A stretch of 64,000 nucleotides of DNA, taken from an uncultured delta proteobacterium. GTDB taxonomy: Bacteria > Desulfobacterota > RBG-13-43-22. The notes beneath the pieces are model-generated. The model did no database searches. It saw only the letters and a list, made by a program, of their open reading frames with translations, and was not told the origin of the DNA. This document shows, in pieces, positions 1 through 64,000 of this stretch. Position 1 is the stretch's first letter, and each line of letters opens with the position of its first letter. A program made the position numbers and the translations under genes. The stretch lies in NCBI GenBank assembly GCA_963802945.1, contig CAWDKY010000027.1, positions 96,001 to 160,000 of the forward strand. The letters are read 5' to 3'.

Positions 1-278
1 AAGACCTCGAAGATCTGATCGGAGATCTCCTTGTAACGGGGCAGGCGCACCGGTAAAAAAACGCCCTGGGGACACAGGCGCATAGCAGCGGACATGGGCA
101 GGGCCGAATGAATCCCGAATTTTCGCGCCTCATAGGAAGCAGCCGAGACCACGCCTCTATGTTTAGGGCCGCCGACAATAACCGGTTTGCCCCTGAAAGC
201 CGGATTGTCCAGCATTTCTACCGAGGCATAAAAGGCATCCATGTCCAGATGGATGATCTGTTTAACGTGGGTTGCCAT
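1..278 (-). CDS. dinB: DNA polymerase IV (N-terminal part, runs off window start)
   Basis: Manual translation from ATG at 278: MATHVKQIIHLDMDAFYASVE...GVVSAASYEARKFGIHSA, Y-family polymerase motifs. Confidence 0.93.
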   Translation of the reverse strand, partial: MATHVKQIIHLDMDAFYASVEMLDNPAFRGKPVIVGGPKHRGVVSAASYEARKFGIHSALPMSAAMRLCPQGVFLPVRLPRYKEISDQIFEV

Positions 279-416
279 TAATAATAAAATAAAGTTCGAG
301 AGAGTCGTAAACCCTTTTTTGAGTTCGGAGTTTATAAATTAGGAAGCTGAGGAAATAGTATTTTCTTTTGAACTCCTAACTCATTTCTCAAAACTAAACT
401 GGCTCTGGGCTGATGT

Positions 417-1070
417 CTATTTTTTTTCACCAAGGGTTTGTAGTCTAAAATCTGAATTCCAAAACAGATCTTTTAGGGTCTTATCCAGGAGATTATTCAA
501 AATTTCCTGGCTTTGGGAAGAGAAATTGTCTGGCGTAAAAGGTATCCGCACCTCCCGATGGCCGATTTTTTTACTCCAGATAATATCTCCGGAAGGAGGC
601 CGTACCAGGTAAGCTTCTATTTCCACCTCGGCGATAAATCGGGCCTTTTGCTGAACGAAAAAGTGAGAAATAGCCCCTCCGACAAGAAAATCCGTTTGAA
701 TGTGGGGGACTCTTTTGAGCAAGGTTTTGATATCCTGTTTGTTGATTTGAATGGTATAGATTTCGTCGGAGCTGAGTTGATAGCCGTATGACGCCATCTC
801 TTTTTTCACTCCCTGGGTGACGATATAGGACAGACTGGTTGGGCTAAATAACCTCGTTCCGTAAAGGGGGGCCTGTCCTATCCAGTAAGGATTTTCCTGG
901 CCGTTCCAAGTGACGTTCTCAAAGGGTATGACCGCTAACTTGACTTGGCCTGTTGCGGACGGGGGAGTTTTGCTTGGCGAATATTGCAAGTCCAGGGTCT
1001 TGGTAGTTACACAGCCCCAAAAAAACAAAGGGAAGACGCCTATAAGGATAATCCTGAAACAATTCCTCAT
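417..1070 (-). CDS. Putative lipoprotein
   Basis: 217 aa ORF with hydrophobic N-terminus and lipobox-like FWGC. Confidence 0.6.
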   Translation of the reverse strand: MRNCFRIILIGVFPLFFWGCVTTKTLDLQYSPSKTPPSATGQVKLAVIPFENVTWNGQENPYWIGQAPLYGTRLFSPTSLSYIVTQGVKKEMASYGYQLSSDEIYTIQINKQDIKTLLKRVPHIQTDFLVGGAISHFFVQQKARFIAEVEIEAYLVRPPSGDIIWSKKIGHREVRIPFTPDNFSSQSQEILNNLLDKTLKDLFWNSDFRLQTLGEKK

Positions 1071-1304
1071 TTAGACCTCCTTGTCCTGACCTAATTTTTA
1101 TTAAGTTTAAGTTATTCATTTTTTTTTTGCAATACTATTTAATATAACTTAAGATATTGACAAGGTTTGGTCTTTCGTCTATGTTTTAATCAAGGTGAAA
1201 AAAGGGCCGTGGCTGGTGACCCCACCATGTGTCTTATGACTATCCCAAGTATTCCATATTGTTATCGTGATCCTTGATTCCATTATCCATTTAGGAGGTT
1301 TCTC

Positions 1305-2210
1305 ATGGCGATAAAAGATTTTTCCGGGTGCCATATTCCGTTGGTCACCCCATTTAAAGACGATTTCTCTTTAGATGAAGACGGCCTTCGCCGCCTGATC
1401 AATTACCTGATTGAAGAAGAAAAGGTTAATGGCTTGGTCCCTTGTGGAACCACCGGCGAATCCCCAACCCTTAACCACGATGAGCACAATAAGGTCATTG
1501 AAATTACCGTCAAAGAAGCTCGGGGCAGGGTTCCGGTGATTGCCGGGACCGGTTCCAACAGTACACAGGAAGCCATTATGATGACCCAACATGCCGAAGA
1601 GGTCGGGGCCGATGCTACCTTGCAGGTGGGACCTTATTATAATAAGCCGACTATGGATGGAATGCTGGCCCATTTTGAAGCCATTGCCAAAAAGACCAAG
1701 CTGCCTATCCTTATCTATAACATCCCGGGGCGAACGGGGCGGAACATTGATCCTCAAACCCTGATCAAACTTTCGGAAATAGATAATATTGTCGGGCTTA
1801 AAGATGCCTGCGGAGACCTAGCCCAGACCATGGAAGTTATCGCCGGAATCAAAAGGAAGGGGAAGACTTTTTTTGTCCTTTCCGGGGAGGATTCTTTGAC
1901 CTATCCCTTAATGGCCCTGGGAGGAGACGGGGTTATCTGTGCCGTAGGTAATGTCATCGGCCGGGAATATACTTTGCTGTGCAAGCTGATGAAAGAAGGC
2001 AAGTGGCTCGAGGCCAGGGAGATTCACTATAAAACCCTCCCTCTGGTCAATACGCTATTTATTGAAACCAATCCTGTTCCGGTGAAAGAAGCCCTGCAGA
2101 TGATGGGGCTTCCGGCAGGACCGCTGCGACTCCCTCTGGTTCCCCTGCGCCCGGCCAATAGGGAACGGCTACGAAAAGAACTCATTGCCGTTGGACGGTT
2201 AAAAAAATAG
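1305..2210 (+). CDS. dapA: 4-hydroxy-tetrahydrodipicolinate synthase
   Basis: GTTGES, PYYNKP, YNIPGRT, GLKDA, ETNPVPVK motifs; RBS AGGAGG. Confidence 0.95.
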   Translation: MAIKDFSGCHIPLVTPFKDDFSLDEDGLRRLINYLIEEEKVNGLVPCGTTGESPTLNHDEHNKVIEITVKEARGRVPVIAGTGSNSTQEAIMMTQHAEEVGADATLQVGPYYNKPTMDGMLAHFEAIAKKTKLPILIYNIPGRTGRNIDPQTLIKLSEIDNIVGLKDACGDLAQTMEVIAGIKRKGKTFFVLSGEDSLTYPLMALGGDGVICAVGNVIGREYTLLCKLMKEGKWLEAREIHYKTLPLVNTLFIETNPVPVKEALQMMGLPAGPLRLPLVPLRPANRERLRKELIAVGRLKK

Positions 2211-2395
2211 GCAATAGCTATAAAGTTCAAGGTTGGCTGAATGGGGACCAAGAAAAACCTTGAACCGTAGTCCTTACACCCTCAATATGGTGTGTAACCA
2301 AATCCTTTAAACATCCTGCCTGCTATCTCGAAAATCTCCAATGGCCGAGAGAGAAGGTTGGAAATAGATATTAAATCGGGAGAATAAAGAGGCTT

Positions 2396-3319
2396 ATGGA
2401 AAAAGAAAAAAAAATCTGGTTTGACGGGAAATTTGTTCCCTGGGAAAAAGCTCAAGTTCATATCCTGACCCACACCCTTCATTACGGTCTGGGGGTCTTT
2501 GAAGGCATTCGCTGTTATCAGTGTACAGACGGACGATCGGCTATCTTCAGGCTTCAGGAACACGTGAAAAGGCTTTTCAACTCGGCCCATGCCATGGAAA
2601 TCACTATTCCGTTCTCTCAAAAAGAAGTTGAGGAGGCTTGTTGCCGGATTTTGAAAGTTAATGGGATGAAGGATGGGTATATCCGGCCCTTGGTTTTTAT
2701 AGGGGAAGGGGTTATGGGGGTCCATCCCAAGGATAACCCGATAAGGTTATCGATCATCGCCTGGAAATGGGGGGCTTACCTTGGAGACGAAGGGCTTCAA
2801 AAAGGGATCCGGGTCAAGGTGTCTTCCTATACCCGGCATCATGTTAATGTCATGATGACTAAAACCAAAACCTGCGGGAATTATGTCAATTCCATCCTGG
2901 CCAAAAGAGAGGTGACTCGGGATGGGTATGACGAAGCGATCATGCTGGATACCGAGGGATATGTTTCCGAAGCCAGCGGAGAAAATATTTTTCTGATCAA
3001 AAAGGGGCATATCCAAACCCCACCACTGACCTCGGTCCTGCCCGGGATTACCCGCGATTCAGTTCTGACCATCGCCCGGGATCAGGGTGTGAAGGTGATC
3101 GAAGAACGATTCACCCGGGATGAATTATATCAGGCTGACGAGGCCTTCTTTTCCGGCACTGCAGCCGAGATCACTCCCATTCGGGAAGTGGACAATCGCC
3201 GAATCGGCAAGGGCCGTCGAGGACCTGTTACCAAAAAAATACAAGATACTTTTTTCAAGGCGGTTAAAGGGGAAGATGACCGTTACCGGTCCTGGTTAAC
3301 CTACCTGAATCGATCTTAA
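2396..3319 (+). CDS. ilvE: Branched-chain amino acid aminotransferase
   Basis: LHYGLGVFEG, GNYVNS, EASGENIF, LPGITR, GTAAEITP. Confidence 0.95.
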   Translation: MEKEKKIWFDGKFVPWEKAQVHILTHTLHYGLGVFEGIRCYQCTDGRSAIFRLQEHVKRLFNSAHAMEITIPFSQKEVEEACCRILKVNGMKDGYIRPLVFIGEGVMGVHPKDNPIRLSIIAWKWGAYLGDEGLQKGIRVKVSSYTRHHVNVMMTKTKTCGNYVNSILAKREVTRDGYDEAIMLDTEGYVSEASGENIFLIKKGHIQTPPLTSVLPGITRDSVLTIARDQGVKVIEERFTRDELYQADEAFFSGTAAEITPIREVDNRRIGKGRRGPVTKKIQDTFFKAVKGEDDRYRSWLTYLNRS

Positions 3320-3489
3320 AGGATTTAAAGGAAGCCACAGACCGGTTTAATTCGGAGTAATTAGTTCGGAGTGTGGAGCAAAATCATATTACTCCGAACT
3401 CTGAACTCTAAGCTTGAGTTACAACACCCTCGAATCTTTGAATCCTAAAAGCTCCGGATCCTTATATTAAATAAAACGAGATTACCTCA

Positions 3490-4881
3490 ATGGATAGTGC
3501 GGTCAAACGAACCGTCTTAATTATCGCTTGTCTGAGTGCCTTTATCGTTCCTTTTATCGGCTCGTCGGTCAATATTGCCCTTCCGACAATCGAAAAAGAA
3601 TTTAAAATAGATGCAGTTACCTTGGGTTGGGTCCCCACCTCCTATCTTCTGGCCTCGGCCATGTTTCTTCTACCCTTCGGCCGGATTGCAGATATTTACG
3701 GCAGAAAGAAGATCTTTTTGGCAGGTACCGTCATATACACCCTCGGTTCTCTGTTCTCCGCCCTCTCCCTCTCCGCCCTGATGCTGATTGCCTGCTGTGT
3801 GATCCAAGGGATCGGCAGTGCCATGACCTTCGGAACCTCCATGGCCATTCTGACCTCTGTATTTCCCATTGAGGAACGAGGAAGGGCCATCGGAATAACC
3901 ACGGCCTCGGTTTACTCCGGTCTTTCTCTTGGACCTTTCCTGGGTGGCTTTTTAACTCAGCATTTAGGCTGGCGAAGCGTTTTTTATTTTAATATTCCCT
4001 TTGGGTTGATGGTCATCGTTCTCGTTTTATGGCAGCTCAAAGGAGAATGGGCTGAAGCCAGAGGCGAGCGTGTTGATTTGCCAGGATCCATCGTCTATGC
4101 CTTAACGCTTCTTCTGGTCATGTATGGTTTATCTCTCCTGCCCGCAGGATCAGGGATCGGATTGATCGGAGTTGGCGGAATAGGTGTCATTGGTTTTTTC
4201 TTTTTTGAAGCCCGCAACGGCAGCCCTATCTTGAATATTCAGATTTTCAGACACAACCCGGTGTTTACCTTCTCCAACCTGGCGGCCTTCATCCACTACA
4301 GCGCAACCTATGCCGTCACTTTTTTGATGAGCCTCTATCTGCAATATATCAAGGGGCTCAACGCTCAAAGTGCCGGGATGATTTTAATATCCCAACCCCT
4401 AATGATGGCCGCCTTTTCCCCCCTGGCCGGGCGGCTTTCAGACCGGATCGAGCCAAAGGTGATCGCTTCCCTCGGCATGGCCTGTACCTGTGCAGCTATA
4501 TTCCTGCTTTCGTTCATTGAAAATAAGACCGGCTTGCCTTATATTATTTTCACCCTCCTTTCCCTTGGTTTCGGTTTCGCCCTTTTCTCTTCGCCCAACA
4601 CGAATGCGGTCATGAGTTCGGTAAAAAAGCACGATTACGGGGTGGCCTCCGGAACTATAGGGACCATGCGACTGATCGGTCAAATGTTCAGCATGGGTAT
4701 GGCCATGATGATATTTTCCATGGTCATCGGAAAAGTCAGCATCACACCTTTTCTATATCCCCTTTTCCTTAGAAGTATGAAAATTGCTTTAGTCATCAAT
4801 GGATCGCTTTGTTTTCTCGGCATATTTTTGTCTTTGGCCAGAGGCAAGATTCAGCATCAGGATTTGGATAATCCATCCTGA
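3490..4881 (+). CDS. MFS transporter (DHA2/EmrB-like)
   Basis: Many hydrophobic helices; motif A GRIADIYGRK; WRSVFYFNIP. Confidence 0.9.
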   Translation: MDSAVKRTVLIIACLSAFIVPFIGSSVNIALPTIEKEFKIDAVTLGWVPTSYLLASAMFLLPFGRIADIYGRKKIFLAGTVIYTLGSLFSALSLSALMLIACCVIQGIGSAMTFGTSMAILTSVFPIEERGRAIGITTASVYSGLSLGPFLGGFLTQHLGWRSVFYFNIPFGLMVIVLVLWQLKGEWAEARGERVDLPGSIVYALTLLLVMYGLSLLPAGSGIGLIGVGGIGVIGFFFFEARNGSPILNIQIFRHNPVFTFSNLAAFIHYSATYAVTFLMSLYLQYIKGLNAQSAGMILISQPLMMAAFSPLAGRLSDRIEPKVIASLGMACTCAAIFLLSFIENKTGLPYIIFTLLSLGFGFALFSSPNTNAVMSSVKKHDYGVASGTIGTMRLIGQMFSMGMAMMIFSMVIGKVSITPFLYPLFLRSMKIALVINGSLCFLGIFLSLARGKIQHQDLDNPS

Positions 4882-5175
4882 AGTCCATCGACCTCGCCCT
4901 GGCAATACCACCCGGAAGAAGAGGTATCTGACTGATGAAACGTCCTTTTTCGACCTGAAGGTTGAGACCCCTTTGTCATCTTCAACGGATAAACACCGGC
5001 CCAGTAAGGGTGAGGTATGTATATCTAATTGAAAATAGTATGTATTTTATGTCATTCGATCAGAGAATAAGAAGACCGTCGCCTGTCCTTAAAAACCCAT
5101 CTGAAAAAAATCAACCAAAATCCTTTTGATTAAAAGGAGTTAGGAGTTAGCACTCTCTGCCTTTTATTTTTTTCC

Positions 5176-5227
5176 TTGACATACCATATATTGTATCTTA
5201 CCCTTTCCGACATACAAGATAAAGGAT
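5176..5227 (+). promoter_or_regulatory. nrdD promoter with tandem NrdR-box-like sites
   Basis: TTGACA at 5176-5181 overlaps ATACCATATATTGTAT (5181-5196); a weaker ATACAAGATAAAGGAT starts 31 bp later, directly upstream of nrdD. Confidence 0.6.
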
Positions 5228-5249
5228 CATAAAGGGAGGGGCAGAGATC

Positions 5250-7406
5250 ATGGGGAGTATTGTTGAGTTTCATCAGAACCAGAGTGCAGTGGAAGTCCAC
5301 GAAACCACAGATCTAGCCCTTTTTGTTCGAACTTCTAATGAAGACTTGGTCACCTGGAACCGTCAAAGGATCATTGATGCCCTGGTTCGTGAAACTTTTG
5401 TAGACCCAGATACCGCTGAGGCCATCAGCAAAGAAGTGGAGGAGTTCATCTTTTCCACCAAGATCTCCATGGTCACTGCGCCTTTAATCCGGGAACTGGT
5501 AGACTCCAAACTGATTGAACGCGGTTTGGAGAAGGCCAGGATAATGCATACCCGTCTGGGGGTGCCTCTTTATGATGTGGACCAGATGATCGTCCATCCC
5601 AACAAAGAAAATGCCAACGTACCCCACGGGCCGGAGGCCACCAACTTGACCCTGGCCGAAGGAATCAAAAAGGAATACGCCCTACTTAGTGTTTTCTCTC
5701 CACAGGTCGGTGATGCACACATGAGAGGGGATATCCATCTCCACGATCTGGGTTTTATTGACCGGCCCTACTGCTCCGGACAATCACTGGAATACATTAA
5801 AAAATTTGGCTTAAATATGCCCAATGCCCTGTCTATGGCCAAACCGGCCAAACACCCAGAGGTCTTGCTGGCCCATATGGTCAAGTTTGCAGCGGCCCTT
5901 CAAAGCCATTTTGCCGGGGCTATCGGCTGGGATGCGGTCAATCTCTTTTTCGCCCCTTATCTGGAAGGCTTGTCGGACCGGGAGATCAAACAACTGGCCC
6001 AGATGATGATATTTGAGTTCTCTCAACAGGCCGTGGCCAGGGGAGGGCAAGCCATTTTTACAGACATCAATCTTTACTGGGAAGTCCCACAACATTTTGA
6101 AGGGGTGCAGGCCATCGGCCCTGGCGGGGAATATACGGGTAAAACCTATCTGGATTATTTGCCCTTGGCCCAAAAATTTGTCTGGCTTTTATTTGAAGTC
6201 TACAAAGAGGGGGATGGGGCCGACCGACCCTTCTTTTTCCCCAAACCCTTGGTTCACATAACTGAGAAATTTTTCAGGACCCCCGGCCACCAAGAATTTT
6301 TAGATCATATCTGCGAAGTGGCCAGCCTGAAAGGGAACACCTATTTTGTTTTTGATCGGGGGCAGACTGCCAAGATTTCCGAATGTTGCCGCTTAAGCTT
6401 TAAACTCGAGGCTCAGGATTTACTTGACGCCCATGAGCCTTGGAAAATGCGTTATTGTGCCCTGCAAAATGTGACTATCAATTTCCCTCGTCTGGCTTAC
6501 CAGGCCGAGGGAAATGATAGCGCCCTTTTTTCCAAATTAGCGGAAAGTGTGGAGCTGGCCGTGGAAGCCCATTTGCAGAAAAGTGCCTTTATCCTCAAAC
6601 TTCTCTCCCTCGGAGAAAAGGGCCCATTGTCTTTACTGACCATGGACCGGGATGGTTCGCCCTATTTGCGCCTGGAGCGGGCAACTTATTTGATCGGTAT
6701 GGTGGGATTAAATGAGCTGGTTCAGTATCATACAGGAGAAGAACTCCATCAATCTCAAAAAGCAACAAAATTCGGACTCAAGGTTATTGCCTATATGAAA
6801 CTTTTAGCCGACCGGTTCGGCCAAAAATACGGCATGCGTTTTGTCCTGGAACAGACTCCGGCTGAAAGCACGGCTTATCGTTTCGCCAAACTGGATCTTC
6901 AAAAATATCCAGAGCAGGCGGAAAAGGTAGTTAAGGGAAATAAGGCCCACGGAGAAGTCTATTATACCAATTCAACCCTTTTTAATGTTTCGATTCCAAT
7001 GAACCCGGCTGATCGGGTTCATCAGGAAGGTCTGTTCCATCCTTTAATTGAAGCTGGAGCCCTGACCCACATCTGGATCGGGGAATCCAAGCCCCACAAG
7101 GAATCTTTGACTAATTTTATTATTAAGACCTTCAAGCTGACCAAAAACGACCAGATCGCCTTTTCCCCGGAATTTACCACCTGCCGGGCCTGTGGTCAGA
7201 CCTCACGTGGTTTGTTGGAAAAATGTCCTTATTGTAAGTCCGCTGATGTCGATGGGATCACCCGTATCACCGGATATTTCACCAAAATCTCCAGTTGGAA
7301 TAAAGGAAAAATCGGTGAACTCAGAGACCGCTATCGAAACAGTTCATATTTCCCAGGACCAGGAGCAGACGCTTCGATCAAGGAAAAATCAACCAGCGAG
7401 ATTTGA
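5250..7406 (+). CDS. nrdD: Anaerobic (class III) ribonucleoside-triphosphate reductase with ATP cone
   Basis: N-terminal ATP-cone-like region, IHLHDL, TPAEST, YYTNS, CxxC...CxxC, glycyl-radical loop RITGY, WNKGK. Confidence 0.95.
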   Translation: MGSIVEFHQNQSAVEVHETTDLALFVRTSNEDLVTWNRQRIIDALVRETFVDPDTAEAISKEVEEFIFSTKISMVTAPLIRELVDSKLIERGLEKARIMHTRLGVPLYDVDQMIVHPNKENANVPHGPEATNLTLAEGIKKEYALLSVFSPQVGDAHMRGDIHLHDLGFIDRPYCSGQSLEYIKKFGLNMPNALSMAKPAKHPEVLLAHMVKFAAALQSHFAGAIGWDAVNLFFAPYLEGLSDREIKQLAQMMIFEFSQQAVARGGQAIFTDINLYWEVPQHFEGVQAIGPGGEYTGKTYLDYLPLAQKFVWLLFEVYKEGDGADRPFFFPKPLVHITEKFFRTPGHQEFLDHICEVASLKGNTYFVFDRGQTAKISECCRLSFKLEAQDLLDAHEPWKMRYCALQNVTINFPRLAYQAEGNDSALFSKLAESVELAVEAHLQKSAFILKLLSLGEKGPLSLLTMDRDGSPYLRLERATYLIGMVGLNELVQYHTGEELHQSQKATKFGLKVIAYMKLLADRFGQKYGMRFVLEQTPAESTAYRFAKLDLQKYPEQAEKVVKGNKAHGEVYYTNSTLFNVSIPMNPADRVHQEGLFHPLIEAGALTHIWIGESKPHKESLTNFIIKTFKLTKNDQIAFSPEFTTCRACGQTSRGLLEKCPYCKSADVDGITRITGYFTKISSWNKGKIGELRDRYRNSSYFPGPGADASIKEKSTSEI

Positions 7407-7515
7407 AATTCTGAAATCCAGGAGCCCTTATCCCAGGTAACCCAGGCGCAATGGATGCATCCTGATGCATTTAACCAATAAAATGGAAAAATTTCACATT
7501 TAGGGGAGGTTAGCC

Positions 7516-7764
7516 ATGACTTTGTTTACCAAAGCGGATTGTCAGAAATGTCATTACATCAAAGACCATTTTAATCTTCCTTCCCTTGGAATTCAGGAGG
7601 AGGTCCTGGGAGAAGATAATCCCGAGGCCCTGGCCCATTTGGCCTGGCACGAGTTGATCGAAACGGCCCAAAAAGAATTACCTATCTTAATCCTGGATGA
7701 TAGCACGGCCGTTATTGGGGCCATTCCAATAAGAAGATATTTAAGCCATCAATATGGAAATTAA
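7516..7764 (+). CDS. Glutaredoxin/NrdH-like small redox protein
   Basis: LFTKADCQKC CxxC and LPIL cis-Pro motif; lies between nrdD and nrdG. Confidence 0.7.
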   Translation: MTLFTKADCQKCHYIKDHFNLPSLGIQEEVLGEDNPEALAHLAWHELIETAQKELPILILDDSTAVIGAIPIRRYLSHQYGN

Positions 7765-8371
7765 AGGTTTTATTGAAACCTCTTTTCTGGATTGGCCGGG
7801 GAAAATTTGTGCTGTCCTTTTCCTCCCTTCATGCAATCTGCGCTGTCCTTATTGTCATAACCAGGAGCTGGTTCTTCATCCGGAACGGTTATCCAACTAT
7901 CCCTGGGGATATGTCCAGCAAAGGCTAACGGCCTTACGAAGCTGGTTGGACGGGGTCTGCATCACCGGAGGCGAACCGACCCTCCATGCCGATTTGCCAG
8001 AACTGCTGGATCGGATCCATCATTTGGGATTGGGCATTAAATTAGATACCAATGGGACCCGTCCGGAGATGCTGGAATTTTTGATTTCCCAAAAATTGCT
8101 TGATTATCTGGCCATGGATATCAAAGGCCCATTAGATCAGGAATCCTACGGACGGTGTGCCGGTGTTCGGATTTCAATTCCCGAGATTAAAAAATCTATG
8201 GATTTCATTTTTTCCGGCCGGGTAGCTGGAGAATTCAGAACCACGGTCGTGCCCCAGTGGCATACCCCGCCGGTCCTGGCCCAAATGGCCCTGGAATTAA
8301 AACAGGCCCCGAAATGGACCCATCAGGAATTTAATCCGGCCCAGACGTTAAACCCCACTTTTTCTAATTAA
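7754..8371 (+). CDS. nrdG: Anaerobic RNR activating radical SAM protein
   Basis: [21 protein letters not shown]; operon context. Confidence 0.9.
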
Positions 8372-10430
8372 AGTTATTTCCTTTTTCGATCTTAATCTTA
8401 TCTTTTTTTAAAAGGGCCAAGGCCTTTTCCACCACCTGGTCGGCCGTCAATCCGAATTTTTCAAATAAGACCTTGCCGGGGGCAGAGGCCCCGAAGTGAT
8501 CAAAACCGATAACTGCTCCCTGGTCTCCTACATAGGAATGCCATCCTATTGGGCTTCCGGCTTCTATGGCCAGCCGGGCCTTGATTTCCGGAGGTAATAC
8601 TTGGTCGCGATATTCCTTGGGTTGCCGCTTAAATAATTCCCAACTGGGCATACTGACCACCCACGAATGGATTCCCCTGGCTTTTAATTGTTCCATGGCC
8701 TCAAGGGCGATTGAAACCTCTGATCCCGTGGCTATTAAAATAAGCTCCTGCTTTGGACCTTCGCTTTTTTTCAATACGTAAGCCCCGTAGGACAGATGGT
8801 CGGCCGGGGCCATTTGGCTGCGATCTAGGGTGGGCAGATTTTGTCTGGTCAAGACAAGGGCCACAGGACTGCCTTTGATTGTCAAGGCCAAGCGCCAGGC
8901 CTCGGCCGTTTCATTGGCATCGGCTGGCCGGATGACGATCAAATTGGGTATGGCCCGCAGAGCGGCCAACTGCTCAATGGGTTGGTGGGTAGGGCCGTCT
9001 TCCCCCAGGCCGATGCTGTCGTGAGTAAAGACATAAATTACCTTTAAGCCCATCATGGCCGCCAGTCGAATCGGAGGCCGCATGTAATCGGAGAAAATCA
9101 GGAACGTCCCACCGTAAGGAATGATCCCGCCGTGTAAGGCCATACCGTTCATAATGGAACCCAGGCCGTGTTCACGGACACCGAATCGAATATTCCGTTG
9201 ATCGTAGGTCCCGGCTTGAAAATCTTTGGAGCCTTTGATTTCGGTTTTATTGGAAGGGGCTAGATCCGCAGAGCCGCCGATTAGATTCTGCACCTTGGCG
9301 GCCAGGGCATTGAGCACCGTTCCCGAGGCCGCCCGAGTGGCCGTCCCTTTGAGATCGACTGGAAAGACGGGGATTCCCTGGTCCCATCCCTCTGGCAGAT
9401 CTCCGGCTATGATCCGTTTATAGTCTTCAGCCAACTCAGGATAGGCTTTTTGGTAAAATGACAGTAAGGCCTCCCATTGCTTTTCTCTTTTTCCTCCGAC
9501 CTTAATGGCCTTCCGAAATAAATCCAGGGTCTTTGGGGGTACATAGAAGGCAGGCTCCAACGGCCAGCTTAAGTTTTCCTTGGTCAGTCTGACTTCTTCC
9601 GGTCCCAATGGTTCACCATGGGCACTGGCCTTGTTTTCTTTATTGGGGCTTCCACAGCCGATGCAGGTGCGAACAGCGATCAAGGAGGGACATTCGGTCT
9701 CGGCCTGGGCCTTGCGGATTGCTCTCTTAATGGCCTTAAGATCATTCCCATCCTCAATTTGTTGAACATGCCAGCCATAAGCCTTGAACCGGCCTATCCG
9801 GTTTTCCGTAAAGGTAATATCCGTACTGCCCTCGATGGAGATATGATTATCATCATATAAGTAAATCAACTTGCCCAGTTTCAGATGCCCGGCCAGGGAA
9901 GCGGCCTCGTGAGAAACTCCTTCCATCAGGTCCCCGTCGCTGACAATGGCATAGGTAAAATGATCCACGATGGGAAAATTCGGGCGATTAAACCGGGAGG
10001 CCAAAAACCGTTCGGCCATGGCCAGGCCCACTCCATTGGCAAACCCCTGACCAAGAGGTCCGGTGGTGGTTTCCACTCCGGGGGTATGGCCATATTCCGG
10101 ATGGCCCGGGGTTTTACTTCCCCACTGTCTGAAGGCCTTAAGGTCGTCCAGGGAAAGGTCATAACCGGTGAGATGAAGCAAACTGTAAAGCAGCATGGAG
10201 CCGTGACCGGCGGACAGGACAAACCGATCCCGATCAGGCCAAAGAGGATTTTTAGGGTTGTGTTTCAAAAACCGGGTCCAAAGGACATAAGCCATAGGGG
10301 CCGCGCCCATAGGCATGCCCGGATGACCGGAATTGGCTTTCTGGACCGCATCCACAGCGATCATGCGGATGGTGTTGATACACAAATCATCCAATGGATT
10401 GGATTGGGTGTGAGTCATTTCTTTCATCAA
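8364..10430 (-). CDS. tkt: Transketolase
   Basis: [33 protein letters not shown]. Confidence 0.97.
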
Positions 10431-10525
10431 GTCATCTCCAACTCATTAATGGGGAATAGTTATTAAAGCCAGCCCAATCTATTCCAAGAATGTTGGGTTG
10501 TAAACTAGTTTTTACACCACAATGT

Positions 10526-11110
10526 TTAGACATCTAAATTCCGGACCGCCGTAACACCTAAATCGAAGGCTTCTTTCAGGGCGGTAGGATGATTGGTAAT
10601 GGTCCCTTTCCCTTCTACGGCCCGATAGAAAAGTCCACCTTCATAACTTTTGTCCAGGGCATCGAAAAAATATCTGGCGGTGAGTTGAGCCCCTTCAAAC
10701 AGGTTCTTACCTTTGGTGGCTCCCACGGCAATCAGGTATCCCCGCCCATGGTCATACCTTCTGCTCTGTTTAGGGGGTTTTTTCAGCCTTCTTTTAGACC
10801 ACATGGCCTGGGAGCGATCAACCAGCATCTTGGCCTGGGCAGGCAGCCCGTAAAAAAATATCGGAGAAGATAAAAATATAATTTGGGAGTCCCAAAGAGA
10901 CGGGTAGATTTTGTCCATCTCATCCTGAATCACACATTCCCCGGTCTTATCACAGCCGCCGCATTCACGGCAGCCGGATATTTTCAGGTCCCGAACATAA
11001 ACCTTCCTGATTTTCGCCCCGGCCGCATTGGCCCCTTCCAGCACCTTGTCCAGAAGGAGATCGCTGTTTCCGTTTTTTCTCGGACTGCCGTAAATGCCCA
11101 GGACTTTCAT
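10526..11110 (-). CDS. Iron-sulfur flavoprotein / flavodoxin family protein
   Basis: GSPRKNGNS FMN loop; CRECGGC...C. Confidence 0.85.
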   Translation of the reverse strand: MKVLGIYGSPRKNGNSDLLLDKVLEGANAAGAKIRKVYVRDLKISGCRECGGCDKTGECVIQDEMDKIYPSLWDSQIIFLSSPIFFYGLPAQAKMLVDRSQAMWSKRRLKKPPKQSRRYDHGRGYLIAVGATKGKNLFEGAQLTARYFFDALDKSYEGGLFYRAVEGKGTITNHPTALKEAFDLGVTAVRNLDV

Positions 11111-11141
11111 CGGAGAGCCTCTTCTTACACCAAATGAGTTT

Positions 11142-11303
11142 TTATTTTAATCTTTGGTCAATTCCTTCGGACTCACACTCAGGAATGTAACAGGTCACAT
11201 TGACGAATTCACATTTTTGATTACAGGACGGACATTGGTCCGGGGGCGTTTCCGTTTTCAGGGAATATCCACAGTTACTGCATTTCCATTCGTTCTCGGC
11301 CAT
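11142..11303 (-). CDS. Small rubredoxin-like protein (53 aa, absent from ORF track)
   Basis: Manual translation MAENEWKCSNCGYSLKTETPPDQCPSCNQKCEFVNVTCYIPEC...; RBS AAGGAG. Confidence 0.8.
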   Translation of the reverse strand: MAENEWKCSNCGYSLKTETPPDQCPSCNQKCEFVNVTCYIPECESEGIDQRLK

Positions 11304-11356
11304 TGGTTTCATCTCCTTTAAATATGTTGGATTGAATCAAGGGGAAAAACCCCAAC

Positions 11357-11518
11357 CTATTCCTCCGGGGTAAATTGATCCTTGCCTACACCGCATAATG
11401 GACACAACCAGTCATCCGGAAGATCTTCAAAAGCCGTACCGGGAGCAATGCCATTATCCGGATCCCCTTCAGCCGGATCATAAACATATTCGCAAACATC
11501 ACAGACATATTTCTTCAC
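11357..11518 (-). CDS. Rubredoxin (53 aa, absent from ORF track)
   Basis: GTG start; [49 protein letters not shown]. Confidence 0.95.
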
Positions 11519-11551
11519 GGTCTGCCGCCGTTCTTTTTAAACTATTTTTCC

Positions 11552-12403
11552 TCAGACATAGTCTTCCAGGATTTTGTTCATTCTCTCTTGATCCACGCCT
11601 TGCCCGATCAAGGGGCCTTGTTGCAACACCTTGAAATGATCTTCAAAGGTCGGCCTCTGGTTTTGATAAATGACACCCACGGGAATCCTTTCCCCCCATT
11701 CGATGGCTGTTTTCATGGCCTTTTCCCAATCAGCAGGATCATGGTCTTTTGGTAATTCATAACAGCGCTTCTTGTACCAGGCGAAGGTATTCACCTTATT
11801 AAAAGAGACACACGGTTGCAGGATATCCACCAAAGAAAAACCTTTATGGGTTATGGCTTGCCGAATCAGGGCCGTCAAATGATCGGTCATTCCTGAAAAA
11901 CCTCGGGCCACAAAACCGGCCTGCATGGCCACGGCTACGGCTATCGGATTAAAAGGGATCGAAGGCACACCCTGGGGTTGGGCCTTGGTAATCAGGCCTT
12001 CATCTGTGGTCGGGCTGGCCTGTCCCTTGGTCAGGCCATAGATCTGGTTATTATGAACCAGCAGGGTCAGATTGATATTCCGGCGGATGGCGGCCAGAAA
12101 ATGATTGCCTCCTTCCCCATAGTTGCACCCGTCACCGCTTTCAACAAGGACCGTTAAATCCGGGTTGGCCAATTTCGCCCCGGTGGCCACGGGCAGGGAT
12201 CGGCCATGAAGGCCATTGAAGACATTGGCCTTGAGATAATGGGGGGCCTTAGCGGCCTGGCCGATACCGGAAACGAAAAGGACTTCCCGGGGTTTCAGCC
12301 CCAGGCCGACCAAGGCCTGTTTGACGGCCTGGAGTATGGAAAAATTTCCACATCCCGGGCACCAGGCGGTTTCAAAAGTTCCGTAATCTTCCAAAGTGAC
12401 CAT
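11552..12403 (-). CDS. 2-oxoacid:ferredoxin oxidoreductase beta subunit
   Basis: WCPGCGN, LHGR, GDG, NNQIYGLTKGQ. Confidence 0.92.
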   Translation of the reverse strand: MVTLEDYGTFETAWCPGCGNFSILQAVKQALVGLGLKPREVLFVSGIGQAAKAPHYLKANVFNGLHGRSLPVATGAKLANPDLTVLVESGDGCNYGEGGNHFLAAIRRNINLTLLVHNNQIYGLTKGQASPTTDEGLITKAQPQGVPSIPFNPIAVAVAMQAGFVARGFSGMTDHLTALIRQAITHKGFSLVDILQPCVSFNKVNTFAWYKKRCYELPKDHDPADWEKAMKTAIEWGERIPVGVIYQNQRPTFEDHFKVLQQGPLIGQGVDQERMNKILEDYV

Positions 12404-12528
12404 AAATAAATTCCGCTTATCTGAACTTTTATAAAACTGATGGACCTTGGAGTTGAAGCCTCGATAGACGTTTTTGTTCGCCCCACTTCTCGGCTCACAC
12501 CCACTCCTTCAGGGTGGCTCCCGTTTCA

Positions 12529-14214
12529 TCAGCCTGCCAAATGTTTTAAAATATATTCCGGTGTTATTGGCAGTCCATCATAGCGCAGCACCTGTTTGGC
12601 AATTTGAAAACCAGTTTCTCTGCGGATCAGGCGGGAAAATTGTCCCAGGGCATTCCCCTCCAACGCAATCACTTTTTTAGCTTCTTTCAAAAAAGGGATA
12701 AATTGATCCGGCACCATTGGCCACACCTGGGAAAAACAAAGGGTTCCCACCCGTTTTCCCTGTAATCTCAGTTTGGCGGCGGCTTCCAGGACAGATCCCC
12801 TGGTGGATCCCCAGGTAACCAGCAACAGATCCGGCTTTTGATCACCGGTGAACTGGGGGGGCACTACCTTGAGGGCCAGGGCTTTCATCTTTTTGAGCCG
12901 CTTTTCCACCATCTGTTTTCTCACCGATAAATCTTCGGTCAGATGGCCGTCTTCCGTATGTTCATCACTATCGGCTATGACCAGGTTCTCCGTCTTTCCT
13001 GGAATCAAACGCGGCGAGATACCGTCTTCGGTTATGGCATATCGAAGATAAGGCCGGGAAGGAGGAGAACCATCGGAACCCGGGGGAATCCAGGAAAGGG
13101 CCTTTAGATCAAAAGGCTCCACCGCCCGATAGGCGTCGGCTAAAAATTGATCGGTTAAAAGAAAAATCGGGGTTTGGAGAGACTGGGCCAGTTCAAAGGC
13201 TTTTCGGATCAGGTGGAAGCATTCTTCAACGTTGCCGGGAACAAAGACAGCTCTGGGAAATTCACCGTGTCCGGCGTGTAAAATGAATTCCAGATCGGCC
13301 TGTTCGGTTCTGGTAGGCAGTCCGGTGGCCGGTGCGGGACGCTGGGCTACAACGATGACCAGCGGAGTCTCGGTCATTCCGGCCAGGCTGATCCCTTCCA
13401 CCATCAGGGCAAAGCCCCCGCCTGAGGTGGCCACCATACTGGGGGCCCCTGCAAAGGAGGCCCCGATAGCCATATTGACAGCCGCAATTTCATCTTCGGC
13501 CTGTTCGACAATCAGTCCCATAGCCTCGGCCTGGGCGGCCAGAGCAAGACCAATGGATGTGGACGGGGTCATAGGATAGAACGAAAAAAATTTTAATCCG
13601 GAGGATAAGGCCCCCAAGGCAATGGCCTCGTTTCCGTTGATCATCAAACGCCTGGATGGATTGGGAATAGGTGGTAGTTTTGGAAAGGGTACTGTCTGGC
13701 CCTCGGTCCATTGATAAGCAGTTTTAAGGGCCTTTTGGTTTTCTTGGATTGCAGAAAGGTCTTTAGGACCAAAAAATTCCTTTATGGCCGAACCGAGGCC
13801 ATCCTGCGGGAGCCCTAACAAGGCGCCGACCACGCCCAAGGCCACTGTATTGGAATATCGATTTGAGGCCAATTTTTTGAATGGGACTTGTAAACAGGCC
13901 GGTCCTTTGACTTCCCAAGCGCTATCAACTACCATCAGGCCTGCGGGGAAAAGCTCTGCTCTATGAAGAGTTATGGTCTGTTCATCCAGGGCGATCAGCA
14001 AATCAATCGTTTCCTGAGGGGCCAAAATTTCCTCAATGCCGGTTCGTATGGAAAAGGTGTTGTGCCCTCCTCGAACCCGTGATTGATAACTCTGAGTGAC
14101 CCCGATAAAGTAACCGTTTCGAGTCAGAGCTTTGGCCAGCAACTGACCGATGGTGACCAGCCCTTGCCCCGCTTCACCGCCGATAACCATATTGATAGAG
14201 GTGAAGGCCATCAT
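12529..14214 (-). CDS. 2-oxoacid:acceptor oxidoreductase alpha subunit (gamma-alpha fusion)
   Basis: GGEAGQG, YPMTPS, QAEDEIAA, TSGGG; start placed at the ATG overlapping the upstream stop. Confidence 0.92.
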   Translation of the reverse strand: MMAFTSINMVIGGEAGQGLVTIGQLLAKALTRNGYFIGVTQSYQSRVRGGHNTFSIRTGIEEILAPQETIDLLIALDEQTITLHRAELFPAGLMVVDSAWEVKGPACLQVPFKKLASNRYSNTVALGVVGALLGLPQDGLGSAIKEFFGPKDLSAIQENQKALKTAYQWTEGQTVPFPKLPPIPNPSRRLMINGNEAIALGALSSGLKFFSFYPMTPSTSIGLALAAQAEAMGLIVEQAEDEIAAVNMAIGASFAGAPSMVATSGGGFALMVEGISLAGMTETPLVIVVAQRPAPATGLPTRTEQADLEFILHAGHGEFPRAVFVPGNVEECFHLIRKAFELAQSLQTPIFLLTDQFLADAYRAVEPFDLKALSWIPPGSDGSPPSRPYLRYAITEDGISPRLIPGKTENLVIADSDEHTEDGHLTEDLSVRKQMVEKRLKKMKALALKVVPPQFTGDQKPDLLLVTWGSTRGSVLEAAAKLRLQGKRVGTLCFSQVWPMVPDQFIPFLKEAKKVIALEGNALGQFSRLIRRETGFQIAKQVLRYDGLPITPEYILKHLAG

Positions 14215-14744
14215 ACCCCATCTAAGCCGGCTCGTTCTTTTTCCATAAACCACCCCTGGGGATCAGTCAGATAATAACGGGTATCCTTCAAGGCCTTCCA
14301 GTGTCCCTTTTCTTCCAGGATCATCTGGTCCAGGAAGGCCGCCTCAATAGGATCAATGGCCTTGGTCCGGTGTTCCTGGTAAAATTTTATACTGGCCGAT
14401 TCAAGATCCAATCCGATATCAACGGCCTCCAAATCCGTGGTCTCGGCCTTTATTTTTTTCCTTTCCTTAGGTGCCAGATTTTGAAAAAGCATTTCCAGAT
14501 CATGGGAAGGAGCCTTGATGGATTCCCAATCTCTGGTCCAGCATCTTTGGGAGGTCAGGGTATTATGGATTTGTTTTATCCGCCCGGTGTGAATGACTTC
14601 ATCCTTCATCAGGGCGGAAAAGATTTCCATACACTGAGGATTCCGGCAGGTCGTCGCGGCCTTTTTATAGAACGCTTTCCCTTTTTCTTCCATGTCCAAG
14701 GCTGCGGAAAGCATGTCCATCGAACACTGGTTTTGATCAACCAT
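14211..14744 (-). CDS. Ferritin-like (rubrerythrin family) protein
   Basis: E..G..FY and ExxH pairs (DEVIH, EEKGH); start trimmed to MVDQ. Confidence 0.8.
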   Translation of the reverse strand: MVDQNQCSMDMLSAALDMEEKGKAFYKKAATTCRNPQCMEIFSALMKDEVIHTGRIKQIHNTLTSQRCWTRDWESIKAPSHDLEMLFQNLAPKERKKIKAETTDLEAVDIGLDLESASIKFYQEHRTKAIDPIEAAFLDQMILEEKGHWKALKDTRYYLTDPQGWFMEKERAGLDGV

Positions 14745-14748
14745 TTTT

Positions 14749-15123
14749 TCAGGCCTTCCACAAGCCATGCAGGTTACAATATTCCCGAGCCGTAATCTGG
14801 GCGGCCTGAATATCAAATTGGGCCTCCGGGACCTCTCCCGGTTTAAGGAACTGGCGATAGGCCTTCCCGTCGGCAATTACTTCTATCCATTCAATATAAT
14901 GTTTCTCTTCCATGGGATGGGCCACGCTTCCCACTTTGACTTTGAAGCCGGTGGCGGTTTTTTCTATGACCGGTACATGCTTTTCCTTGGAAGCGTCAAC
15001 GGTATTGGCAACGAATAACTTCATGGGTTGTCCGCAGCAAACCAGTTCTCCTTTGCCATCATGAAGAACCTCTACTATGTTTCCACAAACTTCACATTTG
15101 TAAATCTGTAATCTTTCAGTCAT
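14749..15123 (-). CDS. dfx: Desulfoferrodoxin (superoxide reductase)
   Basis: CEVCGN, CCGQPM, EKHVP, HPM, CNLHGLW. Confidence 0.95.
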
Positions 15124-15205
15124 TGGAATTTCTCCTTTCGCAAATACTGGGGTTTAAGGGTTCGAGATATAAATAAAATATTTTCGCCCATTGCCTGGCT
15201 TTAAA

Positions 15206-15778
15206 CTACCAATTTTCCGCCAACAACTCATAATAATCCCTGGGGTGGGCACAAGCCGGGCACTGTTCCGGAGCTTCCGCACCTTCATGAAGATAGCCGC
15301 AATTCAAGCATCGCCAAACTACCGGCCGATCCTTTTTAAAAACCTTACCGGCCTGAATATTAGCCAAAAGCCCCAAATATCTTTTTTCATGCTGCTTCTC
15401 AGCCACAGAAATGTAATCAAAAATTTTGGCGATGTCGTTAAAATCTTCTTCCCGGGCGATTTTGGCAAAACCAGGATACATTTCAGTCCACTCATAATGC
15501 TCGCCACCGGCGCTGGCTGCCAAATTCTCGGCGGTGGAACCGATCACCCCCGCCGGAAAGGCTGCCTGGATTTGTGCTTCACCTCCCTGGAGCAGCTTAA
15601 ACAGCCTTTTGGCATGTTCTTTTTCTTGATTGGCCGTCTCTTCAAAGATAAGCGAAATCTGAATCAATCCTTCTGTCTTGGCCTGACTGGCAAAGTAGGT
15701 GTATCGATTTCGCGCCTGGGATTCGCCGGCAAAAGCGGTGAGGATATTTTTTTCGGTCTTGGATCCTTTTAGATTCAT
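15206..15778 (-). CDS. rbr: Rubrerythrin
   Basis: AFAGESQARNRY, EKEHA, EKQHE, C-terminal WRCLNCGY...CPAC; start MNLKGS. Confidence 0.95.
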   Translation of the reverse strand: MNLKGSKTEKNILTAFAGESQARNRYTYFASQAKTEGLIQISLIFEETANQEKEHAKRLFKLLQGGEAQIQAAFPAGVIGSTAENLAASAGGEHYEWTEMYPGFAKIAREEDFNDIAKIFDYISVAEKQHEKRYLGLLANIQAGKVFKKDRPVVWRCLNCGYLHEGAEAPEQCPACAHPRDYYELLAENW

Positions 15779-16001
15779 GATGCCTTCTCCTTTCTCTAAT
15801 TTCTGAATGATTTGTGGTTGATTTTCTGTATTACCGGTTTGCCTTTGTTTGTTAGTGTTAAGGTTTATAAGCCAGTTGTTATAAAACCTCATGCCCTCTT
15901 GGGTGGGGAATTCGAAACATGAAAATGATTCTAAGGAATCAAGGATTCAAGTGAAAGGCTTTGGAAGTTAAAACCCTTGAACCTTATTTTCTTTAAAAAT
16001 T

Positions 16002-16020
16002 AATAGTAATAATTATTACG
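16002..16020. promoter_or_regulatory. Candidate PerR/Fur-family operator upstream of rbr
   Basis: AT-rich imperfect palindrome AATAGTAATAATTATTACG just downstream of a minus-strand TTGACA (16040-16045), upstream of oxidative-stress genes. Confidence 0.45.
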
Positions 16021-16151
16021 ATAAAAACTTTTTTCGCGATGTCAAGGGGTTTAAGGAAAAAATGACGCTTCTTCTGATTTTATTTATATTGAACATGAGC
16101 AGTCCGCCCCGAACCTGGGACAGATCCAAGCATTTTATTAAGGTAATTTGT

Positions 16152-16697
16152 TTAGCGGGGGAGGATGATCAGAGTGTCTCCTGCTCGAACCGGTTTATTT
16201 TTACTCCGTTTATTCCATTGTAGCAGCTCATTCGTGGAAACCTTGTACTTGATGGCGATACTACGCAGCGTTTCCCCCTTTTTCACTTTATATTGAATTT
16301 TTTCATTCTTCGATGAAGTTGGAATCGGCTTCTTCTCCTCTATTCTTTTTTGTTCCATTCTTCCAAGTTTAACCAATAAATTCTGGTTGGCGGCCTCTAG
16401 GGCCTTTAACCTGGATTCCAAATGATTCTGATAATCTTGATTCGCTTTAATTGTCTGGTCGAGTTTTTCACCTTGTTCCTTGAAACTGGTCTCCAAAATT
16501 TTTATTTTCTTTTCCATTTTTGAAGCTGTTCCCGAACTTTCCTGGAAGAAAATAATATATCCGATATAAACTAAACCTAAAACGATCAGACTGCCGAAAA
16601 TAATTTCTAAAGACGAGAGTGCAAAACGTTGTTTTAAATGAGACGAGTTTTGGGGATTCCGGGAGGTTGGGGTTTCCGAATTTGATTGATTTTCCAT
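16152..16697 (-). CDS. Membrane-anchored coiled-coil LysM protein
   Basis: One TM helix, coiled coil, C-terminal YKVKKGETLRSIA LysM. Confidence 0.8.
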   Translation of the reverse strand: MENQSNSETPTSRNPQNSSHLKQRFALSSLEIIFGSLIVLGLVYIGYIIFFQESSGTASKMEKKIKILETSFKEQGEKLDQTIKANQDYQNHLESRLKALEAANQNLLVKLGRMEQKRIEEKKPIPTSSKNEKIQYKVKKGETLRSIAIKYKVSTNELLQWNKRSKNKPVRAGDTLIILPR

Positions 16698-16855
16698 TTG
16701 ATTTTCCAAAAAGAGCAATTTGTTAGGTTAAAAAGTATTGACCTTTAAGATTACATTTTATTTACCTTATCAAATATCGACTTGATTTGTCAATTGAGGT
16801 CTGAAATTCCTTTTCTTCGGTTCGGTCGTGAGTCACCTCCATAAGCTGGTTCATT

Positions 16856-17344
16856 TTGCCACACTTTTCACTGGGGGAGGTTCAAGATGTAAATACTTTA
16901 GGAACACAAAAAAACCAAGGACTTAGTTCATTCCTTTCTATCTTAAACCTCTTGGATGTCAATGCTGATGAGAAGATAGATACCAATGAATTGAAATTTG
17001 GTGCTGGTTTTATGATCAACAGTCTGATCCATGTCCAAGACCAGAATAACGATCATTTACTTAGTGCCGAAGAATTAGGGGTCTCCCCAAACATTGTTTC
17101 TCAATTGGATACCGATTCTGATGGAAAGTTGAGTGCCAAAGAAATGATATTGGCAACCGAGAAGCTCATTGACGGGTTAGTACCGATTCTGGACACTAAC
17201 GGCGACGGCGCCTTGAGTCGAGATGAATTGGCTGTTCTTCAATTACTTTTTGCCGGGCAGAAAGCCACTGGAGCTTATCAGCCTGCGGGTTCGGGAACAG
17301 AGAACTCTTTTGGCCTCCAAAAGCTTTTTAGTCTGAAGGTTTAA
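16856..17344 (+). CDS. EF-hand domain protein (start uncertain)
   Basis: Four DxNxD/DxDxD loops such as DTNGDGALSRDE. Confidence 0.7.
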   Translation: MPHFSLGEVQDVNTLGTQKNQGLSSFLSILNLLDVNADEKIDTNELKFGAGFMINSLIHVQDQNNDHLLSAEELGVSPNIVSQLDTDSDGKLSAKEMILATEKLIDGLVPILDTNGDGALSRDELAVLQLLFAGQKATGAYQPAGSGTENSFGLQKLFSLKV

Positions 17345-17372
17345 GAAATTTCAGTGTTAACCCAAGCCGGAA

Positions 17373-17413
17373 AAGGGTAATGACCAAACCAAGGGGGGTT
17401 GGTCATTACCCTT
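17373..17413 (+). terminator. Intrinsic terminator-like hairpin
   Basis: AAGGGTAATGACCAA...TTGGTCATTACCCTT perfect 15-bp stem after the EF-hand gene. Confidence 0.7.
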
Positions 17414-17763
17414 CTTTCCTACTTAAGCCGGTTTCTCCAATGCAACTTTTAAATCCTTATAAAAAAATGCTTGCTATACTCCCCAACAATTCTTATCATT
17501 GCTCCGAATGACAGCCTCGTAAAAACCTCCTTAACCGTCATTCCCGCGAACCTGAAATTAATTTAGGGGGTCGCCGGGGTGAGGTCCCTGCCCGGGCGGG
17601 ATTGAACATGGAAAGCCAGCCCCCCGACAAGCTCTGGGCCTTGAGCTGGTCGAAAAAGCCTATTTCCAGTCACACCTGTGGGTCTGTCCCGAAGATGGCG
17701 GGAATAGAGCGCGTGCTTCCTTATTAAGATTAACTAACGACATCTGTAAAGAAGGGATTATAA

Positions 17764-18558
17764 ATGGCTGATAAAACAGAAGCGGGAAAAAAGATGGGTT
17801 ATGTAGAAATGCAGGATTTTTTTGAAAGGACCCTAAAATTGGAGACTCCGCCCGTGGCCGTCAGATTTGTCCGCCAAGGCGAGGGAAAACCAAAAGGCGT
17901 AAGCACCAACATCAAACCCATCTCCTTTTGCCAAGCGGTCACTGTGGCCAGGCAGGGGAATTATTCCGTCTATTTAACCAGAGAGAACCTGAGCTGCCCC
18001 AATGCCCGACTGGCCTTTGGCCTGGGCAACGAAGAGGAAATCAAAAGGGATCGGGAAAACCAGATTTCGAAATACCATAACTATGCCCCGAATAAAGAAG
18101 TCTGGGAAAAAATGGTGGATAAGAAATTTGCTATTCCTCCTGGAGAGGTAACGGGGGTAGCCGTTGCTCCCCTGGCCAGGGCCAAATTTATCCCCGATGC
18201 CTTGATTTTTACCGTGGTGCCCTGGCAGGCTTACTTCCTGATGAACGGCTATTTTTTTATGACCGGTGATATGCCGCTTAATTTCACCATGGCTACCAAT
18301 TCTCTGGTCTGCGGTTATGCGGCCGGCATTGCCGGCTGGGATAAAAAAATCAACCTGGCTACAGCCTGTTCAGGCGGACGAAGTTACGCAGGAACGGAAA
18401 GTATTCATATCTATTTTGCCATTCCTTGGGAATTGGTTGATATTGAGATCGAGGGACTTAAGCAACGATCCAAAGTGGCCCCTTATCCCGGTCTGATCAC
18501 CGTTCCCTTGGGGGTACCCAAACCGGGAAAACACTTCTTCAAAAGCGAAGAGGACTAA
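17764..18558 (+). CDS. DUF169 family protein
   Basis: PVAVRF, FCQAV..AR, LSCP, CSGGR Cys pattern. Confidence 0.75.
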   Translation: MADKTEAGKKMGYVEMQDFFERTLKLETPPVAVRFVRQGEGKPKGVSTNIKPISFCQAVTVARQGNYSVYLTRENLSCPNARLAFGLGNEEEIKRDRENQISKYHNYAPNKEVWEKMVDKKFAIPPGEVTGVAVAPLARAKFIPDALIFTVVPWQAYFLMNGYFFMTGDMPLNFTMATNSLVCGYAAGIAGWDKKINLATACSGGRSYAGTESIHIYFAIPWELVDIEIEGLKQRSKVAPYPGLITVPLGVPKPGKHFFKSEED

Positions 18559-18563
18559 TAGCC

Positions 18564-20006
18564 ATGAGTACAAAAATCGGAATCATCGGGGCCGGGCCAG
18601 GGGGCTATGTCGCCGCCTTTCGGGCCGCCCAATTGGGTGCCCAAGTGATTGTTATTGAGCAGGAGGCTGTCGGCGGCACCTGCCTGAACTGGGGCTGCAT
18701 CCCCACCAAGACCATCAAAACCACCGCTGAAGCGATTGAAAAAATTCAACGAGCCAAAGAACTCGGCCTAGATCTGGAAGGGGGCTTCCGACCCAATATG
18801 GAACGGATCATGGCCCGGAAAAATGAGGTTATATCGATCCTGGCCCAGGGGATAAAAAAAAGTTTTGAGAGCTATAAGATTCAATATCTGGAGGGGACGG
18901 CCTTCATTCAAGACCCTAAAAAAATATTGGTTAAGGGGCATGACGACCACGAGCAGGCGATCGAAGTGGATGACATCATCATCGCCTCAGGCTCAAGGCC
19001 CATGAGCTTCCCGGCCTTTCCCTTTGACGGCAGACATGTCCTCTCCAGCAGTGATGCCCTGTTATTAAAGGAAATCCCCGAATCCATTTTAATCGTTGGC
19101 GGAGGGGTGATCGGCTGTGAGTTTGCCTTTATCTTCAGTTTACTGGGCAGTCAGGTCTCGGTGGTGGAGGCCCTTCCTCGAGTCCTCGGTCTCCCTTCCA
19201 TTGATCTAGATTGTTCGACCATCATCCAGCGGGAGATGAAAAAGCGAAAAATCAAGGTCCTGCTCGATAAAACCGTTGAGAAGACCGAGATCCAAAACGA
19301 CTGGATCAAGCTGACTATCGGCCCTTCTCCTTTTCTCAAAGAGGTTAAAGAAAAAGACCGCCAACCTATGGAGGTGGAAGTACAGAAGGTTCTGGTTTCT
19401 ATTGGACGGGAATCCAATACCGAGGCTTTAGGATTGAAACGGTTGGGGATGGAATTGGATTCCAACCTTTGGATCAAGGCCAACGAGAGGATGGAAACCA
19501 ATTGCACCGGTATTTATGCCGTTGGTGATGCCCTGGGGCCTTCTAAAATCATGTTGGCTCACGTGGCTTCAACCGAAGGAATCGTTGCTGCTGAAAACAT
19601 CATGGGCCATAAACGGGCCATGAATTATGAGGTGGTGCCTTCAGTTATCTTCACCTTTCCAGAGGTAGCCGATGTGGGGCTGACCGAACCGCAGGCCCTG
19701 GAAAGAGGTCATGAAGTCCAGTCCGACAGCTTTCAGTTCCGTTCCCTGGGCAAACCTCAGGCTTTGGGTGAGATCGTCGGTCAGGTCAAGATCATTTCCG
19801 ACAGTCGAAATGAAAAAATTTTGGGAGTCCACATCGTCGGCCCTCAGGCCACGAACCTCATCGCTGAAGGGACCCTGGCTATTCAGATGGGGGCCACGGT
19901 CGAAGACCTAGCCCGTACCATCCATGCCCATCCGACACTTTCCGAAGCCCTGATGGAAGCGGCCCAGAAGGCTATGGGAGCAGGTCTGCACAGGTTGAAA
20001 GAATAA
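18564..20006 (+). CDS. lpdA: Dihydrolipoyl dehydrogenase
   Basis: GAGPGGY, GGTCLNWGCIPTK, HAHPTLSE. Confidence 0.95.
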   Translation: MSTKIGIIGAGPGGYVAAFRAAQLGAQVIVIEQEAVGGTCLNWGCIPTKTIKTTAEAIEKIQRAKELGLDLEGGFRPNMERIMARKNEVISILAQGIKKSFESYKIQYLEGTAFIQDPKKILVKGHDDHEQAIEVDDIIIASGSRPMSFPAFPFDGRHVLSSSDALLLKEIPESILIVGGGVIGCEFAFIFSLLGSQVSVVEALPRVLGLPSIDLDCSTIIQREMKKRKIKVLLDKTVEKTEIQNDWIKLTIGPSPFLKEVKEKDRQPMEVEVQKVLVSIGRESNTEALGLKRLGMELDSNLWIKANERMETNCTGIYAVGDALGPSKIMLAHVASTEGIVAAENIMGHKRAMNYEVVPSVIFTFPEVADVGLTEPQALERGHEVQSDSFQFRSLGKPQALGEIVGQVKIISDSRNEKILGVHIVGPQATNLIAEGTLAIQMGATVEDLARTIHAHPTLSEALMEAAQKAMGAGLHRLKE

Positions 20007-20027
20007 CCAAAGATACTTAAGATTTTG

Positions 20028-20243
20028 GTGTTTGGGGGTCTTGTTTCTTGAAGTTGTCCACCTCAAAGCCATAAGCTTCTTTGCCGGGTCAAAAAAATGA
20101 AAATACGTAAAAGAGCAGGCCTACAATAAAGTCCAAGATCCGGCTGGGTGAATGCCCTGGTTCCAATCAACGTAAAAATTCGGGCCGGTATGGAGCAGTG
20201 GGTTACCTTTTGGATAACTTCAAGAAACAAGACCCCCAAACAC
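20028..20243. mobile_element. 216-bp non-autonomous element with 33-bp terminal inverted repeats
   Basis: GTGTTTGGGGGTCTTGTTTCTTGAAGTTGTCCA (20028-20060) vs TGGATAACTTCAAGAAACAAGACCCCCAAACAC (20211-20243), one mismatch. Confidence 0.8.
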
Positions 20244-20313
20244 ATGAAATAAGGTTAGAGACAAATTCTCAAACTTCAAGGAGTAAGCATCTAAAGGAAG
20301 GGAGGTATGACCG

Positions 20314-20547
20314 ATGCCCCATGTGATTGTAAAACTTTATCCGGGTAGATCAGAAGATCAAAAAAAACGACTATCTGAAGCCATTACCAAAGACGTCGTA
20401 ACCATCGCTAAATGTGAAGAGAAATCTGTTTCGGTAGCTATCGAACAAGTAGACCCAAGCCAGTGGGCTGAAAAGGTGTATCGGCCTGATATACTGGATA
20501 ACGAAGCCAACCTCTATAAAAAACCGGGCTATAATCCCTTTGGATAA
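20314..20547 (+). CDS. 4-oxalocrotonate tautomerase family protein
   Basis: Pro-1 (MPHVIVK), GRSEDQK, SVSVAIE. Confidence 0.9.
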   Translation: MPHVIVKLYPGRSEDQKKRLSEAITKDVVTIAKCEEKSVSVAIEQVDPSQWAEKVYRPDILDNEANLYKKPGYNPFG

Positions 20548-20855
20548 GTCCAAAGAAAAGACCAGCCCAAAAGACAGGGACGGGAACTTTTCTTTCACCC
20601 GCCCAGGCTTGTGCCGTTTATGAAGCACTGTGGAAGTACGCTTCCTATCGTCAAAGAAATTCGTAATCGGTTAATTCCTGACAAAGAAACCGTTCCGGCG
20701 CGTTTCGGTCTCGATTCGTCTAAATCGATAACGCCCCGGCTTTAGGTCTGTCATTATTGAAATTTGCCCCTCTTCCCATTCACAATTTCTTAGTAATTCA
20801 ATCTCTTCTCCTCGTCCGCCCTTGACAGCAAATTTTAAGGCAGCCAAGATGAGCT

Positions 20856-21725
20856 TTATCGGTCAGGCTCCGGCACCTTCCGGGCCTCATGTCTTTTTTG
20901 TCCTTTTTCGAAGAGCCTTTCTCCTTCCTCGGTGGTGATGAGAAGGGGAGGAATGGTTATCGGTTTCCCGCTTTGATCCAGGGCCACATAGATGAAATAA
21001 GCGGTCAGGGCCTTATGCCGCTCTTCCGTAACGAGATTTTCAGCTTCAACTTCTACACGGATTTCTATAGAGGTGCTACCCACAAAGACGGGTCTGGCGT
21101 GGGCGAAAACCAGTTCGCCGATGTGCACCGGCCTTAGGAATTTCAATTCCTCCACTTTGGCCGTCACCACATTAGAATGGGCATGGCGGGCAGCGACTAC
21201 CCCGGCGGCCGTATCCATCATTTTCATGATCTCTCCTCCATGCACATTTCCAGCCGGGTTGCCTTGATCCGGAAGCATCACCTGAACCAGAGTTATGGAG
21301 GAATGTCCTGTGGTCCTTTCTTTCGGCGTAGATCGTTCCTTTAAGTGCTTGATGAGATTTTTTATTATTTTTTCATGCCTGGATTCCATTTCGGCCATTC
21401 GTTCAAAATATTCCCCGATTTCCGGGAACCCTTCCTCTCGGGCGGTTCTGGCAAAGTCGGGATAAATCGTATTATATTCGTATGCCTCTCCGTGGACCGC
21501 CGTCTCCAGGTTGGTCAGGGTATCCCGGATCTTTCCTAAAAGCTCAAAGTGGCCTCGGGCATGCTCTTCTTCATTTTTGGCAATTTCCAGAAATGCATCG
21601 GAGATAAAGGTGAGCCTCTCTTTCTCAGCAGCGGCAGCATAGTAGTTGTAGGCGTTTCTGGCCTTTGATTCCGCCGCGAAGGCGGCCTCCAGGTTTTTTT
21701 CGGTTTGACTTCCTTCTAAATTCAT
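20856..21725 (-). CDS. Rubrerythrin diiron domain fused to hotdog acyl-CoA thioesterase
   Basis: N-terminal AFAAESKARN/EEEHA/ESRHE; C-terminal NPAGNVHGGEIMKMMD hotdog motif. Confidence 0.85.
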   Translation of the reverse strand: MNLEGSQTEKNLEAAFAAESKARNAYNYYAAAAEKERLTFISDAFLEIAKNEEEHARGHFELLGKIRDTLTNLETAVHGEAYEYNTIYPDFARTAREEGFPEIGEYFERMAEMESRHEKIIKNLIKHLKERSTPKERTTGHSSITLVQVMLPDQGNPAGNVHGGEIMKMMDTAAGVVAARHAHSNVVTAKVEELKFLRPVHIGELVFAHARPVFVGSTSIEIRVEVEAENLVTEERHKALTAYFIYVALDQSGKPITIPPLLITTEEGERLFEKGQKRHEARKVPEPDR

Positions 21726-21960
21726 CTCGTCCTCCCTTTGGTTTTCTCGGCCTCCTTTATGAAATTCACCTATCTAACCCCTTTACAAACAATCCCGGGT
21801 CGTGAAGTTAGTTCAATTTTTTTATTTCTTCGACGATTTTCAGTAAGATTTCGCCGGTTTTGCCCTGAATAAGGTAGTTGGAAATACCCTTCTGGGTATG
21901 TGGTGTCGGTTCGGCGTTTACTTCAATGCCCTATTGCAGGAACTGACTCAAGCCTTCACT

Positions 21961-23313
21961 CTATGGCTTCGCAAAAGGCCAGACCTGCTTGAAAGCCAAT
22001 TTGGGGAAAAAGCAATAAGGACATTCTTCCGGTGGTTCCGGGCCATAATGGATATAGCCGCACATGCGGCAGCGCCAAGCGATTTGACCGTCCTTTTCCT
22101 TATTATTAGCATCTGCCAAATCCCATTCCCTTAGAATGGGAAGATCTTCCAACGCAGGCATAACCGGCTTATAGGAAAAAAGGGCATGGTTTGAAACAAT
22201 GATGCGCTGTATCTCGCTGGTCCCTTCATAGATACTGAACAGTCGGGTATCGCGAAGGAGTTTTTCAACCGGGAACATCTTGGTATATCCATAGCCTCCG
22301 AAAATCTGCAAGGCGTCGTTCACCACTTCCAGGGCTTTTTCCGAAGAATAAAATTTGGCCATAGAGGCAGACACCGTGGGATTCATCCCCTGATCCGTCT
22401 CCCAGGCCGCTTTCCAGACTAAAAGGCGTGCGGTATCTACCTTTTGATACATGTCGGCGATTTTAAACTGTAGAGTCTGGTAATTGGAAAGGGCTGCCCC
22501 GAAGGTTTGTCGCTTCTTGGCATAATCGATGGCATATTCCATGGCTGCTCGAGCAGCCCCTACGGCGAAAGCACCAATAATAGGCCGCGTCCTGGAGAAA
22601 GTATGCATGGCTAGAACAAACCCTTTCCCAGGAGGGGCCAGGATATTTTCTTTGGGTACACGCACATCCTTTAAATGGATTCCTGCCGTATTGGAACAAC
22701 GTTGCCCCAGCTTAGGGATGGATTTGCCGATCGAAACCCCTTCCCATTTCCGATCGACGAGAAAGGCACAAAGGCCTTGATGCTGGGAAGCCGGATTAAT
22801 TGTGGCGAAGATCACTAAGTAATCGGCTATCCCTGCATTGGTGACCCAGTATTTGGTGCCGTTTAAAATATAGTCCTCTCCATCCTGGGAAGCATTACAG
22901 CGTATTCCTGCTACATCCGATCCCATGGTCGGCTCGGAAGTAGCGAAGCAAATAAGTTTAAATTCTTTGGCTATTTCAGGAAGGATTTTATCCTTGAGTC
23001 TCTCATTATCGGAAAGGATGAGAGGTTCCATGCCAAGAGAATTGTCAAAAATAGAAGTGGCGATCCCCGGACAAGCAGCGGCAATTTCCTCGGTAATCAG
23101 GGCGGCCTCGATCAGTCCAAAACCTTGGCCGCCAAATTTTTTGGGAATGTCGGTGTTCATGATACCGGCCTCAAAAGCTTTTTTCAGGATGAAAAGAGGT
23201 GCTTCATCTTTTTCATCGTAGTACCAAGAAGCCGGCAACACTTCCTTCAAAGCAAATTCCCTGGCCCTGTTTTGAATTTCCAATTGTTCGGGAGTAATAT
23301 TAAAATTTAACAT
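21961..23313 (-). CDS. Acyl-CoA dehydrogenase with C-terminal rubredoxin-like domain
   Basis: SEPTMGSD, NGTKYWVTN, QIFGGYGY, IYEGTSEIQR; tail WRCRMCGY...CPYC; start MLNF. Confidence 0.9.
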   Translation of the reverse strand: MLNFNITPEQLEIQNRAREFALKEVLPASWYYDEKDEAPLFILKKAFEAGIMNTDIPKKFGGQGFGLIEAALITEEIAAACPGIATSIFDNSLGMEPLILSDNERLKDKILPEIAKEFKLICFATSEPTMGSDVAGIRCNASQDGEDYILNGTKYWVTNAGIADYLVIFATINPASQHQGLCAFLVDRKWEGVSIGKSIPKLGQRCSNTAGIHLKDVRVPKENILAPPGKGFVLAMHTFSRTRPIIGAFAVGAARAAMEYAIDYAKKRQTFGAALSNYQTLQFKIADMYQKVDTARLLVWKAAWETDQGMNPTVSASMAKFYSSEKALEVVNDALQIFGGYGYTKMFPVEKLLRDTRLFSIYEGTSEIQRIIVSNHALFSYKPVMPALEDLPILREWDLADANNKEKDGQIAWRCRMCGYIHYGPEPPEECPYCFFPKLAFKQVWPFAKP

Positions 23314-23601
23314 AAACAGTCCTTTCGTTGGCTGAAGAATAACCCCCATTCTATTTTCCGGAACGGCCTTTTAGGCCATATCGGGCTTGTTTCTCTTTGA
23401 GATCAAAGCCGATTTTTTGCTTAGGGGGTGGCAGGCGCGGCTGGTCGAATCACCTCTTGTTCACTAAAAAGATTATTTCATCGATAATTCTGCAGCCTTC
23501 CTTTTCGTTGAAAGGGTTGACAGGAATTCCAATGATTGCGAACCAAAATTGGCGGGGCGAGAGCCTGCCCCTTGATGTTGAAAGGATAAGGACAAAGAGT
23601 G

Positions 23602-24075
23602 TTACCTTTTCTGAGTCGTCAGTTCCTTGCTCAAAAGGCGGAGATGACCCATTTCCTCTTTAATCACATCATCCAGACGGCTGCGTCCTTGTTTTTCGGG
23701 AACCGCCTCCCGCATCCCTAGATAAAAAACAATGGAATCCTTTTCGGCAGTTATGGCCTCCTTTAAAATCGCCTCCATAGAAGAGGTGTCTATTTTCTTT
23801 TCGAAAAAAACGCGGGTATCGGCCAGGGCCTTCAAATAGCCCGCTGCCTCCCCCTCGGGATCAAAGACCGTAGCGGTTTTTTCCGATGCGGTTAACTGGG
23901 AATGCATTTGGGTGAAGATTTTTAGATGGTCATCTTCCATGGCCTCCAAACGGAGTAATAACTCGCGGACATTGTCGTCTTTCGCGGCTTTAGCTGCAAT
24001 GCGGTAGAATTCGGCGCCGTTACGTTCCAACTGTTTCGCTATTTCAAAGATGTCATTGGCATTAAAATCGTACAT
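23602..24075 (-). CDS. Ferritin-like (rubrerythrin family) protein
   Basis: ERNGAEFY, EDDH, EKDSIVFY, EEMGH. Confidence 0.85.
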   Translation of the reverse strand: MYDFNANDIFEIAKQLERNGAEFYRIAAKAAKDDNVRELLLRLEAMEDDHLKIFTQMHSQLTASEKTATVFDPEGEAAGYLKALADTRVFFEKKIDTSSMEAILKEAITAEKDSIVFYLGMREAVPEKQGRSRLDDVIKEEMGHLRLLSKELTTQKR

Positions 24076-24235
24076 TATGACTGTCGACTTCCTTTCTTGC
24101 TTTCCTGGATTTCTTTTGACGTAACGGATTATAAAATAAGGAAAAGATAGGGGTCAAGAAAATAAAATGAAATCCTCTACAAAGGAGTATGAAAAACGAG
24201 TATCCCAACAAGTCACTGATAGTTTGTCTTGCTTT

Positions 24236-25928
24236 TTACCCGGTCTTTTTCTTTTCTTCCTCTACCAGTATCCTGCGCAGGACCTTGCCTATCATGGTTT
24301 TGGGCAGTTCGTTGCGGAACTCGATGGACTTGGGCACTTTGTAGGCCACGAGTTTCTCTCGGCACCAGGCCTGTATTTCCTCGGCGGTGGCTGATTTGCC
24401 CGTTTTAAGCACGACCCAGGCCTTGACGGACTCGCCCTGCTTGGCATCAGGAATACCGGCCACGCTGGCCTCGGCCACGGCCGGGTGAGCACTGATCACC
24501 TCTTCCACCTCGCGCGGCCAAACCTGGAAGCCGCTAGGCTTAATCAGGTCCTTTTTACGCGAGGTGATGAAGAGATAGCCGTCCTCATCCATATAGCCCA
24601 CATCGCCCGTGTACAGCCAGTTGTCGCGCAGCATCTCTTTGGTCTCTTCCGGTTTTTGCCAGTAGCCTATCATCAAGTTCGGTGCGCTGAAAATGATCTC
24701 GCCCTCTTGACCCGGCGGCAGCTCCCCTTTACCGGTATTGATATCGCCGATCCGCACTACCACGTCGGGCAGAGGCAGGCCTACTGAGCCTTCCTTGTAT
24801 TGGCCCATATAAGGACCGACGCAGGCGGCCATGGTGGTCTCCGTCAGGGCATAGCCTTCCAGGATGCGCCCCCCCGTCAGGTCTTCAAAGCGCTTCTTGG
24901 TCTCGGCCAGCAGCGGAGCGGCACCTGAGCAACAGGTCTTCATGGATCTGAAATCGACCTTGCCTGCCTTGACCTTGGGATGTTCCATAAGGTTAATGAA
25001 GAGTGCCGGCACAGCTACGAAGAAGGCCGGCTTGGTGTACTGAATGGTGCCAATCACGTCATCTCGGTCGCGGGGATTGGGCACCAAAGCCAGCGGCATA
25101 TAGGTGACGATCGAGGTGCACATAACAGCGTAGGTTCCAAATGAATGAAAAAGCGGGAGCACAGCGATCACGACGTCTTTATAGGACTCGACATATTTTT
25201 TTAACCCAGGCCTGGAATTGCAGGCCGGTGGCGACCTGGGAGAAATGCGAGCCGACCACGCCCTTGGGTAAGCCGGTAGTGCCTCCGCTGAACAGGATCA
25301 GTGCCGGGTCTTCCGGCTTCACGACCACGTCAGGCCGCTTGGCGCCAGCCTGCTTTCTCATCAAATCCTGCAGCCACAGGTCCTCCTTTTCAATGACAAG
25401 GTGATGGCCTTCTTTCTTTTCCTTCAACAGGGTGAAGAGTACCTTTAACACGGGCGGCAGGTATTCCTTGACGTTGGTGGCAATGATGTTTTTCACCGCT
25501 GTCTTGCTCTGCAGCTTCTTGATTCCCTGGTAGAACGGTGTCAGCACCACTACCGTTTCGGCGCCGCAGTCCTTCAAGGCGTGTTCCATCTCCGCCTCGG
25601 TATAGACGGGGTTCAGGTGAACCAGGATGGCGCCGACTTTCCAGGAACCCCAGCGGCAGATGATGGCTTGCGGGCAATTGGGCATGACCAGGGCCACACG
25701 GTCGCCTTTTTCCACACCCAGCGTAACCAGTGCCGCGGCAAACTCGTCACTCAGCTTATCCACTTCCGCATAGGACATATGCCGTTTTTTAAAGATAAGC
25801 ATATCGGCCTGGGGATTTTCCTTGACCGCCTTATCCACATAATCGACCAGCGTCATTTCAGGATAAGGTTTCAGGGAGTGCGGAACTCCTTCATCATAGC
25901 TTTTCAGCCACCTTTTTTCATCAGCCAA
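24236..25928 (-). CDS. Long-chain fatty-acid CoA ligase, split by one +1 frameshift at A7 run (25196-25202)
   Basis: FSGGTTGLPKG in ORF 25179-25928 continues into EGYALTE, TGD, GKVLR in ORF 24236-25171. Confidence 0.85.
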
Positions 25929-26284
25929 TGGAATTCTCCTTTTGATAGAACTTGCCTTTTGCTGGAAAGAGTATAGGGCAAAAAAAAGACAGCATCAAGG
26001 AGAAAATAAGGCTTTAGGTTTGGGTTGAGACCCTTGGTTTTTTCCCAACGGTTTAATCTCCCACCGACTTTATATCGATTACGTTGGTACTCTTCTGATT
26101 TTCTCAAAATCAAATTTTGAGGATTTCAGGAAGAAGTTACCATCAAACTTGACAATGCCTGTATCGTTAAATCCTGGCTTTCACACTTAAATACTTTCAC
26201 TTTATGCCTGTCTGTGTGAGATGCACAGGCAGGGCGTTTTCTTTTTCTCCTTGATCCGCCCTGTTACCTGTTTTATACTTTCTC

Positions 26285-26480
26285 TAAACCCTCATGCCCC
26301 GCTAGGGGCGTGACACCACGAAGGATGAAAATACTGACTTCCTAGAGAATAGTGTGTCATTCCGGCGAAAGCCGGAATCCAAGTAAATTAATGCGTCAAA
26401 TAACCTGGATGCCGGATCAAGTCTGGCATGACGGGGAACAAGTCACTCAACAGGTAAATTTGGAGTTATTTTCGTATTAA
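26285..26480. repeat. Dispersed miniature repeat with nested REP-like double hairpin (26356-26432)
   Basis: TAAACC.TCATGCCCC...GGGGCGTGACACCACG...AAATA and TTATTTTCGTATTAA end shared with 47707-47788; inside GTCATTCCGGCGAAAGCCGGAATCC...CTGGATGCCGGATCAAGTCTGGCATGAC. Confidence 0.7.
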
Positions 26481-26497
26481 ATATTAAAGGAGATTTT

Positions 26498-29245
26498 ATG
26501 ACCAATCATTCTCAATAATTCCGATTCGTGTTGGCCTCTCGGTACACCCCCGCTTATCGGCACAAAGATACCCGAGAGCATGCAGGCCCTGACCATTCAC
26601 CGAAACGATTACGGCCCGCCCAAAAAGGTGATCCGGCTGGAAACGGTTCCAACCCCCAAGTTGAGGGAAAACGATGCCGGTCGTGTTCTGGCGGCGGTTC
26701 TGGCTTCGGGACCCAATTATAATACCAATTTCGCCGCCCTGGGACTTCCGGTCCCAGTTTTCGGCCGAGGAGATTCGGCAACCATCCATATCCCCGGCAG
26801 TGATGCCCTGGGGATCGTGGTGGATGCCGGTTCCGCAGTCACCCGGGTCAAGGTCGGCCAGGCTGTTATCCTGGACTCCTGGACCGGCCGGAACATTCGC
26901 GGCTATGAAACCCATGACGGATTTAACGCCCAATTCACCGTAGTCGATGAGGAGCGAGCCATCCCCATCCCGGAAACCTTGCGTGAGCATTCCCCAGAGA
27001 GCCTGGCAGCTATGCTCCTGACCTATGCGACGGCTTATCGGGCCATCATTGAACGCCTAAGAGTCAGACCGGGCGATTCGGTCCTAATTATGGGCGGCGG
27101 GAAGGGAACGAGTTTCGCCGGCAGCCCAATTGGCCAAGGCCCAAGGGGCCCGTGTAATTCTCATGGGCAGCAATCCCACCCTGGTCAGCCATTTGATTTC
27201 CCGCGGCCTGGCTGACGCCTTCGTGGACCGCCGGGCCTTTGACCCGGCCGTGTTTGGGGTCATCGAACAGAAACTCTCCCGGTCGAAATGGGAGCGACAG
27301 ACCGAATCGTTTCGCCGGGCCATTCGTAAGGCTAATAACGGCCGCTTGGTGGATAAGGTATTCGAACATACCGGAGGAGAAAATTTTCCCTTACTGATCT
27401 CCGCCCTGGCCCCCGGCGGCACACTGGCCTTCTTCGGGGCTACCGGCAAGGGGCTGAAAGGCGAATACAAGGAAACCTTCTTTTATGAAGGCCGCCGTTT
27501 CGTCATGGATGCGCGCTGGGTCTGGATGCGTCAGAAACAGGTCCTATTTCCGCCGCGGTTCGGCGGAGCGAATTTTAGAAGCAGCGGGTTTGCTTCCGGG
27601 CCGGCGTGTGCTGGTCTGGGGAGCCGACCCATACGCCCGGGCATTTATCCGGGCGGCCTTGAACCGATCGGCCAAAGTGGCGGTCATCGCCTCCCAAACC
27701 AGAGAAAAAAAAGGAATCGCCCAAGTGATCCGAATGGGCATCCATTCCGATCACATCCTGGACCGAGATGGTTTCCTGCTGCCCGAAGACATGCCCGACC
27801 CGCTGACTGAAAAGGGTGAACCCAATCCGGTGTATGGTTCGGAATATATGAAGCATGCCCAGGCGCTCGGCAAGTCCCTATGGACTATATTCGGACCTCG
27901 CCAAAACCCGGACCTGGTTGTGGAGAGGACCGATCAAAGCACCCTGCACTTCAGCACCTTTGTGGCCCGCGACTTCGATGAGAAAGATGTGATGCCTTGC
28001 GGCATTGTGGTGGCCCGAGGCGAGTCCGACCTTTCGATCCGCGGATCGCATATGTTTTCCTCCGCGCAAACTGCCGATGTGGTACGCCTGCTCTCCTCAG
28101 GTACCTTGGTGATGGAACAGGAGGACCTGGAGATAACCGATCTGCCGGGGCTTGCCGGTCTTCAACAGAGAATGTTGGACGGGGTCATGAAAAAGCCTAA
28201 GGGAGTGGCCCTGGTCCAGGCCGATCGCTCAGGCCGCACCATAGCTGACTATGAATCGGCCTTCCGGGGTGAAGCGGTTATGAAGGCCGATCCGGCTGAA
28301 AACCGGTTGATCGACGTCCGGTTGATAAAGGAAGTAGCCCTGGTGACGCTTTGCCGGCCAGAGGCACTGAACGCCTTAAACGATGCCCTGGTCTCCCAGT
28401 TAAGGGATCTGGTCCAGGAGGTCGCGGCTAAGAAGGCCATTTCAAACAGGCCAGTCAAAGCCATCATTATCACCGGGGCCGGGCGGTCTTTTGTGGCCGG
28501 GGCGGACGTGAATGCCTTTCGCGGCAGTCCGGATACCATTGGGGGCTTTGCCCGTAAAAACATCGGCGTCTTTTCGGATTTGGAAAAGCTGACCATACCC
28601 GTGATCGCATTGATTGACGGCTTCGGGCTGGGCGGTGGAAACGAATTGGCCATGAGCACGGATTATCGGATCGTCACCGAGAACGCCCAACTGGGACAGC
28701 CGGAAGTTAAACTGGGTATCATCCCAGGCTATGGAGGCTTACAGCGCCTGCCCCGGCTTATCGGCCCGACCAAGGCAGCCGAGATGTGCATCAATGGCGA
28801 GCCGATCAATAGTTTTGAGGCCGTGGAGATTGGGCTAGCCGATGAATTCGTCCCATCGTCAACTGCTTTGCCGCGGGCCTTTGACATAGCCCGCGAGTTT
28901 ATTGAGGGGCAGCGGCCCATACCGCCTAAAGATTGGGATGTCCGCGGGGCCAAACAGCAGGACGAGTTGAAGGCCCTTTTATCCCGGCCTGTTGTCTGCG
29001 AGTTAATGGCTGCTCCTACACCAACCCTAAGCGAGGCCGGGAATCTGCGGGCCGCACGGATGGCTTCGGCCAGGGATACGCTTACGGCCATACAGTACGG
29101 GTACGAGCACGGGTTTGAGCAAGGTCTTGGTAACGACGCCATACTTTTCGGACGGATCGCCGCCTCGCCCGGCGGTCAGGAGTGGATCGACCGCTTCCTG
29201 GCCAAGGACCCCCTTCAGGGCTCGTTTTTGACCCTGTTGCCATAG
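26498..29245 (+). CDS. Enoyl-CoA reductase (MDR-type) / enoyl-CoA hydratase fusion, about 914 aa, interrupted by three +1 frameshifts
   Basis: RBS AAGGAG-ATG at 26498; ORFs 26580, 27130 and 27485 join on removing single bases near 26504, 27120 and 27549; MDR motifs PGSDALG and GGGKGTS; crotonase motifs FVAGADV, GGGNELA, GQPEVKLG. Confidence 0.8.
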
Positions 29246-29270
29246 GCTGGTTTTCTAGAGTTCTAAACTT

Positions 29271-29366
29271 GAGACCTTTGAAAAAGGAATACGTTTAGTA
29301 TTTTGAGGATTAAAATTTGAGTCTGACGAAGAGATTGGGCAAAAGGGGACGTTTTTCAAAGGTCTC
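29271..29366. mobile_element. 96-bp MITE with 15-bp TIR and 5-bp target duplication
   Basis: GAGACCTTTGAAAAA...TTTTTCAAAGGTCTC flanked by AACTT on both sides. Confidence 0.85.
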
Positions 29367-29408
29367 AACTTGACCCTTAGATACAAGTATTAAGCAGGAG
29401 GCTTTTTT

Positions 29409-30962
29409 ATGGTTTGGAAACCGGAAATTGATGAGCTAAAACGTCGACATCGACTTGCCGAGCAAATGGGAGGTCCGGAAGCGGTTGCCCGTCACCATGC
29501 CCGCGGCAAACTAACCGTGCGGGAGCGAGTTGCTGCCTTAGCCGATCCGGGCTCCTTCCAGGAAATAGGGGCCCTGGCCGGCAGCGCTGTTTATGATGGC
29601 GATAAATTGGTGGACTTTACACCAGCCAATGCAGTAGTGGGTTTTTGCAGTTTGGACGGAAGAAAGGTGGTTGTCAGCGGTGGAGACTTTACTGTCCGGG
29701 GCGGTGCAGCAGATGCATCCGTGGGGCGAAAACAGTATTTTGCCCAGAAGATAGCCTATGAATGGCGGTTGCCTTATATTCGTCTTCTTGACGCCACCGG
29801 AGGCAGTGTGCGCACCTTCGAGCAGTTGGGTCGTACCTATATTCCCGATAACCCCGGAACGTTGACCGCCCAACGCCTGCTCAGCACAGTACCGGTGGTC
29901 TCGGCCGTTTTGGGTTCTGTGGCCGGACTGCCGGCAGTAGAGGCCTGTCTGGCCCATTTCAACTTGATGGTCAAAGGGACCACCCAGGTTTTTGCCGGTG
30001 GACCTCCGGTAGTCAAGGCCGCACTGAATTATGATATCACCAAAGAAGAGCTGGGGGATGAGCGGACACAAGTATATCAGAGCGGGGTTATTGACAACCT
30101 GGCAAAAGATGAAAAAGAGGCCTTCCAGATGATTCGGCGCTTTCTCAGTTACCTGCCCGAAAGTGTTTGGGAGATGCCGCCGCGAACCGAACCTCCCGAC
30201 GACCCCAACCGCCGTGAGGAAAAGCTCCTTTCAGCCATACCTAGAGAAACTAAAAAACCGTACAACCCCTACAAGATTCTGAAATATATCTTGGATAAAG
30301 ATTCGTTTTTTGAGATTGCCCCCTTGTATGGGCGGGCGCGCATTATCGGCCTGGCCAGAGTGAATGGCTATCCGGTGGGGGTTATGATCAACAACCCCAT
30401 GTTTCTGGGCGGTTCGATGGATGTGGCCGCCGGAGATAAGGTTAGCCGCTTCATGCAACTATGTAATACCTTCCATCTGCCCATGATCTATTTTGCCGAC
30501 GAGCCCGGATTTATGGTCGGTCTGGATGCCCAAAAACAAGGCATTGTGCGGGCCGGGGCCAGGATTGTTTGCGTTCTTTGCGAAACGCAGATGCCCTGGA
30601 TAACCTTCGTCATCCGCCAGCTTTATGGTGTAGCCGGTGGATTGCATCTGCGATTCGGAGGCATGTATTGCCGCTATGCCTGGCCTTCCGCCAACTGGGG
30701 TTCCATGCATATTGAAGGAGGGGCTACGGCCGCCTACCGTCGGGAGATTCAGGCCGCAGCCGACCCCGAAGCCAAGCGTGATGAGATTGAAGCCCGTCTT
30801 AAGGCCATTGCTTCTCCCTTCAGGACCGCCGAGGCCTTTAATATCGAGGACATTATTGACCCGCGGGATACCCGCTCGTTACTATGCGATTTTGTCGAGA
30901 TGGCCCAAAAAGAAATAAAGAGGCAACTCGGGCCGGTGCCCGGTTACAGCTACCGTCCCTAA
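29409..30962 (+). CDS. Acyl-CoA carboxylase carboxyltransferase (beta-like) subunit
   Basis: GKLTVRER, DFTVRGG, GPPVV, DEPGFMVG, IIDPRDTR. Confidence 0.9.
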   Translation: MVWKPEIDELKRRHRLAEQMGGPEAVARHHARGKLTVRERVAALADPGSFQEIGALAGSAVYDGDKLVDFTPANAVVGFCSLDGRKVVVSGGDFTVRGGAADASVGRKQYFAQKIAYEWRLPYIRLLDATGGSVRTFEQLGRTYIPDNPGTLTAQRLLSTVPVVSAVLGSVAGLPAVEACLAHFNLMVKGTTQVFAGGPPVVKAALNYDITKEELGDERTQVYQSGVIDNLAKDEKEAFQMIRRFLSYLPESVWEMPPRTEPPDDPNRREEKLLSAIPRETKKPYNPYKILKYILDKDSFFEIAPLYGRARIIGLARVNGYPVGVMINNPMFLGGSMDVAAGDKVSRFMQLCNTFHLPMIYFADEPGFMVGLDAQKQGIVRAGARIVCVLCETQMPWITFVIRQLYGVAGGLHLRFGGMYCRYAWPSANWGSMHIEGGATAAYRREIQAAADPEAKRDEIEARLKAIASPFRTAEAFNIEDIIDPRDTRSLLCDFVEMAQKEIKRQLGPVPGYSYRP

Positions 30963-30983
30963 AAAATTTTCCAAGGGGGTATA

Positions 30984-31658
30984 TTGGGCCAAAAGAAAAT
31001 CACCGGGATGGATATCGATCGGGCCAAAAAGATTCAAAATAGGCTCAGACAAAAACTGAGAATAATTCCACTTGGGAAAAAAATTAGAACTATTGCCGGG
31101 GTGGATGCGGCCTTTGGAGAAGATCGGATTATCGGGACCGCCTGTTTGTTTAGTTTTCCAGATTTGAAATTCCTCGAAGAAGCCTGGGCCATAAAAAAAA
31201 TTTCTTTCCCATATATACCCGGATATTTGTCTTTTCGGGAGGTCCCCGTTGTACTGGCGGCCCTAAAAAAATTGACCGTCAAACCGGATCTGATCCTGGT
31301 TGACGGGCAGGGAATCGCCCATCCAAGAAGAATGGGAATTGCCTCTCACTTGGGGGTGCTTTGGAATGTACCGACGATAGGCTGTGCCAAGTCAAGATTG
31401 GTTGGGACCTACCAAGAACCGGGGATGAAAAAAGGAGACTGGTCTCCTCTAAAACTGGATCAGGAAGTGGTCGGAGCGGTTTTAAGAACCCGAGAAAGGG
31501 TGAGTCCCTTATTTATCTCTCCCGGCCATAAGATCGAACTTCCCGAATCCATAAGCATCGTATTGAAGTCCACCACGGTTTTTCGCATATCCGAACCGCT
31601 ACGAAGGGCAGATCAACTTTCAAACATTATCAAACGGGACTTAAAGACAAAGAAATAA
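30984..31658 (+). CDS. nfi: Endonuclease V
   Basis: AGVDA, FPYIPGYLSFRE, DGQGIAHPRRMGIASHLG. Confidence 0.95.
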   Translation: MGQKKITGMDIDRAKKIQNRLRQKLRIIPLGKKIRTIAGVDAAFGEDRIIGTACLFSFPDLKFLEEAWAIKKISFPYIPGYLSFREVPVVLAALKKLTVKPDLILVDGQGIAHPRRMGIASHLGVLWNVPTIGCAKSRLVGTYQEPGMKKGDWSPLKLDQEVVGAVLRTRERVSPLFISPGHKIELPESISIVLKSTTVFRISEPLRRADQLSNIIKRDLKTKK

Positions 31659-31845
31659 GGTCTGCCCTTGTTTTCTATTTTAAATCGACGCCATCTCATA
31701 AAAAAATGTAATCTTCGTGAGTGTGTTTTTTTACCATCCTTCTGGGGCATCGGAGTTCCAAGAAATGGCCAAGTGGGAGTCCCCGCCTTCCCAAAGATCA
31801 GGGTGGGTCGGCTACGATAACTAACTTCGCCGCCGTCGTCAAATA

Positions 31846-32913
31846 CTATCTGTGAACCTTCTCTTTATCACTCACCCCGGCCGAGCCAAAGGTGGCCATC
31901 TCGTTGTAGATCTTGACCGCTGCCTCAATAATGGTCATGGCCAGGGCCGCACCAGTGCCTTCTCCCAGGCGCATCTTTAGGTCCAGAATGGGTTCTACGT
32001 TGAAGAGCCGCAGAAAAAGGGCGTGTCCAGCCTCTTCGGACAGGTGACTGAAAAAAAGATAATCCCGCACGGGCGGGCATAACCTGCAAGCCGCCAAGGC
32101 CCCGGCCGAAGAGATAAATCCATCCACGACCACCGGTACATGAGCTGAAGCCGCACCCAGACAAAGGCCGCAGATCCCGGCAATCTCCAATCCCCCCAAG
32201 GCGGCCAGGGTGCTGAGCGGATCGGTCAGTCTGTCCTTATTAACTTTCAACGCCTTTTTAATGACTTCAATTTTTTTGATTAGCCGGATATCATCAATAC
32301 CGGTCCCGCGGCCGGTGATATCTTCCACCGGACAAGGAAGTAAAGCGGCAAACAGGGCCGAAGAAGGAGTGGTGTTGGCAATGCCCATTTCTCCGGTCCC
32401 CATCAGGGTTACGCCCTCTTGCACCGCAGATTGGGCCAGGTCGATCCCAACTTCTATGGTCTGCGTTGCTTCTGCCAGGGTCATAGCCGACCCTTTGGCG
32501 ATATTTGCGGTGCCGGATTTAACCTTGCGGCGAATAAGATTGGGGGCATCGGTCAAAGGATCATCCACCCCAATGTCGATTACAGCAACTTCCGCCCCGG
32601 CCTGTTTGGCCAGAACATTGACAGCAGCGCCGCCGGCCAGCATATTTCTGACCATCTGGGGAGTCACCTCTTTAGGATAGGCGGAAACGCCTTCTTCAGC
32701 TACCCCGTGATCCCCGGCGAAGGTAAAAATCTTTTTTCGGCCAATAGTTGGCTTGATCGAATTAGTAATCAGACAATATTGAGCCGCCAGGTCTTCGATC
32801 CGTCCCAAACTGTTGGGTGGCTTTGTCAATTGATCCAGATGATTCCTTATGGACGGTTCGAGAGATCGATCAACGGGTTTGATGGATTTGATGGTTTGGG
32901 TTAGTTTATTCAT
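31846..32913 (-). CDS. cobT: Nicotinate-nucleotide:dimethylbenzimidazole phosphoribosyltransferase
   Basis: [27 protein letters not shown]. Confidence 0.95.
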
Positions 32914-33125
32914 GCTTTCCTCTAAATAATATTTTTTGCTCTCCCCCCTCCACTGTCTCAGTCAAAGGGTATCGGGCTGGTTTGAAGTTTAATTTATTCC
33001 TTGAAGAAGGAACCTTAGGCGATGTCTGCCTTAAAAAATCCAAAATGGCTCCTGTCCGCAATTGGCTCTCTAATCCACCTCAACTATATATTCACTTTAT
33101 AAAAAAGGGTGCTGAACCTTAAAAG

Positions 33126-33920
33126 TTAACGGCCTTTAAAGTCAGCCAGGCGTTTCTCAAAAAAGGCCTTTACCCCTTCCGAGTGATCCTCGGTTAGGGA
33201 GGCCAGTAATACCTGATCCGAATCCATATGCATTATGGCCTTGTCCAGGGCTGAAGTGATGGCATTCACGCTTCTTTTTATCATCTGAGCGGCCACCGGG
33301 GGCATGGCCGCGTAATTTTCGGCCATTTCCATCGCCCGGTCCATTAGCCTGTCGCTCGGGACAACTTCATCCAAAAAACCCCAATTAAGCAGAGTGGTTG
33401 CATTTTCCTTTTGAGCGAGAATTACAAAACGCTTGGCCCTGGCCGGACCGATCAAGTGCACGCACAGCGGGAGACTGACCCAGCTCAAGGGGATGCCCAG
33501 GGCTCCTTCGGGATAAGCGACAAAACAGTCTTCAGCCCCAATACGGAAATCCAAGGCCGAGACGATACAAGCACCTCCACCCAAGGCCCCACCATTAATC
33601 GCTGCTATGGTGATTTGGTTCATTTCATGGAGTTTCTGAATCATCCTTGGACCCAGATGAAATTGTCGCTGTTTGCTTATTAACGAAGCGCTGGAAGCCG
33701 CTGCTCTTTTGGGGTCCTTCAGGTCAGCCCCAGAACTGAAATGCTTGCCTTGCCCAGTGAAAATCACCACCCGCGTTTCAGTATCTTCCTGGAACTCATC
33801 GGTGACCATTTCAATTTCCCGCATAAGGCTGTTGTTCAAGGCGTTCAACCTGACAGGTCGGTTAAGCTTAACGATTGCGATCCGGCCATTTTTTTCCACA
33901 ATCAGATTTTTATAATTCAT
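33126..33920 (-). CDS. Enoyl-CoA hydratase/isomerase family protein
   Basis: LNRP..LNAL, FSSGADL, GGALGGG, EGVKAFFEKR. Confidence 0.9.
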   Translation of the reverse strand: MNYKNLIVEKNGRIAIVKLNRPVRLNALNNSLMREIEMVTDEFQEDTETRVVIFTGQGKHFSSGADLKDPKRAAASSASLISKQRQFHLGPRMIQKLHEMNQITIAAINGGALGGGACIVSALDFRIGAEDCFVAYPEGALGIPLSWVSLPLCVHLIGPARAKRFVILAQKENATTLLNWGFLDEVVPSDRLMDRAMEMAENYAAMPPVAAQMIKRSVNAITSALDKAIMHMDSDQVLLASLTEDHSEGVKAFFEKRLADFKGR

Positions 33921-34007
33921 CTTTTTTGGTTCCTTGCCTCTTACTGTTAATTCTAATTATGAGGATCACCCATTCGGTTATGAGATCACGTCTGCCGATA
34001 TTCCCCC

Positions 34008-34833
34008 TTAGGCTTGGGCCTTAGCCGCCATTTTCTTCATGATATTGGCAATAATCAGATCCTGGGCCAACTGCCTGCCGGCAGACATGGCCGGCGAGAA
34101 TCTCCTGATAAAATCGATCTCTTCCGTTGTCGGCGCCTCCGTTTGGCTCAAATCCGCGGCGATCTTCAAATCCCAGGGAACTTCCTTTTGGATATCTTCA
34201 ACCTTTACGCCGGGATGAATTTTAGCCAGATACATCTCTTTGGTTATGCGCATCGAACCTGAAAATCCCCTGGGTGCTGATCAGCATCGACGGCCCCGAT
34301 CCTTTGGGAAAAAGACCGGATCTATCACGGCTGTCGCCGCCGTCCAGATATCCGGGAGAGGTCACGTAATCGAGCTTATTCACGAAAGATCCGCCCCGCA
34401 AAGTCAGGATCGTTTTCTTCGAATAGGAAAGAAAATCGGCCGCGCCGCCCGAACCGGTCAATCGCAATGAAGGTTTGAAGTAGTCGCCGATAGCGGTCGT
34501 ATTGATGTTGCCGTATTTATCAACCTGACCGACGCCGAGAAAACAGGTATCCACAAAACCCCTGTAGGTCATGGTGAAGGCGGTGAAAAGATCCGTGGCG
34601 TAGGAAAACCCTCTTATGCCGCAGGCGTCCGCAATATGGTTCAGAGGCAGCAGGGGCACGAAATCGATCAGACCCGCTTCCATCATGAGAGTGGCGTGCG
34701 GGGCATATAAGGCCTTGGCTACGGCACCGGCCGTAGTCGGCAATCCCACGCCAAGAATGACGTTTTCGTAATCCTTGATTTCTTTGGCAACGGCGATAAT
34801 CAATAATTCATCAAGCGTATAGGGCTTACTCAT
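34008..34833 (-). CDS. Family I CoA-transferase beta subunit, +1 frameshift near 34248
   Basis: GVGLP, QVDKYGNIN, GSGGAAD; C-terminus continues in ORF 34008-34253. Confidence 0.82.
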
Positions 34834-35873
34834 AAAGTTTCCCTCCCTCTTTCAATTTCGCTTCAAATTCTTCGATGGTTAGGCCCAAGGTCCTGTGCCT
34901 GTTATTTTCATCCCAGGCCGAGGTATAGGCCGAACCATAATTGGCCGGTGCGGAATAGAACGGCCTCGCTTTTATGGCATTCAGCGACTCGATTCCAAAC
35001 TTGGAAATATAATGATCGATATAGGCTGGCGCGGTCTTTACATCCGAAGCACCACTCGTCAAGCCAGGTTTTGATTCCGTCGGCGGTCGTATCGGCCAGG
35101 TTAAACATGGCGTGCATGGGGAAGTCCAGATTGTAACAGCCGATCAATTCCGTGGGGTGGGCGTTCCAGGGTATCTCGATGAGCGCATCCACGCGGAAGG
35201 CCGGTATAATGGTCAGATGCGGACTGGACTGAATCACATCATGCTCGACAATTTCCTCGCAGGAAACGATGATTCTCTTGCTGGCCAGGGATGCGGCGGC
35301 AACACTTCCGAGCGCGCCCCAGTACTGGGCGTTGCCGTATTTATCAGCCCGCTGAACATGCACAATGCAGACGTCAGGATTTAGGGCCGGGACGGTCAAT
35401 ATATCCTTTCCCGTATAGGGGGATTTAATAATACGGTATTTGTTCTCCCCCATAAAAGTGCGTTTCCGAAACAGATCGGTTTCGATCGTTCCTTCCAGCA
35501 CCTGGATGAAATCAAAGCCATGCATGCCCGCAACCATCATGGCATTGTACTGAAAGTTGGTATAATCTTCGATCTCGATGGTTCCGGCCATCAAGGCACG
35601 TTCCAGGGCAGAGCCGCCGGCTTTCCCGCCGGCCCTCATGCAGTAGGTCGTCAATAATCGATCGACGCAGCCGCCGGCTATCAGGCATTCCACGTCCAAA
35701 ATTCCCGATTGGGAATACAAGGTGAGTCCTTTCCTTCCCTGCCGGATCACTTCGAAGACCATGTCCATGCAAGTTCCGACCGTGTAATTGCCGATGACCA
35801 GATGATCACCGTCATGCACAAACTTGCTGATGGCCTCCTTTACGGTCATAATCTTGTTGATTTCTTCTGTCAT
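34826..35873 (-). CDS. Family I CoA-transferase alpha subunit, +1 frameshift near 35028
   Basis: VHVQRADKYGNA, IVSCEEIV; tail continues in ORF 34826-35062. Confidence 0.82.
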
Positions 35874-35975
35874 ACAGGCCTCCTGTCTTTCTTAGTTTAA
35901 TACTTCTTGATTTTATAGGGACTCATGAAGACACCTTGATGTCTCTGAGTAATCTAAAGGTCTTAAAGACTTATT

Positions 35976-36803
35976 TTACTGTTTTTTTGAAACGGAATTA
36001 TAATAGTTTTCGTCCCTCAGGCCATCGACACATTCAAGGGAATACATGTTCGGGGGCGAAAAGTCAAAGAGCATTTCAAGAATCATCATCACGATTCGGT
36101 AGGTCAACCCCCATAACACCTCGGGAACTTCTTCATCTTCATGGAGGAAACCTGGAAAATCCTGAACGACTTCATCATTACTGCCCGGATAGGCTTCAAA
36201 ACGCATTCGATAGCGGACATAATTTTCGGGCTTCAGAAAATCTTTTATTGGGATGGAAACCACCTTTTCCACTTCCCGGTTGGGAAAGAATCGTTTCTGA
36301 TTCCTGATCCAAACCACCATTGGGTAGATGAATTTTTGAAAAGATTGGAGCGGCTGTGGCGGCATGGGGCCGAGAAACTCGATCCGAAAAGGATTAAGAC
36401 GCATTTCTTCCAGGGATTCTCTCAGACCAGTGGCCAACAAAAGAGAGAGCCGGCCAGCTTCCAGCCTTCTCCGAGTCCGCCATTCCTTCCAATAGGGCCA
36501 GCGGCCCAAAGGGAAAAAGGGGAGTCCCAAAAATTTTGCCACTATGGAATCGATATGATGAACAATGCCTCCGCCCGGAAAACAAAGGTCTCCTGACTGT
36601 CTCACCAGTTGTGATCTTTTATTAAATACAAAACAAAGTTCCTTCTCTGGCTCCTTTTCTTTAAGGCCTTCACTTAAAAGGCAAAGAACAACGGATGAAT
36701 CCGTTGAATCGGAAAGGGTTTCGGGAAAAAGGCAAATTTCCCGGTTTTGTTTGGCCAGTGTTTCCGTAACCTGGGTTATAAATGGTCTGAATTCCTTTGA
36801 CAC
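35976..36803 (-). CDS. Nudix hydrolase (CoA pyrophosphatase-like)
   Basis: GDLCFPGG, LRESLEEM, LWGLTY. Confidence 0.8.
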   Translation of the reverse strand: MSKEFRPFITQVTETLAKQNREICLFPETLSDSTDSSVVLCLLSEGLKEKEPEKELCFVFNKRSQLVRQSGDLCFPGGGIVHHIDSIVAKFLGLPFFPLGRWPYWKEWRTRRRLEAGRLSLLLATGLRESLEEMRLNPFRIEFLGPMPPQPLQSFQKFIYPMVVWIRNQKRFFPNREVEKVVSIPIKDFLKPENYVRYRMRFEAYPGSNDEVVQDFPGFLHEDEEVPEVLWGLTYRIVMMILEMLFDFSPPNMYSLECVDGLRDENYYNSVSKKQ

Positions 36804-36911
36804 CTTTTGTCTTATGCTCTCTTTTCCTATTGAGATTTTATCCGACCTGTTATATCTTTTATCAAATATTGTACGTTTAGGCCAATTATTTCAACGGAAA
36901 GGAACCGGGAC

Positions 36912-37907
36912 ATGACAACAGAAGAATGGACCCCAGGAAAGCTATTGGAAATATCCGGAAATTACTGGGCGGCTTGTGCTGTCCAGGCCGGAGTCAAATT
37001 GGGTATTTTTTCGCACATCAGCAATCAGCCACTCAGCGGACAGGAAATTGCTCACCAACTGAATGGGGATCTGAGGGGCGTCACCATGCTTCTTAACGCT
37101 TTGACGGCCATGAATCTTTTAATGAATAAAGATGGGGTCTATTCTAACACGCCTTTCAGCTCCGCCTTTCTGTCAAAGGAATCCCACCAGTACATAGGCT
37201 ATATGATCATGCATCATCATCATTTAATGGCTTCCTGGTCTCAATTGGACAAAGCGGTATTAACCGGAAAGCCGATTCGAGGCCGGGCCTCTTTTGAGGA
37301 TGAAAAAGTCAGGGAAAGTTTTTTGATGGGCATGTTTAATATGGCCATGATGCTGGCCCCGCGCCTGGCCTTCATTATTGATCTTTCCGGTAAGAGACAT
37401 CTTCTTGACCTGGGCGGCGGCCCTGGAACTTACGCTATTCATTTTTGTCTGAAAAATCCCGGGCTCAAGGCCACAGTCTACGATCTGAAAACTACCCGGC
37501 CTTTCGCTGAAAAAACCATCGCCAGATTCGGCCTTACAGAGAGAATTGCATTCCAGGATGGGGATTATGTCAACAACGATATCCAGGGGACCTTTGATGC
37601 GGCCTGGCTTTCTCAAATCCTTCACGGCGAGGGCCCGGAGGAAGCTCAAAAGATCATCCAAAAAGCGGTCTCGGTCCTTGAGCCCGGGGGGCATATTCTG
37701 ATCCACGAATTCCTTTTGAACAATACCCTGGACGGCCCCCTGCATCCGGCCCTTTTTTCTCTGAATATGCTTCTGGGTACGAACCAGGGCCAATCTTATT
37801 CGGAACAGCAAGTCATGGATATGATGGCCAAGGCCGGGGCCGGAGAAATCCGCCGCCTGCCGATGCAAACCCCCAACGATTCAGGGGTGATCCAGGGGAC
37901 GGTTTAA
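36912..37907 (+). CDS. SAM-dependent O-methyltransferase with dimerisation domain
   Basis: LLDLGGGPG, SQILH, LEPGG. Confidence 0.9.
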   Translation: MTTEEWTPGKLLEISGNYWAACAVQAGVKLGIFSHISNQPLSGQEIAHQLNGDLRGVTMLLNALTAMNLLMNKDGVYSNTPFSSAFLSKESHQYIGYMIMHHHHLMASWSQLDKAVLTGKPIRGRASFEDEKVRESFLMGMFNMAMMLAPRLAFIIDLSGKRHLLDLGGGPGTYAIHFCLKNPGLKATVYDLKTTRPFAEKTIARFGLTERIAFQDGDYVNNDIQGTFDAAWLSQILHGEGPEEAQKIIQKAVSVLEPGGHILIHEFLLNNTLDGPLHPALFSLNMLLGTNQGQSYSEQQVMDMMAKAGAGEIRRLPMQTPNDSGVIQGTV

Positions 37908-38080
37908 TAAGGTCTCGTTGTTTTCCTGATGTCTTAACGAGGGGTTCCCATCAATACTTCTGGGGAGGAAAAACAAACTTCCGGGTTTCAAAAAAAGTTT
38001 GATCGGTTATGGTGAGGAAGGCGGCAAAGAAATAACCTGTTGAAATCGATTAGATTCGCGATGGGGATGGTCTGTCTTAA

Positions 38081-38230
38081 CAGGATGCGGAAAAACTCAT
38101 TTTTACAGGTTGCTCAAAAAGGTTCAGATACAAGACGCCCGAAATCCCGAGGAATGAGTCGTACATAGAAGTACGTCGCAATGACGAGGGATGAGGGCAA
38201 CGCAGTAGATGGGCCTTTTTCAGCAACTTG
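38081..38230. mobile_element. 150-bp MITE-like element flanked by TTAA
   Basis: CAGGATGCGGAAAAA and CAGGTTGCTCAAAAA left ends vs TTTTTCAGCAACTTG right end; TTAA at 38077-38080 and 38231-38234. Confidence 0.7.
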
Positions 38231-38375
38231 TTAAGGTTTCCTCTTTCACCTCCTCTGGTCAGACTTGGCGATGCCGTGGGCTCCGTGAAAAAAATTAAGG
38301 GAGAGCCATAAACCGGATGGAGGGGCAGGGTTATGTCTCTTGTCGGCCAGGGGATGAAGAACCAATCGGTATGGT

Positions 38376-38819
38376 CTATAAGGCCTTTATTTCAGAGGTG
38401 CAACTGGGACACCGTGTGGCCTTGATCGGGATCACGGAAAAACAAAATGGGCATTCTTTGGTGGTCAGTGCGGCAGGTTCCGGTTCCTTTTTAAGTTTGT
38501 TGATCTGGCGGATCGTTAAGAAGATGACGAAGGCGACGATTAAAAAATCAATAATGGTATTGAAAAAAATACCATATTTGATCGTCGCCGCTCCGGCTTT
38601 TTTGGCCCCTTCCAAGGTGGCAAAAGATTGATTGGAAAGGGTTATAAAAAGATTATTGAAATCCACCTTACCCAAAAGTAGACCTATGGGTGGCATCAAG
38701 ACATCATTCACAAAAGAGGTGATAATCTTACCAAAGGCCGCTCCGATAATGATGCCCACGGCCATGTCCATTACATTTCCCCGCATAGCAAATTCTTTAA
38801 ATTCTTTCCACATATTCAA
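38376..38819 (-). CDS. mscL: Large-conductance mechanosensitive channel with C-terminal Zn ribbon
   Basis: [26 protein letters not shown]; CPFC...CPSC. Confidence 0.95.
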
Positions 38820-38843
38820 TCCTCCTTATAATAAGTTTAAAGA

Positions 38844-38924
38844 TTAACTGCTCAAAACCTTAAAGGGACTGTTGGTTGAGTTATAAAACTCGGTGTAGGC
38901 TTTATTTTGTTTTTCCGGTAACAT
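38844..38924 (-). pseudogene. Short gene-start fragment, possibly carboxymuconolactone-decarboxylase-like
   Basis: Strong RBS AGGAGG then MLPEKQNKAYTEFYNST..., stop after 26 codons. Confidence 0.3.
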
Positions 38925-38938
38925 GATTCCTCCTTTTA

Positions 38939-39487
38939 TCAAATCAACCCAGGGATAAACATCTTGGTGGATTTTCGGTAGCGGGAATATTCGTCCCCGA
39001 ATCTGGCCATGTTCTCCTCTTCTTCCGCCTTAGCCGTAACTATCAGAAAGGCGGATACACCCAGGATCAATGACCCGCTCAACAAGGTCGTGTGTTTTAA
39101 AAAAATCCCCCAACCTAGCAATAACAATGAGGAGTAAAGGGGATGACGGATATATTTGTAGGCCCCGATGGTCACTAAATTAGCGGTATTTTCAAATCCC
39201 AAATCGGAAGAGCCTTGGACAGGGCCCTGGGGTTTTCCGATCTTTCGGAGGAGATAAAATCCATGGATGGCCAGAATAAGGGAAGCCGTCAACAAAGCCC
39301 ATGAAATCAGTTGAAAAACGGAATAAGGATGTTCGATCCAATAACTTATATTGATCAATAAAAGGATCAGTAGCAGCTCAAAGGCAAAAAAGCGGTAAAA
39401 CCCATGGGAGCGAGGCCTGGGTAATGATTGCCGGGAAATAAAAATAATTCCCAAAGAAACAACAGCAAAAATAATCCCTTTGACCAT
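38939..39487 (-). CDS. Isoprenylcysteine carboxylmethyltransferase/PEMT family membrane protein
   Basis: LVTIGAYKYIRHPLY, EEE...FGDEY. Confidence 0.85.
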   Translation of the reverse strand: MVKGIIFAVVSLGIIFISRQSLPRPRSHGFYRFFAFELLLILLLINISYWIEHPYSVFQLISWALLTASLILAIHGFYLLRKIGKPQGPVQGSSDLGFENTANLVTIGAYKYIRHPLYSSLLLLGWGIFLKHTTLLSGSLILGVSAFLIVTAKAEEEENMARFGDEYSRYRKSTKMFIPGLI

Positions 39488-39634
39488 GGTCGGCCCTTCC
39501 TTAATCGGGTAATCAGTGCAGTGTATCTATCTTCCCTTACCATATCTCTTTTATCATAATTCCCGCCAAACCGGAACTCCAGATTGAAAAGACTGGATTC
39601 TGGATCAAGCCTGCCTTAGTGTCTTTTCTTCTTG

Positions 39635-39702
39635 GATTAACGCTGGCTCTCGCCTGTGAGAGCCGCGTAGTGGCCCGAATCCGGTGCAGAAGCAAGTTAG
39701 GC
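39635..39702 (-). repeat. attC site
   Basis: Minus strand GCCTAAC (contains the stop of 39697-40182)...GTTAATC. Confidence 0.8.
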
Positions 39703-40182
39703 CATAGGTCTTATCCAACCCAAGGGCAGTATGCACGGCACTTTCTTCTTATATTCACGATATCCGGAACCAAACACGGACTCCAAATAGTTTTCCTCTT
39801 TTTTGACCAATTGACGTAAGATGAGGTACATGAATATCGGTATGGTCAGCGCTATCCAACTGTTTACTAAAAGGGCTATTCCGGGGACAATAAAAACCAC
39901 CCATGATGCATATAACGGATGGCGACAACATCTGTAAATGCCGTTGGTTACAAGCTTATCAGCATTGTAGGCGCGCATAACTGTTTTAGCCGAAATTATA
40001 TAGAATGGTATTCCAATCACTATCAGCGCCATTCCAAGGATAATCAGAAACCGATGAGGTACGAAATCTATTTGGAAGACAGGATGGAAATAGCGGCTTA
40101 TTACGATAGTCACCATTCCGTAGCCGATCGATAGAGCCGCAAATATTGGACCTGAACCCCATCTGCTCATTTTTTCTTCCAT
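39697..40182 (-). CDS. Cassette: ICMT/PEMT family membrane methyltransferase
   Basis: LVTNGIYRCCRHPLY, EENYL..FGSGY; stop inside attC R''. Confidence 0.85.
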   Translation of the reverse strand: MEEKMSRWGSGPIFAALSIGYGMVTIVISRYFHPVFQIDFVPHRFLIILGMALIVIGIPFYIISAKTVMRAYNADKLVTNGIYRCCRHPLYASWVVFIVPGIALLVNSWIALTIPIFMYLILRQLVKKEENYLESVFGSGYREYKKKVPCILPLGWIRPMA

Positions 40183-40203
40183 ATCTATTATCCATTCAAA
40201 GTT

Positions 40204-40276
40204 ATTTAACTACCCAGTTGCACCTGACCGCAGGCTTGCGCGCTATCAGTATAATCAATATCAAAAGCCGTTATGG
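40204..40276 (-). repeat. Degenerate or chimeric attC site
   Basis: CCATAAC (stop of 40271-40876)...GTTAAAT; arms pair poorly. Confidence 0.55.
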
Positions 40277-40876
40277 GACTTGCCTTTTCTGCATCAGGCA
40301 CCTCCAGGCCCGGGGTGGATTCGGGTGATGAGATCCGAAATGGCCGGAGGTAAGTGAAAGAACCTCAAAATAAGGCTCCACGGCCAAGACGATATCTCCG
40401 GCGGCCCGTTGAGGTGGACCAGGACCTTGGCGATGCTCATCAGCGTTGCCAACGAGGGTCAGCCACAGGCCGGCTTCTTCCAAATGAGCAGCGACATTTT
40501 TGGCAAAGCTTCTTCGATCATTTTCAGAACCGAAGGAGTGAAAACAGCCCCGGTCAAATACAAAACCAAAAGGAGCACCTTCAATTTTGTTCTTAAGAAA
40601 ATCAACCAGCCTGAAATCGCATTCGACCTTGGCTTCAGCAGCTTTTTCTTTGGCCTTCTCTATAGCAATCTCCGAAGTGTCGGTAGCAATAACCTGAAAG
40701 CGGTTCTGGGCAAGCCAGATGGAATTGTCTCCGGTTCCACAGCCGATATCTAAGACTTTGCAGCTCAGAATAGGTTTTTGGGTCACCACTTCGATAAGAT
40801 TGAAATCCGGCTGGCCAATGTCCCAAGGCGTGTTCCCTGATTGGTATCTTTCTTGGTAACGCTCTTCAACGGTCAT
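40271..40876 (-). CDS. Cassette: class I SAM methyltransferase (TPMT/TehB-like)
   Basis: TPWD, VLDIGCGTG, FDRGCFH. Confidence 0.88.
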   Translation of the reverse strand: MTVEERYQERYQSGNTPWDIGQPDFNLIEVVTQKPILSCKVLDIGCGTGDNSIWLAQNRFQVIATDTSEIAIEKAKEKAAEAKVECDFRLVDFLKNKIEGAPFGFVFDRGCFHSFGSENDRRSFAKNVAAHLEEAGLWLTLVGNADEHRQGPGPPQRAAGDIVLAVEPYFEVLSLTSGHFGSHHPNPPRAWRCLMQKRQVP

Positions 40877-40905
40877 CTAATCACTCCTCGTCATAAGTTA
40901 GCCAT

Positions 40906-40930
40906 AAGAGTCAAGAGTAGACTCGACCCC
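40906..40930. repeat. Y1/RAYT-type end motif
   Basis: AAGAGTCAAGAGTAGACTCGACCCC, 21/25 identical to 42184-42208. Confidence 0.6.
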
Positions 40931-40966
40931 ATCCTCAAGAACACAAAAAGCTCGGGCAGCGGCCTT

Positions 40967-41374
40967 CTACTCGGAACCGGAGCCATAAACATCAAGATAG
41001 CGCGAAGTTGCTCCCCAGTTCATAAGCCTGGTATAGCCGGCCTGTTCGAGGTCCTTGATGACCATCTGTGCCCTTCCGCCGGTTTCACAGGTCAGTATGA
41101 GATACTGGGTTTTTGGTATCTCACCGAGCCTTTCCATGATCTGGCTCGACGGAAAGCTCTTGGCAGTCGGGATGTGCGACTTTTGATAGGCATCTTCGGG
41201 ACGGACATCGATGATCCAAATGTCTTCCCGCGGTTTTTCTATAAGCTCCTTTAGCTTGGCCGGTTCAAGGTACTTTTTTAATATTCCCCCATCACTACCC
41301 ACATACCCCTCGTAACAACCCGCGAGCAAGGCCACAGAAATCAAAACAATGAACCAGGCGACATGTTTTTTCAT
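40967..41374 (-). CDS. Rhodanese-domain lipoprotein
   Basis: Signal MKKHVAWF...LLAGC; IIDVR, SHIP, CETGGRA. Confidence 0.85.
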   Translation of the reverse strand: MKKHVAWFIVLISVALLAGCYEGYVGSDGGILKKYLEPAKLKELIEKPREDIWIIDVRPEDAYQKSHIPTAKSFPSSQIMERLGEIPKTQYLILTCETGGRAQMVIKDLEQAGYTRLMNWGATSRYLDVYGSGSE

Positions 41375-41643
41375 ATGGTATAATCCCCCCGATAAATGTC
41401 TTTGCGATGGCCGACCTTTACTACCCAAACCGTAAGGTCCTTGTCTTGAATGGAGTATACAATTCGATATCGTCCTTGACGGAGGCGATACCTTTCCTGG
41501 CCGGTCAGCTTTTCACAATCTGATGGCCGGGGATCTTCGGCCAGAGTTCTGATCCGCCGGAGTATCTTCTTCAAATCGCTCTTGGCTATGGCCGCAAAAT
41601 CCTTCTCAACAGATTCTCGGAAAAAGATTTTATATGCGGCCAT
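41371..41643 (-). CDS. RelE/ParE family toxin
   Basis: YRLRQGRYRIVY, VVKVGHRKDIY. Confidence 0.9.
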   Translation of the reverse strand: MAAYKIFFRESVEKDFAAIAKSDLKKILRRIRTLAEDPRPSDCEKLTGQERYRLRQGRYRIVYSIQDKDLTVWVVKVGHRKDIYRGDYTI

Positions 41644-41866
41644 CTTTTTTCAGTCTTTTTACCATCTCATCATAACGGATCAAAGGCTCTCCCGCCCTCC
41701 CTTCAAGCGCTGCAAAATCCTCGGCGTCTTCCACCAAGGCTTCTCTGACGGCCTTATTGATAAGCTCCGATACGGAGGTTGAGGTCTCAACGGCCTTTAG
41801 TCGCAGGGCTTTATGAAGCTCGGGTTTTAAATAGACCGTAGCTCTCTTGACTTGTGTCGACATCAT
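41630..41866 (-). CDS. CopG/RHH antitoxin
   Basis: RATVYL...LHKALRLKA...SVSELIN; overlaps the toxin gene. Confidence 0.85.
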   Translation of the reverse strand: MMSTQVKRATVYLKPELHKALRLKAVETSTSVSELINKAVREALVEDAEDFAALEGRAGEPLIRYDEMVKRLKKDGRI

Positions 41867-41890
41867 GGCACCTCCAGATGTAGTTAAATA

Positions 41891-41919
41891 ACCATAACAC
41901 TATAACGCTATTATGTCAA
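41891..41919 (-). promoter_or_regulatory. Sigma70 promoter of the TA cassette
   Basis: TTGACA-17bp-TATGGT upstream of the antitoxin. Confidence 0.7.
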
Positions 41920-41941
41920 TGACGTTACATTAAGTCTTTAA

Positions 41942-42088
41942 AACCAACGACGAAATTCAGGGCGAGGCGGGAGAATCCCACCGATCCTGTGCAATGCAAT
42001 GTTAGGCCGCATATGGGTACTTAGGCTAAGTTAACTTCCATTGGTCTCAAACAAAATTCAAATATCAGGGCTGACCCTGATATTTCTC
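41942..42088 (-). repeat. Composite attC + hairpin repeat, copy 1 (attC 41942-42007)
   Basis: Highly similar to 43930-44075 and 44550-44695; ends in AAATATCAGGG-CTGA-CCCTGATATTT hairpin. Confidence 0.9.
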
Positions 42089-42155
42089 CACTTCTCCCTC
42101 GATTCATGACATGGTACCAGGCATCCGGATATTCTATTCTCAACGGTCTGGACAT
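42021..42155 (-). pseudogene. Truncated Y1 HUH (RAYT/IS200-like) transposase
   Basis: Manual translation MSRPLRIEYPDAWYHVMNRGRSGE, then runs into the repeat and stops after 44 codons. Confidence 0.8.
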
Positions 42156-42183
42156 ATTTCAATTCTTATCATAACGTACCAAC

Positions 42184-42208
42184 AAGAGTCAAAAGCAGAC
42201 TTGCCCCC
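42184..42208. repeat. Y1/RAYT-type end motif upstream of the transposase fragment
   Basis: Minus strand GGGGGCAAGTCTGCTTTTGACTCTT, 28 bp before the transposase ATG. Confidence 0.6.
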
Positions 42209-42310
42209 CTCCGACCAATTTGTAATAAATTACAAGACCATGCACACTTACATAAAGCCGCGACGAAAGTCCGGTCGGTGTTTACTGACTTCTTATACCT
42301 GTAGATCATT

Positions 42311-42643
42311 TCATAGTCTTTCAATTAGCTTGTAATAATCCTTGATTGTACGAAGGGATTCCATCATGGTTTGGAACAAGATCCAACTGAGGACAAGGAT
42401 TCCTATGGTTAGTCCAATCTTCCATGCCCGCGTCGTTTGTGGACGCCACCAAATCAGGGGCAACGCCAGAGGTCCCACAGCGCAGACTGCGAAGATAATG
42501 AAGGATTTTCGGAAATACCATGGAGTCTTTTCTTCTGCAAGACGTGAGGGGATGGAGGCATCCAGAAACTCACCACAGTGTTTACATTTTATAGCTTCGT
42601 CTTGAATATCTTCAGCGCAGAAGGGACACTTTTTCATTATCAT
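42311..42643 (-). CDS. Cassette: zinc-ribbon membrane protein
   Basis: [10 protein letters not shown]...KCKHCGE plus two TM helices; start trimmed to after the attC. Confidence 0.8.
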
Positions 42644-42651
42644 CTCTCTTG

Positions 42652-42715
42652 GTAGAACGTTGCAGGTCACCGGGAGCCCGATTTTTGGGTGATTCGATGG
42701 AGCCAATTGTTAGCG
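42652..42715 (-). repeat. attC site
   Basis: CGCTAAC...GTTCTAC immediately after the stop of 42717-43250. Confidence 0.8.
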
Positions 42716-42716
42716 C

Positions 42717-43250
42717 TCACTCGTTCGCTTTGGTTGACCCCGTCTCCCTGATCCAAGGCTTTAGCCTTGGAATCCACATCGGTACATTCCGTCTATAAAC
42801 GAGGTATTCTTCACCAAAACGTCTTACCAATCCTGGCTCTTCTGATAACCGAAAATAGAAGGTATTCCCTATACCAAAGATCAGGGCCCACATGAATAAT
42901 AACCATGATCCAAAAAAAATAGTTTCCCCGATGAGCATAAAAAGAACCCCAGAAATCATAGGATTGCGGACATAGCGGTAGACACCGTCGGTAACGAGCT
43001 TTTGAGTTGGATTCCATGGAGCGAGCGTTCCTCTACCCTTTTTCATGAATAATCGAATCGTGATGACAAGAAGCAAAAGTCCGACGCAAAAGGCAAGGGT
43101 ACCCAGGGGAGCTTGAATAAAGGGAACAGGAAGATAGAGTCTTACCCCGAAAGGATGGAAACGGACGACCTGTAGAAATGGAACGATCACTACAACTGTG
43201 ATCGGCAGAATCAGAGAACAAAGTTGTCGAAGAAGGTTTGTGCCAGCCAT
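42717..43250 (-). CDS. Cassette: ICMT/PEMT family membrane methyltransferase
   Basis: GRGTLAPW, LVTDGVYRYVRNPM, EEPGL..RFGEEY. Confidence 0.88.
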   Translation of the reverse strand: MAGTNLLRQLCSLILPITVVVIVPFLQVVRFHPFGVRLYLPVPFIQAPLGTLAFCVGLLLLVITIRLFMKKGRGTLAPWNPTQKLVTDGVYRYVRNPMISGVLFMLIGETIFFGSWLLFMWALIFGIGNTFYFRLSEEPGLVRRFGEEYLVYRRNVPMWIPRLKPWIRETGSTKANE

Positions 43251-43308
43251 AGTAGATCTTCATAGCATAAGAGATTTGTTGCGCCAGGGTTCAACCTCCA
43301 CCTTCGAC

Positions 43309-43386
43309 ATATAACAACCAAACTCAACTGCGGCCCTGGCGAGGCAAAGCGGCGACTGGGCCGTCGGTTGGAGCGCCTTGTTCGGT
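43309..43386 (-). repeat. attC site
   Basis: ACCGAAC AAGGC GCTCCAACCGAC...GTTGAGTTTGGTT GTTATAT. Confidence 0.85.
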
Positions 43387-43533
43387 GCTTATCCCCTGAG
43401 ATAGATATTCAACCTTACCGTTTGTCCAAATTGGTATTTTTAAATTATTCTTCCTTGCATTTTCAGCAACCTTGACGGCGGCACGTTGCAAAGCCTTAAA
43501 TCCTAAGACTGTGTATGGATTATGTACTTTCAT
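43324..43533 (-). CDS. Small protein, probable partner/antitoxin of zeta-like ATPase
   Basis: ALQRAAVKV...IPIWTNGKV; ATGA-coupled to the upstream P-loop remnant. Confidence 0.55.
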   Translation of the reverse strand: MKVHNPYTVLGFKALQRAAVKVAENARKNNLKIPIWTNGKVEYLSQGISTEQGAPTDGPVAALPRQGRS

Positions 43534-43623
43534 TTTCCTGTCTCCGATTCATCAAGAACCACTTGCAAATGTCGTTTTGCCCGAACCATTAGGCCCTGCT
43601 ATTATGTAACATTTTTTTTCCAA
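43530..43623 (-). pseudogene. Internally deleted zeta-toxin/AAA-like P-loop gene
   Basis: RBS GAGG, TTG start, MEKKCYIIAGPNGSGKTTFA, then an out-of-frame short tail VVLDESETGK*. Confidence 0.75.
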
Positions 43624-43643
43624 AGTTAAAATACCTCTCTATC

Positions 43644-43709
43644 ACCAAACGGTGGAACTCACGGCGAGGCGGGAGCATCCCGCCGATCCCGTACAGTGAA
43701 ATGTTAGGC
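43644..43709 (-). repeat. attC site, same family as the composite-repeat attC but without the tail
   Basis: GCCTAAC...GTTTGGT, 66 bp, core GAGGCGGGAG.ATCCCGCCGATCCCGT shared. Confidence 0.88.
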
Positions 43710-43913
43710 AAGTTTTTTTTGTCGTCTGATGATTTCCGCCAATGATCTTAAGGCTTGATTCACTGAGTCATGGTCAGGGAAAACTTTCGCAACGTCCGGC
43801 TCAATGACCACGGTATTTGTTCCCTCTTCGTACATCTTTGAGTATTTTCCCCGAATACCCTTGCTGAAATCGTATTCCTCAAGCATGTCCGGATCTTTTT
43901 GCATTCTCTTCAT
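43704..43913 (-). CDS. BrnA-like antitoxin, orphan
   Basis: EYDFSKGIRGKY...PDVAKVF..SVNQALR. Confidence 0.7.
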   Translation of the reverse strand: MKRMQKDPDMLEEYDFSKGIRGKYSKMYEEGTNTVVIEPDVAKVFPDHDSVNQALRSLAEIIRRQKKLA

Positions 43914-43929
43914 ATTGTTTCCTTATCGT

Positions 43930-44075
43930 GCATAACGACGGAATTCACGGGGAGGCGGGAGAATCCCGCCGATCCCGTGCAGTACAATGTTAGGCAGTAT
44001 ATAAATAATTAGGCTAAGTTAACTTCCATTGGTCTCAACCAAAATTCAGATGTCAAGGGCTGACCCTGATTTCTC
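43930..44075 (-). repeat. Composite attC + hairpin repeat, copy 2 (attC 43930-43995)
   Basis: GCCTAAC...GTTATGC plus tail ending TCAAGGGCTGACCCTGATTTCTC. Confidence 0.9.
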
Positions 44076-44099
44076 CGCTTATCCAGCGTGATGTTATAT
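44076..44099 (-). repeat. Truncated native attC of the hicBA cassette
   Basis: R'' ATATAAC 3 bp after the hicA stop, complementary to the cassette R' GTTATAT; only 17 further bases before the repeat. Confidence 0.7.
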
Positions 44100-44102
44100 T
44101 TT

Positions 44103-44330
44103 CTACATTAATTCAAGGAAAAGATCGACATCCATCCGAGCTTGCTTTAGAATATGGGAAAGTGTCGAACGTTTGATTGGTCTGTGGGCCGGAATTGTCA
44201 GTTTTAGCACTTCATCGTGGATATGCTTTTGCATTCTGATGTGGCTGCCCTTTTGCCGGACTATCACCCATCCGTCCCGCCGAAGTGCTCGAATTACTTT
44301 GTCATATGCAACGCTTGGGATTTTCGTCAT
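44103..44330 (-). CDS. hicA: HicA family toxin
   Basis: RQKGSH, TIPAH, TLSHILKQA. Confidence 0.9.
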   Translation of the reverse strand: MTKIPSVAYDKVIRALRRDGWVIVRQKGSHIRMQKHIHDEVLKLTIPAHRPIKRSTLSHILKQARMDVDLFLELM

Positions 44331-44530
44331 ACTGCGACTTCTAAGATCTCTGTACCCGGGACTATGTTCATGTCGTCAACGACAGGCTCAATGTATAGCT
44401 CAATTGCTTCCTTGATGTTTTCCAAGGCTTCCTCTTTTGTATCTCCCTCGCTAATACAACCAGGAAGGCTTGGAACATAGGCAGTAAACCCACCTTCTTC
44501 GCTTGGCTCAAAGATAATTTTAAGTTTCAT
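44327..44530 (-). CDS. hicB: HicB family antitoxin
   Basis: GGFTAYVPSLPGCISEGDTKEEALENIKEAI. Confidence 0.9.
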   Translation of the reverse strand: MKLKIIFEPSEEGGFTAYVPSLPGCISEGDTKEEALENIKEAIELYIEPVVDDMNIVPGTEILEVAV

Positions 44531-44549
44531 TTTTCAATCCTCCATTAAA

Positions 44550-44695
44550 ATATAACGATAGAACTTACGGGGAGGCGGGAGAATCCCGCCGATCCCGTGC
44601 AGTGAAATGTCAGGCCGCATATGGGTACTTAGGCTAATTTAACTTCCCTTGGTCTCAATCATAATTCAAATGTCAAGGGCTGACCCTGATTTCTC
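44550..44695 (-). repeat. Composite attC + hairpin repeat, copy 3 (attC 44550-44615)
   Basis: GCCTGAC...GTTATAT plus tail ending TCAAGGGCTGACCCTGATTTCTC. Confidence 0.9.
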
Positions 44696-44725
44696 TCGTG
44701 ACTGATCTGTTTTTCTGGCCCTCTG

Positions 44726-45250
44726 CTACTTGAGAGACTTTAGCCACTTCTTCCGTTCTTTCTCGTCGGGCACTGCGAACTCTTCCAACTTCTGACGCAC
44801 TCTTCCCACTCTTACAGGGTCATACGACTCCAACACAAGCTTCGGCGTCAAGTGCTCCATCTCGAGCACGAGTTTGATGTTGGTCCGAAGATGCTCGACA
44901 GTATTACGTGTTTCATCTCTGGCCCGCTCTGCCTCGACCTTTGCGAGTTTGGCTTCTGCATTGGCCTTCAGTACGCCTTCTCTTGCCGCGGCAGCTTGCC
45001 TCAGAGCATCGCCTGCTGACTGAACAGCCCGGTCCGCTGAATTCCTTTGCCTGGTGGCTTCGTGGAATTGCAGCCAGGATAAGGTAACGAGAGCTATTGA
45101 CAGGATCATGGAGACGACGCTAATGAAACCGGCAACAGACTCCAACTTTGATGAAAAGTAACCTTGAGTTCTCTTACAGTGAAAGCAGACTCTTGCGCCT
45201 TCCGGAATGGACATCCGACAGTGTCGGCAGGGCTTGGTTTTATCGGTCAT
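44726..45250 (-). CDS. Cassette: zinc ribbon, TM and coiled-coil hypothetical protein
   Basis: CRHC...CFHC, one TM helix, Ala-rich coil. Confidence 0.7.
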   Translation of the reverse strand: MTDKTKPCRHCRMSIPEGARVCFHCKRTQGYFSSKLESVAGFISVVSMILSIALVTLSWLQFHEATRQRNSADRAVQSAGDALRQAAAAREGVLKANAEAKLAKVEAERARDETRNTVEHLRTNIKLVLEMEHLTPKLVLESYDPVRVGRVRQKLEEFAVPDEKERKKWLKSLK

Positions 45251-45278
45251 GCTTCAATCCTTCAGAAACTGTTTCTTT

Positions 45279-45370
45279 AGCGAACGCAATGTATCGGCCG
45301 CACGGGACAACCAGCATGAATGAAAAACAAAGCGGGCTAATATCGTGTCGGCTGGATGTTTTTGTTAGAT
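45279..45370 (-). repeat. attC site
   Basis: ATCTAAC AAAAA CATCCAGCCGAC...CGGCCGATACATTGC GTTCGCT. Confidence 0.85.
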
Positions 45371-46101
45371 TGCAGGAATGGCTTTAGATTGAGTTTAATA
45401 TTTTCTGCTAATGCATCTATATAGTCATTGCTCATTCTGCCCGGATGGTACGCTTCATAAAAAATCTGTGCCCTGTATTTGTATTTAATTATTCCAGTAT
45501 CAGAAATTTCTTGTCCCCCAGAAAATTTATTTGCCAAAAGCCCATATGTTTTTGTAAAAAATACGTTGATCGGGGCCTTTACGACATCGATTTTTTTGAA
45601 TATATAGTCCATCTTTGTACATTTTTCCCGCAAATTCCATTGATGTTTGGGGTCGTAACATTTGCACGCATTGCTTAACGCCACATAATCCAATAGTTCA
45701 AACCACCAAAGGTCATCTTTCTGGATAGATAGCCGCATGATTTTATATATCCTATTCCAAAAACCCGGCATATATGCCGTTTGGAAAAAACAAAACCAGA
45801 GGGGTTGCGCTATTGTTTTATCTACGCTGAAACGATGCTCATAAGCCCATTCGTAACTTTCTAAACCTACAAAAAAAATCAAAGGGGTTTTACCCACCCA
45901 ATATATCCCCTGCGGCCCATCTATTTCATCGCCAAATTCGGCCATACAGTCTGCCACACACCCAGGCATATTATTTTTGTAAAATGCCCAAATAGCTTCA
46001 TACTTAGTCTGAACAGCCGATACACGTTCCAAAAAATTGCCGCTCATGTCATTTTCAATCTTTTTTAACTTTTCTAAATACTTCGCGATTTCTTCATCCA
46101 T
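45337..46101 (-). CDS. Cassette: hypothetical protein, weakly uracil-DNA-glycosylase-like
   Basis: AT-rich 254 aa ORF; FFVGLE and YHPG motifs. Confidence 0.5.
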   Translation of the reverse strand: MDEEIAKYLEKLKKIENDMSGNFLERVSAVQTKYEAIWAFYKNNMPGCVADCMAEFGDEIDGPQGIYWVGKTPLIFFVGLESYEWAYEHRFSVDKTIAQPLWFCFFQTAYMPGFWNRIYKIMRLSIQKDDLWWFELLDYVALSNACKCYDPKHQWNLREKCTKMDYIFKKIDVVKAPINVFFTKTYGLLANKFSGGQEISDTGIIKYKYRAQIFYEAYHPGRMSNDYIDALAENIKLNLKPFLQSNKNIQPTRY

Positions 46102-46113
46102 AATATTATCTCA

Positions 46114-46212
46114 ATCTAACGCAAATTTCACCGGCCGGCGCCGCCAAAGCCAACCGAGCGAAGGCGAGAAGACATACTTCTTACGCCGGTCCGGTGCAAA
46201 TTGTTGTTCGCG
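46114..46212 (-). repeat. attC site
   Basis: CGCGAAC AACAA TTTGCACCGGACCGGCG...CGCCGGCCGGTGAAATTTGC GTTAGAT. Confidence 0.88.
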
Positions 46213-46738
46213 GAAACTCGCTGTCTGACGGCTGAGTGCGAAAATATTTTTCAAACGCCAAATACCACTCAAGGTCGGAACCTCGGAGATCTCCTTTCCT
46301 CTGGCCCGCGAGGATCATGAACAGCGAGACAAACCCGTCCCAGTATCGCGGCTCCCCATACTTGCCCCTTACGGGTTTGGCAGGATTGCTCCGGAGATAT
46401 TCCTTTGGGCTCCGATTGCTTTTGGTCATGTTGCACTTATTGCAGGAGGTCACGAAATTTCTCTCGTCGTGCGCGCCACCCGACGAGTGCGGCTCGACGT
46501 GATCTATCACGGCTGCGAGGTGATCCAGCATCGGTGCTGCGTCACGGCGATAACGGAAATCGTAGTACGCCAGCTGACGCGGGTATTTTTGTTCTCGCGC
46601 AAATCCTTCGAGATATTTCAGTGCGGGAGCGAATACCGTTGGCCGTTGGCACCAGTGGCAGAGCCAGCCGTCTCTAAATAGCACACGGACCTGAACGGCA
46701 ATTGGGATCTTTGCTCTGCCTCGACCACGCTTGTCCAT
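46181..46738 (-). CDS. Cassette: HNH endonuclease
   Basis: RDGWLCHWC, DHVEP..GG, NFVTSCNKCN..K. Confidence 0.88.
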   Translation of the reverse strand: MDKRGRGRAKIPIAVQVRVLFRDGWLCHWCQRPTVFAPALKYLEGFAREQKYPRQLAYYDFRYRRDAAPMLDHLAAVIDHVEPHSSGGAHDERNFVTSCNKCNMTKSNRSPKEYLRSNPAKPVRGKYGEPRYWDGFVSLFMILAGQRKGDLRGSDLEWYLAFEKYFRTQPSDSEFPRTTICTGPA

Positions 46739-46755
46739 GTTTCAGTTCCTCTTAC

Positions 46756-46782
46756 CGCGAACAATTAATATACGAAGTTCAT
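46756..46782 (-). other. Array-proximal recombination junction (attI-like)
   Basis: ATGAACTTCGTATA TTAATT GTTCGCG; GTTCGCG complements the first cassette's R'' CGCGAAC; no attC stem upstream. Confidence 0.55.
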
Positions 46783-47084
46783 TTTTTACAATTTTTCTCG
46801 ATATTATAACACCCCATCATATTTAAAAAAAGGTAAAATTTACATAATAATCAATAGATACATATTGATTTGATGAAGCGGAGGACTTCTGGACCAAATG
46901 GTTGTTCAATCCGACGGCAAATCCGGGGTAACCAAATGGAATAGGGGACAAAAACAAAAAAATATTGACTTTGTCCCCCCTCCCATGTTAGACAAATGCG
47001 GTCAATATTATAACCCGAGGATTATTAAAAAAATAAACGGGTTGGGAAGCCCGCCGTAACATTTTTGTGTCGGGTTGAGGCTTC

Positions 47085-47309
47085 GTGCAGGAAGATACCA
47101 GAAAATACATTAAGTTGCTGGCCTTAGTCAGTACCATGGGAATATCCATGGGCCTGGCTCTAGTAATTGCCATTGTCGTGGGTTATTATCTGGATAAATG
47201 GTTTAAAACCAGCCCGGTTTTCTTTCTAATATTTATGGTCTTGGGGATAGTAGCCGGATTTAGAAATATCTACGTGATTATGAAAAGGACTGAAAAAGAT
47301 TTTAAATGA
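47085..47309 (+). CDS. AtpZ/AtpI family protein
   Basis: GYYLDKWF, LGIVAGFRN; first gene of the F0 operon. Confidence 0.85.
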   Translation: MQEDTRKYIKLLALVSTMGISMGLALVIAIVVGYYLDKWFKTSPVFFLIFMVLGIVAGFRNIYVIMKRTEKDFK

Positions 47310-47734
47310 ACAGGGGGTTGTCTATTTGGAAAGAAGGATCGGTCGAAGATCCTTTTCTTAACAAAGTCCGGTTTATGAACGGGGTGATTTTTGCCCTGTT
47401 ACTGCTGGGCAGTATGATTCTGATGCCCCCCTTTTTTGCTCTTGGTGTCAGTATTGGTGGTTTGATCATTCTGGTCAATTTTCATCTCCTGTCCCGGATT
47501 TTAAGAAAAGCCTTTATCCCCGATCACCTGGCCAGCCCCAAGTCGGTTATTGTTAAATACTATCTACGGTTGTTGGGCACCGGCATCGTGTTGTATTTTT
47601 TAATTGCCAAAAGGCTGGTCGATCCCCTGGGCTTGGTGGTCGGATTGTCGGTGGTCGTCATCAGCCTGACCCTTCTGGGGTTTAATGAAATGCGAAAAAT
47701 CCTTTTTAAACCGTCATGCCCCCCAGGGGCGTGA
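47306..47734 (+). CDS. atpI: ATP synthase subunit I
   Basis: Four TM helices, KYYLR, LVVGLS; operon position. Confidence 0.8.
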   Translation: MNRGLSIWKEGSVEDPFLNKVRFMNGVIFALLLLGSMILMPPFFALGVSIGGLIILVNFHLLSRILRKAFIPDHLASPKSVIVKYYLRLLGTGIVLYFLIAKRLVDPLGLVVGLSVVVISLTLLGFNEMRKILFKPSCPPGA

Positions 47735-47788
47735 CACCACGCAGCTTGTAAATAGGCTTTTAGGAGTTTGGGCGTTATTTCGCACTAA
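47707..47788. repeat. Dispersed miniature repeat, same family as 26285-26480
   Basis: TAAACCGTCATGCCCCCCAGGGGCGTGACACCACG...TTATTTCGCACTAA. Confidence 0.65.
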
Positions 47789-47816
47789 AGTTATTATTAA
47801 GGAGGCCAATTAATTC

Positions 47817-48509
47817 ATGGAGCACCCCATTTTTTTTCTTACTAAACTATTAGAATCCATAGGGTTGGGGCATTTCGCTCATGCCTATCCCCATGTGACC
47901 TATACCTGGCTGATCATGCTGCTGTTAATCGTTTTTTCCCTCCTGGCCGTAAAATCGATGAAGATGATCCCGTCCGGCGGACAGAATTTTTTTGAAATGG
48001 TTATCTCAGGCATTGAAAACTTTCAGGTGGAAACCATGGGAGAGAAAGGGCGAGTGTTTTTCCCTGTACTCGCCACGTTGGGCTTATTTATTTTCCTCTC
48101 CAATATGTTGGGCTTGATCCCGGGTTTCTATTCACCTACAGCCAGTATCAACACCACCCTGGCCTGTGCCTTGATTGTTTTCGTGATTACCCATATCATC
48201 GGGATAAAGGTTCACGGCTTTAAGTATATCAAACAATTCCTCGGACCTATCTGGTGGCTGGCCCCGCTGATGTTTCCTATTGAAATCATCAGCCATCTTT
48301 CCCGTGTGCTTTCCCTGACCCTGCGGTTGTTTGGAAATATCTTTGGAGAGGACCTGGTTTTGGCCATCCTCCTTTTGCTGGCCGGTAAATTTTTGGCCCC
48401 GGCGGTGGTGATGATGTTTCTGGCCTTGTTCACCAGTTTCATCCAGGCTTTTGTCTTTGTCTTGTTGTCCATGATTTATTTTTCTACGGCCCTGGAGGAA
48501 GCACACTAA
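47817..48509 (+). CDS. atpB: F0F1 ATP synthase subunit a
   Basis: [17 protein letters not shown]. Confidence 0.95.
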
Positions 48510-48700
48510 ACAATTTCGGATTGTGGATTTCGGATTTCGGAATAATGAGGAAATAAACTAAAGAATTGCGGATTTTAGAATTCGGATTGTGGAATAAAGA
48601 AGCAATCAGATTGATCCAGTATCGAGAATCCAGAATCCAGTATCGGATTTTTAAGTTTTAGGAAGAAGGCGAATCTTTATATAGAAAGGAGAATGATTCA

Positions 48701-49069
48701 ATGGTAAAAAAAGTAGCTCTATTGACAATGACCGCCCTGCTCAGTATGGTGGCCATGGCCTTTGCCGAAAGCAATCCTCAGGTGGCGGCTGCCGGGCTTA
48801 ACGTCTATTTTGGCGTGGTCCTGGCCGCAGGTCTGGGAATTGGGATTGCTGCCCTGGGAACAGGTATCGGTCAGGGCTTGGGCTTGAAGGGCGCGGTTGA
48901 AGGCGTTGCCAGGAATCCTGAGGCTTCAGGTAAGATCACGGTGACCATGATTATCGGTTTAGCCATGATCGAGTCCCTTTGTATTTATGCACTGGTTGTC
49001 TCTCTGATCCTGTTGTATGCCTATCCTATGGCCACACCGATTGCCAAGATGGTCGGTCTGCCCATGTAA
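48701..49069 (+). CDS. atpE: F0F1 ATP synthase subunit c with N-terminal extension
   Basis: GIGQG, ARNPE, IESLCIY. Confidence 0.95.
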
Positions 49070-49095
49070 TTCATTATACCAACATTTATACCAAA

Positions 49096-49145
49096 GGATA
49101 AAAAAAGGGCTGTTGGCGAGAAACCAACAGCCCTTTTTTTTATCC
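49096..49145. terminator. Bidirectional intrinsic terminator
   Basis: A-tract GGGCTGTTGG loop CCAACAGCCC T-tract between convergent atpE and uvrA. Confidence 0.9.
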
Positions 49146-49190
49146 TGTATCGGGTTTCATAAATTGTTAAACACGGTATCCTTAAATTTT

Positions 49191-52028
49191 TCACCCAGTA
49201 GACGTCCCTGAATTTCCAAGCACCTGTTTTAAAAATCGTCCGGTGTAGGATTTGGGGTTTTCAGCCATGGCCTCAGGGATTCCGACTCCGATAACTTGAC
49301 CCCCCTCATCCCCGCCCTCCGGACCCAGGTCGATGATATAATCAGCGGTCTTGATGACGTCCAGATTGTGTTCGATCACCACCACGCTATTGCCCATATC
49401 CACCAGGCGGTTAAGGACCTCCAATAATTTTTGTATGTCGGAAAAATGCAGGCCGGTAGTGGGTTCGTCAAGAATATAAAGGGTCTTTCCGGTCGATCGT
49501 TTGCTCAATTCCCTGGACAGCTTGATTCGCTGAGCCTCTCCGCCGGAAAGGGTGGTGGCCGGTTGCCCTAATCGGATATAACCCAATCCTACCTGCATTA
49601 AGGTTTCCAGCTTTTCCCGAATGATCGGGATGGCCTCGAAGATCTTCAGGGCCTGATCGACCGTCAGGTCCAGGACCTGGGCGATGTTCATCCCTTTATA
49701 AAGGACTTCCAGGGTGTCCCGATTATAACGGCTGCCCTGACAGACCTCACAGGTGACATAGACATCCGGAAGGAAATGCATTTCTATCTTCATCAGTCCG
49801 TCCCCGTTGCAGGCCGGACAACGCCCTCCGCGGACATTAAAACTGAATCGGCCGGGCTTATAGCCTCGCGACCGGGCCTCCGGCGTCCTGGCAAACAGAT
49901 CCCGGATGGTGGTAAAGAGCCCGGTGTAGGTGGCCGGATTGGACCTGGGGGTACGGCCGATCGGCGATTGATCGATGTTGATGACCTTGTCGATCAACCG
50001 GACCCCTTTCATCTCCTGGACCCGGCCGGCCCGTTGTTTGGAGCGGTAAAGACGCTGGGCCAGGGTCTGATAAAGGGTGTCGATAATGAGAGTGCTTTTC
50101 CCTGAACCGGAGACGCCGGTTACACAGGTGAAGACCCCCAGAGGGATCGAGACATCGATCTGTTTAAGATTGTTTTCCGAGGCCCCTTTGATCTGGATAT
50201 AACCTTTCTTTTGACCACGTCGCCGGGAAGGAACAGGGATGGTCCGCCGGCCTGACAGATATTGTCCGGTCAAGGACTCGGGGTCTTTGAGCAATGCTTC
50301 GGGGGTGCCGCTGAACACCACTTGCCCTCCGTTTTCTCCTGCCCCGGGCCCCATATCAATGACGTAATCGGAAGAAAGGATGGTGTTGGCATCGTGTTCA
50401 ACGACCAAAACCGTGTTGCCGAGATCCCGCAGGGTCTTCAAGGTCTGCAGAAGCCGGAGATTGTCCCGGGGATGAAGCCCGATACTTGGTTCATCCAGGA
50501 CATAAAGGACCCCCATCAAATGGGAACCGATCTGAGTGGCCAGCCGGATGCGCTGTCCTTCACCGCCGGACAAGGTGGCTGAAGTCCGATTGATGGTCAG
50601 GTAATCCAGTCCCACATTGGCCAGAAATACCAGGCGGTCATTGATCTCTTTCAATATCCGACGGCCGATCTGGGCTTGCCTGGTAGTGAGCTTTAAGGTA
50701 TTAAACCAGACCCCGGCCTCCTTCACCGAAAAGGAGGTGACTTCATGAATGGAAAGTCCCTGGATCTTGACGGCCAGGCTTTCCTTTTTTAACCGCGTCC
50801 CCTTACATGTGGGGCAGGGTCGGACGTTCATGAAACGCTCCAGTTCCTCCCGGATCATGGAGGAATCGGTTTCTTTGTAACGCCGGTCCAGATTGGGGAT
50901 GACCCCCTCAAACGGTCGTTCATAAAAATGTTTCCGGCCTTCTTTTTCAAAATAAAAACGAATTGGCTCATTGCCGGAACCGTGCAATAGGACTTCTCTT
51001 ACCTTGGCCGGCAGATCCTTAAAAGGGGTATAGAGGTCAAAATGATAATGGCTGAACAGGGCATCGAGCGTCTGTTGAAAATAAACGGAAGACCGGTTTT
51101 CCCAGGGGACAATGGCCCCTTCACGAAGATTCAGATTGGGATTGGGCACAATCAGGTCGGGATCAAAGTACATTTTAGTCCCCAGACCGTCACAGGTCGG
51201 ACAGGCCCCCTGGGGATTATTAAAGGAAAAGAGCTGGGGAGTCAGCTCAGGCAAACTGATGTCGCAGCGGTCGCAAGAGAAACGTTCGCTGAAGAGGACC
51301 TCCTCCCCGTTCCCCAAAAGGACCCGCAGGAACCCCTGAGAGAGCTTAAGGGCCAGTTCGGCCGAATCGGTCAGGCGGCGCTGCAGTCCTTCTTTGACCA
51401 CCAGGCGGTCCACCACGGCTTCGATGGTGTGCTTCTTTTTCTTGTCCAGGACGATGTCTTCTTCCAGTTCCCGAAATGCGCCGTTAATCCGGGCCCGGAC
51501 AAACCCTTCTCGTTTTAGTTGATCCAGAAGTTTTTGATGCTCCCCTTTGCGGCCGGTGACCAAAGGGGCCAGGAGCTGAATCCTGGTCCCGGCCGGGAAG
51601 GCCATCAACTGGTCGACGATTTCCTGCACCGACTGAGAGGAGATTTTTTGCCCGCACTGCCAGCAATAGGGTTCTCCGATCCGGGCAAAGAGGACCCGGA
51701 GAAAATCGTATATCTCCGTCACCGTCCCCACAGTGGAACGGGGATTTTTACTGGCCGTTTTCTGTTCTATGGAGATGGCCGGGGAGAGCCCTTCGATATA
51801 ATCCACATCGGGCTTGTCCATCTGTTCCAGAAACTGGCGGGCATAAGCCGATAGGGATTCCACATATCGCCGCTGTCCTTCGGCGTAGATGGTGTCGAAG
51901 GCCAGGGTGGATTTCCCGGACCCGGAAAGGCCGGTGATAACCACCAGTTTATCGCGGGGGATGACCACATCAATATTTTTCAGATTATGTTCCCTGGCCC
52001 CTTTGACCAGGATTTCATTTAAAGCCAT
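49191..52028 (-). CDS. uvrA: Excinuclease ABC subunit A
   Basis: Two ABC modules ([21 protein letters not shown]) and Zn fingers. Confidence 0.98.
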
Positions 52029-52187
52029 ATGTTATTCCAATGTTACTTAAAATTTTTCATAATATAGGAGAAAAGTATCAATTATGAGGGATCAATCATG
52101 CTATTGGTATAAGGTCCACGGTATAAGGTTTTCCTTGAACCTCCTGCCCCTGCTGGCCTGCAGGCGCAGGCCTCAAACCTTGAACCG

Positions 52188-53189
52188 TCATTTATGCCTC
52201 ATCTGGGCAAAGGCGGCGGCCAGAAGAATGGCCTGCGTCAGGCTTTCCGGGTTGGCAAGGCCTTTCCCGGCGATATCAAAGGCCGTTCCGTGGTCCACTG
52301 AAGTACGAATAAAAGGCAGTCCCATGGTGATATTGACGGCCGTATCGAAATGGAGAAGCTTTAAGGGAATGAGCCCCTGATCGTGATACAAGGCCACCAC
52401 TGCATCATAGCGGCCTTGAGCCGCCCAATAAAAAAGGGTATCCGGCGGATAAGGACCGGAGATGCGCATTCCCTGCCCCTGGGCCGCTTGGATGGCCGGG
52501 ACAATGATTGTTTTTTCTTCCGAACCGAAGGCTCCCTGTTCCCCGGCATGGGGATTGAGTCCGGCCACGGCAATATGCGGTTCTTTAATTCCGAACCAGC
52601 GGGTCATGGTTTGATGAGTCAATTCAATGGTAGTGAGAATTTTTTTGATATCCAGTATCCGGAGGGCCTTTTTAAGGGAGAGGTGGATGGTCACCAGACT
52701 GACCTTTAACCGCTGTCCGGCCAGCATCATGCCGAAGGACCGGGTTTTGGACAGGTGGGCCAAATACTCGGTATGGCCGGTGAAGGTAGGACGTAAGTTT
52801 CGGATCATTTCCTTGCTGATGGGACAGGTGACCATAGCCTCCACCTGGCCTTTTAAGGCCGCCTTTGCGGCCAGACGGATATAGTCTAAGGTCGAAGAGC
52901 CCCACTGGGGGTCAGGTCGTCCGGGAACGACCTGATCGACAGGCAAGTTGGAGGCCTCATACAACCAGACCGATTCCTTAAAGTCTTCTGCCCGGCTGAT
53001 TCTTCGAATCGATTTAATATGAAATGATTTTCCCATCCTTCGGGCGGCTGCTTCCAGGACTTGCCGATCCCCGACGATCAGAGACCGGCAGGCTTGTTCG
53101 ATCTGAGGATTGTCCAGGGCCTTGATGAGAATTTCCGGTCCGATTCCGGCCGGATCTCCCATGGTGACGGCAATAAGGGGTTTATTCAT
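52188..53189 (-). CDS. pdxA: 4-hydroxythreonine-4-phosphate dehydrogenase
   Basis: GDPAGIGPE, GHTE, NPHAGE, YHDQG, RTSVDHGTAFDIAG. Confidence 0.95.
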   Translation of the reverse strand: MNKPLIAVTMGDPAGIGPEILIKALDNPQIEQACRSLIVGDRQVLEAAARRMGKSFHIKSIRRISRAEDFKESVWLYEASNLPVDQVVPGRPDPQWGSSTLDYIRLAAKAALKGQVEAMVTCPISKEMIRNLRPTFTGHTEYLAHLSKTRSFGMMLAGQRLKVSLVTIHLSLKKALRILDIKKILTTIELTHQTMTRWFGIKEPHIAVAGLNPHAGEQGAFGSEEKTIIVPAIQAAQGQGMRISGPYPPDTLFYWAAQGRYDAVVALYHDQGLIPLKLLHFDTAVNITMGLPFIRTSVDHGTAFDIAGKGLANPESLTQAILLAAAFAQMRHK

Positions 53190-53722
53190 TTTGGGTTCTT
53201 TGGGTTAAAAAATTGAATTTTTAATTATAATCGGAAAATCCTTTTTTCACAAGTGCAATTTAAAAATCCCTGGAAGTATGATATTATTAAACAGAGGGTA
53301 AGATGGATTGCATTCAATACAGTAATTTGTGAAAATCAGGATTTGGGGGTACAGACATTGTCAAGTGTGATGAGGGCTTCTTCCTGATATCCTCGACTTG
53401 CCATTTTTAAAAAAAGACAAGATTTCAAACGGTAATAGAGATAAATGGGCCCAAAAGTCTTTATGACCCCTCCTTTACCCCTTTTTTCTCCTTGACCGCT
53501 CTTATTTCTCATTTTATACTATTACAACTCAAAACAAAAATCTTATCAAATAAGAGAAGTAATAGAGTAGGGCGAATGGGATCGGATATCGCATGATGAT
53601 ACCGAGGAGATTTGTCCTTACCCTTCCACCATTGAAAATACCATATGGTTTTTTATTAGCTCTTTTTTAATACCTGGGAATAAATGATCCTATAATACAA
53701 TGACAAGAAGGAGGTTGAGAAC

Positions 53723-54370
53723 ATGTTAGTCCGCGACATTATGACGAACAATGTTATTAGTATCCCCAGTGATACCCTGATGTTTGAAGCCGAGAAGATT
53801 ATGGAGTTTCACAAAATCGAACGCCTTCCCGTCGTCGATAAGGGTAAACTGGTGGGGTTGGTGACCAAGGATATCCTTTTGAAGGCCGGCCCTTCGAAAG
53901 CTACCAGCTTTAGCCGCGGGGAAATCTACTATCTCCTGTCTAAGCTGATGGTCAAGGAAATCATGGTAACGGATGTGGTGACAGTCTCCCCTGATACTAC
54001 CGTTGAGCAGGCAGCAACCAAGGCTCAGAAAAACAAAGTGGGTTGTCTGCCGGTCTTGGAAGATAATAAGGTAGTTGGGATAGTAACTACCAATGACTTC
54101 TTTTATAAGATACTGAATCCGCTTTTAGGAATTGGTGAGGGGGGCAAGCGGATAATCGTCCAGGGAGTTGGTGATCCAGAGGGGATGCAAAAGGTGCTCG
54201 AAACCGTGCGGAAAGGTGACATTGAGATAAAGAACTTCTGTTCCCTTTCGTCAAGCGGAGCTGGGAAAAATGATTTTGTTCTTCATCTGAACACCAATGA
54301 TGTTGCCACCGTACTTAAACAACTTAAGGAGATGGGATTCAAGGCAGAAGAAAGGCCACATACGATCTAA
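53723..54370 (+). CDS. CBS-pair plus ACT-like protein (AcuB-like)
   Basis: Two CBS repeats (LPVVD.GKLVG, LPVLED.KVVG). Confidence 0.85.
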   Translation: MLVRDIMTNNVISIPSDTLMFEAEKIMEFHKIERLPVVDKGKLVGLVTKDILLKAGPSKATSFSRGEIYYLLSKLMVKEIMVTDVVTVSPDTTVEQAATKAQKNKVGCLPVLEDNKVVGIVTTNDFFYKILNPLLGIGEGGKRIIVQGVGDPEGMQKVLETVRKGDIEIKNFCSLSSSGAGKNDFVLHLNTNDVATVLKQLKEMGFKAEERPHTI

Positions 54371-54838
54371 GTTTCGGTTACAGGCGAGGAAAGGGGTCAG
54401 ATCTCCGGTTGAATTATTGTCAAGGCTTTCCTTAAGATCGCATATCGCTCTTGCAGCCAACGATTAAATGATTTGATATATGGTTTCTATAGTCTCCCGA
54501 GGACTTCGTCAAAAAGAAAATATGGAAATACTCTCCAAGCCGCCTCATCTGGCCGTGGGGCGGATTAAATATTTCAAATAGTAAATGTTAATTTTCGGAA
54601 CAATCGCTTTAGAAGAGTTATAGGTGTATCGTTGAATTCAGTCCGGTGAGACCATTTTTAAAGAAATTTGAGGGCTTCTTCTGAAAAACCTTATTTCAAA
54701 TAGTCCGGAAATTGTGTATATTAATAATAGTAGTCAATATTAAGGGGTAAAGCAGATAAGGATATTTATTGGAAGATAAAAAAATAGGTTAACTTAATCT
54801 TTTAATTATAAAATAGGTCAAGGGGAAGGCAGGTAATT

Positions 54839-55036
54839 ATGCTCGGTATAAATCAAGATTTGTTGGTTATTTTGATAATAGCCGCTTTTATCTTTGGGGC
54901 CAAAAAATTGCCTGAAATAGGTAAAGGCTTGGGGAAAGGAATCCAGGAGTTTAAAAAGGGTATCTCAGGACAAGAAGAAGAGCCAGCACCTAAACCCAAA
55001 GAAATTGAAAAAGACACGACTGATAAAAATGAATAG
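54839..55036 (+). CDS. tatA: Twin-arginine translocase subunit
   Basis: FGAKKLPEIGKGLGKGIQEFKK. Confidence 0.92.
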   Translation: MLGINQDLLVILIIAAFIFGAKKLPEIGKGLGKGIQEFKKGISGQEEEPAPKPKEIEKDTTDKNE

Positions 55037-55224
55037 GATAAGCATTGATTCAGTTTCTCCAATAGCAATAGGAATTAAATCGATCTGAAGTGCCTAATAC
55101 TCGTTAGGAAAAAGTTATCTAGATTTTGGATAGACTCAAGATTATTATAGGTCTCCGAATACCGAGGTAAAATAACCCTTCAGTCATGGCTAATATAATA
55201 ATAGCATAACGGTGATTTGAAATA

Positions 55225-56031
55225 ATGGATCAAAGAATAATAGGGTGGAAAATAGGGATCAAAATCTTTTTTGTTATTGGAATTTTGTCTATAGGAATCT
55301 CGGCCTTTACCGGTGAACCGGCGCCGATTTCCCAACCTATACCCGGAAAGGGAAAGGTTTTCAATTTCACAGCGACCAAGTTAGGTATTCCATTTCTCAG
55401 GGCTACCATTAAGATTATTGAGGAATCGTCCTTAAAAAAAGATAAGCCTTTGGTTAAGATCCAGGCCATCTTCCAATCGTGTCCTTCCCTTGAATTACTA
55501 TTTCGAATGAACAACCATTTCACCTCAACCCTGGAAAGTGGGACCTACACCCCGGTGACTAACGTGAAAGAGATTGATCAGGGGGGGCTTTTAATTAAAA
55601 AGAAAAACTCTTTTCAGACCTTTACCTTCGATCCCCTTCATCAAAAGGTAGTGGTGGAAAGCAAAGAGAAAAAAGAGAGACAAGAGATAGCTCTTCCGCC
55701 TGATACCTATGATCCATTGTCCATGTTGGCCCGTTTCTATTTAAAAGAGGATTTGATTCCAGGGCAGGATATCACAATGTCTATTTTTGATGGCGAGAGA
55801 TTGAGACAGCTCGTCTTCCATTCCAATAAGGAGAAGATTAAATCGAAAATGTATGGAGAGGTGGAGACTGTTCGGCTAGTATTAAAAACTTTTTTCTCAA
55901 CCTTTCGAAATCAAGAGGGGACGATACGCATCTGGTTTACAACCGATGGAAGTAAGACCCCGATTTTAATCGAAGAGTATCTTCCTGTTGGCAGGATCAG
56001 GTTTGAATTGGAGTCCGTCGAGGGGACCTGA
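55225..56031 (+). CDS. DUF3108-like exported protein
   Basis: Signal-like N-terminus, YDPLS, IWFTTD..KTP. Confidence 0.65.
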   Translation: MDQRIIGWKIGIKIFFVIGILSIGISAFTGEPAPISQPIPGKGKVFNFTATKLGIPFLRATIKIIEESSLKKDKPLVKIQAIFQSCPSLELLFRMNNHFTSTLESGTYTPVTNVKEIDQGGLLIKKKNSFQTFTFDPLHQKVVVESKEKKERQEIALPPDTYDPLSMLARFYLKEDLIPGQDITMSIFDGERLRQLVFHSNKEKIKSKMYGEVETVRLVLKTFFSTFRNQEGTIRIWFTTDGSKTPILIEEYLPVGRIRFELESVEGT

Positions 56032-56219
56032 ATTCGATCGAAGAAAATTGTTCCGCTTCAATCTATCTTTTTCCCGGTAGTCGCTAAGTTGCAGGATTAT
56101 TTTTTTGAAGACTTGAAGATGATCATTGAAATCGGTCTAGGGGGAAATTTTTATTGAATTTGAGGATTACTTCCTGTATTCCTCAAGCTACCATTTTGAA
56201 AAAAAGGGGACATCCTTTT

Positions 56220-57311
56220 TTACAGAAGTTTGGTCCGTATCTCCCGCCGACGATCCCTGGAAATGGTCACAACCACCTCGGTCCCTTTGCCGGGTTCGCT
56301 GTCTACCTCAATTCGGCCTTTATGGTCGGTGATGATCCTTTTAGCCATGGTCAGCCCCAATCCCAAATAATTAAACTTGGTGGTAAAAAAGGGATCGAAA
56401 ATGAGAGGCAGGTTTTCGGCTGGAATTCCTTCCCCATTATCTTTAATTCGAAAAGTCACCTGATCGCCTTTAATTTCTCCGAATAATGCCACTTCCTTCT
56501 GGAAGGAAACGGCCTCCAGAGCGTTTTGGATGATGCACTCCAATGCCCGGACGAGAAGAGCCAGATCTCCATAAAAATGGATCGGCGAGAGAGTCTCCAA
56601 AGAAGGAAACCTGATCTTAAACGGATTGGCCTCTAATAGGGCCTGAAAAGACTTTTGGGTCTCTTTAAAAATCAAAGACAGGGTGAGGGCATCGTAGCGG
56701 GCCAACGGTACTTGGGTGAATTCTGCCAATCGGTCAATGATGTATTCCAGATGCTTGGCCTCGTTTTGAATGATCTCGGTATAACGGGAGTACTCTTCTA
56801 ATGTTCTCTGTTCTTTGGCCAGCCTGAGGGCAAAACCTCCTATCGAGGCAATAGGGTTCCGAATCTGATGGGCGATCTGGTCGGTCATTTTCCCCAAACC
56901 GGCAAAACGCTCTGAATCCAGATAGTCCTTTTCCAACTTTTTCAGTTGGGTGAGGTCTTGGAGGGTAAAAATTATCAGTTCCCGGTTTGAGACCTCTTCC
57001 TTGTATAGGGCAGTGGAAAGATTAATGAAAATGGGATCCCCATTCTTCCGGCCCAAAAGCGCCTCTCCTTCAAAACCAAGGCCGGACCTGGTTATTTTTA
57101 AAATATTGGGGAGAAAGACCCGGATGTCTTCGGGAAAAAAGAGGACCTCTACATTCTGTCCGATTAAAAGTCCCTTAGAATAACCCAATAATTCTTCCGC
57201 CCATTCGTTGATTAAAAGGATTATCCCTTGCTGATCAAGGAGCAGGATGCCGGTCTTGACGATCTCAACCAATCTGTTGAGCAATTTTTGAGTCCAGGGT
57301 ATATACTCCAT
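56220..57311 (-). CDS. PAS-domain sensor histidine kinase
   Basis: PAS; AHQIRNP H-box; NALEA, DNGEGI, FFTTK, GLGL. Confidence 0.92.
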   Translation of the reverse strand: MEYIPWTQKLLNRLVEIVKTGILLLDQQGIILLINEWAEELLGYSKGLLIGQNVEVLFFPEDIRVFLPNILKITRSGLGFEGEALLGRKNGDPIFINLSTALYKEEVSNRELIIFTLQDLTQLKKLEKDYLDSERFAGLGKMTDQIAHQIRNPIASIGGFALRLAKEQRTLEEYSRYTEIIQNEAKHLEYIIDRLAEFTQVPLARYDALTLSLIFKETQKSFQALLEANPFKIRFPSLETLSPIHFYGDLALLVRALECIIQNALEAVSFQKEVALFGEIKGDQVTFRIKDNGEGIPAENLPLIFDPFFTTKFNYLGLGLTMAKRIITDHKGRIEVDSEPGKGTEVVVTISRDRRREIRTKLL

Positions 57312-57363
57312 GGGCTATCTCCTGTGTTTTATCTTTTATCTTGCGCCGAACTCCTATTTCTTG

Positions 57364-57933
57364 TTAAGCCGTCGCCTTCATGGGAAAAGCCTTTAAAAAA
57401 AGGCTGTTTTCTTCCTGGCGTAAAAAATTCAACAGCCATTTCCGCACTTTGGGGTGAGTTATGGGGATGCCCTCCAACTCCTTGCGAATTTCAGAGGAGT
57501 CCAGTCGAAATTCCTCTTCGTTGACTCTGTGGATATAGAGCCAATCCACTGGATTTTCAGCTAGAAGCACAGTCAGAAGGACTGAAGGTATATCGCCCAG
57601 GGGCGCCCGATCGATGTGACTATGACGAAAGGTGGCTTGAACTGTCGTCCCTTTCCCCGGCTTGGAAAAAATTTTCAGATCCCCTTCACAACGGCGGCAG
57701 GCTTCCAAAAACAAAGGAATCCCCAGGCCGATATGACGGGTTTTCCGGGTGGTATAAAAAGGGTCCAGGACTTTGGCCACCTGATCCTCGGACATGCCTC
57801 TCCCATTATCTCTGATTTCGATGAGCAATTGGTCTGCTTTCAAATTCTCATCGATGATGATATCAATCTTGGACGCACCGGCCTCAATTGAATTTTGAAC
57901 GATGTCCAGGAGGTGCAGGGAAAGTTCTAACAA
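57364..57933 (-). CDS. Stand-alone HATPase_c protein
   Basis: LDIVQNS, DNGRGM, GLGIP, HIDRAPLGD. Confidence 0.85.
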   Translation of the reverse strand: MLELSLHLLDIVQNSIEAGASKIDIIIDENLKADQLLIEIRDNGRGMSEDQVAKVLDPFYTTRKTRHIGLGIPLFLEACRRCEGDLKIFSKPGKGTTVQATFRHSHIDRAPLGDIPSVLLTVLLAENPVDWLYIHRVNEEEFRLDSSEIRKELEGIPITHPKVRKWLLNFLRQEENSLFLKAFPMKATA

Positions 57934-57975
57934 GGGATTTCAGATCTCCTTAAAACTGTTTAAACCCTTGGGGGA

Positions 57976-58767
57976 TCATTGATCAGGCCACTTTACCAGG
58001 ACCTGCCTTCCTTCCTGACCCTCGAAAGCCAGGGTCATCTCTTTGATACCCGGATGGGCCATCTTAAACTGGGTCCGATTTTGAATCTCGACCAGCCGAT
58101 GGGCATCTCCATTGACAACGAGGCACCAATTCTTCAATTGGGGCCACTCCAAGAAGTCCTTTGGGGGATTAAAATAAGGAGTAACCTCCAGAGCCTTTAC
58201 GGGAAGGGTTTCGGGGATAAACCCGAGATTGGATAATAAACTGAAGGAAGGCCGGTTCACATGGGCCGGGATAGCCATGCCCCCAAGAGCGGCCACTTGA
58301 TCTACAACCTCCTCCAGGGCCATGTCGGCCGCTTGGGCCAGTAACCGGTCTTCGGTTCGAAGCAATTCCCCGGCGGCATTGACTACATATTGCGGACCGA
58401 ACAATGCCTCTTTGTTGGCCAAGGGGGACAATTTTTGAAAAACCTTTTCCTGCCACTGTTTACACGAATCAACCGTATCGAACAGGCAAAGAATGTGAAC
58501 TTCCTCTCTGGACTGTAGTTCCATCCCCGGCAAAACATGGATGTTGGTCCCGACCGCCGCTTCCATAACCGCTTCCGCATTATAACAGGCATTATGATCG
58601 GTAATCGCGATGAGGTTTAAACCTTGCCTTTCTGCCTGCCACAGGATCAAGGAAGGAATCATCTCAATTTCCGCACACCCCGACAGCACGGTATGAATAT
58701 GGAGATCGGCCTTAAAAAGCTTCAATCCATCCGGATTATGAAGGGAGCTTTCCGGATCCTTATTCAC
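57976..58767 (-). CDS. PHP domain phosphoesterase
   Basis: DLHIH, ITDHN, AHV, DAH. Confidence 0.9.
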   Translation of the reverse strand: MNKDPESSLHNPDGLKLFKADLHIHTVLSGCAEIEMIPSLILWQAERQGLNLIAITDHNACYNAEAVMEAAVGTNIHVLPGMELQSREEVHILCLFDTVDSCKQWQEKVFQKLSPLANKEALFGPQYVVNAAGELLRTEDRLLAQAADMALEEVVDQVAALGGMAIPAHVNRPSFSLLSNLGFIPETLPVKALEVTPYFNPPKDFLEWPQLKNWCLVVNGDAHRLVEIQNRTQFKMAHPGIKEMTLAFEGQEGRQVLVKWPDQ

Positions 58768-59104
58768 CGCTGATCCCCAGAGAAACCAGTTGCCCGATAA
58801 CAGAAAAGGTATTTTTAGGAGTAAGCAGCAAGATCACCTTTTCTTTTTCAGCTTGGGCGATGGTCTCGGGGGCAGGCTGGTTTCCTTCGGTAATGATGAT
58901 ACCGGCCAGATTGAGCAGACTGGCTATCGCTACCACATTGACGTGAGACTGAAGGGTAACCCAGAGAAAGTCTTTTCTCGCCCCACGCATAACACAACTC
59001 AGGAGGTCCGAGGCATATCCTCCCTCCACCGGACGATCCAACAACTCGCCTGAAGTGATCACCTTTAAGTTCAATTGTTCAATAACAGTCTGAAGGTTGA
59101 TCAT
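58760..59104 (-). CDS. DRTGG-domain protein
   Basis: GGYASDLLSCV, WVTLQSH; start MINL. Confidence 0.8.
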   Translation of the reverse strand: MINLQTVIEQLNLKVITSGELLDRPVEGGYASDLLSCVMRGARKDFLWVTLQSHVNVVAIASLLNLAGIIITEGNQPAPETIAQAEKEKVILLLTPKNTFSVIGQLVSLGISGE

Positions 59105-59239
59105 GGTATTTTTTCGGATTTTCCGCTCCTTTTTTTGGTTTTTCAAAATTAAAAAGCCAGGACTTTACCGCTTTTCTTTAAGCTTGGGTTCGATCATTTT
59201 TACTCTCAGAAAAAACCGGCAGGTCTTTTAGGAATACGA

Positions 59240-60139
59240 TTATAGCTTTATCAGAATATCCAATTGGGTCCCATTGTCCGGTTTTGATTCAATGGTAAAG
59301 GAATCAGCGCACTTTTGTATATTGGCCAAACCCATGCCCGCCCCAAAACCCAACTCCTGAATCCAGGCCGGGGCGGTTGAATATCCCGGGGCCATAGCCC
59401 GTTCCACATCGACGATTCCCGGCCCATGATCCGTAACCGTCATATGAATCAAATCAGGCTGAATTTCAGTAACCAATTCTCCACCTTGGTCGGTATGGAT
59501 AATAAGATTCATTTCAGCTTCATAGGCACAAATGGCCACCCGTCGCAATATGGATGGGGGTATCCCCAGTTGCTCAAAAGCCTGTTTGATCTTGCTTGAG
59601 GCACTCCCGCCACTCTTGAAATCTTTCTCTTTGATATGATACCTGAGAATCAGGCTGGTCTGGTCCGAGACAATATATTCCTGATAATTTATCCGGGGTT
59701 CTCGTTTCACCTCGTCATTATGATAATGCAGACTGATGGCCTCCAACAACCCCCTGGTGATATCGCTCCCGGTCAAAATGCCGGTCAAGTCCCCTTGCTC
59801 ATTAATGACCAGAAGTCGACCAACTTGAAATTGAGAGAATTTTTTTATGGCCTCAACGATAGATTCTTTTTCCATAACCGTAATCAACTTCCTGGTCATT
59901 CTTTGACTGACGGGCACGTTAAGCTCACCGGCTTCCAGGGCTTTGATCAGATCCTCCATAGAGGCCACTCCGACCAGATGACCGCTATCCAACACCGGGA
60001 CACCGGATATCCGATTGGTCTTCATAATTTCCTTCAATTCCTTGATAGTAGTACCCGGCGAAACGGTTATGACCTTTTTCCGCATGACGTTTTCGATGGG
60101 CAAATTATAAATAAGTTCTTGTTTTTTTGTGAATTCCAA
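59240..60139 (-). CDS. CBS-pair fused to RsbT/RsbW-like Ser/Thr kinase
   Basis: Two CBS repeats; YEAEMN, DHGPGI, GYST, GFGAGMGL. Confidence 0.85.
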   Translation of the reverse strand: MEFTKKQELIYNLPIENVMRKKVITVSPGTTIKELKEIMKTNRISGVPVLDSGHLVGVASMEDLIKALEAGELNVPVSQRMTRKLITVMEKESIVEAIKKFSQFQVGRLLVINEQGDLTGILTGSDITRGLLEAISLHYHNDEVKREPRINYQEYIVSDQTSLILRYHIKEKDFKSGGSASSKIKQAFEQLGIPPSILRRVAICAYEAEMNLIIHTDQGGELVTEIQPDLIHMTVTDHGPGIVDVERAMAPGYSTAPAWIQELGFGAGMGLANIQKCADSFTIESKPDNGTQLDILIKL

Positions 60140-60222
60140 TGGGAAGTACCCTCATTTAATTGGCTTAAGATGAAAAAAGAGTTATGTCCTCCAAGGCGGT
60201 CTAAATATTTCCTTTAACAAAA

Positions 60223-60579
60223 TCAAAGAGGCGTTAAGGGGACAGAAGCTACGCCCGCTTTATAGAGCATCCCACAGGATTCATACATACTGAAATTCGT
60301 GGTGATTAGAGGGATGCCCAGTTGTTCGGCCAACCGAACAGCCTCCGGGTCGGGGACCTTTCCCCGTACAAAGATAATAGCGGTTACATAGGCCATTTCC
60401 GCTGTTCTTACGGCTTGAAGATTTTTCAATCCGGTGAGAAGCACGGAGCCGGGAATCATATAAGCCAGGGCGTCGCTCATCAAATCCGTCGCCCCGCAAA
60501 ATTTGATCTCTTTTTCCGGAATAGCCTTTTGCGTTACGACGGTCCCTTTCAAAATTTCAATAATTTTTTTTAGTTTCAC
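60223..60579 (-). CDS. DRTGG-domain protein
   Basis: DLMSDAL, LLTGL, RTAEM, VRGK. Confidence 0.82.
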   Translation of the reverse strand: MKLKKIIEILKGTVVTQKAIPEKEIKFCGATDLMSDALAYMIPGSVLLTGLKNLQAVRTAEMAYVTAIIFVRGKVPDPEAVRLAEQLGIPLITTNFSMYESCGMLYKAGVASVPLTPL

Positions 60580-60887
60580 CAGTCTACATCCTTGAATAAT
60601 TTATATTTTTTTAATCATATCAATATACCACACCCCTTCCAAATGATCAAAAGGAAAATCAAATGATTCCTGAAATGAAATAACTTTCATAAATAACCGC
60701 CCCTTCTTTTTACTATAATAATTATTGCTGACATATCCTGCTAAAAATGATATAATAAAACTTAAAAAAGACCTGGGGATGCCGATAAAGAACCCGGGAT
60801 AAATATTTTTCAGGGAACTGCTCCCTGTTTCTAAAATACTTGCTTTGTTTTGCCAATCCAACAGAAACATGATGACAGGAGGTTGGA

Positions 60888-61475
60888 ATGAAAAAATTTT
60901 TATTGATCGGATTGATTTTTTCTCTGTGGGTTCTGAACTTGTCCGGATGCGGCTATAACACCATCCAGACCAATGAAGAAGCGGTCAAAGCCGCCTGGGG
61001 AGATGTTGAGTCGTCTTATCAAAGAAGAAACGACCTGATCCCCAACCTGGTCGAAGTGGTCAAGGGCTATGCCAAACATGAAAAGGAAACCCTGACGGCC
61101 GTTACCGAGGCCAGGGCCAAAGTGGGATCGATTCAAATGAGCAAGGATATGTTGAACGACCCTAATGCCTTCAGCCAGTTTCAAAAGGCCCAGGGGGATA
61201 TGAGCAGTGCCCTGTCCAAACTGATGGTCGTGGTGGAAAAATATCCGGACCTCAAGGCCAACCAGAATTTTCAAGACCTGCAACACCAACTGGAAGGGAC
61301 AGAAAATCGAATTAATGTGGCCAGGGACCGCTTCAATAAGAAGGTTGCGGTTTTTAACAGCTCCATTCGTATCTTTCCCAATAATCTGACCAATAAATTT
61401 TTATTGGGCTTAAAACTCAAAGAGCCTTTTAAGGCCGAAGCCGGGGCTGAAAAAGCGCCAACAGTAAAATTTTAA
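60888..61475 (+). CDS. lemA: LemA family protein
   Basis: [31 protein letters not shown]. Confidence 0.93.
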
Positions 61476-61602
61476 AAACAAAAGGGTTCAAGGGATCCGA
61501 AATTTTAGGATTCAAGCTGAAAGACTTTAGAAACCCCTTGAACCCTGGCCGCTGAGGCAGATGCGAATCCTTATTTATATTTTTGAAAAGAATGGTTAAA
61601 AA

Positions 61603-62475
61603 ATGAAAAAAGTCGCTCTGGTCTTGTCTTTTTTTCTATACGTCCTTCCCTCCCTGGTACAGGCCCTGGAGGTCCCCAGACTGCAGGACTATATCAATGA
61701 TTATGCCTCCATGATCTCTCCGGCGGCCAAGTCCCAGCTGGAGAGCGAGTTAAAAGCCTTCGAACAATCCGATTCCACCCAGTTGGTCGTTTTAACAATT
61801 CCCTCGTTGGAGGGCGATACGATCGAAGGGTTCGGTATCAAGGTGGGCGATGTCTGGAAGATCGGCCAAAAAAACAAGGACAACGGAATCATCGTTGTCG
61901 TTGCCAAACAGGAACACAAGATACGAATTGAGGTCGGCCGAGGTCTGGAAGGCCGTTTGACGGATCTGTTGGCCGGAAGGATAGTGGACTTGGTCATAAC
62001 ACCCAGGTTCAAAAGAGGAGACTATGACGGCGGATTCCAGGCCGGAGTTTCCGCCCTCATCGACGCCACCCGAGGGGAATTTAAAGCCGACGAAGGGCAT
62101 CCGGCAACTCAAAATAAGGGCGCCCCTTCATTCTTGACTTTTCTTATTGCCGGTTTTGTCGCCCTTTTATTCATTGGCAGCCTTTCCCGTATTTTGGGAG
62201 GTATTGCCGGAACCGTTGGTTTACCGGCCTTGCTTCATTTCGGTCTTTTCCCCTTGGGAATAGTTTCGTTGATCCTTTCCGCCCTGGCCGGATTCGGGTT
62301 AGGGATGTTTTTGCCGTCTCTTTTTTCCAGTACCGGAATGGGGAAGGGAGGCGGATTTTGGCCTGGCGGATTTTTCCCAACCGGCGGTGGCGGCTGGGGC
62401 GGAGGGGACTCGGGGGGAGGTTTCTTCGGTGGTGGTGGGGGCTTCGGCGGCGGCGGGGCCTCCGGGGATTGGTGA
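61603..62475 (+). CDS. TPM domain protein (YgcG-like)
   Basis: IRIEVGRGLEG, Gly-rich tail GGGGASGDW. Confidence 0.9.
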   Translation: MKKVALVLSFFLYVLPSLVQALEVPRLQDYINDYASMISPAAKSQLESELKAFEQSDSTQLVVLTIPSLEGDTIEGFGIKVGDVWKIGQKNKDNGIIVVVAKQEHKIRIEVGRGLEGRLTDLLAGRIVDLVITPRFKRGDYDGGFQAGVSALIDATRGEFKADEGHPATQNKGAPSFLTFLIAGFVALLFIGSLSRILGGIAGTVGLPALLHFGLFPLGIVSLILSALAGFGLGMFLPSLFSSTGMGKGGGFWPGGFFPTGGGGWGGGDSGGGFFGGGGGFGGGGASGDW

Positions 62476-62537
62476 GATCGAATTAAAGTTCAAGGTTCAA
62501 GGTGTGATAAAAAAACAAAATAATTCGGGTTGAGGAA

Positions 62538-63170
62538 ATGAAATCGGCTGCAACTTTTTTTACCGAGGAAGAGAAAACCAAAATCAAGGAAACGACCCAG
62601 ACCATTGAATTGAAAACTGATGGAGAGATCGCGGTGATGGTAGTGGACAACAGCGATCATTATCTGGAAGCTGAGGTCTTGGGAGGAATTGTTTTCGCGA
62701 GTCTTCTAGCCTTAGCCGCTTCGGTTCTATTTTTCCATGAATCCCTTTATGCTTATATCCCTTTAAGCTTTGTCCTCTTTTTCCCTTTTCGATGGATCGG
62801 AGCCAAATTCTCTCGTCTGAAATTGGTTTTTATCGGACATCATCGGAAAGTAGCGACTGTTCATCATAGGGCACTTCGAGCCTTTTACGAAAAAAGGCTT
62901 GATCAAACTAAATATCATACCGGGGTTTTGTTTTTCATTTCTTTGCTGGAGCGAAAAGTCTGGGTTCTGGCTGATAAGGGCATTCATAAAAAGATGGAGC
63001 AAGAAACCCTCAATCAGTTTGCTAAGATGGTTTCTCGGGGAATCAAAGAAGACCGGGCCTGTGAGTCCCTCTGTCAGGCCATCGAGGGCATCGGACGATT
63101 ACTGGCTGAACATTTTCCTCTCACCCCTGGTCATAAAGACGAATTGCCCGCCGAAGTAATGACCGAATAA
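62538..63170 (+). CDS. TPM domain membrane protein
   Basis: TDGEIAV, TGVLFFISLLER, ADKGI, DELP. Confidence 0.85.
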   Translation: MKSAATFFTEEEKTKIKETTQTIELKTDGEIAVMVVDNSDHYLEAEVLGGIVFASLLALAASVLFFHESLYAYIPLSFVLFFPFRWIGAKFSRLKLVFIGHHRKVATVHHRALRAFYEKRLDQTKYHTGVLFFISLLERKVWVLADKGIHKKMEQETLNQFAKMVSRGIKEDRACESLCQAIEGIGRLLAEHFPLTPGHKDELPAEVMTE

Positions 63171-63191
63171 GAATAACTTCAAGGAGGATGT

Positions 63192-63608
63192 ATGGATTAT
63201 TTACAAATGACCTCACCCTGCGGTTTGGATTGTTTTAATTGCACCATGTCTCAGACCAAAGACAATCCGAACCTGCGGATAAAAATTGCTAAAAATTTGG
63301 AGATTCCCGAGGAAAAGGCTACCTGCCAGGGATGCCGCGGGGAGAATGGGACGATAGCTTTTTTAAACATGACCGAGCCTTGCAGCGTCTATCAATGCAT
63401 CAAGAAAAAAGATATTGATTTTTGCTATGAGTGTTCCGATTTCCCCTGTGACTATCTCCACCCCTTTGCCGACCTGGCCTCGCAGAGGCCGCACAACACC
63501 AAGGTCTTTAATTTGTGCCTGATTAAAAAGATGGGGTTGGAATCGTGGGCCAAGACCAAAGCTAAAAAGGTGAGAGACACTTATTTCCAAGGAAAGTTTA
63601 AGCTCTAA
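63192..63608 (+). CDS. DUF3795-like Cys-rich protein
   Basis: PCGLDCFNC, CQGCR, C.VYQC, CYEC.DFPC. Confidence 0.75.
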   Translation: MDYLQMTSPCGLDCFNCTMSQTKDNPNLRIKIAKNLEIPEEKATCQGCRGENGTIAFLNMTEPCSVYQCIKKKDIDFCYECSDFPCDYLHPFADLASQRPHNTKVFNLCLIKKMGLESWAKTKAKKVRDTYFQGKFKL

Positions 63609-64000
63609 CCATAATACCGAGGTAAATGCCGGCCAATAATTCAAAGCTTGAGTATTATCATTAGCGCGGCACCAACAAGAACGGCAAGCTCAGCATGCAG
63701 TAATGCTTGGGCATGTCAAAAGCGCCAAAGAAGATGAAAAAAAACTGTAAATACTGGGATACCAGCGGCGATGGAGTTATTACCGAAGACGAGTATGTCC
63801 AGCAGTTCAAGAAGATTAAGAGGAAATAAAGTGTCCTGACCAGTATTTGGGTTGACGGACAGTGTCAAAATAACTCTTCTTGCGACTTTCACCTACAAGT
63901 CTTCTAAGACGATCACTTTCGAAAAATAGCGATTACCATTTGAAATGCGCATGGTGAGTTGAATAACTTTAATGCTGTTTGTTCCTCTTCTCCTCGTACA

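Follow-up and report, generated by a model that had tools for sequence, protein, structure and literature searches.

How genes gain an attC site, and how cassettes come to swap one attC for another, are open questions in integron biology. Mobile DNA situated in or beside the attC sites of cassette arrays is known from the IS1111-attC group and the group IIC-attC introns, the latter having been proposed as a route of cassette formation; the enzymology is that of a DEDD transposase in the one case, and of a ribozyme with reverse transcriptase in the other. Both interrupt attC, whereas at the locus considered here a repeat end lies upstream of an intact attC. For IS200/IS605 elements, one paper (PMC7923331) records no more than an IS200/605 element beside a CALIN and speculates on interplay. 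The gene-less promoter cassettes of Vibrionaceae superintegrons are a further comparable structure, a short noncoding unit within an array and ending in an attC.

The repeat end itself is best compared with the TIRYT/TIRtron family of TIR-associated tyrosine transposases (Di Nocera et al., 2013; PMC3733652), which Quentin et al. (2018; PMC6006769) list as subclass 2.1; its terminal inverted repeats (TIRs) have the published consensus GGGGWSAS. The relevant passages of these two papers contain no TIRYT biochemistry, and do not link TIRs to integrons or attC; at the present locus a solo TIR goes together with an attC and forms one border of a repeated module.

The window, by which we mean the whole 64,000-nucleotide stretch analysed (from an uncultured delta proteobacterium), does contain the three co-oriented, nearly identical units of about 146 nt announced in a preliminary description, with identities of 78–88% by repeat search and blastn. 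The repeat search returned them as a direct-repeat family of three 144-nt copies (41944-42087, 43932-44075 and 44552-44695), the outer ones being 78% and 88% identical to the middle one, and their 63-nt attC part as a separate four-copy family. In agreement with this, blastn of the unit against the whole genome (all 72 contigs, 4.37 Mb) found the three full copies and one lone attC, and no other match. All are on the minus strand, on which the order is a purine-rich flank, the core GGGTCAGCCC, a spacer of about 55 nt and a 66-nt attC (GCCTAAC...GTT). Sequence reading, repeat search, blastn and a module alignment together place copy 1 at 41942..42089 (attC 41942-42007; TIR core GGGTCAGCCC 42068-42077, within a perfect 11-bp hairpin at 42060-42085; flank GGAGAAAT 42082-42089), copy 2 at 43930..44078 (attC 43930-43995; a 55-nt spacer; TIR core 44057-44066; flank GCGGAGAAAT 44069-44078) and copy 3 at 44550..44696 (attC 44550-44615; TIR core 44677-44686, with the flank GAGAAAT). 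The units contain no ORF, each ends in an attC, and all lie inside a cassette array.

The attC half is conventional. Its R''/R' boxes (RYYYAAC/GTTRRRY) are GCCTAAC/GTTGGTT in copy 1, GCCTAAC/GTTATGC in copy 2 and GCCTGAC/GTTATAT (one mismatch) in copy 3, and a covariance model (R1) found all three sites, two of which had not been used as seeds (copy 1, 22.6 bits, E 0.0017; copy 3, 18.8 bits, E 0.019), with higher scores on the minus strand (36.9 bits against 20.7 on the plus strand for copy 2, a seed). An imperfect palindrome, the 66-nt attC (that of copy 2) forms significant single-stranded folds of -14.6 and -16.8 kcal/mol, with z -4.1 for either strand. Similarity between the copies ends directly after GTT, so that R' differs each time, just as the preliminary description had it. 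That this edge is a true cassette junction is borne out by an ICMT-type cassette (ICMT-c) that starts at G/TTAT behind two different attCs in two genomes: identity between the genomes begins at GTTAT, and the preceding site is of another type here (ACCGAAC...GTTTGGT, 43317..43386, minus strand; R1 33 bits on 43339-43386, a seed), and is the module attC in the congener G005.

The surrounding array has co-oriented genes, including toxin–antitoxin cassettes (ORF list and Pfam). Between copies 3 and 2 is a hicB-hicA cassette (44103..44530, minus strand; HicA_toxin 61.5 bits, HicB_lk_antitox 48.5 bits), and directly downstream of copy 1 is a cassette for an RHH antitoxin and a ParE toxin (41371..41866, minus strand; ParE_toxin 47.5 bits, RHH families below cut-off), with its own promoter (TTGACA-17-TATGGT, 10 of 12 positions matching at 41919-41891 in a promoter scan). 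The lone attC of the module type is at 43644..43709 on the minus strand (R1 25.9 bits, E 0.00022, non-seed; repeat copy 43648-43710), and the stop codon of its upstream gene falls within R''. The search for intI that had been suggested found none in this genome, which is rated 100% complete (the TIGR02249 cut-off is 265 bits, and the highest score was 79.6), nor in G005 (best 79.7 bits against the same cut-off), although matches above cut-off occur in the congener G004, and also in G021 and G053. As there is no intI anywhere in the genome, the array is a CALIN, and the absence of intI from both this genome and G005 means that integrase action must be ancestral or supplied in trans.

The other half had been called a Y1/RAYT-type hairpin end. 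It does belong to a Y1 (HUH) transposase system, not, however, of the IS200/IS605 or REP type: judged by sequence, the ‘hairpin’ is the left TIR, GGGTCAGCCCTTGACAT, of TIRtrons, a family already described. At the family loci that we compared, genes for Y1_Tnp plus Bac_DnaA_C proteins are bracketed by terminal inverted repeats with the core GGGTCAGCCCTTGACAT (one locus, L112, is a complete element with 26-nt TIRs, and three elements in this genome bear a variant TIR with sharp ends), and in a motif search 6 of 92 TIR instances from metagenomes, and 10 of 58 from genomes, came immediately before a start codon of Y1-like type. Pfam confirmed that the TIRYT gene product has a Y1_Tnp domain and a DnaA_C-like helix-turn-helix (Bac_DnaA_C). 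As in described TIRtrons, the inverted repeats are of about 25 nt, start GGGGTCAG, fit GGGGWSAS, and also occur singly and as dimers, inverted doublets resembling REPINs making up 23/92 and 8/58 instances. The family repeat reads (G)GGGTCAG, with a G at position -1 in 52 of the 68 solo repeats and in 21 of the 23 doublets. In the module TIRs the sequence is AGGGTCAG, which matches seven of the eight GGGGWSAS positions; they are themselves solo, not bracketing a gene.

RAYT/REP/REPIN and IS200/IS605 systems belong to the same Y1 HUH superfamily, and share with the TIRtrons the possession of short non-autonomous repeats inverted around a gene, but the module repeat has no GTAG tag, and no fixed 4–5-nt target was found in the flanks compared. 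Membership of IS200/IS605 was rejected: the ends are TIRs of about 25 nt and not subterminal hairpins, and the protein, at 326 aa and with a DnaA_C-like domain, is twice the size of TnpA (~150 aa). Nor is a folded end general among the copies. The 11-bp stem reported for copy 1 was confirmed (-10 kcal/mol, z -5.1), but the TIR regions of the other two copies fold no better than shuffled sequences: copy 2 gave -4.1 kcal/mol (z -0.7) and copy 3 gave -3.8 kcal/mol (z -0.9), and 45/200 and 31/200 shuffles, respectively, were at least as stable. Ten matches in this genome exceed the PF01797 cut-off, some of them in open frames of 326–340 aa; no TIRYT gene of the genome bears the GGGTCAGCCC TIR variant, these genes ending in GGGTCAGGTC... 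or in ‘type A’ repeats (see below).

At the left edge, the minus-strand GAGAAAT, where similarity had been thought to stop, is within the shared sequence, and similarity reaches 3–4 nt beyond it in some copies (GYGGAGAAAT is common to copies 1 and 2 and one congener copy in the module alignment). As a fixed cleavage motif of the family, GAGAAAT was not sustained, occurring in 0/91 and 0/56 flanks. The only general feature is a GAAA-rich purine bias: GAAA is enriched in flanks (31/91 against 5/79 controls, and 27/56 against 9/52), and, position -1 aside, no position carries more than 0.5 bit of information. When five modules were aligned (three here and two in further contexts in G005), similarity was lost just outside the TIR, giving way to five unrelated upstream sequences: a gene at about codon 21–24, an attC stump of 21–31 nt, the 3' flank of a gene, a stop codon, and the last codons of a gene. 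In none of the five copies was a complete attC or a G/TT boundary found upstream of the module. Four contigs of run X5 have a TIR like that of copy 3 and yet another flank.

The three contexts in the window are essentially those first described, with slightly shifted boundaries. Copy 1 cuts off a TIRYT (Y1_Tnp) gene after its first 21–24 codons or so (42084..42155, minus strand; ORF 42021-42155); 21 of 24 residues are identical to a 326-aa paralogue on contig C32 (tblastn), and in metagenome contigs a related gene runs on past 42094. The left end of copy 2 cuts a remnant of the native hicBA attC, 21–31 nt long (44079..44099, minus strand, recognized by eye and without an R1 match), the R'' of which (ATATAAC) matches the TTATAT that opens the hicBA cassette. 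Copy 3 begins 29–36 nt past the stop codon of a 174-aa cassette gene without a Pfam family (44726..45250, minus strand); no AGCGAAC-type attC lies between, the gene's own attC being absent with copy 3 in its place. A methyltransferase gene compared between this genome and G005 retains homology up to ...ATGCAGAA, past which this genome has a stop codon and different downstream sequence, while G005 has the TIR and the module attC. This two-genome comparison of sequences shows that the module has replaced the native 3' end of a cassette. The proposal that an attC might be grafted behind arbitrary DNA is not supported: every documented case overwrites a 3' end inside a cassette array, and there is no case of attC addition to non-cassette DNA among the documented contexts.

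The pairing of a TIR with an attC extends beyond this module. R1 identified nine loci on metagenome or genome contigs where a TIR is followed on its own strand by an attC starting at +34 to +79 nt, a count that is partly circular because seven of these attCs had been picked by eye as R1 seeds (those at L052 and L034 were non-seeds). A second, independent set comprised 46 loci (95.7 kb) taken from other genomes; three of its four distinct R1 sites at E<0.05 were in that position, but the pairing concerns a minority of repeats (3/40 solo TIRs). Of the 34 TIR-like sites in this genome, six have an R1 site no more than 2 kb away, against 0.39 expected, an enrichment whose significance is overstated because kin and copies in the same array are not independent. 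The offsets form two classes, +34 to +37 (L044, L052, L083, L099, L045, L157) and +69 to +79 (L033, L176, L034, L035, L036, L159), and an attC-like site is present downstream of 11 of 54 solo TIRs, but upstream of 1 of 46. A solo TIR 34–79 nt upstream of a same-strand attC, recurring with at least five attC sequence types, is a new arrangement. Through it, a second single-stranded DNA system, a Y1 HUH family known, in the literature searched, only from two comparative papers, is physically joined to attC, and the join recurs across lineages in a single orientation and in two narrow distance classes. This is also the first genomic niche to be defined for the little-studied TIRYT family.

How might such a composite have come about? 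The earlier interpretation, that the unit is a portable attC moving as one piece, with a Y1 enzyme processing the repeat end and IntI the attC end, so that it would graft behind arbitrary DNA and create cassettes, is upheld in its observations and only partly in its explanation. The edges are exactly where these two enzyme classes act, the upstream contexts are different in all five cases across two genomes, three contexts are genes whose sole attC is now that of the module, and TIR–attC pairs are repeated with several attC types; yet all contexts were already part of cassette arrays, the native 3' end has been overwritten in two cases (the hicBA attC here, and the stop codon and downstream sequence of the methyltransferase gene in G005), none of the contexts examined is a simple insertion that leaves the target intact on either side, and neither intI nor a cognate TIRYT gene is present in this genome. 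The strand-exchange routes of Y1 enzymes and integrases are chemically different, which also counts against a single mobile unit, as does the occurrence of the TIR with its ~45 nt apart from the module attC (L032, L035, L036), and we think this explanation unlikely. An ordinary duplicated ORF-less cassette, with an attC on both sides, would account for an attC-ended unit without an ORF within an array, but is contradicted by all the left junctions, before none of which is there a G/TT or a complete attC, and is extremely unlikely. For the same reason (none of the five copies has an attC recombination point on its 5' side) the module is not a gene-less promoter cassette of the Vibrionaceae kind, from which it differs also in its specific origin from a transposon end and in the failure of a scan to detect a promoter.

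The promoter cassettes do, though, bear on the somewhat unlikely possibility that the TIR is a passive regulatory passenger, retained at the 3' ends of cassettes as a terminator for the gene before it or a promoter for the cassette after it, with copies and junctions made by homologous recombination, gene conversion or deletion and no transposase. Gene-less cassettes with promoter activity are known in Vibrionaceae, the TIR provides a perfect TTGACA (complete elements have a -10-like hexamer about 17 nt further on, before the TIRYT start), in copies 1 and 3 the TIR stem and the T-rich tail behind it are picked up, on the cassette strand, by a terminator scan, and the orientation bias could reflect selection against antisense transcription. 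The module TIRs, however, have ACCAAT or similar at the -10 positions, where no promoter is called, only copy 1 has a significant stem, the downstream toxin–antitoxin cassette has a strong promoter of its own, and exchange driven by homology would not of itself bring all five left junctions to the outer TIR end. It is very unlikely that TIRtron ends insert singly at a set distance 5' of a folded single-stranded attC, each pair being independent and the window copies being later duplicates with adjacent deletions. The two narrow offset classes over at least five attC sequence types, the enrichment of TIR-like sites near attC in this genome, and the reported position of REP-type repeats inside specific palindromes would fit such target-site homing, but most solo TIRs have no attC nearby (37/40 in the independent set), and the inner side of the TIR faces the attC, contrary to insertion of a complete element beside it. 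Few places in an array tolerate an insertion, and the short noncoding gaps by attC sites are some of these, so that survival bias may explain the proximity.

The reading that we prefer, for and against which the balance is about even, is that the unit is a composite cassette 3' end, subject to integrase exchange on one side and to repeat-anchored rearrangement on the other. One part is an ordinary 66-nt attC of a CALIN array, and the other, about 70 nt upstream of it, a solo TIRtron left-end unit, consisting of GGGTCAGCCCTTGACAT and some 45 nt of subterminal sequence. The comparisons establish what both parts are, that the right edge is at the integrase crossover G/TT, that the left edge coincides with the repeat's outer end in five contexts in two genomes, and that native cassette 3' ends or attCs have been replaced. 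The two edges could have been made by separate, already known processes: the right by integron-integrase exchange, in ancestors or by an integrase acting in trans, and the left by a rearrangement anchored at the repeat, either TIRYT end cleavage with strand transfer (or TIRYT adjacent deletion) or recombination among dispersed copies of the repeat. Both enzyme classes occur in the lineage (PF01797 matches here; intI in G004). Repeat recombination is a demanding cause, requiring five separate rearrangements to end within a few nucleotides of each other. The outcome is that the attC of existing cassette genes is swapped or overwritten. A stronger version, in which TIRYT elements and attC are mechanistically coupled, the repeat homing to folded single-stranded attC and the composite being transplanted onto the 3' ends of other genes in an excision-independent exchange or acquisition of attC, seems to us doubtful. 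Were the coupling enzymatic, the TIR left end and the attC would form a testable substrate pair for attC turnover; were it mere survival bias, the join would still show that integrase-less arrays are remodelled by TIRtron ends.

Finally, a second TIR variant (‘type A’, GG(A)GGGGGCAAGTCTGCTTTTGACTC; repeat family D3) is found upstream of the truncated TIRYT gene, at 42186..42212 on the minus strand, where it abuts the 3' region of a Zn-ribbon cassette, a region without an R'. In runs X3 and X5 there are contigs that match upward of 42214 but have different sequence thereafter, and these have the look of an empty site. At 40881..40934 on the minus strand is a type A TIR standing alone, with the promoter-like stretch usual before TIRYT genes (D3, 74% identical to 42159-42212), directly upstream of a methyltransferase gene (40271-40876), the orthologue of which in G005 has instead, by eye, an attC-like site in front of it.

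Between about 38 and 47 kb of the window, the list of ORFs gives a succession of short minus-strand genes, among them hicBA, an RHH/ParE pair, an HNH gene and several methyltransferases, and within this array lie three direct repeats of 144 nt (41944-42087, 43932-44075 and 44552-44695), the outer two matching the middle copy with 78% and 88% identity. The first 63 nt of the repeat are present once more, on their own, at 43648-43710. A blastn search with the unit, as proposed in the preliminary description, gave no match beyond the three copies and this fragment anywhere in the genome (4.37 Mb in 72 contigs, the window being C27:96001-160000). Read on the minus strand, each module consists of a purine-rich flank (GYGGAGAAAT or GAGAAAT), then TCAGGGTCAGCCCTTGACAT, a spacer of about 55 nt and a 66-nt attC (GCCTAAC...GTT). 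Comparison of 38000-47500 with Rfam produced nothing relevant, only a sub-threshold match to isrK. Elsewhere in the array, the ParE toxin ORF ends at 41371 and the likely start of a rhodanese-like lipoprotein (MKKHVAWF...) is 3 nt away (window 41371-41428), so that an attC could not fit in between; here the array departs from a clean modular layout.

The 66-nt attC has both R'' and R' boxes and a fold z of -4.1, and the likeness among the module copies ends directly after its GTT. The ICMT-c cassette is identical from GTTAT on in our genome and in a congener, G005, and is preceded in the former by the attC at 43317-43386, whereas in G005 it follows the module's attC; such identity after different attCs shows that the right edge of the module is a true integrase-type cassette junction. 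Because RNAalifold found no consensus in the first attC alignment, our attC covariance model (R1) was built from 10 seed sites with a hand-written structure. With filters off, R1 recovered two seeds in the 64-kb window (copy 2 and 43339-43386) and three non-seeds, namely 43644-43709 at E 0.00022, copy 1 at E 0.0017 and copy 3 at E 0.019; the match that ranks next has an E of 0.055. It gave no match at 42650-42716, at the 3' site of the 254-aa gene or in the sequence after the methyltransferase, all of which are attC-like by eye alone. Four home-made attC detectors (fold-based, helix- or alignment-based, and with constrained folds) were rejected as unspecific or as missing known sites, and a permissive fold-based detector was applied solely to a contrast between upstream and downstream positions (see below).

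At its other end, the module carries a terminal inverted repeat (TIR) of the TIRtron family, whose elements encode TIRYT proteins (Y1_Tnp with a DnaA_C-like helix-turn-helix). Two papers describe TIRtron TIRs as having GGGGWSAS in common and as occurring as singles, dimers or groups (PMC3733652, PMC6006769), and one of them groups the TIRYTs, whose tail is a Bac_DnaA_C or HTH domain, as subclass 2.1 of the TnpA_REP-like proteins (PMC6006769). The truncated gene at 42155 has its closest full-length paralogue on C32 (326 aa, identical at 21 of 24 N-terminal residues); this paralogue matches Y1_Tnp at 44.9 bits and Bac_DnaA_C at 40.5 bits, and lies between inverted copies of a third repeat variant. 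Three near-identical Y1 genes on C16, C33 and C30 have sharp ends with a related 25-nt inverted repeat (GGGTCAGGTCTATTTTCTTGACATT ... AATGTTGAAAAAATAGACCTGACCCC). Further afield, the TIRYT genes of three loci (L168, L169 and L203) have GGGTCAGCCCTTGACAT as their own ends, L112 is a complete element with 26-nt TIRs, and GGGTCWGCCCTTGACAT is present in 27 of 401 sampled genomes of the phylum, its reversed control pattern in none of the 401. A metagenome scan for GGGTCAGCCCTTGACRT gave at least 117 stretches, with 80 loci among the matches listed; the 92 exact TIR instances among those listed matches comprised 63 solo TIRs, 23 members of inverted doublets and six TIRs with a Y1-like start codon immediately after them (pattern M-x(1-2)-[PQT]-[LIFV]-R-[ILVM], e.g. 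MARPLRI).

From this family match, it follows that the preliminary description, which had taken this end for one of Y1/RAYT type, was correct in kind and wrong in detail, since it is a TIR rather than a subterminal hairpin; the hairpin that it had drawn folds significantly in copy 1 (z -5.1) but not in copies 2 and 3 (z -0.7 and -0.9). No TIRYT with the module's TIR variant was found in our genome. The TIR core is not exclusive to modules, being found also in two REPIN-like inverted doublets (C14:141477-141556 and C14:143797-143872; 18-nt arms about 45-50 nt apart), which directly follow the stop codons of a pair of paralogues. Two readings of the spacer were dropped: that it is a leftover of the TIRYT start codon region, to which its similarity is weak, and that ATATAAC to GTTAACT forms a single long attC, the boxes being unpaired by eye.

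Modules have replaced the native 3' ends of cassettes. G005 has two further full modules, one behind a 247-aa gene, whose TAG stop codon is directly followed by TGGAGAAATCAGGG, and the other joined to the last codons of a methyltransferase. The orthologous methyltransferase of the window keeps its own stop codon and is followed by different sequence, the homology with G005 ending at ...ATGCAGAA, and so the native 3' end has been replaced by the module in G005. At copy 2, just 21-31 nt are left of the hicBA attC, the R'' of which (ATATAAC) matches the cassette's 5' TTATAT. When the five modules are aligned, likeness starts at most about 12 nt from the outer end of the TIR and the upstream sequences are unrelated, so that the left edge is anchored at the TIR in five contexts. 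No RNA run was listed for 41300-45300, and the four metagenome runs compared with it are of DNA contigs, with small shares. Among them, contigs of X2 have a related Y1 gene that continues beyond 42094; X3 and X5 have the Zn-ribbon cassette without the adjoining type-A element (type A being a second TIR variant, at 42186-42212, upstream of the truncated TIRYT gene), with a loose end at 42214; and four contigs of X5 have a copy-3-like TIR with another flank, beginning at the GGGTCAG boundary.

The GAGAAAT of copy 1 had been considered to derive wholly from the target, an idea that was dropped when the intact related X2 gene proved to match only through ...GGAGA; the copy 1 junction therefore lies inside a short common purine stretch and is not placeable to the base. 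GAGAAAT itself belongs to the module lineage only: in the wider family it was seen in none of 91 flanks from the metagenome matches listed and in none of 56 flanks from a second set. What is general across the family flanks is only a purine- and GAAA-rich bias (GAAA in 31 of 91 of the metagenome matches listed versus 5 of 79 controls, and in 27 of 56 versus 9 of 52). A distant instance, L083, has GCGGAGAAAT before its TIR. The heptamer may be an inherited subterminal sequence or, alternatively, a preferred target.

Two further junctions involve type-A TIRs. In record 19 of run X3 (window 42200/42734), such a TIR runs straight into the 3' end of ICMT-c, the two meeting at a common GGGGTCAA, which is coding sequence of that gene in the window; this is a TIR junction made at a look-alike of the TIR terminus. 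At 40881-40934 (minus strand), a solo type-A TIR and the usual stretch preceding a TIRYT start stand in place of the 5' region of a methyltransferase gene (40271-40876), the G005 orthologue of which has an attC-like site upstream instead, and it looks as if a transposon end donated the upstream region to a cassette gene.

The arrangement of TIR followed by attC recurs elsewhere. Two other attC types in G005 (L035 and L036) likewise have the TIR and some 45 nt of adjoining sequence before them, as does a third type, found in another family (L033). Over loci L030-L116 (457 kb), R1 gave 14 matches at E<0.01, and in nine of them the site lies downstream of a TIR, on the strand of that TIR, beginning at +34 to +78 nt; seven of the nine had been picked by eye as seeds, whereas L052 and L034 had not. 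Other genomes of the phylum provided an independent set of 58 TIR instances (40 solo, 10 by a Y1-like start and eight in doublets); R1, applied with filters off to 46 of its loci (95.7 kb, L203 left out), found four distinct sites at E<0.05, three of them just after a TIR and on its strand (L176, +69; L159, +79; L157, +36). With the permissive detector, an attC-like site was found downstream of 11 of 54 solo TIRs, as against upstream of one of 46 (Fisher P 0.0045). In our genome, six of 34 TIR-like sites have one of the 14 R1 sites less than 2 kb away, where 0.39 would be expected, though a binomial P overstates this, as three of the six share one array. BLAST of eight TIR-adjoining attCs, each against its own locus, revealed no more copies. 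The pairing is real and directional, yet a minority state of the family.

Other sequences also follow TIRs. At L032 (G005:C94), L038 and L064, the TIR and the common stretch of about 45 nt are followed by some 130 nt of conserved non-coding sequence (GGGTCGATTATAATAAAC...GCCATTCAGAACATAGAAGGAG), which occurs twice in G005, 2 kb apart, and in two metagenome contigs. In L019 (G053) and L161 (G370), from other families, a different palindromic repeat, GGATTCCCG-N6-8-CGGGAATGAC, which is not attC-like, lies downstream of the TIR.

No integron integrase was found in G005 or in our genome, where the intI search suggested in the preliminary description gave nothing over the cut-off (best 79.6 bits, cut-off 265); integrases above it are present in G004, of the same genus, and in G021 and G053. 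The array is a CALIN, a cassette array without an integrase. Additional attC-like sites (R1, E<=0.01) at C37:12506-33384, C28:43474 and 78072, and C27:191596-193364 suggest that our genome holds several integrase-less cassette clusters; the C37 cluster includes two TIR copies, one of them continuing for three TIRYT codons before it is fused to a different gene.

The module, then, joins two parts that are each already known. Neither the joined arrangement, with its role in overwriting attC sites, nor any link between TIRYT repeats and attC was found in the literature searched, supplementary files aside, the nearest statement being that of PMC7923331, which speculates about an IS200/605 element next to a CALIN. 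We give about an even chance to the module being a composite cassette 3' end, which would have been shaped by two separate processes, and we infer the enzyme or process behind the left junctions. That it is instead a passive regulatory passenger is doubtful: a TTGACA box in the TIR and a terminator-like call in copies 1 and 3 favour this, but a promoter scan found none and copies 2 and 3 have weak stems. The portable attC of the preliminary description, mobile as a unit, seems unlikely, as all cases are inside an array, two are overwrites, and both intI and a TIRYT with the module's TIR variant are lacking in our genome. Homing of TIRs to attC hairpins would account for the two narrow classes of TIR-attC distance and would leave unexplained the majority of solo TIRs, which have no attC, and we give it only a slim chance; an ordinary gene-less cassette, contradicted by the left junctions, is very improbable.

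Our genome also has five copies of a TIR variant ending in TTTGCATT (C14:129454, C15:516517, C16:111119, C19:1630 and C27:60893, the last on the contig of the window and upstream of its start). In all except C16:111119, conservation extends for about 60 nt more (ctgctttctgtc.cc..ccctcagctaaat...), and what is seen here may be one end of a different family of elements. Finally, L203 (G148:C9:41876-50036) contains four co-oriented TIR left ends within 8 kb, three of which are followed by near-identical TIRYT starts, suggesting tandem TIRtrons.
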